Assembly: GCA_016202435.1 (NCBI GenBank)
Contig: JACQOR010000081.1
Span: 1-53,545 of the forward strand
Direction of reading: 5' to 3'
DNA from: Chloroflexota bacterium
Lineage (GTDB): Bacteria; Chloroflexota; UBA6077; SHYK01
DNA length: 53,545 nucleotides
Part shown: piece by piece, positions 1 to 53,545 of the stretch
How the letters are laid out: each line of letters opens with the position of its first letter
Position numbering within the stretch: position 1 is the first letter of the stretch
Notes under the pieces: model-generated
Databases searched by the model: none
Told to the model about the DNA's origin: nothing
What the model saw: only the letters and a program-made list of their open reading frames with translations
Program-made: the position numbers and the translations under genes

Positions 1-101
1 ACCCGGTGGCGGCCCTACCCCATTGGGTAGTCCCGAAGATGGACTCCTGCTCTGTTGGGTGAGACGGGGACCAGGCTGGAACTCGCGGCGCCGACGAGAA
101 G

Positions 102-375
102 TTGTCACTGGGGATCCTTCTCCTGATTAGGGCCGCCAATCAGGTCTACATGACCATGATCAACGTCGTGCTTCAGCTCAATCTGCCGGACGTATTTCGC
201 GGCCGAGTCATGGGAGTGTGGGGACTGACCTGGAGCCTGCAGCCGCTCGGCGGTACGAATCGCCGGAGCGGTCGCGGAACACACCGGAGTGCCCTTCGCC
301 ATTGCGATCGGTGGCGTGCTCGTTACGCTGATGGCGTTCGCCGTGATCGCTCGGCCGAGCGTGCGAATCCTCTAG
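102..375 (+). pseudogene. C-terminal remnant of an MFS transporter, frameshifted
   Basis: Reads LSLGILLL...NLPDVFRGRVMGVWGLTWSLQPLGGT (MFS P-x-x-x-RGR loop). After a +1 shift at ~258 it continues IAGAVAEHTGVPFAIAIGGVLVTLMAFAVIARPSVRIL* (TAG 373-375). An in-frame TGA at 60-62 cuts off the N-terminal part. Confidence 0.7.
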
Positions 376-1565
376 GGTGTGGCTGCCTCTGGGGCATGAT
401 CGGTCGGCTGCTGAGCGAGCAGACGATCCCGAGCCCTGAGGTACTCTGCCTCATCGACGCGGCCGGCAGCGTGATCGCGGTCGAGGGCGATCAGGTCCTC
501 GATGACGCGCTCCTCAGGCGCAGTCGCCGCCACCCGGTCGCGGGCGGTCCACCAAGCCGCCAAGACAATCGCGATCCCCATGAAGACACCCACGATGGCA
601 ATCGGGGCCGGAGTAACCGGAAAGCTGAAGCCGGGCGGGGCTGGAAGCTGCCCGATAGTGAGCTTTACCATCGTTCCTGCAGTGAGAGCATTGCCGTCGA
701 TTTCGCGGTATCGGCGGTCCCCCACGACTGTATCCCGCGGGGCAGGGAATCCTTCCGCCGAGATTGACGGCCCGCCGGCCGGCGAAAAGATGTGGAGCGC
801 GTCCGCTGGATAGCGGAGGGTGCGCTGGAACAGGTAGCTGCTCTCGGAGAATGGGAACTGGTAGGAGAAGGCGATTTCGGTACGACCCGGCCGCACTGGA
901 GCCAGTGATGCGAAGCCGCGGTCGATTTGGACAATGCCCGCGGGGTCGAGCCCGAGGTGTGGTGTCAGCTGAAAGGCATGTGCTGGCAAACCGAAGACCA
1001 GGAGTCCGGACGGACCGCCAGCGCCATCCGCTTGGGGCAGAAACGTGCGATCCGTGGGATTCAGAAGGCGATGGACTTCGAGAAGAGTGATGGTCTGGGC
1101 ATCGGCATTGACTTCCGAGAATATGAGCGAGGATCGCTCCATACGGATGCCCGGGTCGGAGGCAGAGCTTTCGTACACGTTGAACGTCGTTTCTACCTGC
1201 GTCTCGGTTTCTAGCTCGATCCGCTCGACGTAGGAAACGCCGCCGTAATCAGTCCCCACGATGTACGTGGCTCCAGCATGACGAGGGATGTCCTCAAGCC
1301 GGAAACGGCCGCTGTCGTCGGTGGTGCCCTCCCAGGTCCCCAAGGACTGGTTCTCGTTCAAGGCAACGACCTGAACTTTTTGGCCGATCGGTGGTCCTAT
1401 GGTTCCTCGAGTCGCGTTGATGATCTGGCCCTGCAAAGTTAGCGCCTCAGTGGTGTCCTGGGCCAGGGCCGGATGGGTCACATACGTCCCGAGCACCGCC
1501 GCGTAGACTGCTGCCAAGAGCCAGCCTGCGTGGTGGCGGGATCGGCCCCCAGGGGCGACAGCCAT
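372..1565 (-). CDS. Exported/membrane-anchored protein with a carboxypeptidase-regulatory-like beta-sandwich and a C-terminal TM plus SHOCT/CcmI-like tail (ccm cluster-associated)
   Basis: Start reassigned to ATG 1565. Signal-peptide-like N-terminus ending ALA-Q, GQIINATRG...TTDDSGRFRL beta-sandwich motif, C-terminal TM, then LIALDRDHAAGRVDEAEY. Confidence 0.7.
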   Translation of the reverse strand: MAVAPGGRSRHHAGWLLAAVYAAVLGTYVTHPALAQDTTEALTLQGQIINATRGTIGPPIGQKVQVVALNENQSLGTWEGTTDDSGRFRLEDIPRHAGATYIVGTDYGGVSYVERIELETETQVETTFNVYESSASDPGIRMERSSLIFSEVNADAQTITLLEVHRLLNPTDRTFLPQADGAGGPSGLLVFGLPAHAFQLTPHLGLDPAGIVQIDRGFASLAPVRPGRTEIAFSYQFPFSESSYLFQRTLRYPADALHIFSPAGGPSISAEGFPAPRDTVVGDRRYREIDGNALTAGTMVKLTIGQLPAPPGFSFPVTPAPIAIVGVFMGIAIVLAAWWTARDRVAATAPEERVIEDLIALDRDHAAGRVDEAEYLRARDRLLAQQPTDHAPEAATP

Positions 1566-1690
1566 CTTTTCCGGAAGGCGAGAGGGTAGCAACCCCTGGC
1601 CCGTCCCAAGAGAGAGGACGGCCGCCCGCAGCCGGCGCCGAGAGCCTGCCGAGAGCTCGTGGGAGGGGTGCCCAGGGGCGAACCACGACC

Positions 1691-2932
1691 TCAATTGGGT
1701 GTCCACGCAGCGCCGCCATCCCGACTGAGAAAGAATTGATTCTGGTCGTCGACCAAACCTACGATCTGACCACGGATCCCCACGGCGCTCACAGCACCCT
1801 TGAAGGGTAGGCGGATCCACTGAGCCCCCGCCGTGGTGCTCTGGAAGAGTCCGTCGCTGGTGGCAGCGAGCAGGACGTTGGTCGTTGGATCCGCTGCCAC
1901 GGCGCGTACGGAGCCCAAGACCGCCAAGTTGCCGGCGCCGCTGGCAAGCGTCCAGGTCCGTCCGCCGTCGGAGGAGCGCATCACCCTTCCGCCCACCGCG
2001 AGGAACAGAATGTCGGGCGTGCCCTGCAGCGCGGCCAAAGCGGCCACATCGCCTGCTGGAGCGGGGCCCTGGAACTCCCAATGCGTACCTTCTTGAGTCA
2101 CGAAGATGCCAAACCCAACCGCGTAGGCATAGATGCTTCCGCCCACTTTCTGAGCACCGTGGATGTCGGCGCCGGGAAGATCGTGGACTACCGGCGCCCA
2201 GCTTTGGGCATCGTCCCGGCTTTGCCAGACGACCTCATGGCCGAGCGCGAGCCAGCGTCCACCAGACACGTTCACGATGCCCATGAAGTCTCCGGCCGGA
2301 AGTACCGGCCTCCAGGTCCTCCCATCGGCGGAGCGGAGCGCCCCGGAATGGTGTCCGATCCAGAGGTCGGCTACCTCTCCGACAAACACCACGTGAGGAT
2401 GCTCGAGGGACAGTGTGGTCATCGGCGCCTGGGCCTCTTGCTGGGCGATCAAGCGCGTGTACAGCAGTCCAATGGCGGCTACGGCGAGAACCGCCAGGGC
2501 CGAGGCGGCGAGCAGTGTACTCTGGAGTCCCCAGGGCCGGCGGGTGGTCAATGCAGTTCTTGCACGGTGCCCGTCGAGAACGAGCGGCGACGCTGATGGT
2601 CCATTCGCGCTCACTTCACGGACCGCCCGCGACTGGAGGGCAGCCGCGAGTCGGGCACGTGCATCCCTCTCGGCAGTGACCTCTGCCAGCACCGCGGCTG
2701 CTCGGAGACGATAGCGGTCCCTCAGAACGTAGTAGTCGGGATCGGCGAGATTCCCTAACTCCCTGTCGACCTCAACGTCCTGTAGATCGGCGAGAGCTGA
2801 GCCGTACCGCTCGTCAAGCTCGCGGAGGCGGCCGACCCTGGGAGCAACCCGCCGACCAAATGCGCGGCTGAGCGGATACAGAGTGACCCCGAGCGCCACC
2901 AAGACGAGGACGAACGTGAATATGGCACTCAA
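1691..2932 (-). CDS. CcmI-like N-terminal membrane domain fused to a BNR/WD40-YVTN beta-propeller
   Basis: TM1, then LADLQDVEVDRELGNLADPDYYVLRDRY (CcmI N-terminal-like), TM2, and repeated S-x-D-G-G-x-x-W Asp-boxes. Overlaps the ccmH stop. Confidence 0.75.
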   Translation of the reverse strand: MSAIFTFVLVLVALGVTLYPLSRAFGRRVAPRVGRLRELDERYGSALADLQDVEVDRELGNLADPDYYVLRDRYRLRAAAVLAEVTAERDARARLAAALQSRAVREVSANGPSASPLVLDGHRARTALTTRRPWGLQSTLLAASALAVLAVAAIGLLYTRLIAQQEAQAPMTTLSLEHPHVVFVGEVADLWIGHHSGALRSADGRTWRPVLPAGDFMGIVNVSGGRWLALGHEVVWQSRDDAQSWAPVVHDLPGADIHGAQKVGGSIYAYAVGFGIFVTQEGTHWEFQGPAPAGDVAALAALQGTPDILFLAVGGRVMRSSDGGRTWTLASGAGNLAVLGSVRAVAADPTTNVLLAATSDGLFQSTTAGAQWIRLPFKGAVSAVGIRGQIVGLVDDQNQFFLSRDGGAAWTPN

Positions 2933-3393
2933 CGAAGGGGCTGGTCCTTCAATTGTTCTAGGCCCCGGTCGACCTCGGCGAGGTAGTCGGACAGTTGATC
3001 AGACGCCGGCGCCTGATCCTCGACGGAAGGGTGCCGGCGGATCACCCAGATGACGAACGCAATCGCTGCCGCCACTCCCAGGAAGGGTGTGATCCACACA
3101 GCGGCGGTGAATCCGGTCGTTGGGGGCGAAAGGAGTACCGACTCGCCGTACCGCTCCACGAAGTAGTTGAGAATCTGCTGGCGGGAATCGCCGGCTTCCA
3201 ACCTGGTCCTGATCAGTTCCCGCATCTGCGTGGCTAGCTGTGATGGTGAGTCGGCCACCGAGAGGCCCTGGCAGACGGGGCACCGTAGATCTCGCGCGAT
3301 CCCTCGCGCCTCGTCCTCGAGATCCTGTGCCGTGGCGCCGAGGGCGGTCAGCACAAGGGCCATGACCGCCACCAGGAGGGCTTTAAACTTCAA
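2929..3393 (-). CDS. ccmH: Cytochrome c-type biogenesis protein CcmH/NrfF
   Basis: Signal peptide, LRCPVCQGLSVADS motif, YFVERYGE..L.PP, C-terminal TM. Confidence 0.95.
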   Translation of the reverse strand: MKFKALLVAVMALVLTALGATAQDLEDEARGIARDLRCPVCQGLSVADSPSQLATQMRELIRTRLEAGDSRQQILNYFVERYGESVLLSPPTTGFTAAVWITPFLGVAAAIAFVIWVIRRHPSVEDQAPASDQLSDYLAEVDRGLEQLKDQPLR

Positions 3394-5395
3394 CGGTTGC
3401 CGCGGGCGCGGCCCTGGGCATCGGGACCGTCACGGTAGGTACGACGTGGGTGGGCTCGGGCCAGAGGCATACCAGGGTGCCGATCAGCAGGATCCAGCCG
3501 CCTGCCCAGATGAGGACTACCATCGGGTTTACCGTGGCCACGATGCTGATGCTGCCGTCATCTCCCCAACCCGCAAGCACGAGGTAGAGGTCCTCAAGGC
3601 GTGTCGTCTCTATAGCGATCCTGCTGGCCGGCTGGTTGGTGAAGTTGTCGTGGAAGACTTTTCCGGGGGAGAGGGTCCAAGCGCGGTCCTCGCTATCCGT
3701 TACGCGGACTCGGGCCGACACGACGTGCGCCCCCGGCTCGCGCGTCTCGAACAGGCCCTGGTTGGTCAGCGAGTATCGGCCAACTGAGCCAGTCGTCCCG
3801 AGCGGCAAGGTGAACTCCCGAGCCTGCTGATAGAAGGACGAGTTGACTATCCCGACCGCCATTACGGCGACGCCCAGGTGGACCAGGTAGCCACCATACC
3901 GAGGACGGGCGCGAGCGATGAGCCGAGCCAGAGCGATCGGCGCGGCCTCTGCCGTCGAGCGCATTCGGGCTCGACCCCCGCGCCAATACTCCCAGCCGAC
4001 CGTGGCGGCGGCGAAAGCCGCCGCCACTAGCGCGAGGATTGCCGCTGGCGTGCGGAGTCCGATGATTACCAGGAGCGTGGCAGCGACGCCGGCGATCGCC
4101 ATCGGTATGACGAAACTCCGCTGTATCTGCCGACCGGTGGCGCGGCGCCAGGGAAGCAGAGGACCGATCCCCATGAGGATCAGAAGGAGGAGCAAGAGCG
4201 GCCCGTTGACCTGCTGATAGAAAGGAGGGCCGACCGTTGCCTTGATGCCTCGGATCGCCTCGGAAAGGATCGGGAACACCGTTCCCCAATACGTGGCGAA
4301 GGCCACACTGGTAAGGAGGACGTTGTTGAGCAGGAATCCCGTTTCGCGGGAGGCCAGACTTTCGAAGCGGTCTTCGTCCTTGAGGTGTGGCAAACGGTGG
4401 AGCAAGACGGCGACCGAGAAGATCACGACGATAGCCAGGAATCCAAAGAAGTAGGGACCGATGGCCGACTGGGCGAAGGAGTGGACCGACGTGATGACGC
4501 CACTCCGTACCACGAAGGTCCCCTGCACTGCCAGTGCAAACGCCGCAATCACCAGTGACATGTTCCAGACCTTGAGCATGCCGCGCCGCTGCTGGACCAT
4601 GACCCCGTGGATGTAGGCCGTGATCGCCAGCCAGGGCATGATCGCGGAGTTCTCAACCGGGTCCCATCCCCAGTAACCGCCCCAGCCGAGGACGTGGTAG
4701 GCCCACCACGCACCTAAGAGGTTGCCGGCGGTGAGGAAGCTCCACGCTAAGAGTGAGTAGCGTCGCGTCGCACGCATCCAGTCCGCATCGGTGTGGCCGG
4801 CAAGCAGGGCTGACATCGCGAAGGCGTAGGGTACCGCGACACTCGCGTAGCCGAGAAGCAGGAAGGGTGGATGGATCAGCATTCCGCCGTCATAAAGGAG
4901 CGGATTCAGGCCCTGGCCGTCCGGTAGAGCTCCGGGCAGCCGGTTGAAAGGACCCGAGACGAAGCCCAGGATGAAGAGGAAGAATGCCTCCACTGACATG
5001 AGCACGCCGATGGCGTACCCCAGGAGATGGTGGAGGCGGTGCTGCTCCCGCCAGATCGCCACAGCCGCGAGGATAGAAAGGCCCAACGCCCAGAACAGCA
5101 GCGAGCCCTCTTGCCCACTGTAGAAGGCCGCTATCACGAGCTGCGGGGGCATCGACCGGCTCGAATGGTCGGCAACGTATTGAACCGAGTAGTCGTGGTT
5201 GACGAAGGCGAGAAGGAGGGAGATCGCTGCCAGCGTGAGCATTCCGGCCACCGCGAACGCGCCGTTGCGCGCGGCGAGAACGAGCCGGTAGTCTCCGGTG
5301 CGACCGCCCAGGAAGCCCGCCGTTACTGCGCAAGCAGCTGCCACGAGGGCAGCCAGCACCGCACCTTGCCCAAGGTCGGCGCTGCTCAGCGGCAT
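3383..5395 (-). CDS. ccmF: Heme lyase CcmF/NrfE
   Basis: GQEGSLLFW, HPPFL, WWD motif WGGYWGWDPVEN, SVHSFA; multi-TM, 670 aa. Confidence 0.97.
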   Translation of the reverse strand: MPLSSADLGQGAVLAALVAAACAVTAGFLGGRTGDYRLVLAARNGAFAVAGMLTLAAISLLLAFVNHDYSVQYVADHSSRSMPPQLVIAAFYSGQEGSLLFWALGLSILAAVAIWREQHRLHHLLGYAIGVLMSVEAFFLFILGFVSGPFNRLPGALPDGQGLNPLLYDGGMLIHPPFLLLGYASVAVPYAFAMSALLAGHTDADWMRATRRYSLLAWSFLTAGNLLGAWWAYHVLGWGGYWGWDPVENSAIMPWLAITAYIHGVMVQQRRGMLKVWNMSLVIAAFALAVQGTFVVRSGVITSVHSFAQSAIGPYFFGFLAIVVIFSVAVLLHRLPHLKDEDRFESLASRETGFLLNNVLLTSVAFATYWGTVFPILSEAIRGIKATVGPPFYQQVNGPLLLLLLILMGIGPLLPWRRATGRQIQRSFVIPMAIAGVAATLLVIIGLRTPAAILALVAAAFAAATVGWEYWRGGRARMRSTAEAAPIALARLIARARPRYGGYLVHLGVAVMAVGIVNSSFYQQAREFTLPLGTTGSVGRYSLTNQGLFETREPGAHVVSARVRVTDSEDRAWTLSPGKVFHDNFTNQPASRIAIETTRLEDLYLVLAGWGDDGSISIVATVNPMVVLIWAGGWILLIGTLVCLWPEPTHVVPTVTVPMPRAAPAATVEV

Positions 5396-5402
5396 GAGGT
5401 GT

Positions 5403-5873
5403 TCACGGTCGTAGTGCCCCCTCGTAGATAGCGCGCAGCGCGATGGCCAGCGCGTATATCAAGATACCGATCATCGCCAGTTGCCAGTTGATCGAAACCC
5501 GGGGCGAAAGCGCTTCTGTCGCGCCCAATCCTGCTTTTCGTGCCAGCCAGAACATCCAAACGGCCAATCCCACCTTTGCGGCCAGCACCACCGGGTAGCT
5601 GGGGGGAACTGGCGCGCTAGCTAGCCGCTGAACCGCCAGAATAGTGCCGGTGAGCACGAAGACCGCGACACCGGCTCCGATGGTCTCACGCAGCACTGGG
5701 GAGGAGGCTGACGAGTGGCGGTCAGAACTCAGTGCCACCACCAGGGCGCTGCCGACCCAGAGCACCGCAGCTAGCGCGTGCGCCAAACGCAGGGCTCCCA
5801 GCAGCACCTCTTCAACCGCGGGAGCGATGGTTGTCCGAGCCCTCCTCCACCGCCCTTCCTGACGGGCCCCCAC
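5403..5873 (-). CDS. CopD-like 4-TM membrane protein (start uncertain)
   Basis: RLAHALAAVLWVGS, VFVLTG and LAAKVGL resemble CopD/DUF4149-type helices; 7 nt gap to ccmF. Confidence 0.65.
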   Translation of the reverse strand: MGARQEGRWRRARTTIAPAVEEVLLGALRLAHALAAVLWVGSALVVALSSDRHSSASSPVLRETIGAGVAVFVLTGTILAVQRLASAPVPPSYPVVLAAKVGLAVWMFWLARKAGLGATEALSPRVSINWQLAMIGILIYALAIALRAIYEGALRP

Positions 5874-5891
5874 ATTCTAGAGCGAAGCTTC

Positions 5892-6068
5892 CTAGAGCCG
5901 CTCGTCTCGGTCGTCGACCGGGCGGCGGGGTCCGTCGTCGTGGGGCCGCGTCCGCGCGATGATCCACGTGCCGATGCTGAGCAAAAAGAACAGCGATGCC
6001 CACATGACAAGGAGCAGAGCCGCAAACAGAATAATGATCCACCAGATAGAGAAACCGGGAGTTTCCAC
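5892..6068 (-). CDS. Small single-TM hypothetical protein (~58 aa)
   Basis: GTG at 6068 with GGAG upstream; long hydrophobic stretch followed by a charged tail; fills the gap between same-strand genes. Confidence 0.55.
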   Translation of the reverse strand: METPGFSIWWIIILFAALLLVMWASLFFLLSIGTWIIARTRPHDDGPRRPVDDRDERL

Positions 6069-6082
6069 GAACCCCGCTCCTG

Positions 6083-6595
6083 CTACGCGAACAAGTATAG
6101 ACGGCACTCTCGCCCGGGACGCACTTCGAGGACTCGGACCGTAGGCGAGTCGAAACCCTTGGCCTCAAAGCGGAGCAACTGGGAGTCCCACTCACGCAGT
6201 TCCATCGGTTCGGTTCCGAAGGGAAAGGCCGCCAGGAGTAGCGCAGGCGAACCTCCAGATAGCGTGGACAGTCCCCGAATCCTGTCCACCTCCCGAGCGA
6301 CTTCCTCTACCGAGGCGATTGTCGTGCGCGCCCCACGGCCGGTACTCGTGTAGCTTGTGATGAGGCCCCGAACGGCCAGCCACCACTGCGCGCCTTCCCT
6401 TACCATGGAGACGTCGCACCCCTGATAGTCCGGACGCAGATCACGAATCGCGCCGGCCCGCGCGAGATCGCCGAGGACGCTCAGCGTCTCGATCTTCATC
6501 CAGGCGTCGGGACGGAGACGATGGCGGTCGAAAAGCTGGAAGTAGGACACTCGTGCGGCAAGATGTTCGAGCAAAGCGTCCCACATTGCGTCCAC
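6083..6595 (-). CDS. Hypothetical protein (170 aa), possible degenerate PD-(D/E)XK-like fold
   Basis: GAGGTG SD before the GTG; globular alpha/beta composition; lies immediately downstream of tRNA-Leu. Confidence 0.75.
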   Translation of the reverse strand: MDAMWDALLEHLAARVSYFQLFDRHRLRPDAWMKIETLSVLGDLARAGAIRDLRPDYQGCDVSMVREGAQWWLAVRGLITSYTSTGRGARTTIASVEEVAREVDRIRGLSTLSGGSPALLLAAFPFGTEPMELREWDSQLLRFEAKGFDSPTVRVLEVRPGRECRLYLFA

Positions 6596-6684
6596 TCCAT
6601 CACCTCACGGGCCCGCTGGGACTCACCGTCGAGACGCGTCGGCTGAAAGGCCGGTGCGTACGGGTCGGCGATCCCCCGCCAGGG

Positions 6685-6766
6685 TGGGGAAGGCGGGACT
6701 CGAACCCGCACGCCTTGCGGCACGTGATCCTAAGTCACGCTCGTCTGCCAATTCCGACACTCCCCC
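6685..6766 (-). tRNA. tRNA-Leu (anticodon TAG), CCA not encoded
   Basis: Minus strand GGGGGAGTGTCGGAATTGGCAGACGAGCGTGACT-TAG-GATCACGTGCCGCAAGGCGTGCGGGTTCGAGTCCCGCCTTCCCCA: acceptor stem, D loop, long variable arm, GTTCGA T loop. Confidence 0.97.
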
Positions 6767-6774
6767 TGTGGTGC

Positions 6775-6783
6775 ACAATACCA
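6775..6783 (-). promoter_or_regulatory. Extended -10 promoter candidate for tRNA-Leu
   Basis: TGGTATTGT on the minus strand ending 8 nt upstream of the mature tRNA 5' end. Confidence 0.5.
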
Positions 6784-6836
6784 TCGGCTTCCATTGGGAG
6801 GCCAGCACTTGACACCGGACCGGTTCTTGGCGCTAC

Positions 6837-7922
6837 GTGGATAGTGCTTCACTCTGGCAGCCCCATTTGACCAGCGAAAGATTTGAGATCGAGGCGACGC
6901 GTGGAAGCGCACGCGTCGGGTCTTTGCCCACGCCCCACGGTACCGTGCTCACACCCGCGTTCTGCCCTCGCGCTGACGAGGGGATTGTTCCTGGGCTGGG
7001 CCCGGATGAAGTAAGGCAGGCGGGTGTTGCCCTGCTGGCCGCGAGTGGTCTCGATCTTCCCCTTCGGCCCGGGATCGAGTCGATCCAGCGACTGGCCGGC
7101 ATCCATCGATTTGTCGGGTGGCCCGGTCCGTTGCTCGTGGACGCCGGTACCCAGCGGCTATGTGAACTCGACGCAGCCGGTGGGATCCACGGCCGCCTGG
7201 AGCGAGTAGATGCTGACGGAGTCTCATACGCGTCGCCAGTCGACGGGTCTGTTCGGCGGATCACTCCGGCTTCTAGCGTGGAGGCGCTGGAAGCTCTGGG
7301 TGCCGATATCGCCGTGCCCCTCTATGACCCAGGGCGCACTCTTGGAACGCAGAACCGGAGAGGGGAAGTGCGAGGCCTCTCGGCTCTGTGGGCGGCAGCG
7401 GCGTTCCGATCCCGAACGGGGAACACCGGTCTCATGCTAGTCGGAGGGGTTCAGGACGTTCGAAATAGAGACGAGGCCGCATGGTACGCGGCCAAGCTGC
7501 CCCTTGATGGGTACGCGTTCTTGGCTGTTAGCCGGACCCCGCGTTTCGGTCCGCTGCTTGAGATCTTGCCCGCAGCCACGGTCCGGTATCTTGCCACGGC
7601 TGGTGGACCCGACGAGTTGGCCATCGCACTGGCTGCGGGATTTGATCTTGTGAGCTCGGATGCTCCGTGGCGCGATGCGCGCGAGGGTCTGGCCTACACG
7701 GAACGCGGCACCGTGTCGTTGAAGGGCCCGCCGATAGTTGCAGAGCGTGGGCCAATCGAAGCCGATTGCCTTTGCTACACCTGCCAGGCGCTCGAGCGGC
7801 CCTACGTGCGCCATCTCTTTGGCACGCACGAGATGCTCGGCCCGCGGCTGGTGAGTGTGCACAATCTCGCCTTTGTGGCGAGACTGTTCGCCCGGTTTCG
7901 GACAGACCTGTTGCGCGCATGA
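6837..7922 (+). CDS. Queuine tRNA-ribosyltransferase (TGT) family protein with degenerate catalytic motifs
   Basis: ARVGSLPTPHGTVLTPAF N-terminus, LRPG, HRFVGWPGPLLVD, Zn site CLCYTC...HNL. DSGGFQ reads DAGTQR and DMFDC reads DLVSS. Confidence 0.9.
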   Translation: MDSASLWQPHLTSERFEIEATRGSARVGSLPTPHGTVLTPAFCPRADEGIVPGLGPDEVRQAGVALLAASGLDLPLRPGIESIQRLAGIHRFVGWPGPLLVDAGTQRLCELDAAGGIHGRLERVDADGVSYASPVDGSVRRITPASSVEALEALGADIAVPLYDPGRTLGTQNRRGEVRGLSALWAAAAFRSRTGNTGLMLVGGVQDVRNRDEAAWYAAKLPLDGYAFLAVSRTPRFGPLLEILPAATVRYLATAGGPDELAIALAAGFDLVSSDAPWRDAREGLAYTERGTVSLKGPPIVAERGPIEADCLCYTCQALERPYVRHLFGTHEMLGPRLVSVHNLAFVARLFARFRTDLLRA

Positions 7923-8013
7923 AACCTTTGCATCGGCATCCAACTGGGGCCCGTGACCTGGCGAAAGCGGGATGGCAAGTCGCCCCGACCCTATCACGAG
8001 TACATCACACTCG

Positions 8014-8043
8014 TTGACTGCCTTTTTGGGCCGATGCTAGGAT
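8014..8043 (+). promoter_or_regulatory. Sigma70-type promoter for udg-ftsK
   Basis: TTGACT (8014-8019), 18 nt spacer, TAGGAT (8038-8043) with TGn extension. Confidence 0.55.
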
Positions 8044-8078
8044 GGCTAGCAGCCTAGTGTTCTTATAGGGGAGCCTCG

Positions 8079-8705
8079 TTGCCCAGTCTCGATGAACTCC
8101 GAGCCCAAATCACGCAATGCCGACTCTGCGACCTCAGCAAAGCTCGAACGCAGGCGGTCCCTGGAGAGGGTAACCCCAGGGCTCAGGTAATGCTTATTGG
8201 GGAGGGCCCGGGCTTCTACGAGGACCAGCGGGGTCGGCCCTTCGTGGGGCCTGCGGGTCATTTCCTGGACGAACTCCTCGGTTTGGCCGGTTTCAGTCGA
8301 GGTGACGTGTTCATCACGAACGTGGTGAAGTGCCGCCCACCGGGGAACCGAGACCCGGAGCCTGAGGAGCTCGCTGCCTGCGATGGACATCTCAGGGCCC
8401 AGATTGAGGTCATCCAGCCAAACGTCATCGTCACGCTGGGGCGCTTCTCGCTGGCGAAGTTCGTCCCCGGCGTCCGCAGCATGAAGGAGGTCCACGGCCG
8501 TGCGATACCCTATCAGGGGCGTCTGGTCGTAGCGATGTATCACCCAGCGGCGGCCCTGCATCAGGGCGGTCTGCGACGAGTGATTGAGGAGGACTTCCGG
8601 ATGCTCCCGATGATCGTCGCGCGAAAAGCGCCGGCCGGTGCGGTGGCCGAGCCTGCGCCTGCGGCCAGTCCAGCCGCGGAACAGATCTCGCTCTTCGCCC
8701 TGTAG
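8079..8705 (+). CDS. Family 4 uracil-DNA glycosylase (Fe-S)
   Basis: CRLC, GEGPG..ED..GRPFVG, NVVKCRPPGNRDP, YHPAA motifs. Confidence 0.95.
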   Translation: MPSLDELRAQITQCRLCDLSKARTQAVPGEGNPRAQVMLIGEGPGFYEDQRGRPFVGPAGHFLDELLGLAGFSRGDVFITNVVKCRPPGNRDPEPEELAACDGHLRAQIEVIQPNVIVTLGRFSLAKFVPGVRSMKEVHGRAIPYQGRLVVAMYHPAAALHQGGLRRVIEEDFRMLPMIVARKAPAGAVAEPAPAASPAAEQISLFAL

Positions 8706-8714
8706 CCCGGACGA

Positions 8715-10880
8715 TTGACGGCGACTCGCACCCCCTCTGCTCGCGGGACTCGACCGGGGATCAGAACTGGTTCGCGCGCCCGTGGATCGGCTCTGCGGGC
8801 GTCTCGCTCGACGGCCAAAGGGCCGCCTATCGATATGCCCGACCTGCCCGGCTGGCAGCTCGCCGGGACGTCATTGATCGCCGTGGCTCTCGTCGGACTC
8901 CTGGCGCTTACTTGGCCCGAAGGGCCCATCTTCCCCCAGGTAGCGCGATTCTTCACCCATTGGATCGGTTGGCTCGCCGGACTAGGGTTATTGTGGATTG
9001 GCGCGGTCGGAATCGTGGTGGTCGCTCCCCAAGCACGCCAGCAGCGCTGGGTTTGGGCGAAGCTGGTTGAAACCGGAATGCTCGCCGTTGGCGTCCTGGT
9101 GTTGGATGCCATCGAAGGGTCACGGGCTTACGGCCAGGTCGGCTACGCCCTGGCAACGTCACTCACGCGACTCTTAGGTCATGGCGCCACAACGACGGTG
9201 ATGGTCGCGGCGGTCGTCGGCTCCGGAGTCGCAGCCGTCGGGATTCGTAGTGATCAGATCTGGAGCTGGGGCCGCAGCGTGGCAGCGCTCACCTGGGGAG
9301 GGGCGTGCTTGACCGTCGGGGCGACGAGTTTCTTGCTGCATCGACTCGTCGCCTGGCTTGAACGCCGGAGGGCCAGCGAAGCTTCCGGTTCTCCGCGCGT
9401 CACCACCGGCGCGTCGGCCCACACGCCGGTGGTCTCCGGAGATCTTGCTGTTCTAGAGTTGGCGGCGGCCGGAAGTACCTGGAAAGCGCCACCTGTGGGG
9501 ATTCTTGCGTCGCGCAGGCCACCGGAGCCCAGTGACGGTAATCTGCGCGAGCAAGCTCGGGTGATAGAAGATACCTTGGCCAGCTTCAACATCGGCGCTC
9601 GCGTGCTGGAGATCAATCAAGGACCGGCCGTGACCCAGTTTGGCATTGAGCCGGCCCAGGGGGTACCCGTTAGCAGGATCATGGCGCGCGTAAATGACCT
9701 GGCCCTGCGTCTCGGCGCTACGCCCATTCGCATGGAAGCCCCGGTTCCTGGCCGCCGCATGCTCGGGGTCGAGGTTCCCAACGCCCGGGTTTCGCTCGTG
9801 GGGCTCCGAGAGATTCTGGAGAGCGATGTCTTCGCCAGAACGAAAGCGCAGATCCCATTGGCGCTCGGCCGAGACATCGCCGGTAAACCGGTTGTTGCGG
9901 ACCTGGCACGCATGCCCCACCTGCTCATTGCCGGTGCGACTGGCTCTGGAAAGAGCGTCGCCATCAACTCGATGGTGGCGTGCCTGTTGTCCCAGTTCAC
10001 GCCTGACCAGCTCCAGCTAGTGATGGTGGACCCGAAGATGGTGGAACTGACGGGTTACAACGGCATTCCCCATTTGCGCATGCCGGTCGTGACGGAGATG
10101 GACCGCATCGTGGGGACGTTAAAGTGGGTGGGGCACGAAATGGAGCGGCGCTACAAGCTTTTCGCGGCCCATTCTCAGCGGAACATCGACGGTTTCAATC
10201 AGCACGTCCGAAGGCTAGGAGAGCGGCCGCTCCCGTACATTGTGGTCATTATCGATGAGCTTGCGGACCTCATGATGACGGCCCCAGATGAGGCGGAAAA
10301 GACTATTTGCCGCCTGGCGCAACTCGCCCGGGCGACCGGCATCCATCTGGTAGTCGCGACGCAGCGGCCCTCCGTGGACGTGGTCACCGGACTCATCAAA
10401 GCGAATTTCCCGAGCAGGATCGCTTTCGCGGTGACGTCGCAGATTGATTCCCGGGTTATCCTCGACATGGTCGGGGCGGAACGGTTGCTGGGGCGGGGCG
10501 ACATGCTCTATCTGCCGCCGGACGCGAGCAAGCTGGTGCGCGTCCAGGGAACGTATGTCGCGGAGGAAGAGATCGAGGCGCTGGCAGCCTATTGGCGGCA
10601 GCTCGGCGCGCCCCAGTACGACGGTCAAGACCTCGAGGACGTTGAGAACCTGGGGAGACCGGTCGACCCGGCGGTCGATGACCTGTACGAGCGAGCGGTA
10701 GAGTTGGCGCAGCAGACTCGCCGTATGTCAGTGTCGCTCCTTCAGCGGAGGCTTGGGATCGGCTATCCGAGGGCCGCACGGTTGGTGGACCTCCTAGAGG
10801 AGCGCGGGATCATCGCCTCTGCCGAGGACGGCCGCACTCGTGAGGTGCTCGTCCAGGGAGAGTTGCCTCCACCAGAATGA
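8715..10880 (+). CDS. ftsK: DNA translocase FtsK/SpoIIIE
   Basis: N-terminal TMs, PHLLIAGATGSGKS, IIDELADLMM, ATQRPSVDV, gamma domain SLLQRRLGIGYPRAARL. Confidence 0.97.
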   Translation: MTATRTPSARGTRPGIRTGSRARGSALRASRSTAKGPPIDMPDLPGWQLAGTSLIAVALVGLLALTWPEGPIFPQVARFFTHWIGWLAGLGLLWIGAVGIVVVAPQARQQRWVWAKLVETGMLAVGVLVLDAIEGSRAYGQVGYALATSLTRLLGHGATTTVMVAAVVGSGVAAVGIRSDQIWSWGRSVAALTWGGACLTVGATSFLLHRLVAWLERRRASEASGSPRVTTGASAHTPVVSGDLAVLELAAAGSTWKAPPVGILASRRPPEPSDGNLREQARVIEDTLASFNIGARVLEINQGPAVTQFGIEPAQGVPVSRIMARVNDLALRLGATPIRMEAPVPGRRMLGVEVPNARVSLVGLREILESDVFARTKAQIPLALGRDIAGKPVVADLARMPHLLIAGATGSGKSVAINSMVACLLSQFTPDQLQLVMVDPKMVELTGYNGIPHLRMPVVTEMDRIVGTLKWVGHEMERRYKLFAAHSQRNIDGFNQHVRRLGERPLPYIVVIIDELADLMMTAPDEAEKTICRLAQLARATGIHLVVATQRPSVDVVTGLIKANFPSRIAFAVTSQIDSRVILDMVGAERLLGRGDMLYLPPDASKLVRVQGTYVAEEEIEALAAYWRQLGAPQYDGQDLEDVENLGRPVDPAVDDLYERAVELAQQTRRMSVSLLQRRLGIGYPRAARLVDLLEERGIIASAEDGRTREVLVQGELPPPE

Positions 10881-10963
10881 CCGAAGCTCTTGTCAGGGAA
10901 GAGCTGACGTCCGGTCCGGTTCGCGGGGAAGACCTGGCTCAGGCGAAGCGCTAGGAGCGGACC

Positions 10964-13729
10964 TTGCTTCGAGTCCTTGCCGTCCTCGTCGGACTTGGGC
11001 TTGCGACGGTCATTTTTTATCCGGAGATCGCGCTTACCGGTCGCATCCTCGCTGATTATGACGTGTGGACATACTTCTATCCGCTGCGGCAGTATGGTGC
11101 TGATGCCCTGAAGGCCGGCCGGTTCCCGTTGTGGAACCCCGACACGTTTCTGGGCGCCCCGTTTTTTGCTAATCCCCAGACATCGCTTCTATATCCGGGA
11201 ACGTTGCTCTTTCTCGTTCTGCCGGTTCCGGACGCCTACACAGTCTCTGTCCTACTGCACGTCTTTCTGACTGCGGCCGCAGCCCACGCCTTCATGCGTG
11301 TCGTCCTCGGCGTCCGGACTGTGCCCGGGCTCTTGGGCGCCTTCGCCCTCGCCTTCGGAGGGGCGGTCTCGGCGCAGATCGGCCATATCAATCAGCTCAG
11401 TGCAACCCCGTGGCTGCTGGTTGTCGCGGTCTGTACCGACCTGGCTTTTCGCCGGCGGAGTCTGGTGTGGCTCTCCCTCGGAGCTATGGCACTAGGAATC
11501 CAACTGCTCGCCGGGCACGCGCAGATTGCCTATATGACCGCGTGGGTGGTGGGGATCTTGCTGCTCTGGCGAGTGGTTGAGGAAGTGCGCTCTGGGATTC
11601 CCGCCGAAGACGCTGGACCAGCAGTATCGCGCTGGAGGACGGTGCTCCGCGGGATCGGCATATTTGCCTTGATGGTGCTTCCTGGCGCGGCGGTGGCAGC
11701 GGCTCAACTCGTGCCCACCGCCGAGCTTTCTGGAGAATCGGTCCGAAGCGGCGGATTGTCCTTTCCCGAGGCCGTCACCTTCTCGCTGCCGCCAGATCAA
11801 ATTGCACGGGCGCTGCTCCCGGGCTATTGGGCGAATGTGTATAGCGAATTCATGGGATACGTGGGAACTCTCCCCCTCTTCCTGGCGATCCTCGCTCTGG
11901 CCTTCGCCCCCGGTTTACGAGTTCTCTTTGCACTGCTCGTTGCCTCGTTGGGTCTTGCTCTGGCTCTGGGGGGGGCCAACCCACTCTATGGCGTGGTGTA
12001 CGAGGTCGTGCCCGGGATCGACCTGTTCCGCGTTCCAGCACGCTGGCTGCTCGTGTACAGCTTGGGGGTGGCCGCGTTGGCGGCCCTCGGCGGCGAATGG
12101 ATCTTGGACCGCCCGCTGCCGACCGCCAACGTGTGGCGGCCACCCGTCGTGCTGGGAATCGCATCATTGATCGTCGTCCTGTTCACGGAGCTCGTGGGCG
12201 ACGTTCCGGATCGAATCGTGGCGCTTTGGATGTGTGGCTTCATAGGAGCGGGTGTCGTCGCGCTGCTGGCCTTGCGGCGACCCGGAAGAGCAGTCTCGGC
12301 GCTGCTGGTGCTGGGATGTCTGGCAGAACTGCGCGCCACCGCCCTGGACTTGCCGGCGCGAAACCCGGTGCCTGCCGAGGCGTATACGACGCGGCGAGAA
12401 GTCCCCAGTTACCTGGCCCAGGCGGGGCAGGGGCGCCTGCTCAGCATTGCTCCCACGGAGTACGAGGTGCCCGACAGCGCGATCCTTGCCGCGAGCCATC
12501 CCAACCTTGGCTCCGCGGCTTCGCTGGCGTTCAAGACCGCACTCAAGTTGGATGAGGTCATGTCGCCTAACGTCCCGCTGCGGTTTGGCCTCAGCACAGT
12601 AGATGGCTATGACGGGGGCGTGCTCCCGCTGCGTAGATACCTCGAAATGGCGAGCCTTTTGGTCCCCAGATCCGATCTTAGAAGTGACGGCGTGCTGCGC
12701 ACTCGTCTGCTGGCTGTTCCGGAACCGGCGCTGCTGGATCTTTTCCGGGTCAGAGCGGTCATTGCGAATCAGGTGAACGACATAGACATAGACGGGGTGC
12801 GTTTCGACACGAGCAGCGCGCGACGACTGGTTGCCGGAGCCGCCGTCACAGTGGACCTGTCCGCGCCGCTCGAGCTGCGGGAGATCGCGCTCCTGGCCAG
12901 CACGGATGAGCTGTCGACGCTGGACACCGTGGGGACGGTGGTCCTGGAACGTGCGGACGGCTCCCGAGAAGAGGTGCCCTTGCTTCCGGAGCGCCACGTG
13001 TTTGCTCGCGGGGCGCCGGGGCCCCTCAGAGCGGCACGGCGAGTAATTCAGCCGGGGCAGTCCGGCGGTGAGGACACCGCCGTGAGGATCGGGGTCGCGG
13101 CGGGGGAAGCGGTGACCCGGGTGACATACCACTGGAACGGGCCCGGTGTCTGGGAGTTGCGGGGCGCGGTTCTGGTGGGAACAGATGGCCGGCAGGAGCA
13201 GCTAGTCCTGCTTCCTGAAGTGCGGCGGACGCTGTTCCCCGTGCTTAAAGTGTACGAACCTACATGGGCGCATCCGGCCGTGACAGACCTCGTGCTGCAG
13301 GCCGAGACAGTGGATGACGAGCGGGCGCTCGCAGGACTGCGGGCGGAGCCCGCATCGCCGCAGTGGCTGGTTCGCCTGGCGGAGGGCTCGGACGCAATGC
13401 CGCAGGAAGGTGCGGGGCGGGGACGGATGTTGCTCGTCGACCGTTCCCCGGAGCGGCTGGGCTTCGAGCGCGTTGGCTCTGACGGCGCGGGCTATCTGGT
13501 GGTGGACGATGCCTGGGTGCCAGGCTGGCGGGCGTGGATAGACGATGAGGAGGTTCGAGTACAGCGCGCGAACGTGCTCTTCAAGGCCGTCTGGGTTCCA
13601 AGCGGAGCGCAGAAGGTGGTCCTGAGCTATGAGCCTAACTCAGTCAAGGTCGGGTTCGTGGCCAGTGCGCTCGGCGTCCTCGCCATCGTTGTGCTCCTGG
13701 TCCTGGGGCTGAGAGGTCGTCGGCTCTAA
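10964..13729 (+). CDS. YfhO-family polytopic membrane protein (GT-C-like glycosyltransferase)
   Basis: GRFPLWNP...GAPFFANPQ, LLAGHAQ, FRVPARW, C-terminal LVVDDAWVPGWRA...RANVLFKAVWVPSG. Confidence 0.85.
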   Translation: MLRVLAVLVGLGLATVIFYPEIALTGRILADYDVWTYFYPLRQYGADALKAGRFPLWNPDTFLGAPFFANPQTSLLYPGTLLFLVLPVPDAYTVSVLLHVFLTAAAAHAFMRVVLGVRTVPGLLGAFALAFGGAVSAQIGHINQLSATPWLLVVAVCTDLAFRRRSLVWLSLGAMALGIQLLAGHAQIAYMTAWVVGILLLWRVVEEVRSGIPAEDAGPAVSRWRTVLRGIGIFALMVLPGAAVAAAQLVPTAELSGESVRSGGLSFPEAVTFSLPPDQIARALLPGYWANVYSEFMGYVGTLPLFLAILALAFAPGLRVLFALLVASLGLALALGGANPLYGVVYEVVPGIDLFRVPARWLLVYSLGVAALAALGGEWILDRPLPTANVWRPPVVLGIASLIVVLFTELVGDVPDRIVALWMCGFIGAGVVALLALRRPGRAVSALLVLGCLAELRATALDLPARNPVPAEAYTTRREVPSYLAQAGQGRLLSIAPTEYEVPDSAILAASHPNLGSAASLAFKTALKLDEVMSPNVPLRFGLSTVDGYDGGVLPLRRYLEMASLLVPRSDLRSDGVLRTRLLAVPEPALLDLFRVRAVIANQVNDIDIDGVRFDTSSARRLVAGAAVTVDLSAPLELREIALLASTDELSTLDTVGTVVLERADGSREEVPLLPERHVFARGAPGPLRAARRVIQPGQSGGEDTAVRIGVAAGEAVTRVTYHWNGPGVWELRGAVLVGTDGRQEQLVLLPEVRRTLFPVLKVYEPTWAHPAVTDLVLQAETVDDERALAGLRAEPASPQWLVRLAEGSDAMPQEGAGRGRMLLVDRSPERLGFERVGSDGAGYLVVDDAWVPGWRAWIDDEEVRVQRANVLFKAVWVPSGAQKVVLSYEPNSVKVGFVASALGVLAIVVLLVLGLRGRRL

Positions 13730-13814
13730 ATTCCCTGCGGACAGCACCGCGCGAGCCTCTGGGTCCACCACGTTCCTACAAGACCGGGCGTTCCGGTGTC
13801 GATGCGGGTTCAGC

Positions 13815-13820
13815 TATAAT
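13815..13820 (+). promoter_or_regulatory. -10 element (TATAAT) for rplU-rpmA-rpmE
   Basis: Perfect TATAAT 9 nt before the rplU ATG; no SD in between. Confidence 0.6.
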
Positions 13821-13829
13821 GCCTCCCCC

Positions 13830-14144
13830 ATGCATGCGGTAATTGAGAGTGGCGGTAAGCAGTACCGCGTCTCCCCCGGCGACAAAGTCACCATCGAAAG
13901 GCTGGATGTGGAGTCCGGCACAACGGTGGAGTTCAGCCGAGTATTGCTCGTGGAGGACGACGCGGCGATCGAGGTTGGGCATCCGACGGTCCCTGGCGCA
14001 CGGGTGGTCGGGCACGTCCTCGGGCACGACCGAGGGGAAAAACTCGTGGTGTTCCGGTTCAAGGCAAAAGCGCGATATCGCCGCCGCACTGGTCACCGGC
14101 AGTCCCGTACCCACGTCCGCGTTACCGAGATCCAGCGAAGTTAA
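13830..14144 (+). CDS. rplU: 50S ribosomal protein L21
   Basis: [12 protein letters not shown]...[12 protein letters not shown]. Confidence 0.98.
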
Positions 14145-14146
14145 CG

Positions 14147-14404
14147 ATGGCGCACAAGAAGGGCGGCGGGAGTTCACGCAACGGGCGCGACAGTGAGGGC
14201 CAGCGCCTCGGTGTAAAACGATCCGATGGGTGCGTAGTTCGGGCGGGCACTATCATCCTCCGCCAGCGCGGGACCCCGGTTCGGCCCGGCAACAACGTCG
14301 GGATCGGCCGGGATCACACGCTATTTGCTCTGATTGACGGTACCGTTCGATTCGAACACGCGACCCGCGAGCGGAAGCGCGTCAGTGTCTACGCTTCCGA
14401 ATGA
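14147..14404 (+). CDS. rpmA: 50S ribosomal protein L27
   Basis: [24 protein letters not shown]...GRDHTLFAL. Confidence 0.98.
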
Positions 14405-14423
14405 GCGAGGGCGAGCAGGACCG

Positions 14424-14675
14424 TTGAAGAAGGACATCCACCCCGAGTACGTAGAAGCCACGGTGCACTGTGCCTGCGGCAATACTTTTTCCACACACTC
14501 CACCAAGGCAATGATCCGAGTAGACATCTGCTCGCGATGCCATCCGTTCTTCACAGGTGAGCAGCGGTTGGTTGACACCGGTGGACGCGTCGAGCGCTTC
14601 ATGCGCCGCATGAGCCGAACCAGCTCCCGAGTTGAAGCTGCGGAATCCGCAGGGAATACCACTCCGGCGCGGTAG
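14424..14675 (+). CDS. rpmE: 50S ribosomal protein L31 (Zn-binding type)
   Basis: TTG start at 14424; KKDIHPEY...CACGN...[11 protein letters not shown]...GRVERF. Confidence 0.97.
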
Positions 14676-14832
14676 CCGGTAGCCGTTTACACTGCGGGCG
14701 GCGGCACGGCAAACAAGTTTCCCGTCAGCGCCCCCCCTTAACTCGGGCGTTCCCAGCATTTCTGACAGGCGCATCCTGCCTTCCGCTGCTCTGTTTCCCA
14801 GAGTTTCTCGCGCCGTAGAGGCGGGCCGTCGC

Positions 14833-14871
14833 GTAGCGTGGCAGTACACGCTACTCGGTACCGTGTACACT
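14833..14871. promoter_or_regulatory. Triple half-site inverted-repeat operator overlapping a TACACT -10 upstream of the XRE gene
   Basis: GTAGCGTG (14833-40), CACGCTAC (14847-54), GTACCGTG (14858-65); TACACT at 14866-71. Confidence 0.55.
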
Positions 14872-14898
14872 AGGAAGGAGGGGGCGAAGGAGTGGAGT

Positions 14899-15144
14899 GT
14901 GGACGCGAAACCGATGAGAAAGTGGACCGCTGGCCGCGTTCGGGAGCTTCGCAAAAGCCTCGATCTAACCCAGGAACGGTTCGCTCAACACCTTGGCGTA
15001 CGGCAGCAGACTATCAGCGAGTGGGAGACGGGCGTCTATGTGCCTCGCGGAGCCTCGGCCCGAGTCCTCGACCTCGTTGCTGAAAAGGTGGAGTTCCAAT
15101 ACGGGCTCGAGGCTCCAGAGGCTACTCCCGACGCCGGCGATTGA
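14899..15144 (+). CDS. Small XRE/Cro-family HTH regulator
   Basis: VRELRKSLDLTQERFAQHLGVRQQTISEWETG; GTG at 14899 after AAGGAG. Confidence 0.9.
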   Translation: MDAKPMRKWTAGRVRELRKSLDLTQERFAQHLGVRQQTISEWETGVYVPRGASARVLDLVAEKVEFQYGLEAPEATPDAGD

Positions 15145-15172
15145 TCGGCGGCGGATTCGAGCGCACCTCCCG

Positions 15173-16612
15173 GTGGCTAGACATCGCGGGATCCCGGAGG
15201 CCTTTGTATGCTGGCTGTGGCAGGAGCGGAGAGCCGGTCGGACACTGATCACTTCTGATGGGCGCCGCCTGGATGTGATCTATCCGGGGCGGCGGTGGGG
15301 CAGCTGGGGTCCGGACTTCCGAGAGGCGATCTTGGCTGTGGATGGTGCGGTGGTTCGGGGTGACGTCGAGGTTCACGTGCGCGCCGCCGACTGGCGGGCC
15401 CACGGTCACTCATCAGATCCTGAGTACGCCGGAATCCGGTTGCACGTGATCTTTGAGCGCTCCGCCTCGGGTCCGGATCAGGCCACACTGATGACGGTCT
15501 ACCTGGGCGCCCACCTCCTGGAATCGATCGACGCGCTTCTGCAAGCGTGGCGTGAAGCCTCCTTGCGGACCAACAGTGAGTCTTGCCGTTCACCCGAGGA
15601 AGCTGCGGACCTGCTTGAGCGAGCCGGGTTGGCCCGGCTCAATTCGAAGGCGGCCCGCTTCGAAGGCGACCTGGTGACCGTAGGGCCCCGGGAGGCGCTG
15701 CTTCGCGGGGCAAGTGAGTGTCTAGGGTATGCGGCAAACGTGCCTCCGATCAGGGCACTGCTGGAACGCTTCTCGGTGCGAATGGTGGCAGACCTGCTGC
15801 GAGTCGAGGGCGCTCTTGTGGCGAGCGCCGCGCTCTTCGGCACCGCGGGTCTACTGCCTTCGCAGCGAGGCAGGCTTCCTCCGGACGGCTACTCCTTGCG
15901 TATGGAGCATCTCTGGCGCGAGCTGGCGTGGCCGGGCCCTTCGCGGAGTCTGGGCTGGCGTTGGATTGGAAGTCGGCCGGCCAATATGCCGACACGGCGG
16001 GTCGCCGCACTTCTGGCGCTGCTCCATGAGGGTCGGGGTGCCCCGGAGGAGGAGGTTCTGGCGGCGGTTTGGGAGCTGCCACCTCGCAGGGTGGCGGGCG
16101 CACTCCGTGCGACGTTTCAGCGAAAGGGTGACGAGTACTGGCGTGCCCATGGGGACTTCGGACAACCCCTACAGGTCCGGACTGCACTGGTCGGTTCTCG
16201 GAGGGCGGCCGACATCGTCGTAAACGCGGCCCTGCCGTGGGCCCTGGCGATCGCTCGGGCGCGGGACGACCGGCCTCTTCATGATGCCGTCATCCGTGCG
16301 TATCGTGTCCATCCGCGGCTCGCCGACGACCAGATTACGCGCCATATGGCGTTCCAGGTGCTAGGGAGCGTTTCAAACCCAGTGGTCAATTCGGCGTGCC
16401 GTCAGCAGGGATTGCACCAGTTGTATCGCGGCTGGTGCACCGACCGCGACTGTCAGGACTGTCCTGCTTTCGCTCAAGACGGAGCGACCCGGGTTCCTTC
16501 TCAAAGTCAGGCCAGCGAGGCGTCTCTTAGCAGAGCCGCGAATATGATCGCACCCGGCAACTTCGACAGGCCAGGGGAGCCGAATGGCATGCCGCACTCA
16601 TCGAACAGGTAG
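15173..16612 (+). CDS. DUF2851 family protein (start uncertain, ~15140-15173)
   Basis: PG...GPDF, GDVEVH...DW..HGH..DP.Y..I.LHV, RPANMPTRR, C-terminal QQGL.QL...WC....C..C. Confidence 0.85.
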   Translation: MARHRGIPEAFVCWLWQERRAGRTLITSDGRRLDVIYPGRRWGSWGPDFREAILAVDGAVVRGDVEVHVRAADWRAHGHSSDPEYAGIRLHVIFERSASGPDQATLMTVYLGAHLLESIDALLQAWREASLRTNSESCRSPEEAADLLERAGLARLNSKAARFEGDLVTVGPREALLRGASECLGYAANVPPIRALLERFSVRMVADLLRVEGALVASAALFGTAGLLPSQRGRLPPDGYSLRMEHLWRELAWPGPSRSLGWRWIGSRPANMPTRRVAALLALLHEGRGAPEEEVLAAVWELPPRRVAGALRATFQRKGDEYWRAHGDFGQPLQVRTALVGSRRAADIVVNAALPWALAIARARDDRPLHDAVIRAYRVHPRLADDQITRHMAFQVLGSVSNPVVNSACRQQGLHQLYRGWCTDRDCQDCPAFAQDGATRVPSQSQASEASLSRAANMIAPGNFDRPGEPNGMPHSSNR

Positions 16613-16613
16613 A

Positions 16614-16898
16614 ATGGACGAAACTTTCAGGAGGCTCACCACCACGATTCCCGACAACCCCGATTGGCGCCGCCACCGCGGTGCCTGCCCTAACTACCGC
16701 GAGCGCTGGTCCGCGGAAAGCGAGCCTGGCGACGACGGCTGCCGCCTCCTGTATCAAGTGATCTGCCTGATGAACACGCCCCCACTCACCATCGAGGAGC
16801 AGCAGCGCTGTCTCTGCACGACCGGGGGCTGCTGGCGCGGTCCTGAGACCTGCGTCGACTCCTCTCATGCGAGGACTGGATTGGGCGTCCTTTCCTAG
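16614..16898 (+). CDS. Small Cys-rich hypothetical protein (94 aa)
   Basis: ATG directly after the DUF2851 stop with AGGT upstream; 7 Cys including CPNY, VICL, CLC, CWR. Confidence 0.7.
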   Translation: MDETFRRLTTTIPDNPDWRRHRGACPNYRERWSAESEPGDDGCRLLYQVICLMNTPPLTIEEQQRCLCTTGGCWRGPETCVDSSHARTGLGVLS

Positions 16899-16931
16899 CC
16901 CGTGGCGCGGGTGGCTTCTGGGAGAGACGCG

Positions 16932-18461
16932 CTAGGATACCGCCTGCGCAAGCACTCGGGGAATCTGCGGCAGCAAGTCTGACGCGGCCAGCCCACCTGC
17001 ACCGAAGTCCGCAGAAATGTTGGCGGCCGCGGCCCCGTGCGCCCAGACCCCAAGGCGGGCCGCGGCGCTCGGCGTCAGTCCCCGCGCCAGCAGGGCACCA
17101 ACGATTCCGGTGAGAACGTCTCCCGTGCCGGCCGTGGCCAGCACGGGGTTCGGACGGGCATGCACCCAGGCGTTCCGGCCACTGCCAATGCCGGTGAACG
17201 GACCTTTCACGACCACCGTCACCCCCCAGGCTCGGGAAAGTCGTCCTGCAAGCTCCCACGCGGGCTCGTCGGGCGCAAGATTCGTACCGACCAGGCGGGC
17301 AAGCTCCCCCAGGTGTGGCGTTAGCACGACTTTTTGACCGATCCAATTCTCCCAGCCTGGACGAGTGGCGAGTGCGTTGAGACCGTCAGCATCCACCACG
17401 ACGGGCAGGCCGGCGACTGCCGCGTGACGCAACACGGCTTCCACCACGTCGCCAGCGCTCCCATCCGTCGAGAGCCCCGGCCCGACCGCCACGGCATCGA
17501 ACCGGTTGAGCTGTGGCGTGAGACGTTCAACGCATTCACGGCCCTGGGCTGCCGGTCCGCCGTCCGGCAGGGGCAAAAAGGTGATCTCGGCCAGGCGACT
17601 GGCCACGACATCCCGCAACCAGGGCGGTGCGGCCAACACAACCAGGCCCGCACCCGCGCGGACGGCAGCGGCGGTGACGAGATACGCCGCGCCTGCGTAT
17701 CGGGCTGACCCGGCCAATACCAGAAGGCGCCCGAGCGTCCCTTTGTGGGCACCGAGGGGCGTTCTTGAGAGCATCCCTGCCAGTGACGTTAAAGTCACCA
17801 CTTCGGCCGCTTCTGAAGGGCCGGGGGCGAGCCCGATATCGGCGAAGGCCAGCTCGCCGGTCCACGAGGAGGCGGCGGCGGACAGTAAGCCCTGCTTGGC
17901 TCCACCCAGGACCACCGTGAGATCGGCGATAACTGCGATCCCCCTTGCTCGGCCCGTGTCCGGGTCGAGGCCGCTTGGGGTATCCACGGCCACCACCTTG
18001 GTGCCGCGTTCGGTACGGCGCTGCTCATTTAGCGCCTGGATGATCCCTCGGAGCGGTTGTCGGGGTTCGCCTCGCGCGCCAAGGCCAAGTAGCCCATCGA
18101 GAATGACGGTCGCGTCGCTGAGCGCATGGTCCAGTTCGGAGGTGCCCTCTGAATGGTCGACTGCCTTTCCCCCTGCGCGGGTGAACTCGTCCTTCTCAGC
18201 GGCCGTAATCGAATGGCCCGGGCATAGATAGAGACCGGCTTGCCACCCAAACTGGCGGAGGCGGCGTGCCGCGATCCAGGCGTCCCGGCCGTTGCGGCCG
18301 GTGCCGACGAGCGCAAGCACGACGGCCGGTGTAGGCCAGCGGGCCGCCACGGCTTCTGCCACCGCGCTGCCCGCTCGATCCTGGAGCTCCTGCTCGCTTG
18401 TGCCCGATGCCAGCGTCTGGCGCTCGAGGTCGCGCATCTCCGCTACCGAGATCACCTTCAT
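16932..18461 (-). CDS. nnr: Bifunctional NAD(P)H-hydrate epimerase/dehydratase
   Basis: YjeF-N (GTGRNGRD, DGLLGLG, AVDTPSG) plus YjeF-C (HKG..G, GPGL, DADGL, LTPH.GE, AGTGDVL). Confidence 0.95.
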   Translation of the reverse strand: MKVISVAEMRDLERQTLASGTSEQELQDRAGSAVAEAVAARWPTPAVVLALVGTGRNGRDAWIAARRLRQFGWQAGLYLCPGHSITAAEKDEFTRAGGKAVDHSEGTSELDHALSDATVILDGLLGLGARGEPRQPLRGIIQALNEQRRTERGTKVVAVDTPSGLDPDTGRARGIAVIADLTVVLGGAKQGLLSAAASSWTGELAFADIGLAPGPSEAAEVVTLTSLAGMLSRTPLGAHKGTLGRLLVLAGSARYAGAAYLVTAAAVRAGAGLVVLAAPPWLRDVVASRLAEITFLPLPDGGPAAQGRECVERLTPQLNRFDAVAVGPGLSTDGSAGDVVEAVLRHAAVAGLPVVVDADGLNALATRPGWENWIGQKVVLTPHLGELARLVGTNLAPDEPAWELAGRLSRAWGVTVVVKGPFTGIGSGRNAWVHARPNPVLATAGTGDVLTGIVGALLARGLTPSAAARLGVWAHGAAAANISADFGAGGLAASDLLPQIPRVLAQAVS

Positions 18462-18832
18462 CGCGAAGGCGCGCTCGGCGGTGTTTCGGCGATGGCGACG
18501 GCGATCGCGTTTTCGCGCGAGTGAGAGATACTGACCTCAATCTCGGTTACGCCCAGCCGCTCGGCACGGCGTAGCATCCGGCCAGACAAACGCACCTCCG
18601 GCTTTCCCGAGGGCAGGCGCACCACCTCGATGCTCCTGAACGCCATGCCGCCCACGCCAAGCGCTTTCATGACGGCCTCTTTTGCGGCGAATCGCCCGGC
18701 GAGAGACGCCACCCGCCCCTGATTCTGTTGCCACTCCAGGTCGGTATACACGCGTCGCCGGAGACCGGCCGGGTGGCGCGCGAGGACGCGCGCCAGCCGC
18801 GAGATTTCCACGATGTCGATTCCCAAGCCCAC
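18458..18832 (-). CDS. acpS: Holo-[acyl-carrier-protein] synthase
   Basis: GLGIDIVE, LAGRFAAKEAVMKALG, VSISH; start reassigned to GTG 18832. Confidence 0.95.
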   Translation of the reverse strand: MGLGIDIVEISRLARVLARHPAGLRRRVYTDLEWQQNQGRVASLAGRFAAKEAVMKALGVGGMAFRSIEVVRLPSGKPEVRLSGRMLRRAERLGVTEIEVSISHSRENAIAVAIAETPPSAPSR

Positions 18833-18866
18833 TCGTTTGCGCCCCCGTTTGCCGTGCTGAAATGGC

Positions 18867-18895
18867 ACCGTATCAGTGCGCCGTCCCAGTGTCAA
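18867..18895 (-). promoter_or_regulatory. Sigma70 promoter for acpS-nnr
   Basis: Minus strand TTGACA (18895-90), 17 nt spacer, TACGGT (18872-67) with TGn extension. Confidence 0.6.
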
Positions 18896-18927
18896 AAAGG
18901 CAGGCCGGGACGCTCGGGCGGCTGATC

Positions 18928-18961
18928 GATTGACACGGCGGCACGATGAGCCCTGTCAATC
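18928..18961. promoter_or_regulatory. Inverted repeat, candidate operator between divergent promoters
   Basis: GATTGACACGGC-N10-GCCCTGTCAATC, 11/12 arm match. Confidence 0.55.
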
Positions 18962-18980
18962 ACAGGCCCGTTACAAGTCG

Positions 18981-19009
18981 TTGACATGCCGGCACGGGGT
19001 AGGCACCAT
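18981..19009 (+). promoter_or_regulatory. Sigma70 promoter candidate for the XRE gene
   Basis: TTGACA (18981-86), 17 nt spacer, CACCAT (19004-09). Confidence 0.45.
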
Positions 19010-19048
19010 GCAGCCTGGCAGGCACTTAGTCCCTGCAGCGGAGGATGG

Positions 19049-19450
19049 ATGCAAGAGCGAGAGGATTTCCCGACACTGCTTCGATCATTCCGAGAGCGGG
19101 TGACGCGCTCTCGGAACAACCTGGCGTATGAGGTTGGCGTAGATCCGTCATACCTGACGCGGATTGAGCACGGCGACCGGGAGCCGCCGCGCCAGCACAT
19201 TGTTGAGGCGCTGGCGCGGGCCCTGCGTTTGACGATTCCGGAGCGGAACCGACTGCTCGTTGCGGCCGGCTACGCACCGGTCTCGATAGTGGAGCTCGGC
19301 GTGTGGGATGACGCGTTCCAGGCCGTGGCCGACGTGCTGAACGACCGACAGCTCTCGCAAGAGGAGCGCGACCAGTATCGGGCCGTCGTGCAACTCATCT
19401 CCACGCGGTGGCAAGCTGCCGGCCGCAATGCTCTGCTTGAGCTTCCCTGA
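19049..19450 (+). CDS. XRE-family HTH transcriptional regulator
   Basis: LLRSFRER...LAYEVGVDPSYLTRIEHGDR.PP...LARAL.L...ER..LL.AAG; GGAGGA SD before ATG 19049. Confidence 0.9.
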   Translation: MQEREDFPTLLRSFRERVTRSRNNLAYEVGVDPSYLTRIEHGDREPPRQHIVEALARALRLTIPERNRLLVAAGYAPVSIVELGVWDDAFQAVADVLNDRQLSQEERDQYRAVVQLISTRWQAAGRNALLELP

Positions 19451-19538
19451 TCAGGATCTCCTTCTTGGCTCGGCATGGGCCGTGCAGTTCCCTGCTAAGA
19501 TGCTTCAGAAACATGAAGATCGGGAGGAGGATTCCGGA

Positions 19539-20039
19539 TTGACGGATGAATCTCAGACCGAGGGGATGACAGAGTTCACGCCTGAGCGCTGGGAAACGGC
19601 GGTCGAGGATGCTGCAGAGATCGTTGCACTGCTTCTGGATCGGGGCCAGGCCATACTAGACGCCTTCAATGAACTGAGGCGCGAGCGCCCCATGCTTGTC
19701 TCCGCCGCGGCGGCAGCCGTCGGAGGCGCACTGATCGGAACGATTGTTGCGGGGCGGCGTCTCCGGCAGCGGAGCCGCAGACCCCTTGGTGCCGTGGCTC
19801 AGGCTACAGCCGTCGCCCAGGCGGCGGCCGAGCGCTTGGCGCAACAGCAGCCGCTGCGGTCGCGCCTGGGCGTCATGCGGGAGGGCCGATCCGGGTCCCG
19901 CCCTCAGGAGCGGCTCGTCGAGGGCGGGCGGGCGGCCCAGCACTTGCTGCAGCTGCTTCCAGTCGTCGTCGCGGTGCTAAAGAATCCCTTGGTTCGCACC
20001 GTGCTTTGGCGATTCGCTGTGCGATCCGTCCGCCGCTAG
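19539..20039 (+). CDS. Hypothetical membrane-associated protein
   Basis: GGAGG SD before TTG 19539; one Ala/Gly-rich TM and an amphipathic C-terminus; TGCTAAGAT extended -10 at 19493-19501. Confidence 0.7.
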   Translation: MTDESQTEGMTEFTPERWETAVEDAAEIVALLLDRGQAILDAFNELRRERPMLVSAAAAAVGGALIGTIVAGRRLRQRSRRPLGAVAQATAVAQAAAERLAQQQPLRSRLGVMREGRSGSRPQERLVEGGRAAQHLLQLLPVVVAVLKNPLVRTVLWRFAVRSVRR

Positions 20040-20111
20040 ACCGAATCGGCGACACCATGAGGGCGGCCCGTCAATTGCCGGACTAGCCTCGGTGGCGTTC
20101 GGGGTCAACCT

Positions 20112-21311
20112 CTAGCGGGGAACGTCAACCGTGCCGTTGAGGCGGGCTACTGTCTTGACGCGACCATCTCTGAGGTAGATCCGGGGTACCCGGGGACCGG
20201 TTCCCGTTAGCACGTCCCAGGGGATCGTATCCGCTGCCTTGGCAACGTCCCAAATGTCGAGCTTTCCGTTTGAGGCCTCTCCATAGAGCAGCGCTTCCGC
20301 ACCCGGCTGCACATCGGGGATGTTGCTTATGTCCACTACAGTGTGGTCCATCGACACCCGACCGAGCAACGGCGCCCTGCGCCCAGCGATCAACGCCGCA
20401 CCTCGGTTGGAGGCCATTCTGGGAACCCCGTCCGCGTAGCCAGCCCCGAGCGTTGCGGCGGGAGTGGGGCCATTGGCACGCCAAGTCTGTCCGTAGCCGA
20501 CGGCCGCCCCCGCTTCGAGCAACATTCGTCTTACAACTCGAGCCTTGAAGGAAACCGCCGGGCGCAGTATCGGTAATGCGGTCGGCCGTTCCGGAAATGG
20601 GCTGATCCCGTAGAGGCCCAGGCCCACTCGCACGAATTCCATATGGGCGTCCCGGTAGGCGAGGGTGGCAGCGGTGTTGGCGACGTGCCGCACGGGGAAC
20701 CGATAGCCGGCATGTGCGAGTTGTTGGACCACTCGGTCGAATATTCTCATTTGCTCAAGGGTCGTCGCTGGATCCGTGTCGTCGGCGCTCGCGAAATGGC
20801 TCCAAATCCCCTCCACCCGCAGACCGGTGGCGTCCGACAGGGCCCTTGCTAACGGCAACGCCTGTTGTGGCTCAACGCCGAAGCGGTGCAAGCCAGTGTC
20901 CACTTTGAGATGGACGGCGATGTCGCGACCTACTCGCGCGGCGGCCCTTTCCAACGCGGTGACCAGTTCCGGGGTGTCGACGGTTACGCACAAATTGTGA
21001 CCCGCGACCACATCCGTCTCGCTGGGGTCAGTGCGGCTGAGCACCAAGATCGGGGCCTGGATTCCTGCCGCGCGAAGCTCAACACCTTCGTGGACGCGAG
21101 CGACCGCGAGCCGACTGGCCCCCGCTGCGAGCGCGGTTGGCGCTATCTCCCGCGCCCCGAGGCCGTAGGCGTCTGCCTTGACGACCGCTGCCAGCGAGGC
21201 AGGCGCGATCCACCGGCAGAGCGTCCGCACATTCTCCGCTATGCGATCAAGGTCGATCTCCACCCAGCAGGGCAGACCGGGGCGTGGCTCGCGGTCGTCC
21301 GATGCGTTCAA
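20112..21311 (-). CDS. alr: Alanine racemase
   Basis: AVVKADAYG (PLP Lys), HLKVDTGLHRFG, SHFASAD, GYADG, GRVSMD. Confidence 0.97.
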   Translation of the reverse strand: MNASDDREPRPGLPCWVEIDLDRIAENVRTLCRWIAPASLAAVVKADAYGLGAREIAPTALAAGASRLAVARVHEGVELRAAGIQAPILVLSRTDPSETDVVAGHNLCVTVDTPELVTALERAAARVGRDIAVHLKVDTGLHRFGVEPQQALPLARALSDATGLRVEGIWSHFASADDTDPATTLEQMRIFDRVVQQLAHAGYRFPVRHVANTAATLAYRDAHMEFVRVGLGLYGISPFPERPTALPILRPAVSFKARVVRRMLLEAGAAVGYGQTWRANGPTPAATLGAGYADGVPRMASNRGAALIAGRRAPLLGRVSMDHTVVDISNIPDVQPGAEALLYGEASNGKLDIWDVAKAADTIPWDVLTGTGPRVPRIYLRDGRVKTVARLNGTVDVPR

Positions 21312-21364
21312 GAACGACGCCAGTGCCGGTCATGGGGGTGAGACGACGGTTCCATCTTGCGGTC

Positions 21365-21436
21365 ATTATAGGGAGGGGCTCCGACCTGATATTTTCTCGC
21401 GCGTCGTTGCTGGCATTCCGGAGGCGTGGCTACAAT
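21365..21436. promoter_or_regulatory. Divergent promoters for alr and proS
   Basis: TATAAT on minus at 21370-65; TTGCTG-N18-TACAAT on plus at 21407-21436. Confidence 0.5.
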
Positions 21437-21481
21437 CGGGCCTTCAGCGGGTTCTTGGCCGGCTTTGGCGAAGGAGCAGAC

Positions 21482-22927
21482 GTGTCGGAAGCTAGTCGAT
21501 TTGTGCAGGAAATAGCCGAGCAGAGTGACGATTTTTCGCGCTGGTACACCGATGTAGTTCTCAAAGCTGAGCTCGCGGATTACTCACCGGTTCGCGGATG
21601 CATGGTCATCCGGCCCTACGGCTATGCACTTTGGGAGAACATGCGTGACGCGCTCGACAAGCGCATCCGGGCCACTGGGCACGTGAACGCGTATTTCCCG
21701 CTCTTCATCCCCGAGAACCTCCTGAAGCAAGAGGCGGAGCACGTGGCGGGCTTCAGCCCCGAGGTTGCCTGGGTGACAGCGGGCGGCGATGACGATCTCG
21801 AAGAGCGTCTGGCCATTCGGCCAACCTCCGAAGTGCTGTTCCTCACGATGTACAGCAAGTGGATTCAGTCCTGGCGAGATCTCCCGGTGCTCATCAACCA
21901 GTGGGCGAACGTGGTGCGCTGGGAAATGCGAACGTACCTTTTCCTGCGGACTATGGAGTTCCTCTGGCAGGAGGGCCATACGGCTCATCGCACGGAAGTG
22001 GAGGCGCAAGAAGAAGTGCTCCGCATGCTAGAGGTGTACCGGGACTTCGTCGAGACGGAACTCGCGATTCCCGTCATTCCGGGTGGCAAATCGGAGGGCG
22101 AGAAGTTCGCGGGAGCGCAGGCGACCTATACGATCGAGGCGATGATGGGCGACGGACGAGCCTTGCAAGCCGGCACGTCCCACGCGTTTGGACAGCATTT
22201 CGCGCAGGTTTTCAACATCACCTTCCTCGACAGGGATGGCGAACGACGTCACGTCTGGACCACCAGCTGGGGCGTCACGACCCGTCTCGTGGGAGCCGTT
22301 GTCATGGCGCACGGTGACTCATCGGGGTTAGTGCTTCCACCCCGCGTGGCCCCGTACCAGGCCGTTGCGGTTCCGATCTTTCGGAATGAAGAGGAAGCAC
22401 AGCGGGTGCGCGGCGTCATCGACGACCTTGCCCGTCGCCTTGATGGCCGGGTGCGGCTCCACGCAGATTGGTCTGACCACACGCCGGGATGGAAGTTCAA
22501 CGAATGGGAGCTGCGAGGCGTGCCAGTCCGTCTGGAGATTGGACCCCGAGACGTGGCCAACGGCCAGGTGCTTGCGGTGAGAAGGGACACTCGAGAAAAG
22601 CAGGCGATTCCCGTCGGGGAGTTGTCCGCCCGCCTGCCCACCTTGCTTGAAGACATCCAGCGATCGCTTTTTGCGAAAGCTCTCGCCTTTCGCGAGTCGC
22701 GAAGCCACCGAGTAGGGTCGATTCAGGAAATCGTCCAACAGATTGAGGTTGAGCGTGGGTTTTTCTACGCGCCATGGTGCGGCAATGGAGAGTGTGAAGC
22801 GGAGGTCAAGGCGAAGACCGGTGCTACCCTCCGCTGCTTGCCTCTTCGAGGCGACGGGGAGTCGGGTGCGTGCCTCGTGTGTGGCCAGCCTGAAACGACG
22901 ACCGCCGTATTCGCGAGGGCGTATTGA
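21482..22927 (+). CDS. proS: Proline--tRNA ligase (archaeal/eukaryote-like type)
   Basis: IRPTSE, NQWANVVRWE, EFLWQEGHTAH, TSWGVTTRL, C-terminal Zn domain ending FARAY; AAGGAG SD. Confidence 0.97.
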   Translation: MSEASRFVQEIAEQSDDFSRWYTDVVLKAELADYSPVRGCMVIRPYGYALWENMRDALDKRIRATGHVNAYFPLFIPENLLKQEAEHVAGFSPEVAWVTAGGDDDLEERLAIRPTSEVLFLTMYSKWIQSWRDLPVLINQWANVVRWEMRTYLFLRTMEFLWQEGHTAHRTEVEAQEEVLRMLEVYRDFVETELAIPVIPGGKSEGEKFAGAQATYTIEAMMGDGRALQAGTSHAFGQHFAQVFNITFLDRDGERRHVWTTSWGVTTRLVGAVVMAHGDSSGLVLPPRVAPYQAVAVPIFRNEEEAQRVRGVIDDLARRLDGRVRLHADWSDHTPGWKFNEWELRGVPVRLEIGPRDVANGQVLAVRRDTREKQAIPVGELSARLPTLLEDIQRSLFAKALAFRESRSHRVGSIQEIVQQIEVERGFFYAPWCGNGECEAEVKAKTGATLRCLPLRGDGESGACLVCGQPETTTAVFARAY

Positions 22928-23922
22928 GCTCCGAGGATTTGCTAGAAGAGCTCATGAGACGTCTACAAGAGGATGCGCCGCTGCCAGAGATAGCTCTAGC
23001 CACGCTCAGCGGCCTAGAGGGGGAGCCTCTCCACCAGTTCCGCCGAGCCTGGATAGAGTTGGACACAGATCGCCGCGTGCGGCTAGTTTGGATCCTGACG
23101 GAAGCCGCCGCTGACAACGTGGTATTGGACTTCGCCGCGGTTTGCGAGGTGGCGATGAATGACCCGGAGCCCGTAGTACGGGAGCAGGCCTATCGGCTCG
23201 CGGGGGAGGACGCCGGCTCTTCACTCTTCGAGCCCACGCTGCGAGCCGCCGCTGACGAGCCGGACCATGAAGCGCGCACTGCGGCTATCGACACTCTGGG
23301 CGTCTTCACCCTCCAGGCCCAGGCGGATGACTGGCCGGAAGCGGCCCAGCAGGCGGCACAACGGGTGTTGCTTGACCAGCTCCACAGCCCCGAGGCTGAC
23401 CTCACTTTGCGTCAGGCAGCGCTGCTCTCCATCTCCTACCTGACCACTCCTGAGTCGGAAACCGAGATTCGGCAAGCATATGCGCAACCGGATATGCGTC
23501 AGACCGCCATTGAGGCAATGGGGCGGAATTGCCAGGACATCTGGCTTCCCGATTTGAGGACCGAGCTGCGCTCGAAGCAGCCAGCGTATCGACTCCAGGC
23601 GATCCTGGCGTGCATCGAGAGAGAGGATGAACGCCTCGTTCCTGATCTTGTTGATCGGATAGGGGATCCAGAACGAGAGGTGCGTCTCGCGGCCATCCAG
23701 GCCTTGGGCGCCATAGGAGGCAGGGACGCGGAATTGGCTCTGGACGAGATTGAGCGTTCATCCGACCCGGCATTCCGCCGCGCCGCGGCTCAGGCGTTGG
23801 GCGAAGCTCGCGGCCGGGACGAGTTCTTCTCGATCCCCCGTGGCCTCTCCGGCCGGGACGACTTGACGGGCGGCGAAGACGATGGCGTTGAGGACGGAGA
23901 AGACGACCCAGAAGGCCTCTAA
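22924..23922 (+). CDS. HEAT-repeat protein with an acidic tail
   Basis: Repeated D....VR..A..ALG units; overlaps the proS stop. Confidence 0.85.
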   Translation: MSSEDLLEELMRRLQEDAPLPEIALATLSGLEGEPLHQFRRAWIELDTDRRVRLVWILTEAAADNVVLDFAAVCEVAMNDPEPVVREQAYRLAGEDAGSSLFEPTLRAAADEPDHEARTAAIDTLGVFTLQAQADDWPEAAQQAAQRVLLDQLHSPEADLTLRQAALLSISYLTTPESETEIRQAYAQPDMRQTAIEAMGRNCQDIWLPDLRTELRSKQPAYRLQAILACIEREDERLVPDLVDRIGDPEREVRLAAIQALGAIGGRDAELALDEIERSSDPAFRRAAAQALGEARGRDEFFSIPRGLSGRDDLTGGEDDGVEDGEDDPEGL

Positions 23923-23950
23923 ATCATCCCCGTCCGTCAGACGGGCGCCG

Positions 23951-25021
23951 TCAGTTGACTGACAGCGGAGGGGCCACCCGTTCGGCGATTTCCTTCCAGA
24001 AAAAACACGCCACGTAGTGGCTCGGCTGGACCTCCTCGAGCGGCGGCTCGGCTTCGGAGCACTCTGGCTTGGCAAAAGGGCATCGCGTGTGGAAGCGGCA
24101 GCCACTCGGCGGATTCGCGGGATTTGGAACGTCCCCCTGCATGATGATGCGGGAACGTCGTTTCTCAACCGTAGGGTCAGGAACTGGGACTGCTGACAGT
24201 AGGGCCTTGGTATAGGGATGAAGCGGCAGGTCATAGAGATCCGCGCGGTCGGCGAGCTCGACGATCTTGCCGACGTACATCACCGCCACGCGCGTGCTGA
24301 TGTGTCGCACCACGGCGAGGTCGTGGGCGATGAACAGATACGTCAGCCCAAGCTGGTCCTGGAGCTCCTCCAGCAAGTTGATCAGCTGAGCCTGGATCGA
24401 AACGTCCAGCGCGCTGATGGGCTCATCGCAGACGATGAACTCGGGGTCGAGGATCAGGGCTCGCGCCACGCCGATGCGTTGGCGCTGGCCGCCGCTGAAT
24501 TCGTGCGGGTAACGGTTGACGAAGTACGGATTGAGACCGACGATTCGAAGAAGCTCCCGAACTTTCTCTTCACGTTCCTTCGGAGTGAGGAGATGGTGGA
24601 TTTCAAGCGGCTCCGCGATGATCGCGCCGACGGTCATGCGCGGGTCGAGCGATGCGAAAGGATCCTGAAAGATGATCTGCAGGTCCCGTCGGTAACGCCG
24701 CAGCTCATTTGGATCCAAGGTCACGAGATCCTTGCCTTCGTAGAAGACATGCCCGCCCGTGGGCTTCTGCAGTTGCAGCACCGCGCGGCCAGTCGTCGTC
24801 TTTCCACAGCCGCTTTCGCCGACGAGTCCGAGCGTCTCCCCACGTTTGACGTTGAAGCTAATGCCATCGACCGCATGCACATGTCCCAGGGTGCGCTCGA
24901 AGATCAGGCCGCGCCGGATCGGGAAATAGACCTGGAGATCTTTGACGTCCAGGAGAACCTCGCCCCAGCCCTCCTTTCTCGTAAGCGTGCCGGCGAGTTC
25001 GGCTATTGAAGTTTCAGCCAT
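23951..25021 (-). CDS. oppF: Oligopeptide/dipeptide ABC transporter ATP-binding protein (OppF/DppF-like)
   Basis: [35 protein letters not shown]; start ATG 25021. Confidence 0.93.
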
Positions 25022-26009
25022 CGGACTGCTCCTTCCCCTCATAGACGTTGACCCAGCATGCCACCCAATGTTCCTCGCCGACCAACGTGAGAGGGGGATT
25101 CTCCTCCTCGCTGCGCTCCACCGCGTAGACGCAGCGCGGCTGGAACGGACAGCTATCGCCGACCCGGGTGAGGTCCGGCGGGAAGCCCTCGATGGGAACC
25201 AGCTTTTGTCGGATAGATTGATCCACTCGCGGTATGGAACGGAGCAACCCGAGCGTGTACGGGTGTCGCGGATTGGCAAAAAGTTCTTCGGTGCCGGCCT
25301 TCTCCACGATGTAGCCGGCATACATCACATTGATTCGATCGCATAGGCCCGCGACGATGCCCAGGTCATGGGTGATCATGATGACGGCCATACCCAGGTC
25401 CTGGCGGAGGCGATTCAGCAGATCGAGGATCTGCGCCTGGATCGTTACGTCCAGCGCCGTTGTGGGCTCATCGCAGATGACAAGCTTCGGCTCGCAAGCC
25501 AGCATCATGGCGATCATTACCCGCTGGCGCATGCCGCCGCTGAAATTATGGGGGTACTCCCGAATCCGCGTTCGGGCGAACGGAATTTCTACCATCTCCA
25601 TCATCTCGACCGAACGACGCTCCGCGGCCGCCATGTCCATTCCCTTGTGGATAACGAGCGGCTCCGTCATCTGCCGCAGGATGGACAGAACAGGGTTCAA
25701 CGAGGTCATCGGATCTTGGAAGATCATGGAGATATCGTTGCCTCGGACCTTCCGAATCTCGTCGTCGCTGTACTTCAGCAGGTCTTGGCCTTCGAAAAGC
25801 ACCTCACCACCGACGATGCGACCTGGCACTGGGACCAGGTTGAGAACCGAAAGCGCGCTGATGGACTTGCCGCAGCCGCTCTCACCCACAATCCCAACCG
25901 CCTCGCCAGGCATCACCGTGTAGGAAATTCCATTGACGGCGTGTACCACGCCCTCGCGTGTGGGGAACTCGGTCCGGAGGTTTTTCACCTCGAGAAGTGG
26001 CTCTGGCAT
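25014..26009 (-). CDS. oppD: Oligopeptide/dipeptide ABC transporter ATP-binding protein (OppD/DppD-like)
   Basis: [30 protein letters not shown]; AGGAG SD before ATG 26009; TATAAT at 26065-60. Confidence 0.93.
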
Positions 26010-26124
26010 TTGTCTCCTCTGTTTTTTTCGGCACGAGCCCGCCCGGGTAAAAGTGGGCAATTATACTTGGGCGCTCTCCGGCAAGCTTGCCAGCCGGACC
26101 GGTCGAGCTGATGGTGCCGTCGCG

Positions 26125-28434
26125 TTAGCGGCGCTCTCCTACCAGTGTTCTGAGTCGCTCTCCGAGGGCCCGACGCCATCGCTCGATCCCGACCAATCGT
26201 ATGATCCAAGTGCCGGCGCTCGATCCGGCGGTACGCATTCGCTCCAAGGCAGTGAGGTCGGGAGTGCGTCGCCCGTACACGCCCTCGACGTAGCCCGTAG
26301 CCACTGTCCTCAGGGCCTCAGCAGCCTCGGGCAGTGCATCCGCGAGCGCCGTTGTGTACTCGTATGGCGTCTGTGAATCTCTTGGGCCAAGCCCGAACCA
26401 ACCGGCGATCCGCACGACGCGCGCATACGGCCGGGCGAAACCAGGCAAGCTGCGCATCTGCCGTGCCCAGGACGCGGGTCCCAGCACCAGCCCGACAATC
26501 ACTAGTATGAGGGCGGCGACCGCGATCATAGCACCAATCGGCGGTCCGGCTGCGTTCGCGTCTGGCAACGTCGTGAAATCCGACTCGTCCAGCGGCTCTT
26601 CTTCGTCAAGTGCCAGGTCATCGACGCCCTCGGACTCGAGAAGCTTCTGAAGCTCCTCTTCGGTGTCAGCCACGAGTGGGATGGGGGGTCTGAACGGCAA
26701 TGGCCGGTTCGCGCTCGGCTCGAAGGTGATCCACCCATAACCGGGGAAATAGACTTCAGTCCACGTATGAGCATCGTTCTCTTTGACCAGATAGGACTGG
26801 GTGGCCTCGTCAAAGCCACCGGTGACATAGCCGGTCGCCACCCGGGCTGGGATGCCGACAGAGCGGAGCATCACCGTCATGGCGGTGGCGTAGTAGTCGC
26901 AGTAGCCCTCCTTCGAGTCGAACAGAATGAAGCTCACCCAGTCGCGCCCCGGCGGTGGCACAGCGACCCGGGTCTTATAAGCGAAGGTGCGCAGGTGCGC
27001 CTCAAGGTTCGCGGCCGCGTCGTAGACCGTCTCGGCCTCCCCCACGACGCGCCAGGCGTGCTGTCGGACCGCCTCCGGAAAGCCGTCGGGCAGTTGAAGG
27101 TAGGCAGGATACACTGACGCGGGATAGAGGGTACCGGCACGTCGCAGCTCCGAGATCGAGGCCGTTGGCACCGCAGCCAGTACGCTGTATTGCTGGCTCT
27201 GGCGAAGCGCCACGACCGGCCGCAACAAGGAGAAATCGGTCGGGTCGTTCCGGTACTCGTAGACTGCCACAACGCTGGTCGTCACGGGTGAGTCCGGAGC
27301 GTGGAGCACGGCGCTTCCCGGAGCGAGTACCGTGAAGACGTATTCGGTGAATCTTCGGCCCTGCGTGGTTTCCGCGGCGTCAGGCAGCGGCTGCCGGCGA
27401 TCCCTACGAAGCGAGGTTGCCTTGCTGCCGGTCATGAGCTGACCCGTGTACCGGTCGTAGGTCGCAGCCCGCCAGTAGGCGGGCTGCTTTCCCGTGACGC
27501 GGTAGACGGGATCTTCCCCTAGTTCGAATGACCCTCGTGGGGCGAGGGTCTGCATCGATGTGAGGCCCCGCGCCGAGAGCGCCGATGGCTTGAGCGACGA
27601 AAACAAGCGGTCGAAAGTCGCCTGTGCATCCTGCCAAGGTCCCGAGACGGTCTCCCAGGCACCCGAGACCGTGCGGCTCGCTTCGACCGTGGAGCCCCGA
27701 CCGAGCAGTATTTCCGTTTCGCCATTCCCAGGGAGGGACCAGCCGGTAAACAGCAGCGCGATCACGAGAGCCCCGCTAGCCATAGCAAATCCGGCATCGC
27801 GGCTTAGGCTTGGTTCCACGCCTTGAAGCCGCCACTCGGCCAGGCGGCGTAGCCCGCTCAAATTCAATAGCGATAGGAGGCTGGCGACGATCTGAAGGTA
27901 GGCTATCGGCCGCAGCGCCGGCGGCGAATACGAGAGGTTAAGGAGCAGCACCGCTCCGGTCGGGACAATAGCCCACCAGCCGGCCATCTGCCGGAACCCG
28001 CCGAAACTGCCAGCGTAGCCCCACGCCCACGCGAGCAAGGCCGTGCTGTAGGCAAAAAGCAGGTTGTCGGTGCTCGCTCCGCCTGAAATCGCGGCCCCAA
28101 ACCACTGTCCTACCCGGTCTAGAAGGGCGTGTACACCATCGACCAGCGAGTCAGTCGGCAGGAAGCGTCCGTAGAGCAACGTGAGGCCGGAAGCCCCACC
28201 TAACAGCCCGAGGATGTGGGCCGGTATCGGTGCCCAAGGTACACGAGCGAGCGCCCACCCGGCGAGTACTCCGCCCAATGCTGCCCACGGCAGCGGCTCC
28301 AGGTTGTCGGACCATCGGGCTAGCTCTATCGACCAGGCGGGCAACCACGCGAGCGCCCCGATGAGGAGCAGCGGGACAAACGTCTCGCGCCGACGCACGG
28401 TCTGAGCTAAAGGCGCCGAGCCCTTATGGGGCAC
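26125..28434 (-). CDS. Membrane transglutaminase-like protein (TgpA-type, DUF4129-like C-terminus)
   Basis: N-terminal TMs, YWR..TYD.Y, GYCDYYATAM..MLR..GIPAR.ATGY, AHTWTEVY, FEPS; start uncertain (28434-28455). Confidence 0.9.
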   Translation of the reverse strand: MPHKGSAPLAQTVRRRETFVPLLLIGALAWLPAWSIELARWSDNLEPLPWAALGGVLAGWALARVPWAPIPAHILGLLGGASGLTLLYGRFLPTDSLVDGVHALLDRVGQWFGAAISGGASTDNLLFAYSTALLAWAWGYAGSFGGFRQMAGWWAIVPTGAVLLLNLSYSPPALRPIAYLQIVASLLSLLNLSGLRRLAEWRLQGVEPSLSRDAGFAMASGALVIALLFTGWSLPGNGETEILLGRGSTVEASRTVSGAWETVSGPWQDAQATFDRLFSSLKPSALSARGLTSMQTLAPRGSFELGEDPVYRVTGKQPAYWRAATYDRYTGQLMTGSKATSLRRDRRQPLPDAAETTQGRRFTEYVFTVLAPGSAVLHAPDSPVTTSVVAVYEYRNDPTDFSLLRPVVALRQSQQYSVLAAVPTASISELRRAGTLYPASVYPAYLQLPDGFPEAVRQHAWRVVGEAETVYDAAANLEAHLRTFAYKTRVAVPPPGRDWVSFILFDSKEGYCDYYATAMTVMLRSVGIPARVATGYVTGGFDEATQSYLVKENDAHTWTEVYFPGYGWITFEPSANRPLPFRPPIPLVADTEEELQKLLESEGVDDLALDEEEPLDESDFTTLPDANAAGPPIGAMIAVAALILVIVGLVLGPASWARQMRSLPGFARPYARVVRIAGWFGLGPRDSQTPYEYTTALADALPEAAEALRTVATGYVEGVYGRRTPDLTALERMRTAGSSAGTWIIRLVGIERWRRALGERLRTLVGERR

Positions 28435-29668
28435 TCGCCACCTGCAGATGTCCATTGGAGGGCAGAAGCGGCTGGGCTGCGGCGAGCAGCCCTTCGAGAG
28501 GGTCCCCCCGCTTCACCAAGTGAGTCGCGATTCCCGCAGCCGCAAGGTGCTCGACCACCGCCGCAATCGCACTACCTTGCGAGGCCAAGTCATTCGGCGC
28601 AAAAGTCGCAGCATCGAGAACGACAGACATCATGTGCACTCCACGATGCCTCATCTGCTCACACACGGCCACCCACGCCGTATTCGTTGAAGGCGAGACG
28701 GTCCACGTCGTGGTATGCCGATTAAACCGGAGGGATTCAACGCTCAGGGTCTCGGACAGGGGCTCGGCGCGGTTGGCCTCGGCCAGAGCGAGTAGGTCGA
28801 GCGCATTGCCCAAGTGCCGGGTGCCCCGGTTGGGAGGAAGAAAGAGCCCCTGCCCCGTTAGACCGACCGCTCTCCCTTGAAAGAGGAAGTGTTGGAACAG
28901 CGAAGCTGCAATCGTGACCGCATATTCTTCGGTTGACTCGGGCCCGCTTCCCCGGTGAACTGCACCTTGGAGGTCGAGGACAATCCAGACATCAGAAAAA
29001 GGATCCAATTCGAATTCTTTGACCATCAACCGTCCAGTTCGGGCAGTAGTAGGCCAATGGATGCGGTGGTACGGGTCGGCGGGCTGGTACTCCCGGATTC
29101 CGGACGCCATCGGCGTTACGAATGGAACCCGTCCACTTTCCTGGGTACCCCCAGGCAACACACCCGGTAGCCGCCCCGCTACCAAGAAATCGACCGTCCG
29201 GGGGTACACGATGACCGTAGTCTCGTTCGGATACCTCGTGCTTCTCTGGAAAAGCCCAAAAGGGTCGCCCGTGGTACAGAGGATGTCCCCGATCGCGAAC
29301 TTGCCGCGCACCTCACATCGGGTGCGCATCGTCCAGGTGCGGCGCGCTCGGGGACCCAGAAAGAGTCCTTGGGCCACACTGAGGCCAGCGAGATCGCATG
29401 ACGACCGCACTTCGACCCAGGGCTTGGGCAGTAGCGAAGTGTTGTCCACGGCAATCCACTCCTCGAACACTCCGCCCACTTGCGCCCGCTGGGTCCGTGA
29501 ACGCCGCTCGACCGAAATGGTCCGAGCGCCGGCGTAGGTCCAGATCCAGGCGACACCGATGAGGAGCAGCAGCACGTAGGACACGCGGTACATAACGCTC
29601 CAGCCGCCGCTCAGGGCGATTGCTAGAGTGGCGAGCCACAGCGCCGCCAGTGCCAGGCCTCGACGCAA
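28424..29668 (-). CDS. DUF58 domain protein
   Basis: GDPFGLF, REYQPADP..RIHW..TARTG.LMVKEF. Confidence 0.92.
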   Translation of the reverse strand: MRRGLALAALWLATLAIALSGGWSVMYRVSYVLLLLIGVAWIWTYAGARTISVERRSRTQRAQVGGVFEEWIAVDNTSLLPKPWVEVRSSCDLAGLSVAQGLFLGPRARRTWTMRTRCEVRGKFAIGDILCTTGDPFGLFQRSTRYPNETTVIVYPRTVDFLVAGRLPGVLPGGTQESGRVPFVTPMASGIREYQPADPYHRIHWPTTARTGRLMVKEFELDPFSDVWIVLDLQGAVHRGSGPESTEEYAVTIAASLFQHFLFQGRAVGLTGQGLFLPPNRGTRHLGNALDLLALAEANRAEPLSETLSVESLRFNRHTTTWTVSPSTNTAWVAVCEQMRHRGVHMMSVVLDAATFAPNDLASQGSAIAAVVEHLAAAGIATHLVKRGDPLEGLLAAAQPLLPSNGHLQVASAP

Positions 29669-29682
29669 AGGACTGCCGCCAA

Positions 29683-30633
29683 TCAGGCGGGGACTCGCGT
29701 TCCGGGCACGGGAACAGACCGCAGGACGTCTTCCAGAACGCTGGCCGCTTGAACGCCACGAACGCGCGCACTCGGACTTACGATCAGCCGATGCGCCAGG
29801 ACTGGCTCGGCCAGCATCTTGATATCGTCGGGAATGACGTAGTCCCGGCCTCGAAGCATTCCGGTCGCTTGCGCGGTTCGGAAGAGCGAGAGCGAGCCGC
29901 GTGGGCTCGCCCCCAGGTACACGTCTGGATGCCTACGAGTCGCCCCCACGAGATCGACGATGTAACGCCGCACCGCGGGCTCGACTCTCACTAGACGAAT
30001 GGCCGCGTGTACCTCCTTAAGCGCGTCTGCATCCACGACCTGGCCTATGGCTTCGATGGGGTGGCTCATCTCCTGGGAATCCAGCACGGCCACTTCCTCG
30101 TCGCGCCCAGGATAGCCCAGGCGGATGCGCATGATGAACCGGTCGAGCTGGGCTTCCGGCAGTGGGAACGTCCCTTCGTACTCTATCGGGTTCTGAGTCG
30201 CCATGACCATAAACGGTCGAGGAAGTCGGCGGGTGACGCCATCGACTGTGAGCTGGCGTTCCTCCATCGCCTCCAAGAGCGCCGACTGCGTCTTCGGTGT
30301 TGCGCGGTTGATCTCGTCGGCCAGCAGAATCTGGGTCACGATGGGGCCGGCCCGAAACTCGAACTCGCCGGTCTTCTGGTTGTAGATCGATACGCCGGTC
30401 ACATCGCTCGGCAGCAGGTCCGGGGTGAACTGAATCCGCCGAAATGTGCAGCCGATGGACTTGGCGAGCGCTTTGGCCAACATGGTCTTGCCAACGCCCG
30501 GTACGTCTTCGATCAGCATGTGGCCTTCGCTGGCCAGCGCGATGAGCGCCAGCTCCACTTCTCGAGTCTTGCCTAAGAGCACGCGTGACACGTTTTGGAG
30601 CACCGCCTGGAGTGTGCGACTTCCTTCAGCCAT
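29683..30633 (-). CDS. MoxR-family AAA+ ATPase
   Basis: [51 protein letters not shown]. Confidence 0.96.
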
Positions 30634-30686
30634 TCCGCCTCCGTCTCACCATCGGCCTAGGGTCTCGATGATACGACAAGCAACGC

Positions 30687-33278
30687 TCATTGACCGTGGC
30701 AGTACTTGTATTTCTTGCCGCTCCCGCAGGGACAAGGGTCATTCCGTCCCACTTTGCGGGTGGCACTGGCCCCTGCGGCGACCGGTACGCGCGCACGCAC
30801 GGGTGCCGGTCTTGGCGCCTGGTGCGTGAGCTGGACGTGATAGATCGTGTGCGCCACGTCATGCTGGATACCTCGCAGCAGATCGTCGAACATGCTCGCC
30901 GCCTCGACCTTGTACTCGACCAGCGGGTCTCGCTGACCATAGGCCCGAAGTCCAATGCCCTGACGCAAGTCGTCCAAAGCAGTCAGATGGTTGGCCCACA
31001 GTGAATCGATGATTCGCAGAACCACCACCCGTTCGGCGTGACGCATCAGGTCGGCCCCCAGCTCTTGCTCCTTTTGGTTGTACGCGTCCTCCGCATAGCT
31101 CTTGAGCAGGTCACCGAGGTCACTGACGCGAGTTTCCTCCAGCAGGTCGGGGGCCACGTTCGCGGCCGGACAAAGCTCGCTGAAGGCGGCCGCAAGCCCT
31201 TGAAAGTCGCTGCTTTCCCGTCCGCCGTCGGAGCTGACCAGCAGCTCAATCTCGCCGTCTACCCAGTCGAGCAACATTTCTTTCAGGGTATCCTCGCCCA
31301 GCACGGCTCGGCGATCGGCGTAGATCACCTCCCGCTGTTTGTTCATCACGTCGTCGTACTCGACGACGTGCTTCCGCATATCGAAGTTGTAGCTTTCGAC
31401 TTTTTCCTGGGCGTTCTGGATCGAGCGGGAAACGAGCCGGTGCTCGAGTGGGGTGTCTTCTTCGAAGCCAAGCTTGTCCATAAGATTCGAAATCGTCGGT
31501 CCGCCGAAGCGCCGCATCAATTCATCCTCCAGCGACACATAGAACCGGGAGGATCCGGGGTCTCCCTGGCGGCCCGCTCGGCCTCGGAGCTGGTTGTCAA
31601 TCCGGCGTGCTTCGTGGCGTTCTGTACCGATGATGTGCAATCCGCCCAGGGCGACGACACGCTCGTGATCCTGCTGGCACATCTCGGAGATCTTTTCGGA
31701 AATGCGCTGCTCGTCGTCTGGCGTCGGGACTCTGCCATTACGGAAGTCCCGCTTCAGTTCCGCGTCACTCAGCCCCACCGGATTGCCGCCGAGAAGAATG
31801 TCTACGCCACGGCCAGCCATACTGGTGGCGATGGTCACGGCGCCCGGGCGGCCCGCTTGGGCGATGATTGCCGCCTCGCGCTCGTGCTGTTTTGCGTTCA
31901 GCACCTCGTGTTGGATTCCAATACGTTCGAGCTGCCGGCTTAACTCTTCCGACTTCTCGATTGACACTGTGCCCACGAGCACCGGCCGCCCGATGGCGTT
32001 GAGTTCTCGGATCTCCTCCACGACGGCGCGGAATTTCCCTTGCTCCGTTTTGTAGATGAGATCCGGAAAGTCCTCGCGCACCATAGGGCGGTTCGTAGGA
32101 ATAGGGACTACGTCCAGGTCGTAGATCTTGCGGAACTCTTCCTGCTCGGTCGCTGCGGTGCCAGTCATCCCGCAGAGCTTTTCGTACATGCGGAAGTAAT
32201 TCTGAAAAGTAATCGTCGCCAGGGTCACATTCTCCCGCTGGACGCGTACGCCCTCCTTGGCTTCGATCGCCTGGTGAAGCCCTTCGGAGTAGCGGCGGCC
32301 GGGCATCAAACGGCCCGTGAACTCGTCGACGATCACGACCTCGCCGTCCTTTACGACGTAGTCCTTGTCCCGCTTGTAGAGGAACTGGGATTTCATCGCC
32401 TGATCTAGGTAATGGGTCAGCTGATAGTTCTCGGCTGCGTAGAGATTGTCGACGTGCATCGCGCGCTCAACTTTGCCGATGCCCTCTTCGGTGAGGGAGA
32501 TGGCGCGGTGCTTCTCATCGACGGTGAAGTCTTCACCCTCGCGGAGCCGCGGGACGACTCGCGCGAACATAGCGTAGTAGTCAGTAGACTCCTCGGCCTG
32601 GCCAGAAATAATGAGGGGCGTGCGTGCCTCATCGATGAGGATGTTGTCGATTTCATCAACAATGGCGAAGTTCAGGCCGTTCTGTACGACTTCGGCGAGC
32701 GACCAGACCATGTTGTCCCGGAGATAGTCGAACCCGAGTTCGTTGTTGGTCCCATAGGTGACGTCCGATGCGTAGGCTTCTTTTCGGCTGCGGTAATCCA
32801 TGTCGTGCTGGATGACCCCTACGGTAAGGCCGAGAAGCCGATGGATCGGGCCCATCCATTCGCTGTCCCGCTTGGCGAGGTAATCGTTGACGGTCACAAC
32901 GTGGACGCCCGAACGCGAAAGCGCGTTCAGGTACGCCGGCAGGGTTGCGACCAGCGTCTTGCCCTCGCCCGTCCGCATCTCAGCGATGCGCCCCTGGTGA
33001 AGCACGATTCCGCCTAGCAATTGCACGTCGTAGTGGCGCTGGCCGAGCGTCCGCCGCGCCGCTTCACGCACGACGCCGTACGCTTCGGGAAGCAAAGCAT
33101 CAAGGGTCTCGCCACCGTCAAATCGTCGGCGAAACAGTTCGGTTTTGTCCCGTAGGTCGGTATCGGTCAGACGCCGCAGGTCCATCTCAAGCAGGTTGAT
33201 CCGTTCGACCAGGGGCCGAATTCGACGGAGTTCCTTTTCGCCGCTGTCACGAAAAAGGCGGTTCAGCGGTCCAAGCAT
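30687..33278 (-). CDS. secA: Preprotein translocase ATPase SecA
   Basis: [52 protein letters not shown]. Confidence 0.99.
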
Positions 33279-33413
33279 TCTGGCACCTCACACCCTCCGG
33301 CGATTCCAGGGCTGTGGGGAACGGCGTGCCTTCCGGCGAGATTTCTTCCCCGCGACCTGACCGGACCGAATCGCTCACTCATCTTACGTTGACAGGATCG
33401 CCCTGGGTTCATG

Positions 33414-34436
33414 TTACAGGCCGTGGACGGCGCGAGCCGCTGCAATAACCTCGGTTACCCCGACAGGCTCGCTTCCGCCCATGGCCGGCCCAAGCGCGTC
33501 TCTGGGCACTGGCTGACCTGCCAGCAGTGCCGCGGCTGACGAAACGCCGGTTCTGAGCACATTCAGGTCGTATCCGCCCTCAAGCAAGAGAATGGCTCGG
33601 CCGTCGCACAGTTCGTCGGCGGCCGCGAGGAACTGTTCCAAGATTTGGCTATATCCGCGCACGGAGAGCCTCATGCCAGCCAGAGGATCGGCCCAATGTG
33701 CATCGAAGCCGAGCGACACCAGCAGACATCCGGGCCTGAATCTCCGTAGCGCCGGAACGAGCACTTGCTCAGTGACCGCAAGGTAGCTGTCATCGCCACA
33801 ACCAGCCATCAGCGGAAGATTTACGGTAGCTCCGATCCCTCCGTCTTCTCCCGTCTCCGAGATTCCACCCGTGCCTGGGTAATACGGGTATTGATGGACC
33901 GAGCAGTACAGTACGTTGGCACGGTCGTAGAAGATTTCCTGGGTGCCATTCCCATGGTGTACATCTATGTCCACGATCGCCGCGCGAGCGATGCTCAGTT
34001 CAGTTAGGGCCCATTCTGCGGCCAATGCGATGTTGTTGAAGAGGCAGAAGCCCATAGAGCGCTCTCGTGTGGCGTGATGACCGGGTGGCCGGACCAGCAC
34101 AAGGCCATTGGGGTGGACGCCCCGCACGACGTCCGAAACGGCTTGGACCGTCGCTCCCACAGCGTAGGCGGCGGCCTCGTAGGAGGCCCCCGTGACAAAG
34201 GTATCCAGGTCGATCCAGCCGCCGCCAGCCCTGGCCAAATTCTCCACCTGGCTGACGTGCTGGCGCGAGTGTGTCAGCTCCATGGTGCGAGTGTCAGCTG
34301 GCCTCACCTCAGGCCAAGACAGGTCAAGGCCGGCGTCGCGAACGGCTTCGACCGCCGCGACGAGGCGCTCGGGACGCTCTGGATGCCCCGGACTGGAATG
34401 CTCCAGGCAGTGGGGGTCAGTGTAGATGGCGGTCAT
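33414..34436 (-). CDS. Histone deacetylase-family (Zn-dependent) deacetylase
   Basis: HPERPERL, RPPGHHA, GFCLFNN, DVHHGNGTQ, GFDAH..DP, EGGY; start ATG 34436. Confidence 0.95.
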   Translation of the reverse strand: MTAIYTDPHCLEHSSPGHPERPERLVAAVEAVRDAGLDLSWPEVRPADTRTMELTHSRQHVSQVENLARAGGGWIDLDTFVTGASYEAAAYAVGATVQAVSDVVRGVHPNGLVLVRPPGHHATRERSMGFCLFNNIALAAEWALTELSIARAAIVDIDVHHGNGTQEIFYDRANVLYCSVHQYPYYPGTGGISETGEDGGIGATVNLPLMAGCGDDSYLAVTEQVLVPALRRFRPGCLLVSLGFDAHWADPLAGMRLSVRGYSQILEQFLAAADELCDGRAILLLEGGYDLNVLRTGVSSAAALLAGQPVPRDALGPAMGGSEPVGVTEVIAAARAVHGL

Positions 34437-34536
34437 GCCCAGCCGGCTCGGTCGCCGGTGAGGGGCCGGCCCCGGAGCGCGAAGAGGCTTCGCTAGCGGA
34501 GCGACCCAGCGAACGCCATGGTCCCCGGCCCAGATC

Positions 34537-36489
34537 TCAAGGCGTCGTTGCGCCCGGGGCCAACCGGGGGCGGGAGCGGCCTCGCGGGGCTGGAGCCAGC
34601 TGTTCCCCAGGCTGCTCGGTAGGCAGGGGAGGTGCCTGGGTCGGCGGGCCTTCGCTTTCAAGCGGCTGCCCCTGGAAAACTTTCTCCAGGTCTGCGCCTT
34701 CCAACGTTTCCCGCTTGATCAGCTCGGCGGCCATAAGGTCAAGCACGTCACGGCGATCCGTCAACATCGACAGTGCCCGGTCATGCGCGTTTGCGATAAG
34801 CCTGCGAATCTCCTCGTCAATGGCCTCGGCGATTTTCTCACTGTAGTTCTTCTGCTCGGAGATCTCCCGGCCCAGGAAGATCAATTCTTCCTTGCGGCCG
34901 AAAGTCCGGGGACCCAGAACGTCGCTCATGCCGTACTCGCAGACCATCTTCCGCGCGAGGTTCGTGGCGACTTCCAGGTCGTTCTGAGCACCGGTGCTCA
35001 TCTCGCCAAACACCAGTTTTTCGGCGCAATGTCCCCCGAGACTGGCGGCCAACCGGTCCTCAAACTGGGACCTAGTCCACATGTGCCGGTCCTCTTCGGG
35101 GAGGAATCGCGTGTAGCCTCCCATCATGCCGTGGGCGACGATGGAGATCTTGTGGACCGGATCGTGCTGCTCCAGGAAACGGCCCACGATCGCGTGACCC
35201 GCCTCGTGATAGGCCGTTCGCCGTTTCTCCAACTCCGAGATGACCCGGCTCCTCCGCTCGGGCCCGGCAACGACTCGGTCGATGGCTTCCTCCATCTCGC
35301 TCATGCCGACAGTGCGGCGGTTACGTCGCGCAGCAAGAATTGCGGCTTCGTTCAGAAGGTTGGCTAGATCCGCGCCGGAAAAGCCCGGCGTCTGCTTGGC
35401 CAGCACGTCGAGATCCACGGAGGTATCTATGGGCTTGCCTTTCGCATGCACATCGAGCACCGCTCGGCGGCCCGCTACGTCAGGAGGCGGAAGGACCACC
35501 TGACGGTCGAACCGGCCCGGGCGCAGCAGCGCATGGTCCAGCACGTCCGGTCGGTTTGTAGCAGCCAGAACGATAACGCTCGTACCCTGATCAAACCCAT
35601 CCATCTCGACCAGAATCTGGTTCAGGGTCTGTTCACGCTCGTCGTGGCTGCCGCCCAGACCTGCGCCTCGCTGGCGTCCCACGGCATCAATCTCGTCGAT
35701 GAAAACGATGCAGGGAGCGTTTCGCTTGGCCTGCTCGAACAAGTCGCGCACCCTCGACGCTCCCACGCCCACGAACATTTCCACGAACTCCGAACCGCTG
35801 ATCGAGAAGAACGGCACACCGGCCTCTCCCGCCACCGCTCGGGAGAGCATCGTTTTGCCCGTCCCGGGCGGACCCACGAGCAAGACCCCCTTCGGGATAC
35901 GGGCTCCAAGGGCCACGAATTTGTCCGGGAATTTCAGAAACTCGACTACCTCTTGGAGTTCCTGCTTGGCCTCTTCCACCCCGGCTACGTCCGCGAATGT
36001 CACGGTTGACTTGTTCGCTATGAACATGCGAGCGCGGCTCTTGCCGAACGACATGGCCTGGTTATTGGAACCCTGCGCCTGCCGCAACATGAACAGCAGG
36101 ATCGCACCGAAGAACACCAAGGGAAGCAAGTTGAAGAGAATACCCATCCAGTTGCCAAACTGCGAGGGCTCGGCGACCACAATCGTGACCGCCTCAAGCT
36201 GCTCGGGTGTCACCCCGTAGTCCCGCAGTTGCTGAGAGATAGGACCACCGGGTTCTTTGCGCGAGACCGCTCGGCGCTTGTCAGAATACTCGAGGTTCAG
36301 ACGGTCATCGGACCCGACTGAGATGCGGCTGACGCTTCCTTCACGGACGTCCTTCGCCAGCCCGCTGAAGCCGATGGTAGCGACCTCTTTGTCGCCGGCC
36401 GGAGGAAATGCCGTGAAGAAAAGGGCGGCAATCGCCGCGAGGATAACAAGGTAGGCGAAGCTATTTCGGAGCCATCTATTGGTGGTCAT
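34537..36489 (-). CDS. ftsH: ATP-dependent zinc metalloprotease FtsH
   Basis: Two TMs, [26 protein letters not shown]. Confidence 0.99.
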
Positions 36490-36513
36490 GAAACCTCTCT
36501 GGGGATTACGAAA

Positions 36514-36522
36514 ATTATATCA
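36514..36522 (-). promoter_or_regulatory. Extended -10 promoter for ftsH
   Basis: TGATATAAT on the minus strand ~25 nt upstream of the ATG; GAGG SD. Confidence 0.65.
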
Positions 36523-36663
36523 GAGGCCCAGGAGCCTCCCGAATGGGGCCGGAGGCGTGAATTCAGCCACCGGACTGGCACCGCGTTTGCCTGAAGTCGG
36601 TGTGCTCTTGCCTCTTTTGGCGCAACATGAGAGGCGCGACCTAATGTCAAGGCTCCTCTGGGG

Positions 36664-37092
36664 TCAATCCGAGTCGAAGAAAAGTCGGAGCCACGCCTTC
36701 CAGTTAGCTCGCGTGACTGGCGCAGCTCTGGTCCTGGGCTCTGCTGGTGGAATCATCGACCCTTCGGGCCAGATGAGTATGACGGGACGGTCCCCCGGCT
36801 TCACGAGGCCGAGCTCGTTTCGCCCGACCCGCTCAATCTCCGAGTCACGGAGAGCATCGTTCAACTCAGCCTGGACTGCGAGGTTGTTTCGCCGAAGGGT
36901 TTCGATCTCGTTCGCGGCGGCAACAACTTGTTGGCGGGCCCGATACCCATCAAGGGCCCGCTGCCCACTCAGCACTGCCAGGTAGACGGCGGTGATACCT
37001 GCGAGAATCGCGATCAGTCGACGTCGGATGAGCACCGAGTGTGTCACCCGACGTCGCGCTAGTAGCCCGCGTGCCGAGTGCAAGGTTTGCAT
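36664..37092 (-). CDS. Septum formation initiator (FtsB/DivIC) family protein
   Basis: TM, coiled coil, IERVGRNELGLVKPGD motif; ATG 37092 overlaps the upstream TGA. Confidence 0.85.
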   Translation of the reverse strand: MQTLHSARGLLARRRVTHSVLIRRRLIAILAGITAVYLAVLSGQRALDGYRARQQVVAAANEIETLRRNNLAVQAELNDALRDSEIERVGRNELGLVKPGDRPVILIWPEGSMIPPAEPRTRAAPVTRANWKAWLRLFFDSD

Positions 37093-38087
37093 CACGAGTT
37101 CGTCCAAGAAAGGCCGGAAATCGGATCGACTCCGAATTGAACGGTCACGGCGCTGGGTTTTCTTGACGACACGAGCTCAGGGCCAGCTAGAACGATGTCG
37201 ACGCTATAGATCTCGAAGGCTCCGTTTCCCATGCCGATGAAAGCTACGGCGTTGCCGAGCGGTGACCAGACCGGACTCCGCGCTATCTCCGGCTCGGCAA
37301 CCGGCACCGGCCGGTCGGGATTCTTGATGTCAGCGATCCAGACCACATTCTTGCCGGCCTCCCGAGTGACGTAGGCAAGGTATTCGCCGTCGGGCGACCA
37401 TGCCGGGTCGTAGGCGCCTCGTTCGGCGTTCGTAAGCGCCCGCGCGCCAGTGGGGCGAGACACGTCGATGAGGTATATCTGGCTCTGGCCGCCGAGGAAC
37501 CGGGTCGCCGCGATGAAACGGCCATCGGGTGACCACGCAAAAGAATCGATGGCGTCGAGACCGTGAGCGGCAAACGTAATCTGCCGCGATCCGGTGCCGT
37601 CCACGTTCATGCGCCACAGCATCGGATAGAACGACGCCCGGTCAGTGATAAAGGCGATGCTCTGACCGTCGGGAGACCAATGAGGTTGGAAAGCCCAATC
37701 GCTACTGTCCAGAGGATTTCGGCGGTTTCTCGTGATCTGCCGCGGCTCGGTGCCGTCTGCACCCATCACAAATAGCTCCGAGTACCCCTGGTACATCCCC
37801 ACCGCGACGATTCTCGCTCCGTCGCCGGAGGTGTCGGGCTGCAACCAGCCGCCTTCACGCGTAACCGGCTCGACGCGTCCGTTGGACAGTGACCAGATGT
37901 CCCCGGCGCGTGCGAAAGTTATTCGCCCTGGCAGAGCAGCGCCAACCGTTGCCCTCGAGGCCTCAGGCGGCTCAAGGGCAACAGCGAGTTTCATACTTGC
38001 AACGAGAGCGCCGCCGACGGCGCAGGCCAACAGAACGCCCAGTTGCGCCTTCCGGAAGAATTGCCAACCGATGGTCATCATCTGCAC
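37092..38087 (-). CDS. TolB-like PD40 beta-propeller protein
   Basis: N-terminal hydrophobic anchor/signal; repeated P.WSPDG..IAF units. Confidence 0.88.
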   Translation of the reverse strand: MQMMTIGWQFFRKAQLGVLLACAVGGALVASMKLAVALEPPEASRATVGAALPGRITFARAGDIWSLSNGRVEPVTREGGWLQPDTSGDGARIVAVGMYQGYSELFVMGADGTEPRQITRNRRNPLDSSDWAFQPHWSPDGQSIAFITDRASFYPMLWRMNVDGTGSRQITFAAHGLDAIDSFAWSPDGRFIAATRFLGGQSQIYLIDVSRPTGARALTNAERGAYDPAWSPDGEYLAYVTREAGKNVVWIADIKNPDRPVPVAEPEIARSPVWSPLGNAVAFIGMGNGAFEIYSVDIVLAGPELVSSRKPSAVTVQFGVDPISGLSWTNS

Positions 38088-38098
38088 TCTCGGGCCAA

Positions 38099-39189
38099 CT
38101 AGGCCATTGCGTCTGGCGAGGCAGCCTGATGGGAGCGGCTCACCGCGCTCGCCAGGGAAGTGTATCCGCGAGCGACCATCATTCCGGGCAGCTCGTCCGC
38201 GATCGTCATGGCGGTGCGCGGTTCCACAAAGGTCGTGGTACCCACTTCGACCGCCGTCGCGCCGGCCAGAATGAATTCGAGAGCGTCTTCCGTGGAGCTG
38301 ATCCCGCCCATCCCGATGACCGGAACGGTGACTGCCTTGCTAGCTTGGTAGACGAGCCAAACCGCGATGGGGTGAATGGCGGGTCCCGAAAGGCCTCCCC
38401 ATCCCCCTCCGAGGACAGGCCTTCCGGTCCACGTGTCGATCTTCATGCCCCTTAATGCATCCACCAGCACAATCGCGTCCGCCCCCGCCAACTCGGCCGC
38501 GCGAGCGAGGCTGTGGACATCCGAGGTCTGGGGTGGAAGTTCGGCCAGGAGCGGCAATCCTGTCCGGGTGCGCGCCGCGCTCACTATAGCCTCCACTCTT
38601 GCCGTTCTTACCATCTCTGGGTATTCATGCTCCAAAGGCTCGGCCGAGGCGAGGTTGATTTCCAAACCTCGCAGCCCAGGCAACTCGTCCAGCTCGCCCG
38701 CAGGTAGGCGAAATCGTCCACGGTACTCCACTTGCGGCGGGAGTAAGCGGGATGGGAGCAGCCAGGCAGCCGTATGCGCCTCGACGGCGAATGTCACGCT
38801 TCTGCCCCGTGCCAGCGCGAGTTCCGCGAGGCCGATAACTGGTAACGTGTTGAACCCCCCGCCGACCAGCAACAGGTGCCGGGCGCCGCGGTCAACGTGA
38901 AACCGCGGCCTTGCGGACCCAGGCAGTCCAGAATGTCTGTCGGCTGGCGGTCGGCAATCCAGTTGGACGCCGGCCCAGCCCGCCAAACGGCAAGGTCCAT
39001 CTCTTCACCGTCAACCCGACACACGCTCATTGGGCGCCGCAGGAGCGGATCGTTCGAGGTCCCACACCCAATGTGTACAAACTGCCCTGCCCTGACCTGC
39101 CGGGCAAGGGGCCCGACATGAAGTGTGAGCAAGTGAGTGGACGGCGTGATGGCGCTATTTGCACTGACCGTGCCCAGAAAACGGGTCAA
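38099..39189 (-). pseudogene. Broken pyrK'-'pyrD fusion (dihydroorotate dehydrogenase B electron-transfer and catalytic subunits)
   Basis: PyrK N-part (AGQF, LRRPMS, GPQGRGF) is frameshifted at ~38900 into LLLVGGG...PPQVEY. It then joins a PyrD C-half (EINL, GGLSGPAIHP, IGMGGI, AGATAVEVGT). The PyrK Fe-S C-terminus and the PyrD N-terminus are absent. Confidence 0.8.
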
Positions 39190-42100
39190 GCCCGAACGTG
39201 CTCCCTGCCGGTTACCGATTCCGGATCGAAGGACCAGTAGCTCGTAACCGGCAGAACCTCAAATGAACCGTCACCCGAAGCGATGCATTCGGCCACCACC
39301 CTCGCGGTGTCCAAGGAAGTAAAACACGGAATTCGGCGCTCGGTAGCCGCCCGCCGAATCTCGAATCCGTCACGAAACTGGTCACGCCGCGCAGACGGGC
39401 CAACGATGGTGTTCACCACGCCCTGAACCAGGCCTTCGGTGATGACATCGACCACATTAGGATGGCCTTCATCGAGTTTCTTAGTGCTCATAACGACCGG
39501 AATTCCGAGCGCCTCGATGAGACCAGCTGTACCCTCCGTTGCGTAGAGACGGTACCCGAGGGCAGCGAACGATCGGATGATTGGGATCGCTTCTGGCTTG
39601 TCTGCATCGTCGATCGAGAAGAGCAGCGCTCCGTTCCGCGGCAGCATGAGCCCAGCGGCAATGAGGGCCTTCATCATCGCCGGTCGGTAGCTGCGATCGA
39701 TGCCCATGACTTCTCCGGTCGACTTCATCTCCGGGCCGAGGTAGGAGTCCACGCGAGGTAGCTTAGACATGGAGAAAACCGGAGCCTTGACGGCTACCAG
39801 ATCCTGAATGGGCCACAGGCCATCCAGGTATCCTTGCTGCGCGAGGGACTCTCCGAGCATTATCCGGGTTGCCACGCTGACCAGAGGCACACCGGTGACC
39901 TTGCTGATGAAAGGCACCGTCCGGCTCGCTCGCGGGTTGACCTCGATAACGTAGAGGTTTTCCTCAAAGAGCACGTACTGCACGTTGAAGATGCCGCGGA
40001 GGCCCAGACCGAGGCCGAGCTTCCTCGTGTAGTCGACCACTGTATCTGCTTCCGCCGGGGAGATCGCGAGGGCGGGATAGACTGCCATGGAGTCCCCTGA
40101 GTGGACACCGGCTCGTTCAATATGGCCCATGATCCCCGGAATCAGCACTCGAGCGCCGTCGCAGACAGCGTCGATTTCGATCTCTCTGCCGGCGAGGTAT
40201 TTATCGATGAGCACGGGATGGACCGAAGATAGCTCGGTTGCCGCGGCCACATACCGAATCAAGTCCGCCGGGCCGTGGACGATCTCCATGGCGCGCCCGC
40301 CAAGCACGTAGGACGGGCGGACCAGCACGGGGTAGCCGATCCGCTCAGCTGTGCGGAGCGCATCTTCGACGTTCCGTACACCGGCGCCTGGAGGCTGGGG
40401 GAGTCCGAGGCTAGTAAGCAACCGCTCGAACTGGCGTCGGTCTTCCGCGAGATCGATTGCCTGCACCGCGCTGCCGAGTATCTTGGCACCGGACCTGTGC
40501 AGGGCCTCTGCGAGATTGATTGCCGTTTGTCCGCCGAATTGCACGATTACCGGGGGCGCAGAGGTGAGAGGCGACTCGCCTGCCTCATTTTCGAGGATGT
40601 CGCGCACACTCTCTTCGTCCAGCGGCTCGAAGTACAGACGGCTTGAGGAGTCGAAGTCCGTGCTGACCGTTTCGGGGTTGCTGTTGACCATGATGCTTTG
40701 AACGTCTGCGTCTTTGAGCGCCAGAGCTGACCGCACGCTGCAGTAGTCGAACTCAATGCCCTGACCAATCCGAATGGGGCCGGATCCGATGACCAGCGTT
40801 CCCCGTCCGCCTAGTGGCTCGGCCTCGTTCTCAGTTTCGTAGGTGCTGTAGAAGTACGGCGTGCCCGCAGCGAACTCTGCGGCGCACGTGTCGACCATGC
40901 TATAGGTAGGGCGAATCTTCCAATCCGCCCGCAACGTCCGGACCTGCTCCGGAAGCTTGTCCGATAACGTCCCGATCTGAACGTCGGAAAAGCCCATCCG
41001 TTTCGCCTGGTAGAGCAGCTTGGGAGTGAGGGGCTGCCGTAGGAGGTCCCGCTCGGTCGCCACGATGCTCTCGATCTTTGCCAGGAAGAACGGGTCAATC
41101 CCCGAAATCTCGGCAATCCGGTCCCGGCTGACACCGCGTCGGAGCGCGGCTGAGATGGCCCACAGTCGCTGGTCATTGGGCTCTTCGATGAGCGGGAGGA
41201 TGATCTCCAGCGGATCGTACTCCGACGTGCTCCACGCGCGATCTTCCCATTGGAGCGATCGGCCGCCAATCTCCAGCGAGCGCACCGCCTTCTGGAGCGC
41301 GGCCTCAAAGGATCGCTCGATCGCCATCACCTCTCCGGTGGATTTCATCTGAGTATTGATCGTGCGCTCGCCGCTGGCGAACTTATCGAAGGGCCACCGG
41401 GGGATCTTGACGACCACGTAGTCGAGCGCCGGCTCGAAGGCGGCCGTGGTGCGCTCGGTTACCGAGTTCGGGATTTCGTGCAACCTCCGCCCAATCGCAA
41501 TCTTGGCGGCGACACGCGCGATTGGATAGCCCGTGGCTTTGGACGCCAATGCAGACGACCGGCTCACCCGGGGATTGACCTCAATTACGTGGTAGTGGTG
41601 TGAGCGGGGATCGAGCGCGAACTGAATGTTGCAGCCGCCTTCCACTCCGAGCGCACGGATAATCTTGATCGCTGCGGAGCGGAGCATCTGGTACTCGAAA
41701 TCCGAGAGCGTCTGACTGGGCGCCACGACTATTGAGTCTCCGGTGTGGACGCCCATAGGGTCGAAGTTCTCCATGTTGCAGATCGTGATGCAGTTGTCCG
41801 CTCCGTCCCGCAACACCTCGTACTCGATCTCTTTCCAGCCCGTGAGAGATTTCTCGATGAGCACCTGGCCGATGGGGCTGAGCGTGATGCCGGCACCCAC
41901 TACCGCGCGCAGCTCCGACCCGCTCCTTCCAAAACCGCCCCCTGTGCCCCCCAGTGTGAAGGCCGGACGAACCACCACCGGGTAGCCAATCACATCGGCG
42001 ATCCGGAGAGCTTCGTCGATACTGCGCGCAATTGCACTCTCCGGCACTGGCTCGCCGATGCTGAGAAGCAGATTCTTGAAGAGTTCTCGATCCTCGGCCT

Positions 42101-42467
42101 GGCGCAGGGTGGTGAGCGGAGTTCCAAGAAGCCTCACATCGTGGCGTTCCAGCACGCCTGCTTCGGCCAGGTCGACAGCCAGATTCAGTCCGGTCTGTCC
42201 ACCGAGCGTTGGCAACAGCCCGTCCGGTTGCTCCCGGACGATGATCCGCTCGATAACGTCTACGGTAAGCGGCTCAACGTAGACCGCGTCAGCGATGTCC
42301 GCATCAGTCATGATCGTTGCCGGATTGGAGTTCACCAGGACGGTGTAGACGCCTTCTTCGCGCAACGCCTTGCAGGCCTGAGTACCCGCGTAGTCGAATT
42401 CGGCGGCTTGCCCGATTACGATGGGGCCAGAACCAATGACGAGGACTTTCCGGGGACTCTCCCTCAT
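39186..42467 (-). CDS. carB: Carbamoyl-phosphate synthase large subunit
   Basis: [15 protein letters not shown], two ATP-grasp halves, MGS domain; start ATG 42467. Confidence 0.98.
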
Positions 42468-43726
42468 CGAGCCTGAGTCTTCGCGGGCAGAAATCCGCTT
42501 TTCTCCGGGGCCCGCTCCAGGGCACCCCAACCCGGAATGGGCCTCTCAACCAGATCGAGAAATCGCTCAAAAATGTACTGGTTGTCCTGGGGCCCCGGAC
42601 ACCCCTCAGGGTGGTATTGCACCGAGAACGCGGGAAGCTCCCGGTGGGCGAGGCCCTCGACGGAACCGTCGTTCAAGTTCAGCATGGAGACTCGAAATCC
42701 AGAACGTTCGGAGATCGACGCGGCGTCAACCTGGAATTCGTGGTTCTGTGAAGTGATGTGGATGCGATCGGTGGCCAGGTCTCGCACCGGATGGTTTCCC
42801 CCGTGGTGGCCAAACTTCAGGCGGCTGGTCGTGCCGCCGGCGGCCAATCCGAGAATCTGGTGGCCGAGGCAGATCCCGAGAAAAGGAATTCCGCGCGCGA
42901 GCACGCCTCGCGCCATCAGGGCTGCTTGTTGCATGCGCGCCGGATCACCAGGTCCATTCGAGACTACCACGCCTTCAGCTCCGGTTTCTCGAATCTGCGC
43001 TTCCGTGGCGGTCCACGGCAGTACGATGGGCTCGGCGCCGCGGGCCGCGAGCGAACGCACGATGTTGTGCTTGATGCCACAGTCCACCACGGCGATGCGC
43101 CTGGCGGCCCGCATTACCGCGTGCGCTGTCGTCCGCTCGGTCCGGAGCGCCGTCCCCGCCGGGTCAGAGACCCCGGCGACCAAATTCTGGCTGGACAGCA
43201 ACGGCGTCGTTCGCGCCAGTTCGATCAGACGGTGCACCCCGTCTTCGAGCGATACGGCAGAGCGAAGTGCGCCCAGGGCCGCGCGCATCGTGCCCCGTTC
43301 CCGCAGATGCCGGGTAAGCGCTCGGGTGTCAACGCCCTCCAACCCGGGGATTCCGGCGGCTGCGAGGAACTCGCCGAGGCTCTCCGTCATCAGCCAATGA
43401 TTCGGAACCGGGGCCACTTCTCGAACGATCAGAGCTGTCAGCCAAGGCCGCGCCGACTCAGTCGCCTCACGTTGAACTCCATAATTGCCCACTTGTGGAT
43501 AGGTGAGGACGACCATCTGGCCGCGATAAGAAGGGTCAGTTGCGATCTCCTGGTAGCCCGCCATGCTCGTGTTGAAGACAATCTCGCCGCGAGCCACGGA
43601 GTCCGAATGGGACGACTCCAGGGGTGCGCCGAACGATTTGCCGAAGAACACTCTTCCGTCCTCGAGAGCGAGCATCGCGTCGGCTGCAGCCAGCTCGGCG
43701 AAATGGAACCCGGCTTGGTGGTTCAC
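42464..43726 (-). CDS. carA: Carbamoyl-phosphate synthase small subunit
   Basis: [30 protein letters not shown]. Confidence 0.98.
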
Positions 43727-45042
43727 GGTCGCTCGGCCGCGGTTGAGTCGTAGACCACATTCCCCTGGACCAGAGTCGCTCGAACTTGGCCGCGGAGTGT
43801 CTGGCCATCGAGGGGCGTGTTCTTACCCCGGGAGAAAAACCGCGCAGATGCCACCTTCCAGCTGGCTCCGGGATCGAAGATCACCACGTCCCCCGATGCT
43901 CCCGGCGCCAGGGTGCCGTAAGGAAGTCCAAAAACTCGACACGGTTCCGATGTGAGCCGGCGCACGAGGTCCGGAAGTGTGAGCTGGCCAGATTCAACGA
44001 GCTTCATTAAGCTCCCCAGCGCGGTTTCGAAGCCGGAGATTCCGAAGGCCGCTTCGTTGTACGTGCAGTCCTTGTCAATGGACCGATGGGGAGCGTGGTC
44101 TGTGGCGATGGCATCGATCAGGCCTTCGGCGAGAGCCTCCACCAGTGACAGCCGGTCTGCCTCGGTTCGTAGCGGTGGGTTCACCTTGGTTCGCGTATCG
44201 TAGAGGCACCGCGCGCCATCATTCTCTGACCCCAGCACCCATTCCTCTGTCATCGTCAAATGGTGTGGGGTGACCTCCGCGGTGATCGGGAGGCCGTCAC
44301 GCTTCGCGGCTCTCAGGAGCGCCACTGACCCCTGAGTGGACAGATGGGCCACGTGCAGGCGACCCCCAGTCAGCCGAGCAAGCTGGATATCGCGGGCGAC
44401 CATGACCTCTTCCGCGCTCGTCGGCTGTCCCTTGAGGCCGAGCAGATCCGAAATGCGCCCCTCGTTGACGACGCCGCCTTGGGCCAGACGGGGATCTTCG
44501 CAGTGATCGACCACAGGACGGCCATGACGTCGGCTCAACTCGAGTGCAAAGCGCATCAACCGGGCATCCCAAACTGGTCGCCCGTCGTCGGAGAAACCGA
44601 TAGCTCCCGCGTCTGCCATCTCGCTCATGTCAGACAGTTCAAGCCCGGCCTGGTTTTGTGTGACCGTACCGAGGGGGATTACGCGTGCTCGCCCAGCACG
44701 GCGCCCGGCATTCTGCACAAATTCGATGTCCGTGCCCCGATCCAGGGTCGGCAACGTGTTTGGCATACAGCAGATAGTCGTGAAGCCGCCTGAGACGGCC
44801 GCCATCGCTCCGGTCGCGATGGTTTCCTTGTCTTCGAAGCCGGGCTCGCGGAGATGGCAATGCAGATCGACGAACCCGGGAGCCACGATCAATCCCCGCG
44901 CATCGACGTTGACATCAAACTCCCCGTCGGATTGTGCGGCGACATATCTGCCCACCCGTCCGTCCTCAATCACCACGTCTATGAAATCGTCGAGCCCCTG
45001 TGAGGGGTCGATCAGCCGGCCGCCGCTAACTCGAACTCGCGT
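43723..45042 (-). CDS. pyrC: Dihydroorotase (type I); the expected start position is an ACG codon
   Basis: PGFVDLHCHLREPG, MPNT, FSDDG, HCED, EVTPHHL, KVNPPLR, TDHAPH, KNTP. Confidence 0.93.
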   Translation of the reverse strand, partial: TRVRVSGGRLIDPSQGLDDFIDVVIEDGRVGRYVAAQSDGEFDVNVDARGLIVAPGFVDLHCHLREPGFEDKETIATGAMAAVSGGFTTICCMPNTLPTLDRGTDIEFVQNAGRRAGRARVIPLGTVTQNQAGLELSDMSEMADAGAIGFSDDGRPVWDARLMRFALELSRRHGRPVVDHCEDPRLAQGGVVNEGRISDLLGLKGQPTSAEEVMVARDIQLARLTGGRLHVAHLSTQGSVALLRAAKRDGLPITAEVTPHHLTMTEEWVLGSENDGARCLYDTRTKVNPPLRTEADRLSLVEALAEGLIDAIATDHAPHRSIDKDCTYNEAAFGISGFETALGSLMKLVESGQLTLPDLVRRLTSEPCRVFGLPYGTLAPGASGDVVIFDPGASWKVASARFFSRGKNTPLDGQTLRGQVRATLVQGNVVYDSTAAERP

Positions 45043-46084
45043 GCGCCACCTCCAGAGCGGGGTGGGACCGGGTGTTGCGGTCCGAGTGCGCCTCTTCAGC
45101 GTTGGAGGCAGCCAGCAGATATAGCACGGCCATGCGGACGGCGACCCCATTCGTGACTTGGTCCGCGATCAGGGACCGGAGCCCGTGGGCCACCTCGGCG
45201 GAGATCTCGACGCCCTCGTTCATTGGGCCGGGATGCATCACCACCACGTCCGGAGTTGCTCGGCACAAACGCTCATTGGTGATGCCGTAGTCCCGCGCGT
45301 ACTCGCGCAGTGACGAGATCGGGCTGCCGTCTTGTCGTTCCCATTGGATCCGCAGGGGCATCACCACGTGAGCGTTTGTGATGGCGCGATCCAGGCTCTC
45401 TTCTGCGCTAACCGGCCACGGCGAGCCGCCAGGGGCCGTGAAGCAACTGGGCGGCAACATCGTCGGCGGCCCACAAAAGACCACCTGCGCGCCGAGCTTG
45501 GTAAGCCCCCAGGCATTCGAACGGGCGACCCGGCTATGTGCAATGTCGCCCACAATCACGATCTTCAGTCCCGCGACGTGCCCAAAGCGCTCCCGCATTG
45601 TGTATGCGTCCAGCAACGCCTGCGTGGGATGCGCGTGCGACCCGTCCCCGGCGTTGACGACGGAGATTCCGGTTTCCCGTGCAACCAGGTGCGGGGCACC
45701 CGCATCGGCATGACGCAGAACCAGAATGTCGGCACCGAGGGAGTGCAAGGTACGCACGGTATCCAACAGCGTCTCGCCCTTCTCGACGCTGCTTCCGGAA
45801 GCAGCCACGTTCACGACGTCCGCACCCAGGCTCTTGGCCGCTAATTCGAAAGATATGCGTGTGCGGGTACTGGCCTCGTAGAAAAGGTTCACCATGGTTC
45901 GGCCATTGAGCGCAGGTACCTTGTGCACCGGGCGGCCCAAGACCGCTTTCATGCGATCAGCGGTCTCCAGAGCTGCCTCTATTTCCTCGCGAGTGAAGTC
46001 ATCGAGGTCGAGCACGGAGCGACGATGCTTCCACAGCCCTGCGCCTGCAAGCTCCGGGCCTGGGTTCGGTTGCTCAGCGGCCAC
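45026..46084 (-). CDS. pyrB: Aspartate carbamoyltransferase catalytic subunit
   Basis: FYEASTRTRISF, NAGDG.H.HPTQ, HSRVARS, MHPGP. Confidence 0.98.
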   Translation of the reverse strand: MAAEQPNPGPELAGAGLWKHRRSVLDLDDFTREEIEAALETADRMKAVLGRPVHKVPALNGRTMVNLFYEASTRTRISFELAAKSLGADVVNVAASGSSVEKGETLLDTVRTLHSLGADILVLRHADAGAPHLVARETGISVVNAGDGSHAHPTQALLDAYTMRERFGHVAGLKIVIVGDIAHSRVARSNAWGLTKLGAQVVFCGPPTMLPPSCFTAPGGSPWPVSAEESLDRAITNAHVVMPLRIQWERQDGSPISSLREYARDYGITNERLCRATPDVVVMHPGPMNEGVEISAEVAHGLRSLIADQVTNGVAVRMAVLYLLAASNAEEAHSDRNTRSHPALEVAHASSS

Positions 46085-46662
46085 TACTGTGCTCCCCCCC
46101 GAAGGGCACCGACGTCCCCTTGCTTGATGATGACCTCGTCCTTGCCGTCAACCTCCGTGACCCGCACGACGATCTCATCTTCTTGAGACGTTGGCACGTT
46201 CTTGCCCACATGGTCGGGCCTAATGGGTAGCTCTCGATGGCCCCTGTCTACAAGGACCGCCAGGCCGATTGAGCGGGGCCGCCCGTAATCCATCAATGCA
46301 TCCAGCGCGGCTCGCGCCGTACGCCCCGTGTACAGCACGTCGTCCACGAGGACCACGTGTGTCTGTGTTATGTCAATCTCTGGGAATACAGTCCGATGAA
46401 GCTCCCGAGCGCCACCGGCGAGCAGATCGTCGCGATAGAGGGTGACATCGAGCTGACCTAGGGGAACCGCCACGCCTTCGAAACCCTCGATCGCTTTCTG
46501 GATCCGCGCGGCCAGCGGCACGCCCCTGGTGCAGATGCCCACGAGCAAGAGGTCGTCCGGTCCTTGATTGCGCTCGATGATCTCATGAGCCACGCGCGCG
46601 AGCGTGCGACGCATCTCGTCAGCCCCAAGAACGAGCCGTTCGCCAGAGCTCGCCGCACTCAC
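46084..46662 (-). CDS. pyrR: Bifunctional pyr operon attenuation protein/uracil PRTase
   Basis: [39 protein letters not shown]. Confidence 0.97.
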
Positions 46663-46683
46663 GAGTCCGTCTCACTGGGCAAC

Positions 46684-46722
46684 AAAAAAGCTCTCCGTGG
46701 CCCGTAAAGACCTCGGAAAGCC
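46684..46722 (-). terminator. Intrinsic attenuator terminator of the pyr leader
   Basis: Minus strand GGCTTTCCGAGGTC-TTTACG-GGCCACGGAGAGC followed by TTTTTT. Confidence 0.85.
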
Positions 46723-46750
46723 GTGAACTTCGAACAACGCACGACCGAAC

Positions 46751-46786
46751 TCCCTTTCCGGTCTCGCGGGGCCGGTTTAAAAGGAT
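46751..46786 (-). promoter_or_regulatory. PyrR binding site (anti-antiterminator RNA)
   Basis: CCTTTTAAACCGGCCCCGCGAGACCGGAAAGGG fits the PyrR loop pattern (TTTAA...CCNGNGAG...AAAGG); TGATACACT promoter at 46816-08. Confidence 0.88.
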
Positions 46787-46891
46787 CGCTGCCAGCGGAC
46801 GGTTGCAAGTGTATCACAAAGGGCCGAAGGTGCCCCAGCGAGGCCCGGCGGCGCAGCTTGTTTAGTTTGCCCGGGTTTCGTAGGATTCCGT

Positions 46892-48640
46892 GTGCACACT
46901 GCACGAGCCCGCTCCGATGCGCCCCGACCTGCGGTCACGGTGGCGGACGCCCTGCGGCTCGCGTTGCCGCCCGCTACCCGTGTCGCCGAAGGTCACGACC
47001 ACCTGCGCCGCGCAGTGAGCTGGATTCGACTCTTCGTGACCCGCCCCTATCAATTGGGCGCCCTGGAGCCAGACGCCCTGGTCGTCCTGTCACTACGGGG
47101 GCTCAATTCAGGTACCCAGACTCAACGTTTTCCTCGCCTCGTCGAAACTCTCGCCTCGGCAAGGGTGTCCGCGATTGTCTTGACTGAAGAGTCGTCATCG
47201 ATCTGCGAAGCCGCAAGAGCCTATGACACCCTGTCCGTCCTCGTCCTCCCCCGGGATGCTTCCCTCCAGGAAATCGAACGTGCAGTGATCGCACTCATCT
47301 TGGACCGGTCTAGCCAGGTCGAGCGGCGCGTGACAGAGGTTTATGAGCAGTTGATTCACCTGGCCCTGCGAGACTCTCCGTTAGCTGTGCTCGCCAGCGC
47401 GCTGGCTGACGCTTCCGAGCGGGTCATTTACCTGGAAGATGAGTATGGAGCTCTCCAGGCGCTGGAGGTACCCCCCGATTTCGGGCCGCGGGGACTCCCT
47501 TCTCCCGAGGAGGCCGCTCTCCTGTATTCGGCGCGGGACGTTCTGGGTATCTCACCTGCAACGCCCGCCGGTCCCGCTCGCTCAATCCCTCCGCTACAGA
47601 GGATTCTGGCGGACGGCGAGCACGCCGTCTGCTCAGCTCCGATTACCCTGGGCGATGCAGTGGTTGGCTTTCTGACGATTCTCGGTAGCATTGAGGATAT
47701 CCAGGATCTGGATGAATATCTGGTGGTGCGATGCGCGTCGGCGTTCGCGATCCCCATCGCCAGGCAACGGGCCATCATCGAGACTCAGACGCGGCTCCAG
47801 GGCAGCTTCCTAGAAGGCCTGTTCTCCGGCAATCTGCACAACGAAGATGACCTCCTGGAACGCGCTCGCTACCTCGGCCACGACCTCCGGGATCGCTACG
47901 GCACCGCCTGCCTCGTGCTCGATGACCGGGCAGGACCGCGTGGCGTGCGCACATCGGAAAGCCAGAGAGCGGCCACTTGGGCATCCTTCCTCGATTCCGC
48001 ACGTCGAGAGATCTCGCAAGTGTGGCCGCGCGCCCTGCTGAAGGACCGGGGAGCTACCCTCGCGATTGTCGTCCCGTCTGAAAGCGATGAGGCTGCCACT
48101 AGAGCATCTCTTGAGCGGATCCGCGCCGGGCTCAGCGACGCCGTATCAGAAGCCGCGGTGACCTGTGGCATCGGCCCGGTAGCAACTGGTCCAGCGGAGA
48201 TCGTGCGATCCTATCTGCAGGCCGAACAGGCCGCCCGGATCGGCGCTCAGTTCCTCGGGGGTGACCAAACCGTTGCTTTCGGGGAATTGGGTGCCTACCG
48301 TCTCCTGGCTAGCGTCGAGAATCAACAGGCGCTAGATGGCTTCTACGAGGAGTATCTCGGGGCCATTGAAGGTTACGACGCTCGCTACAACGGTGAATTG
48401 GTAGAGACCCTCGAGGGATTCTTCTCGGCTAACGGCAATCATGCCCGCGCCGCTGATGGGCTACATCTGCACCGCAACACCCTGCTGTATCGCCTCGCTC
48501 GCATCGAAGCGCTGACCGGCCGTGACCTCGGCGACCCTGAAACGCGTCTCTGCCTGCAGCTTGCTCTGAAAATTCGGCATCTCGGTACCCGCAAGTCCGT
48601 GCCGAAGCTTGCGCCGATCATCGAAAGGAATGGCTCATGA
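46892..48640 (+). CDS. PucR/CdaR-family transcriptional regulator
   Basis: N-terminal PucR-like domain (VAEG...LRRAVSW); C-terminal LVETL..F...GN...AA..LHLHRNTL.YRL.RI..LTG.DL; promoter TTGTTT-N17-TAGGAT at 46858-46886. Confidence 0.93.
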   Translation: MHTARARSDAPRPAVTVADALRLALPPATRVAEGHDHLRRAVSWIRLFVTRPYQLGALEPDALVVLSLRGLNSGTQTQRFPRLVETLASARVSAIVLTEESSSICEAARAYDTLSVLVLPRDASLQEIERAVIALILDRSSQVERRVTEVYEQLIHLALRDSPLAVLASALADASERVIYLEDEYGALQALEVPPDFGPRGLPSPEEAALLYSARDVLGISPATPAGPARSIPPLQRILADGEHAVCSAPITLGDAVVGFLTILGSIEDIQDLDEYLVVRCASAFAIPIARQRAIIETQTRLQGSFLEGLFSGNLHNEDDLLERARYLGHDLRDRYGTACLVLDDRAGPRGVRTSESQRAATWASFLDSARREISQVWPRALLKDRGATLAIVVPSESDEAATRASLERIRAGLSDAVSEAAVTCGIGPVATGPAEIVRSYLQAEQAARIGAQFLGGDQTVAFGELGAYRLLASVENQQALDGFYEEYLGAIEGYDARYNGELVETLEGFFSANGNHARAADGLHLHRNTLLYRLARIEALTGRDLGDPETRLCLQLALKIRHLGTRKSVPKLAPIIERNGS

Positions 48641-49998
48641 CCCTCTCAGACCAAGATGAAGACATCCGAGCTGACGTGCTGGCGCGCGGTGAGCGCGACC
48701 AGGTCAAATTCGTGAGCTTGCATTTCACCGACATCGTAGGCGCAGCTAAGAGCGTCACGATTCCTTTCCACAAGCTCAAGGATGCCGAGGACCACGGCGT
48801 TTGGTTTGATGGTTCCGCGATCGAGGGGTTCGCTCGTATCCACGAGAGCGACATGTACTTGGATCCGGACCTGAGGACGTTCTCCATCATTCCTTGGGAG
48901 GGCAAGGAGAATACGACCGCGCGGGTGGTGTGCAACGTCTTCACGCCAGATGGTGAGGAGTTCGCCGGGGATCCGCGGCACGTGCTTCGGCGGGCCATGG
49001 CGGAAGCGAATCGTCTGGGGTTCGTGTTTCAGACGAGTCCAGAGCTTGAGTTCTTTCTTGTCAGGGCCGATCACGAGTCTGTCGGAAGCGGCGTTTTTGG
49101 TCCGGATCGAGCGGGCTATTTCGATGCGACTCAGGACGAGTTGGCGAACCTGCGCAAGGAGATCGTGACTGATCTGGAAGAGATGGGCATCATGGTCGAC
49201 GCCAGCCATCACGAAGTCGCCTACGGTCAGCACGAGATTGACCTTCGTTACGCGGACGCCCTGCGCACAGCCGACAACACCATGGCAGCGAAGACCGCCG
49301 TCAAAGCGCTCGCTCAGCGCCACGGGCTTACCGCTACGTTCATGCCGAAGCCCTTCCTGGGAATGAGCGGCTCCGGTATGCACATTCATCAGAGCCTGGC
49401 TGGTCTGCAGGACGGCACAAATCTGTTCTACGACACCGACGATGAGTACGAGATCTCACAGGTAGCGCGCCATTTCGCAGCGGGTCAGCTCGCTCATGCT
49501 CCGGGGATGTGCGCTATCCTGGCGCCGCTCGTCAACTCGTACAAACGTCTGGTGCCCGGCTTTGAGGCTCCGGGCTATATCAGTTGGGCGCGAATCAATC
49601 GTTCGGCATTGCTTCGCGTCCCGAGAGTGAACCGGCGGCGACCGGAATCGGCCCGCATCGAGCTACGGTGTCCCGATCCGAGCTGCAACCCCTATCTCGC
49701 TTTTGCGGTCATGCTCGCGGCCGGCTTGGATGGGATCCATCACCAAATGCCACTCCCGAACGCCGTGGAGGAAGACCTCTTTCAGCTGGATGACCCCGCG
49801 CTTGCTGGCCGCGGGCTCGGACCCCTGCCGACATCGCTGGAGCAGGCGCTGCAAGAGCTGGAACGGGATCAGGTGATCCTGGACGCTCTAGGGGAGCACG
49901 TGGCGGAATGGTTCATCGAGGCGAAGCGGCGGGAATGGGCAGAGTACCGGACCCAGATCAGCCAGTGGGAATGGGAGCGGTACTTGGAGTCCTGCTAG
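48637..49998 (+). CDS. glnA: Glutamine synthetase type I family protein (GS or gamma-glutamylamine ligase)
   Basis: FTDIVG, FDGS.IEGF.RI.ESD, ELEFF, HHEV..GQHEI, FMPKP...GSGMH.HQS, YKRLVPG.EAP, RIELRCPD. Confidence 0.9.
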   Translation: MTLSDQDEDIRADVLARGERDQVKFVSLHFTDIVGAAKSVTIPFHKLKDAEDHGVWFDGSAIEGFARIHESDMYLDPDLRTFSIIPWEGKENTTARVVCNVFTPDGEEFAGDPRHVLRRAMAEANRLGFVFQTSPELEFFLVRADHESVGSGVFGPDRAGYFDATQDELANLRKEIVTDLEEMGIMVDASHHEVAYGQHEIDLRYADALRTADNTMAAKTAVKALAQRHGLTATFMPKPFLGMSGSGMHIHQSLAGLQDGTNLFYDTDDEYEISQVARHFAAGQLAHAPGMCAILAPLVNSYKRLVPGFEAPGYISWARINRSALLRVPRVNRRRPESARIELRCPDPSCNPYLAFAVMLAAGLDGIHHQMPLPNAVEEDLFQLDDPALAGRGLGPLPTSLEQALQELERDQVILDALGEHVAEWFIEAKRREWAEYRTQISQWEWERYLESC

Positions 49999-50057
49999 AC
50001 GGCCAGGCTGGGTGGAAGCGAGTTTGCCGGGCCTCCAGGGTTTCCGTCCCTCGCAGA

Positions 50058-50783
50058 TCAAACCTGACCAATGTGTACCGTCACGGAGCCGAACCCGAGC
50101 CGATTGAAACGTACGTTGCGAAAGCCAACGCTGCGCAGCATCGTTGCCAGCTCCACGGCTGTTGGCAAGGGACCCAACGAGGCGGGCAGGTACCGATAGG
50201 CCGCCCACTCGCCCGAGAGCGCCCCGCCAATCACGGGAACGACTTGCTGGAACCACCAACCGGCCAGACCGCCAAGCGCATTGGACGGGGGATGGGTCAC
50301 CTCCAACGCGATCACCCAGCCGGCCGGCTTCAGGACGCGCCGCATTTCGGCCAGCCCGGCACCCAGATCCGAGAGATTGCGCAGCAAGAACGCGCTGCTT
50401 ACCCGATCGAAGCTTTCGTTGGGGAACGGCAGGCGGAGCACGTCAGCTTGCACCAGTTCCAGGGCGGCGCCGGACTTCTTCCGTCGAAACTTTTGCTGTG
50501 CCGCGAGGAGCATGGACTGGGAGAAATCCACTCCAACGACCAGTTGAGCGCCCGCCCGTTCGAACTGAATAGCAAGATCTCCGGTGCCAGTGGCCAGATC
50601 GAGCACCGAGGTTCCGGCGGGCTGCGAGACTCGCGCGGCAAAGCGGCGCCACCGACGATGCTGGCCCAGGGACATCACGTCATTGACGAGATCGTACCGG
50701 CTAGCTACCCGGTCAAACATCGCCCGCACCTGTGCGCCCCGCTCGCCTTGGGGCGGAACGAAACCCGTGGCGTCCGGGTTCAC
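50058..50783 (-). CDS. menG: Demethylmenaquinone/ubiquinone methyltransferase (MenG/UbiE)
   Basis: MFDRVA.RYD..N..MSLG..R.WR, LDLATGTGD, LPF...SFD, RVLKP, AY.YL..S. Confidence 0.9.
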   Translation of the reverse strand: MNPDATGFVPPQGERGAQVRAMFDRVASRYDLVNDVMSLGQHRRWRRFAARVSQPAGTSVLDLATGTGDLAIQFERAGAQLVVGVDFSQSMLLAAQQKFRRKKSGAALELVQADVLRLPFPNESFDRVSSAFLLRNLSDLGAGLAEMRRVLKPAGWVIALEVTHPPSNALGGLAGWWFQQVVPVIGGALSGEWAAYRYLPASLGPLPTAVELATMLRSVGFRNVRFNRLGFGSVTVHIGQV

Positions 50784-50849
50784 GGGCGGCCGCGGCTCGG
50801 ATTGTGGGAGGCGCAGGAAGTCAGAGAATCACCGACATGGTGCAGCGCC

Positions 50850-51908
50850 CTACGAGAGACTTACCTCGTCGTCCTCAGTGACTCCCTCACCTACGGCGAC
50901 CCGGAGCGGCATGGCACCAACTGCCGCCGCGCGAATCTGCTGCTCGATCTCATCAGCCATTTCGGGATTCCGCTTCAGGTATTCCTTCGCGTTCTCTCGG
51001 CCCTGGCCCAAACGCGTATCGGCAAACGAGTAGAAGGCACCGGTCTTGTGGATGATTTCGAGCTCCGTGCCTACGTCGAGCAAGCCACCGGTCCGGGAGA
51101 TGCCCTCGTTGTACATGATGTCGAACTCGGCCACTCGGAAGGGTGCAGCCACCTTGTTCTTCACCACGCGGACCCGCGTCCGGTTGCCGATAACGCTGGT
51201 CCCCTGTTTGATCGAGTCCGTGCGGCGAATGTCAAGACGCAACGAAGCGTAGAACTTGAGGGAACGGCCGCCGGGAGTAGTTTCCGGGTTGCCGAACATC
51301 ACGCCGATCTTCTCTCGCAGTTGATTGGTGAAGATCATCGACGTCCGAGAGCGACTGATGGCTCCGGTCAGCTTGCGGAGCGCCTGGGACATGAGTCGGG
51401 CCTGCAAGCCCATGTGGGCGTCGCCCATCTCCCCTTCGAGCTCGGCGCGTGGCACGAGGGCCGCCACCGAATCCACGCACACCACGTCCACCGCGCCGCT
51501 GCGTACCAGGGCCTCGGCAATCTCCAGGGCCTGTTCTCCGGTGTCTGGTTGCGAGACCAGCAGGTCGTCGATCTTGACGCCGCAGTTCTGCGCGTAAATC
51601 GGGTCTAGGGCATGCTCAGTATCGATGAGCGCTGCCACCCCTCCCGTCGCCTGGGCCTGGGCCATGATGTGCTGCACCAGTGTCGTCTTGCCGGAAGACT
51701 CTGGGCCGAAGATCTCGGTCACTCGCCCCCGGGGGATGCCACCTACGCCCAGGGCCAGGTCGAGAGAGATCGATCCAGTTGGGATGACTTCGATGGCGAG
51801 CCACGCTGGTGCGTCGCCCAGACGCATGACGGCGCCCTTGCCAAAGCTCCGCTCGATATGGTTCAACGCCATGTCGAGGGCGCGCTGTCTATCAGCATCC
51901 AACGACAT
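50850..51908 (-). CDS. recA: Recombinase A
   Basis: [45 protein letters not shown]. Confidence 0.99.
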
Positions 51909-51955
51909 GCTGCCCGACCCCCACGAGGTGCTTGACGCCGCGCGTCAGCCGCTCA

Positions 51956-51983
51956 ATGATAGCACATGCGTTCTATTCGTCAA
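51956..51983 (-). promoter_or_regulatory. recA promoter with LexA (SOS) box
   Basis: Minus strand TTGACG-N16-TATCAT, with AGAAC-GCAT-GTGCT (51974-51961; GAAC-N4-GTTC type) spanning the spacer. Confidence 0.8.
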
Positions 51984-52474
51984 GCCCCCGCGAGACTTTC
52001 GACGAGCAGCTCCAGGGCCGCTCGGACGCCAGCCTCCCGGACCTCAGCTCGCGAGCCGGGCCATACGTCGCGGCGGATCCGTGTCCCTCCGGGCGTCGCG
52101 ACTGCCACGTAGACCAAGCCTACTGGTTTTTCGGCCGACCCACCACCGGGGCCCGCGATTCCGGTGACTCCTATGCCCACGGCGGCCCGCATGCGGTCCC
52201 GAACGCCCTCCGCCATGGCTCGAGCCACCGGTTCGCTCACGGCGCCGTGCTGCTGAATCAGTGAGGAAGCCACGCCGACGAGCTGCTCTTTCACCTCGTT
52301 GGCGTATGAGACGATTCCACCCTTCACGTAGTCCGACGAGCCGGGGATCGCCGTCAACGCTCCGGCGAGCAAGCCACCGGTACAGCTTTCCGCCACGGCC
52401 AGGTCGAATCCGCGAGTTCTGAGTGCCTCACCTGCCACCGCGGCCAGCCGCTCCGCGTCAGTGAAGCCGGACAC
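51980..52474 (-). CDS. CinA C-terminal domain protein (NMN deamidase, PncC)
   Basis: [30 protein letters not shown]...KPVGLV. Confidence 0.95.
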
Positions 52475-52480
52475 GCACCG

Positions 52481-53254
52481 CTAGCCGACGATCCAGGTAG
52501 CCTCGGCCGCCTGCCCCCGCTGGCCGAGAGGACCCTGCGGGACCCCGTTTACCGAGATCTCGATCCCCGCGGCGTTACCCACTCGGAGCCTGATCCCTTG
52601 CCTGCCACTGAACGTCCGCAGCGTGCCACTGGGCAGTGTCTCGGCTAGAGCCGGATTGCCGTCCACCCACACCTGCACCCAGCTTCGCTCGGTCGTGCGC
52701 GCCTCCAGCAGCAGGCCGGTCACCGGCGTGGGCGAGGGGAGTGACGTCGGGGGCGGAGGACTTGTCGCGGTCGGGAACGGGGTCAGCAGCGCCGATACGC
52801 TCCGTCCGGTCTGCGTGGGGAGGGCCGGGGCGGTCACCGCGCCTCCTCCGGCCTCGAGGCTGCGCGCCAGAGAATTGTATTGCGCCTGCAGGTAGGCAAA
52901 AAGCCCAACGCCGGTGGCGACCACGAGCACGGTGACGATAGCTTTGAGAGAAACGATAGGAGGCCGATCCATAGCAGGCAAAGCCGGCCGCACGATATCC
53001 CGTTCGACTGGCCGGGCACGTCCGTAGCGAGCGAGCAGCTCCGTCGGGTCAAGGCCCAGCAACGCGGCATACTGCCGAATCAGGGCCCGCGCGTACACTC
53101 CGGGCGGGAGTGCCGCGTAGTCATCCGCTTCGAGCGCCTGGAGGTATCTCTGGCTCACGCGGAGCGTCTGCTGAACGTCCGCCAAGCTGAGCGCCTTCTC
53201 TCCACGAGCTTGCCGCAGTAGCGCTCCGATGGAGGGCCCCAGGCCGGCGTCCAA
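52481..53254 (-). CDS. RodZ-like HTH/TM/DUF4115 protein
   Basis: IG.LLRQAR...YL.ALE....LP..VY....R.YA..LGL HTH, TM, Pro/Thr linker, SWV...DG...GNA.G.....NG domain. Confidence 0.88.
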   Translation of the reverse strand: MDAGLGPSIGALLRQARGEKALSLADVQQTLRVSQRYLQALEADDYAALPPGVYARALIRQYAALLGLDPTELLARYGRARPVERDIVRPALPAMDRPPIVSLKAIVTVLVVATGVGLFAYLQAQYNSLARSLEAGGGAVTAPALPTQTGRSVSALLTPFPTATSPPPPTSLPSPTPVTGLLLEARTTERSWVQVWVDGNPALAETLPSGTLRTFSGRQGIRLRVGNAAGIEISVNGVPQGPLGQRGQAAEATWIVG

Positions 53255-53545
53255 CTATCCAACTCCAGGGTGTGAAGCTTGCGTCACGTTTGCGATGCGA
53301 TCCCAGAGGTCGTGGCGACCGCGCCTATGATACCTAAACCCGGCCTCACGACTTTTCCAAACCTGACAGACTGACACCCTCCGGTCCACGGGCGCGCGCA
53401 CCGGGTTGGAGCTCCAATTCCTACCGGTTTCCGACGCGCGTCGGACGGTCCGCGTACTCCGGGCTCCTAATCATTCTTGCGTCCGCACTGGTGCGTAACG
53501 GGGGAAGTTCGCTGGCGTTTTCTTACGGCTGTTGCCCTGGCGTCC

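Follow-up and report, generated by a model that had tools for sequence, protein, structure and literature searches.

A catalytically degenerate TGT paralog of Chloroflexota, probably a non-catalytic partner of the genome's working TGT

The open reading frame (ORF) at 6837-7922 of the window, that is, of the whole 53,545-nucleotide stretch of Chloroflexota DNA analyzed here, is, by alignment, profile scores, and tree position, a catalytically degenerate TGT paralog. It belongs to a separate lineage of TGTs in its bacterial class, here termed "type B". Judging from sequence comparisons, its product is probably a non-catalytic partner of the genome's working TGT (here, type A), much as QTRT2 is in eukaryotes. 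The features relevant to this reading are listed below.

6683..6766, minus strand: tRNA-Leu(TAG), divergent neighbor of the ORF; a synteny marker in 6 genera of family f1
6837..7922, plus strand: degenerate type B TGT paralog (ORF call, PF01702, TIGR00430, HMMER, motif tables, tree)
6990..6992, plus strand: Pro52 replacing Lys52 (alignment)
7110..7121, plus strand: Phe92 and Trp95 (FVGW), interface residues kept (alignment)
7140..7142, plus strand: Asp102 codon, in a motif rewritten to VDAGTQR (alignment, motif table)
7653..7655, plus strand: Ser273 (AGC) in place of the Asp280 nucleophile (alignment, motif table, codon check)
7659..7661, plus strand: Asp275 (GAT) of "SSD"; replaced by Gly in P0006 and by Gln in the ortholog from G007
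7767..7784, plus strand: CLCYTC with zinc ligands Cys311, Cys313, and Cys316; identical motif in the intact type B of G005
7803..7832, plus strand: helix of the dimer face, carrying Tyr323, His326, and Glu332 (Z. mobilis Y330, H333, and E339), conserved in a 33-row type B alignment
7860..7862, plus strand: His342, fourth zinc ligand, in the HNL motif (alignment)

The reading frame and its residues

The ORF is a single, unbroken frame of 361 aa on the plus strand with a GTG start; an alternative TTG start at 6867, 10 codons downstream, corresponds to the public gene call P0001 (351 aa). The initial annotation had described a full-length TGT scaffold free of frameshifts, and the product indeed matched the PF01702 TGT domain at 216.1 bits over residues 25 to 357 (cut-off, 26.3). 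A score of 185.8 bits to TIGR00449 (cut-off, 47.6) makes it a member of the TGT superfamily, and its 181.5 bits to the Tgt equivalog TIGR00430 fall below the cut-off of 306.75. HMMER aligned it to the Z. mobilis TGT chains with an E value of 6e-46. Besides the query, a word-based homolog search returned only four canonical TGTs, at ≤37% identity; the closer relatives that it missed surfaced in a full HMMER scan. A profile search of genome contigs with generic N-terminal patterns yielded 61 ordinary TGT loci and no orthologs, and a search of metagenome contigs yielded 11 related loci, none above 42% identity. The C terminus is about 20 residues shorter than in canonical TGTs, and a 7-residue remnant was found of an insertion, after residue 111, that is typical of the type B lineage. 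The GC content by codon position (0.72/0.54/0.67) gives a weaker coding signature than that of the neighboring genes, whose GC3 is 0.71 to 0.79.

Every substitution listed in the initial annotation, including the serine at 7653-7655, was recovered in the HMMER alignment and the motif tables. In the ORF product, FMPVGT is replaced by FCPRAD, NTYHL by SGLDL, TDSGGYQ by VDAGTQR (Asp102 itself being retained), FDEC by LYDP (Asp156 to Tyr), IVQGG by LVGGV, and YLMGVG by YLATAG, which removes the Met260 motif. GGLSVGE, in the Gly229-Gly230-Leu231-Ala232 pocket region, is LAVS with a deletion, and the PTR motif is altered. Moreover, DMFDC reads DLVSS, which puts Ser273 in the place of the nucleophile Asp280, and Asp270 (Asp277 in Z. 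mobilis) is retained. The proposed loss of the residues that define TGT catalysis was thus borne out for Asp280, Asp156, and the base pocket, suggesting that the ORF product would be incapable of guanine/preQ1 exchange. The nearby Asp275, which the annotation had raised as a possible nucleophile in its own right, was rejected as a substitute; the closest homolog (P0006) has Gly there and the G007 ortholog has Gln, and a residue so poorly conserved is unlikely to replace Asp280. The Asp102 position varies among orthologs as well (G007 has Thr, G006 has Glu, and G002 has Ser), and across the degenerate orthologs no alternative acidic residue is conserved.

The zinc site is intact, as had been claimed, with the CxCxxC...H ligands aligned at C311, C313, C316, and H342. 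The accompanying claim that the interface positions were kept holds for Phe92, Trp95, Tyr330, His333, and Glu339 (Z. mobilis numbering) and fails for Lys52, replaced by Pro, and Trp326, replaced by Leu. These seven residues are those named for the interface in the Z. mobilis TGT homodimer (Nguyen et al., bioRxiv 10.1101/2020.09.01.277731). In the portion of that preprint available to us, Tyr330 is called "strictly conserved in bacterial Tgt," the side chains of Tyr330 and His333 bond to main-chain carbonyls of the mate, and Lys52 makes a salt bridge with Glu339' and is in contact with the tRNA at U35. There, His333Ala strongly destabilizes the homodimer, and Tyr330Phe barely disturbs it at pH 8.5. 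The losses of Lys52 and Trp326, the shortened C terminus, and the insertion remnant had all escaped the initial annotation.

Genomic context and the type B lineage

The neighbors of the ORF are ccmF, tRNA-Leu, UDG, and ftsK. The head-to-head placement with tRNA-Leu(TAG) was as described initially, and the order ccmF, tRNA-Leu(TAG), gene, (UDG), ftsK recurs in G000 (the genome of the ORF), G004, G005, G006, and G007; in G002, the ccmF-to-ftsK locus is split over two contigs. Since the adjacency is confined to a single family (f1, 6 genomes), it was treated as a synteny marker, and a functional link to tRNA-Leu was rejected. The ORF product matched none of the PADLOC models at E ≤0.01, and no CBASS, dpd, or defense genes lie nearby, on which grounds membership in the DpdA or Cap10 families was rejected.

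The same genome was searched for a second, canonical tgt, a check that the initial annotation had proposed. Such a gene was found on contig C44, adjoining queA; it encodes a type A TGT of 371 aa that scores 444.7 bits to PF01702 and 417.5 bits to TIGR00430 and is unlinked to the type B gene. In this 77%-complete genome, queC is present; QueF above the cut-off (20.3 bits) and YhhQ were not found, which at this completeness is no sign of absence.

A 39-row tree divided 17 type B and degenerate rows from 22 canonical rows, with an SH-aLRT value of 100 on the dividing branch. In a first tree of 106 rows, the degenerate copies had clustered at the midpoint as long branches, probably owing to long-branch attraction, and the placement of the lineage therefore relies on synteny and on the 39-row tree. 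The ORF shares with type B its tree group, its locus, the CxCYTC motif, the insertion remnant, and the YxxH...E face. The class as a whole contains a radiation of TGT paralogs. The ORF is no one-off: it is a degenerate representative of a broader lineage, in which an intact copy may serve as a genome's sole TGT.

We then counted both types in G000 and 40 relatives (41 genomes, whose relatedness makes them non-independent observations). A type A copy is present in 27 of the 41, and all 27 also carry type B, as one open frame in 24; the frame is split between contigs in G002 and G026 and cut by a contig end in G034. Six of these 27 type B copies (G000, G002, G006, G007, G013, and G016), spread over at least three families (f1, f7, and f5), lack Asp102 or Asp280, and four more (G004, G033, G034, and G036) have a degenerate pocket. 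Among the findings that the initial annotation had named as counting against it were carriers devoid of a catalytic tgt and pseudogenized orthologs. All six genomes with an Asp-deficient type B also carry a catalytic-type copy, and the orthologous locus holds an open reading frame in the relatives, too. No TGT other than an intact type B is present in the single-contig genomes G062 and G063 or in G009, G010, G020, and G035. Type B can therefore work without type A, presumably as a homodimer, and its ancestry does not demand heterodimerization, a point against the A·B pairing considered below. Overall, the alignments and census indicate that catalytic residues have been lost repeatedly and independently within the type B lineage.

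Dimer contacts and competing explanations

The residues of the dimer interface are unequally conserved in the two types. Among 32 type B copies, Tyr330 and Glu339 are present in 32/32 and His333 in 31/32, and Lys52 is kept in 21/21 intact copies in which the letter is present versus 1/9 degenerate or partly degenerate ones. In type A, counting copies with letters, Lys52 and Asp102 are kept in 26/26 and Asp156 and Asp280 in 27/27, and the face is eroded (Tyr330 in 10/26, His333 in 9/26, and Glu339 in 16/26); in G019 and G028, for example, a type A with Val330 and Ala333 accompanies an intact type B. Tyr330, His333, and Glu339 are all retained in the five single-copy canonical TGTs tallied from the class, as they are in four further canonical copies read from a motif table. 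The same pattern was obtained from a protein library, where 26 of the best 150 representatives lack Asp102 or Asp280; in these 26, each zinc cysteine is kept in 25, zinc ligand His349 in 26, Tyr330, His333, and Glu339 in 25 each, Trp95 in 26, and Lys52 in only 2. This asymmetric decay of the contacts, as read from the alignments, is consistent with a heterodimer of A and B in which a single active site works.

The ORF product would accordingly be a folded TGT-family pseudoenzyme, unable to perform guanine/preQ1 exchange, in which the zinc subdomain and the Tyr330/His333/Glu339 helix are retained. In TGT dimers, this helix clamps the loop-helix motif (residues 47 to 62, including Lys52) beside the active site of the partner, and we infer that the ORF product physically pairs through this face with the type A copy of contig C44. 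The resulting A·B heterodimer would have one working active site and be a convergent counterpart of QTRT1/QTRT2, with the ORF product serving to stabilize the active-site loop of type A, to hold the tRNA, or both. The bacterial TGT dimer is described as binding one tRNA (PMC5699537, in the part available), a rule to which E. coli TGT is now described as an exception (PMC13416341, likewise in part); loss of the second active site would therefore be tolerable. We regard the chances as evenly balanced that this pseudoenzyme pairs with catalytic type A as an asymmetric heterodimer. A broader version, for which the odds fall somewhat short of even, is that the TGT of this uncultured groundwater class is an obligate A·B heterodimer, in which type A does the chemistry but is without the aromatic "glue" for homodimerization and type B supplies it, having lost its own active site independently in at least three families. 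Two residues missing from the ORF product, Lys52 and Trp326, are themselves interface residues, which counts against A·B pairing, as does the lack of linkage between the A and B genes. Type A of G000, in which Lys40 corresponds to Lys52, has His333 and a Phe at position 330; given the mild effect of Tyr330Phe in Z. mobilis, it may still homodimerize.

A complex of type A with the ORF product was also modeled from custom alignments (A2 and A3). The model scored 0.92 in three runs, versus 0.00 for the best of three controls, with at least 94% of contacts shared and a partner pLDDT of at least 83; of 157 solved complexes, 116 attain the score mark, whereas only 2 of 215 mismatched pairs do so. 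The modeled interface is the canonical TGT one, including F92, Y323, H326, and E332. The complex modeling proposed initially is thus passed, in a qualified sense: solved TGT homodimers and QTRT1/QTRT2 resemble the modeled complex, and the model therefore shows likeness only.

A rather unlikely alternative is that the ORF product is a stand-alone non-catalytic binder, probably a homodimer, that acts independently of the catalytic TGT; its ligand could be tRNA or another RNA, a 7-deazaguanine compound, or a protein, and it could, for instance, act in regulation or sensing or as a chaperone. Neither tgt nor queA is linked to the gene, the radiation of TGT paralogs across the class makes new functions plausible, and dead copies could homodimerize, as Tyr330 and His333 contact the main chain of the mate in the Z. 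mobilis structures described above. A precedent exists in Cap10 of type IV CBASS, which, according to the accessible part of bioRxiv 10.1101/2025.04.06.647259, binds a deazaguanylated protein N terminus. However, such a binder would leave unexplained why Tyr330 and His333 are lost in type A alone, with Lys52 kept there, and the variation of the base pocket even between near relatives makes a conserved site for a small molecule less likely. The lack of a PADLOC match to Cap10 or DpdA and of a defense-gene context also speaks against it.

We consider it unlikely that type B is a redundant duplicate in slow decay, dispensable once type A is present, with the ORF an unbroken but functionless relic. 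This explanation draws on the catalytic losses in several lineages, always alongside type A, on the weaker codon-position GC contrast and the shortened C terminus, and on faster evolution, the identity between G000 and G007 being 41% for B and 68% for A. The NG86 dN/dS values of the ORF against its G007 and G006 orthologs are 0.29 and 0.43, with dS saturated, and are counted in favor of a functional partner as well; for degenerate B, they are 0.29 to 0.43 in family f1 and 0.31 to 0.54 in genus g17, compared with 0.14 to 0.24 for type A and intact B (dS, 0.55 to 2.5, saturated for the family f1 pairs). Moreover, the ORF differs by about 9 to 12% in strain sets X6 and X7, above the mostly 4 to 7% of the flanking genes (although about 11% is seen in one piece of ftsK in X6), which indicates relaxed constraint as far as these sequence comparisons go; in strain set X5, it is no more divergent than its flanks. 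Against slow decay, groundwater-strain contigs about 12% diverged cover 6768-7867 without a gap and show no indel in the ORF, versus two indels in the 156-base spacer that follows it. Those indels listed that break a frame fall within intergenic DNA or next to it, at 5850, 5859, and 5869 (the start of ORF 5403-5873), at 7923 (after the stop), and at 7987 and 10909; ftsK has the sole indel located well within a gene, and that one is an in-frame +6. The retention of B in all 27 type A genomes, with one open frame in 24, and of the zinc site, Tyr330, His333, Glu339, and Trp95 in 25 to 26 of the 26 dead library copies would be unexpected under neutrality, and orthologs at 36 to 55% identity are still predicted to adopt a confident TGT fold (pLDDT, ≥83).

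Finally, it is highly improbable that the ORF product is still an enzyme that uses, for example, Asp102, Asp270, or Asp275 for transglycosylation or to catalyze some new reaction with another substrate: Asp102 and Asp270 are retained and the TGT family is plastic (the substrate of DpdA is DNA, and the preference of orthologs varies between preQ0, preQ1, and queuine, as stated in the part of PMC5699537 available), but Asp102 and Asp275 vary among relatives as described above, no other acidic residue is conserved, and Asp156, Gly229/Gly230, Met260, and the PTR motif are all changed.

Comparison with known TGT systems

In reviews, the TGT of bacteria is presented as a homodimer, and a heterodimer that includes a dead subunit as a trait of eukaryotes (PMC5699537, as far as its available text goes). 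The literature searched, which covered few subscription journals, included DpdA and Cap10 and held no description of a non-catalytic bacterial TGT partner. If the pairing of type A with the ORF product is correct, it would represent a convergent bacterial reinvention of QTRT1/QTRT2, caught at several intermediate stages. In a lineage that carries both paralogs, the origin of an asymmetric enzyme could then be traced stage by stage, from genomes with both copies intact through pocket-degenerate to fully dead type B copies, and the A/B lineage would offer a direct test of the need of TGT for a second subunit. Furthermore, since the degenerate copies are open frames with a strong TGT match, they are likely to be annotated automatically as active queuine tRNA-ribosyltransferases, and metagenome-based reconstructions of the queuosine pathway would then err by one enzyme.

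With the bacterial TGT (Tgt, EC 2.4.2.29) of Z. mobilis and E. coli, the ORF product shares the near-full-length Pfam domain, about 37% identity, the zinc site, and Phe92, Trp95, Tyr330, His333, and Glu339; it differs in the absence of Asp280, Asp156, GGLxVGE, YLMGVG, Lys52, Trp326, and the full C terminus. Intact type B copies (for example, G005 L022 and G062 L160) are closer, sharing the family locus, the side of the tree, CxCYTC, HNLAF, and the insertion after residue 111, of which the ORF has the remnant. Unlike the ORF product, they keep the three catalytic Asp residues and Lys52, exceed the TIGR00430 cut-off (for example, P0014, 408.7 bits; P0048, 445 bits), and in some cases make up the entire TGT complement of a complete genome. 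Cap10 and DpdA, the DNA 7-deazaguanine transglycosylase, are bacterial TGT paralogs with roles beyond insertion at tRNA Q34, Cap10 being a binder (in the accessible parts of the sources); in contrast to both, the closest sequences to the ORF product are tRNA-type TGTs.

The proposed bacterial analog of QTRT2 (QTRTD1) stands as to its features and not as to its descent. Like QTRT2, as described in the sources available in part, the ORF product has a TGT fold, a zinc site, no active-site Asp, and a catalytic paralog in the same genome. However, its match to the QTRT2 chains has an E value of 1.9e-5 and covers only 61 C-terminal residues (295 to 355), versus 6e-46 for bacterial TGT. The ORF arose within a bacterial TGT lineage, and its resemblance to QTRT2 would be convergent; the QTRT1/QTRT2 heterodimer has been demonstrated, whereas the A·B heterodimer is the arrangement that we infer.

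A degenerate TGT paralog beside tRNA-Leu(TAG)

The locus comprises the following features, of which the paralog belongs to a second TGT lineage (type B), distinct from the canonical-type lineage (type A).

5403-5873, minus strand: ORF of 156 aa between tRNA-Leu and ccmF, no Pfam match; looks like a membrane protein
6083-6595, minus strand: ORF of 170 aa between tRNA-Leu and ccmF, no Pfam match
6683-6766: tRNA-Leu(TAG), divergent from the paralog
6837-7922, plus strand: degenerate type B TGT paralog, single open frame of 361 codons from a candidate GTG start
7653-7655, plus strand: codon AGC for Ser273, occupying the Asp280 nucleophile position
8079-8705, plus strand: family-4-type uracil-DNA glycosylase (UDG; PF03167, 117.6 bits), 156 bases downstream of the paralog on the same strand

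The product of ORF 6837-7922 matched PF01702 (TGT) over residues 25 to 357 with 216 bits, and the public gene call uses the same frame from a TTG at 6867, giving 351 aa. On the NCBIfam Tgt equivalog it scored 181.5 bits, below the cut-off of 306.75, and its top solved-structure matches were Z. mobilis and other bacterial TGTs (E 6e-46), with QTRT1 next (1e-37). The initial annotation had proposed a QTRT2-like, apparently non-catalytic TGT, and every substitution in it was borne out by residue-level alignment and motif tables. In Z. mobilis numbering, Tyr occupies the Asp156 position, both pocket motifs (GGLxVGE and YLMGVG) are rewritten, and Asp102 is kept within an altered motif; Lys52 to Pro and Trp326 to Leu are additional changes. 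The zinc ligands (C311, C313, C316 and H342) are all present, the C-terminus is about 20 residues short, and a 7-residue remnant of an insertion persists. We are highly confident that the gene is genuine and that its product has the TGT fold but lacks TGT chemistry.

The source genome, G000 (1.76 Mb, 105 contigs; the window is contig C61), was searched for a second, canonical tgt, as the initial annotation had advised, and one was found on contig C44 (444.7 bits, PF01702). These two places were the only ones matched in the assembly. The C44 protein has 371 aa, 417.5 bits on the Tgt equivalog and the full set of catalytic and pocket motifs; its gene adjoins queA and ruvB, and it is 37% identical to the paralog. 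Searches of this 77% complete assembly gave queC but no YhhQ, and nothing above the cut-off for QueF. Another, short QueA-like match (L136, G000:C21:11935-12087; 68.9 bits), in a 117-aa open frame, is limited to the final 51 positions of PF02547; it may represent a fragment or else a small paralog.

Two TGT lineages and their distribution

In a HMMER scan of 1.84 billion representatives, the closest protein was P0006 (53-55% identity), which has the DLVSS motif in common with the paralog. Most of the 40 related genomes have two or three TGT-family places, and these were tabulated by motif and tRNA, leaving out the unpublished G037. Type A makes up a single clade, with support of 99 in a 106-row tree and 97 in a 39-row tree; its motifs are canonical, and it adjoins queA wherever its neighbourhood was inspected. 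Type B has a 25-40-residue insertion after residue ~111, the motifs AFDE(P/C)T, GG-SLG(K/R), HLLGIG and DxFDCVAPTR, and a conserved F(S/T)RAYLRHLFxAxELL segment. ORF 6837-7922 is a degenerate type B. In the 39-row tree, 17 type B and degenerate rows split from 22 canonical rows with SH-aLRT 100; the degenerate rows are drawn together at the midpoint of the 106-row tree, probably by long-branch attraction.

The gene order ccmF, tRNA-Leu(TAG), gene, (UDG), ftsK is common to the window and to G004, G005, G006 and G007; G003 has the same downstream genes, and the G002 copy is divided between two contig ends. At such loci, G005 and G003 carry an intact type B, also with a UDG nearby, one other gene intervening. 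The head-to-head arrangement with tRNA-Leu is as initially annotated; the adjacency is confined to one family (6 genomes) and serves as a locus marker, not as evidence on function. At L022 (G005:C66, 1583-2767, plus strand), the tRNA-Leu(TAG) flanking type B has a phage-type integrase and an HTH gene as immediate neighbours, which suggests that this tRNA is an integration site in G005. An ARAGORN 'tRNA-???' of 97 bases with a four-base anticodon (gggt) adjoins the type A tgt of G007 (L025, G007:C9, 2427-2523, minus strand) and may be a false call.

A census of TGT copies covered G000 and 40 relatives; kinship makes these genomes non-independent, and the MAGs are incomplete. Two genomes (64% and 71% complete) gave no TGT match, five had one canonical copy, 27 had types A and B together, and seven had B without A: G009, G010, G020, G035, G032 (57% complete), G031, which has another odd TGT copy, and G037, available as table rows and left out of further counts. 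In G009, G010, G020 and G035 (74-90% complete), one type B copy, intact, was all that a PF01702 search matched. Among the 27 genomes with both types, B lacks Asp102 or Asp280 ("dead" B) in six (G000, G002, G006, G007, G013 and G016; families f1, f7 and f5), keeps the Asps in a degenerate pocket in four (G004, G033, G034 and G036) and is intact in 17. Within these incomplete and partly related MAGs, type A was always accompanied by B (27/27) and dead B by A (6/6). In genus g17, G016 and G033 have A with a degenerate B, and G035 has an intact B without A. Class-wide (66 genomes), high-scoring type B occurs in 10 family codes; it is the sole TGT of the single-contig genomes G062 and G063, intact in G062, and thus intact type B is a self-sufficient TGT.

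The type A of G004 (L020, G004:C137, ORF 2875-3906, minus strand) has a ~35-residue in-frame gap that removes the TDSGGFQ (Asp102) motif, and its type B keeps both Asps and has lost the PTR and YLMGVG-type motifs; either type A carries an assembly artefact or this genome has no fully canonical TGT. TGT paralogs have radiated in this bacterial class, with two to three per genome (L141-L160 of G041-G062; L059 of G031). Two further types keep the three catalytic Asps: 'GGESIGY / YAMGVG / DLFDS' in families f10 and f12, and 'FLPDAT / CLDDC / GGWPLDA / HALGIG / xxFDSALPTRDARQG' in f10, f11 and L059.

One-sided conservation of the dimer interface

Nguyen et al. (bioRxiv 10.1101/2020.09.01.277731) attribute the cohesion of the Z. 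mobilis homodimer to an aromatic cluster in which Trp326, Tyr330 and His333 of one subunit pack on Phe92' of the other. Tyr330 and His333 also bond to backbone carbonyls in the partner subunit's loop-helix motif (residues 47-62), and the dimer becomes much less stable with His333Ala. Lys52 is salt-bridged to Glu339' and contacts U35 of bound tRNA.

Table. Interface and catalytic residues by TGT group (Z. mobilis numbering)
Type B (n = 32): Tyr330 32/32; His333 31/32; Glu339 32/32; Lys52 21/21 intact, 1/9 degenerate or partly degenerate copies; catalytic Asps lost in dead copies
Type A (n = 26 with letters): Tyr330 10/26; His333 9/26; Glu339 16/26; Lys52 26/26; Asp102 26/26; Asp156 and Asp280 27/27
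Canonical copies, genomes without B (n = 9; 5 from the interface tally, 4 read off the motif table of the wider class): Tyr330, His333 and Glu339 9/9 each; Lys52 and catalytic Asps kept
Library representatives without Asp102 or Asp280 (26 of the best 150): Tyr330, His333 and Glu339 25/26 each; Trp95 26/26; Lys52 2/26; each zinc cysteine 25/26; zinc histidine 26/26

Many queA-linked, otherwise canonical type A copies lack Tyr330 and His333 (L040 of G019, L052 of G028, L032 of G012 and L030 of G011, e.g. WPLGVVAALFQAHEPLA), in contrast to the literature grading of these residues as strictly or highly conserved in bacterial Tgt.

The pattern of dead B recurs beyond these genomes, among the library representatives. 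Since the counts for A and B are asymmetric, one half of the two-fold interface appears constrained and the other drifted. In the constrained half, the helix of B would meet A's loop next to the active site of A; in the drifted half, the helix of A would meet B's loop next to the dead site of B. Exactly such one-sided conservation is predicted by an A·B heterodimer with one working site, for which this asymmetry of residues is our main argument.

Over three runs, a complex model of type A (alignment A2, 24 rows) with the paralog (A3, 33 rows) scored 0.92, against at best 0.00 for three controls, with at least 94% of contacts common between runs and partner pLDDT of at least 83. As a rough guide with our own alignments, 116 of 157 solved complexes and 2 of 215 mismatched pairs attain the pass mark. 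The modelled interface is the canonical one, including F92, Y323, H326 and E332. Because TGT homodimers and QTRT1/QTRT2 are solved structures, a pass indicates likeness rather than binding, and the model does not separate A·B from the pairings A2 or B2.

Constraint, competing readings and known TGT systems

NG86 dN/dS of the paralog against its G007 and G006 orthologs was 0.29 and 0.43, at saturated dS (1.7-2.2), compared with 0.15 and 0.21 for type A of the matching genome pairs; among degenerate B within genus g17 it was 0.31-0.54 (dS 0.83-1.2). Where B is intact, it exceeded A in identity when both were compared across a given genome pair (75% vs 64%, 88% vs 82% and 85% vs 75%). When contigs of four groundwater runs were aligned to 5400-11000 of the window, strains ~2%, 10% and 12% diverged covered the paralog, the 12% set without gaps over 6768-7867. 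Every frame-breaking indel listed falls in intergenic DNA or next to it: those at 5850, 5859 and 5869 where ORF 5403-5873 starts, another immediately past the paralog's stop (7923), and the remainder at 7987 and 10909. Only ftsK has a listed indel deep in its coding sequence, an in-frame +6. Strain divergence and codon-position GC count against constraint: in two of three strain sets the paralog diverged by ~9-12% vs mostly 4-7% in its neighbours, and, relative to neighbour genes, its GC3 is reduced (0.67) and its GC2 raised (0.54). In our reading, relaxed but real constraint acts on frame, fold, zinc site and one dimer face.

In the same runs, summed contig depth rose 10 to 100 times above that elsewhere at 6709-6895 (tRNA-Leu) and 10262-10448 (a short ftsK segment), likely reflecting conserved sequence of many other organisms, not copy number.

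We give the product about an even chance of being a non-catalytic partner of the type A enzyme. That it is a stand-alone binder is unlikely though it carries some weight. A copy in slow decay, to which the strain divergence and codon-position GC would point and the intact frame would not, is improbable. New chemistry is very doubtful: no alternative catalytic residue is conserved, Asp102 being replaced by Thr, Glu or Ser in other dead orthologs, and neither P0006 (Gly) nor G007 (Gln) has the Asp275 considered initially as a displaced nucleophile.

The bacterial TGT paralogs known from our literature search are DpdA and Cap10; either identity was rejected for the paralog, with no PADLOC match and no defence-gene context. 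This full-text search, largely of main texts outside the subscription journals, returned no account of a non-catalytic bacterial TGT partner. According to a 2026 cryo-EM study (PMC13416341), the E. coli TGT works on two tRNAs, 'unlike all other known TGTs'. If the A·B pairing holds, its nearest counterpart would be eukaryotic TGT, which PMC5699537 presents as a heterodimer of QTRT1 with QTRT2, an accessory subunit without the active-site Asp, whereas in sequence the paralog's match to QTRT2 is confined to the last 61 residues (E 1.9e-5).
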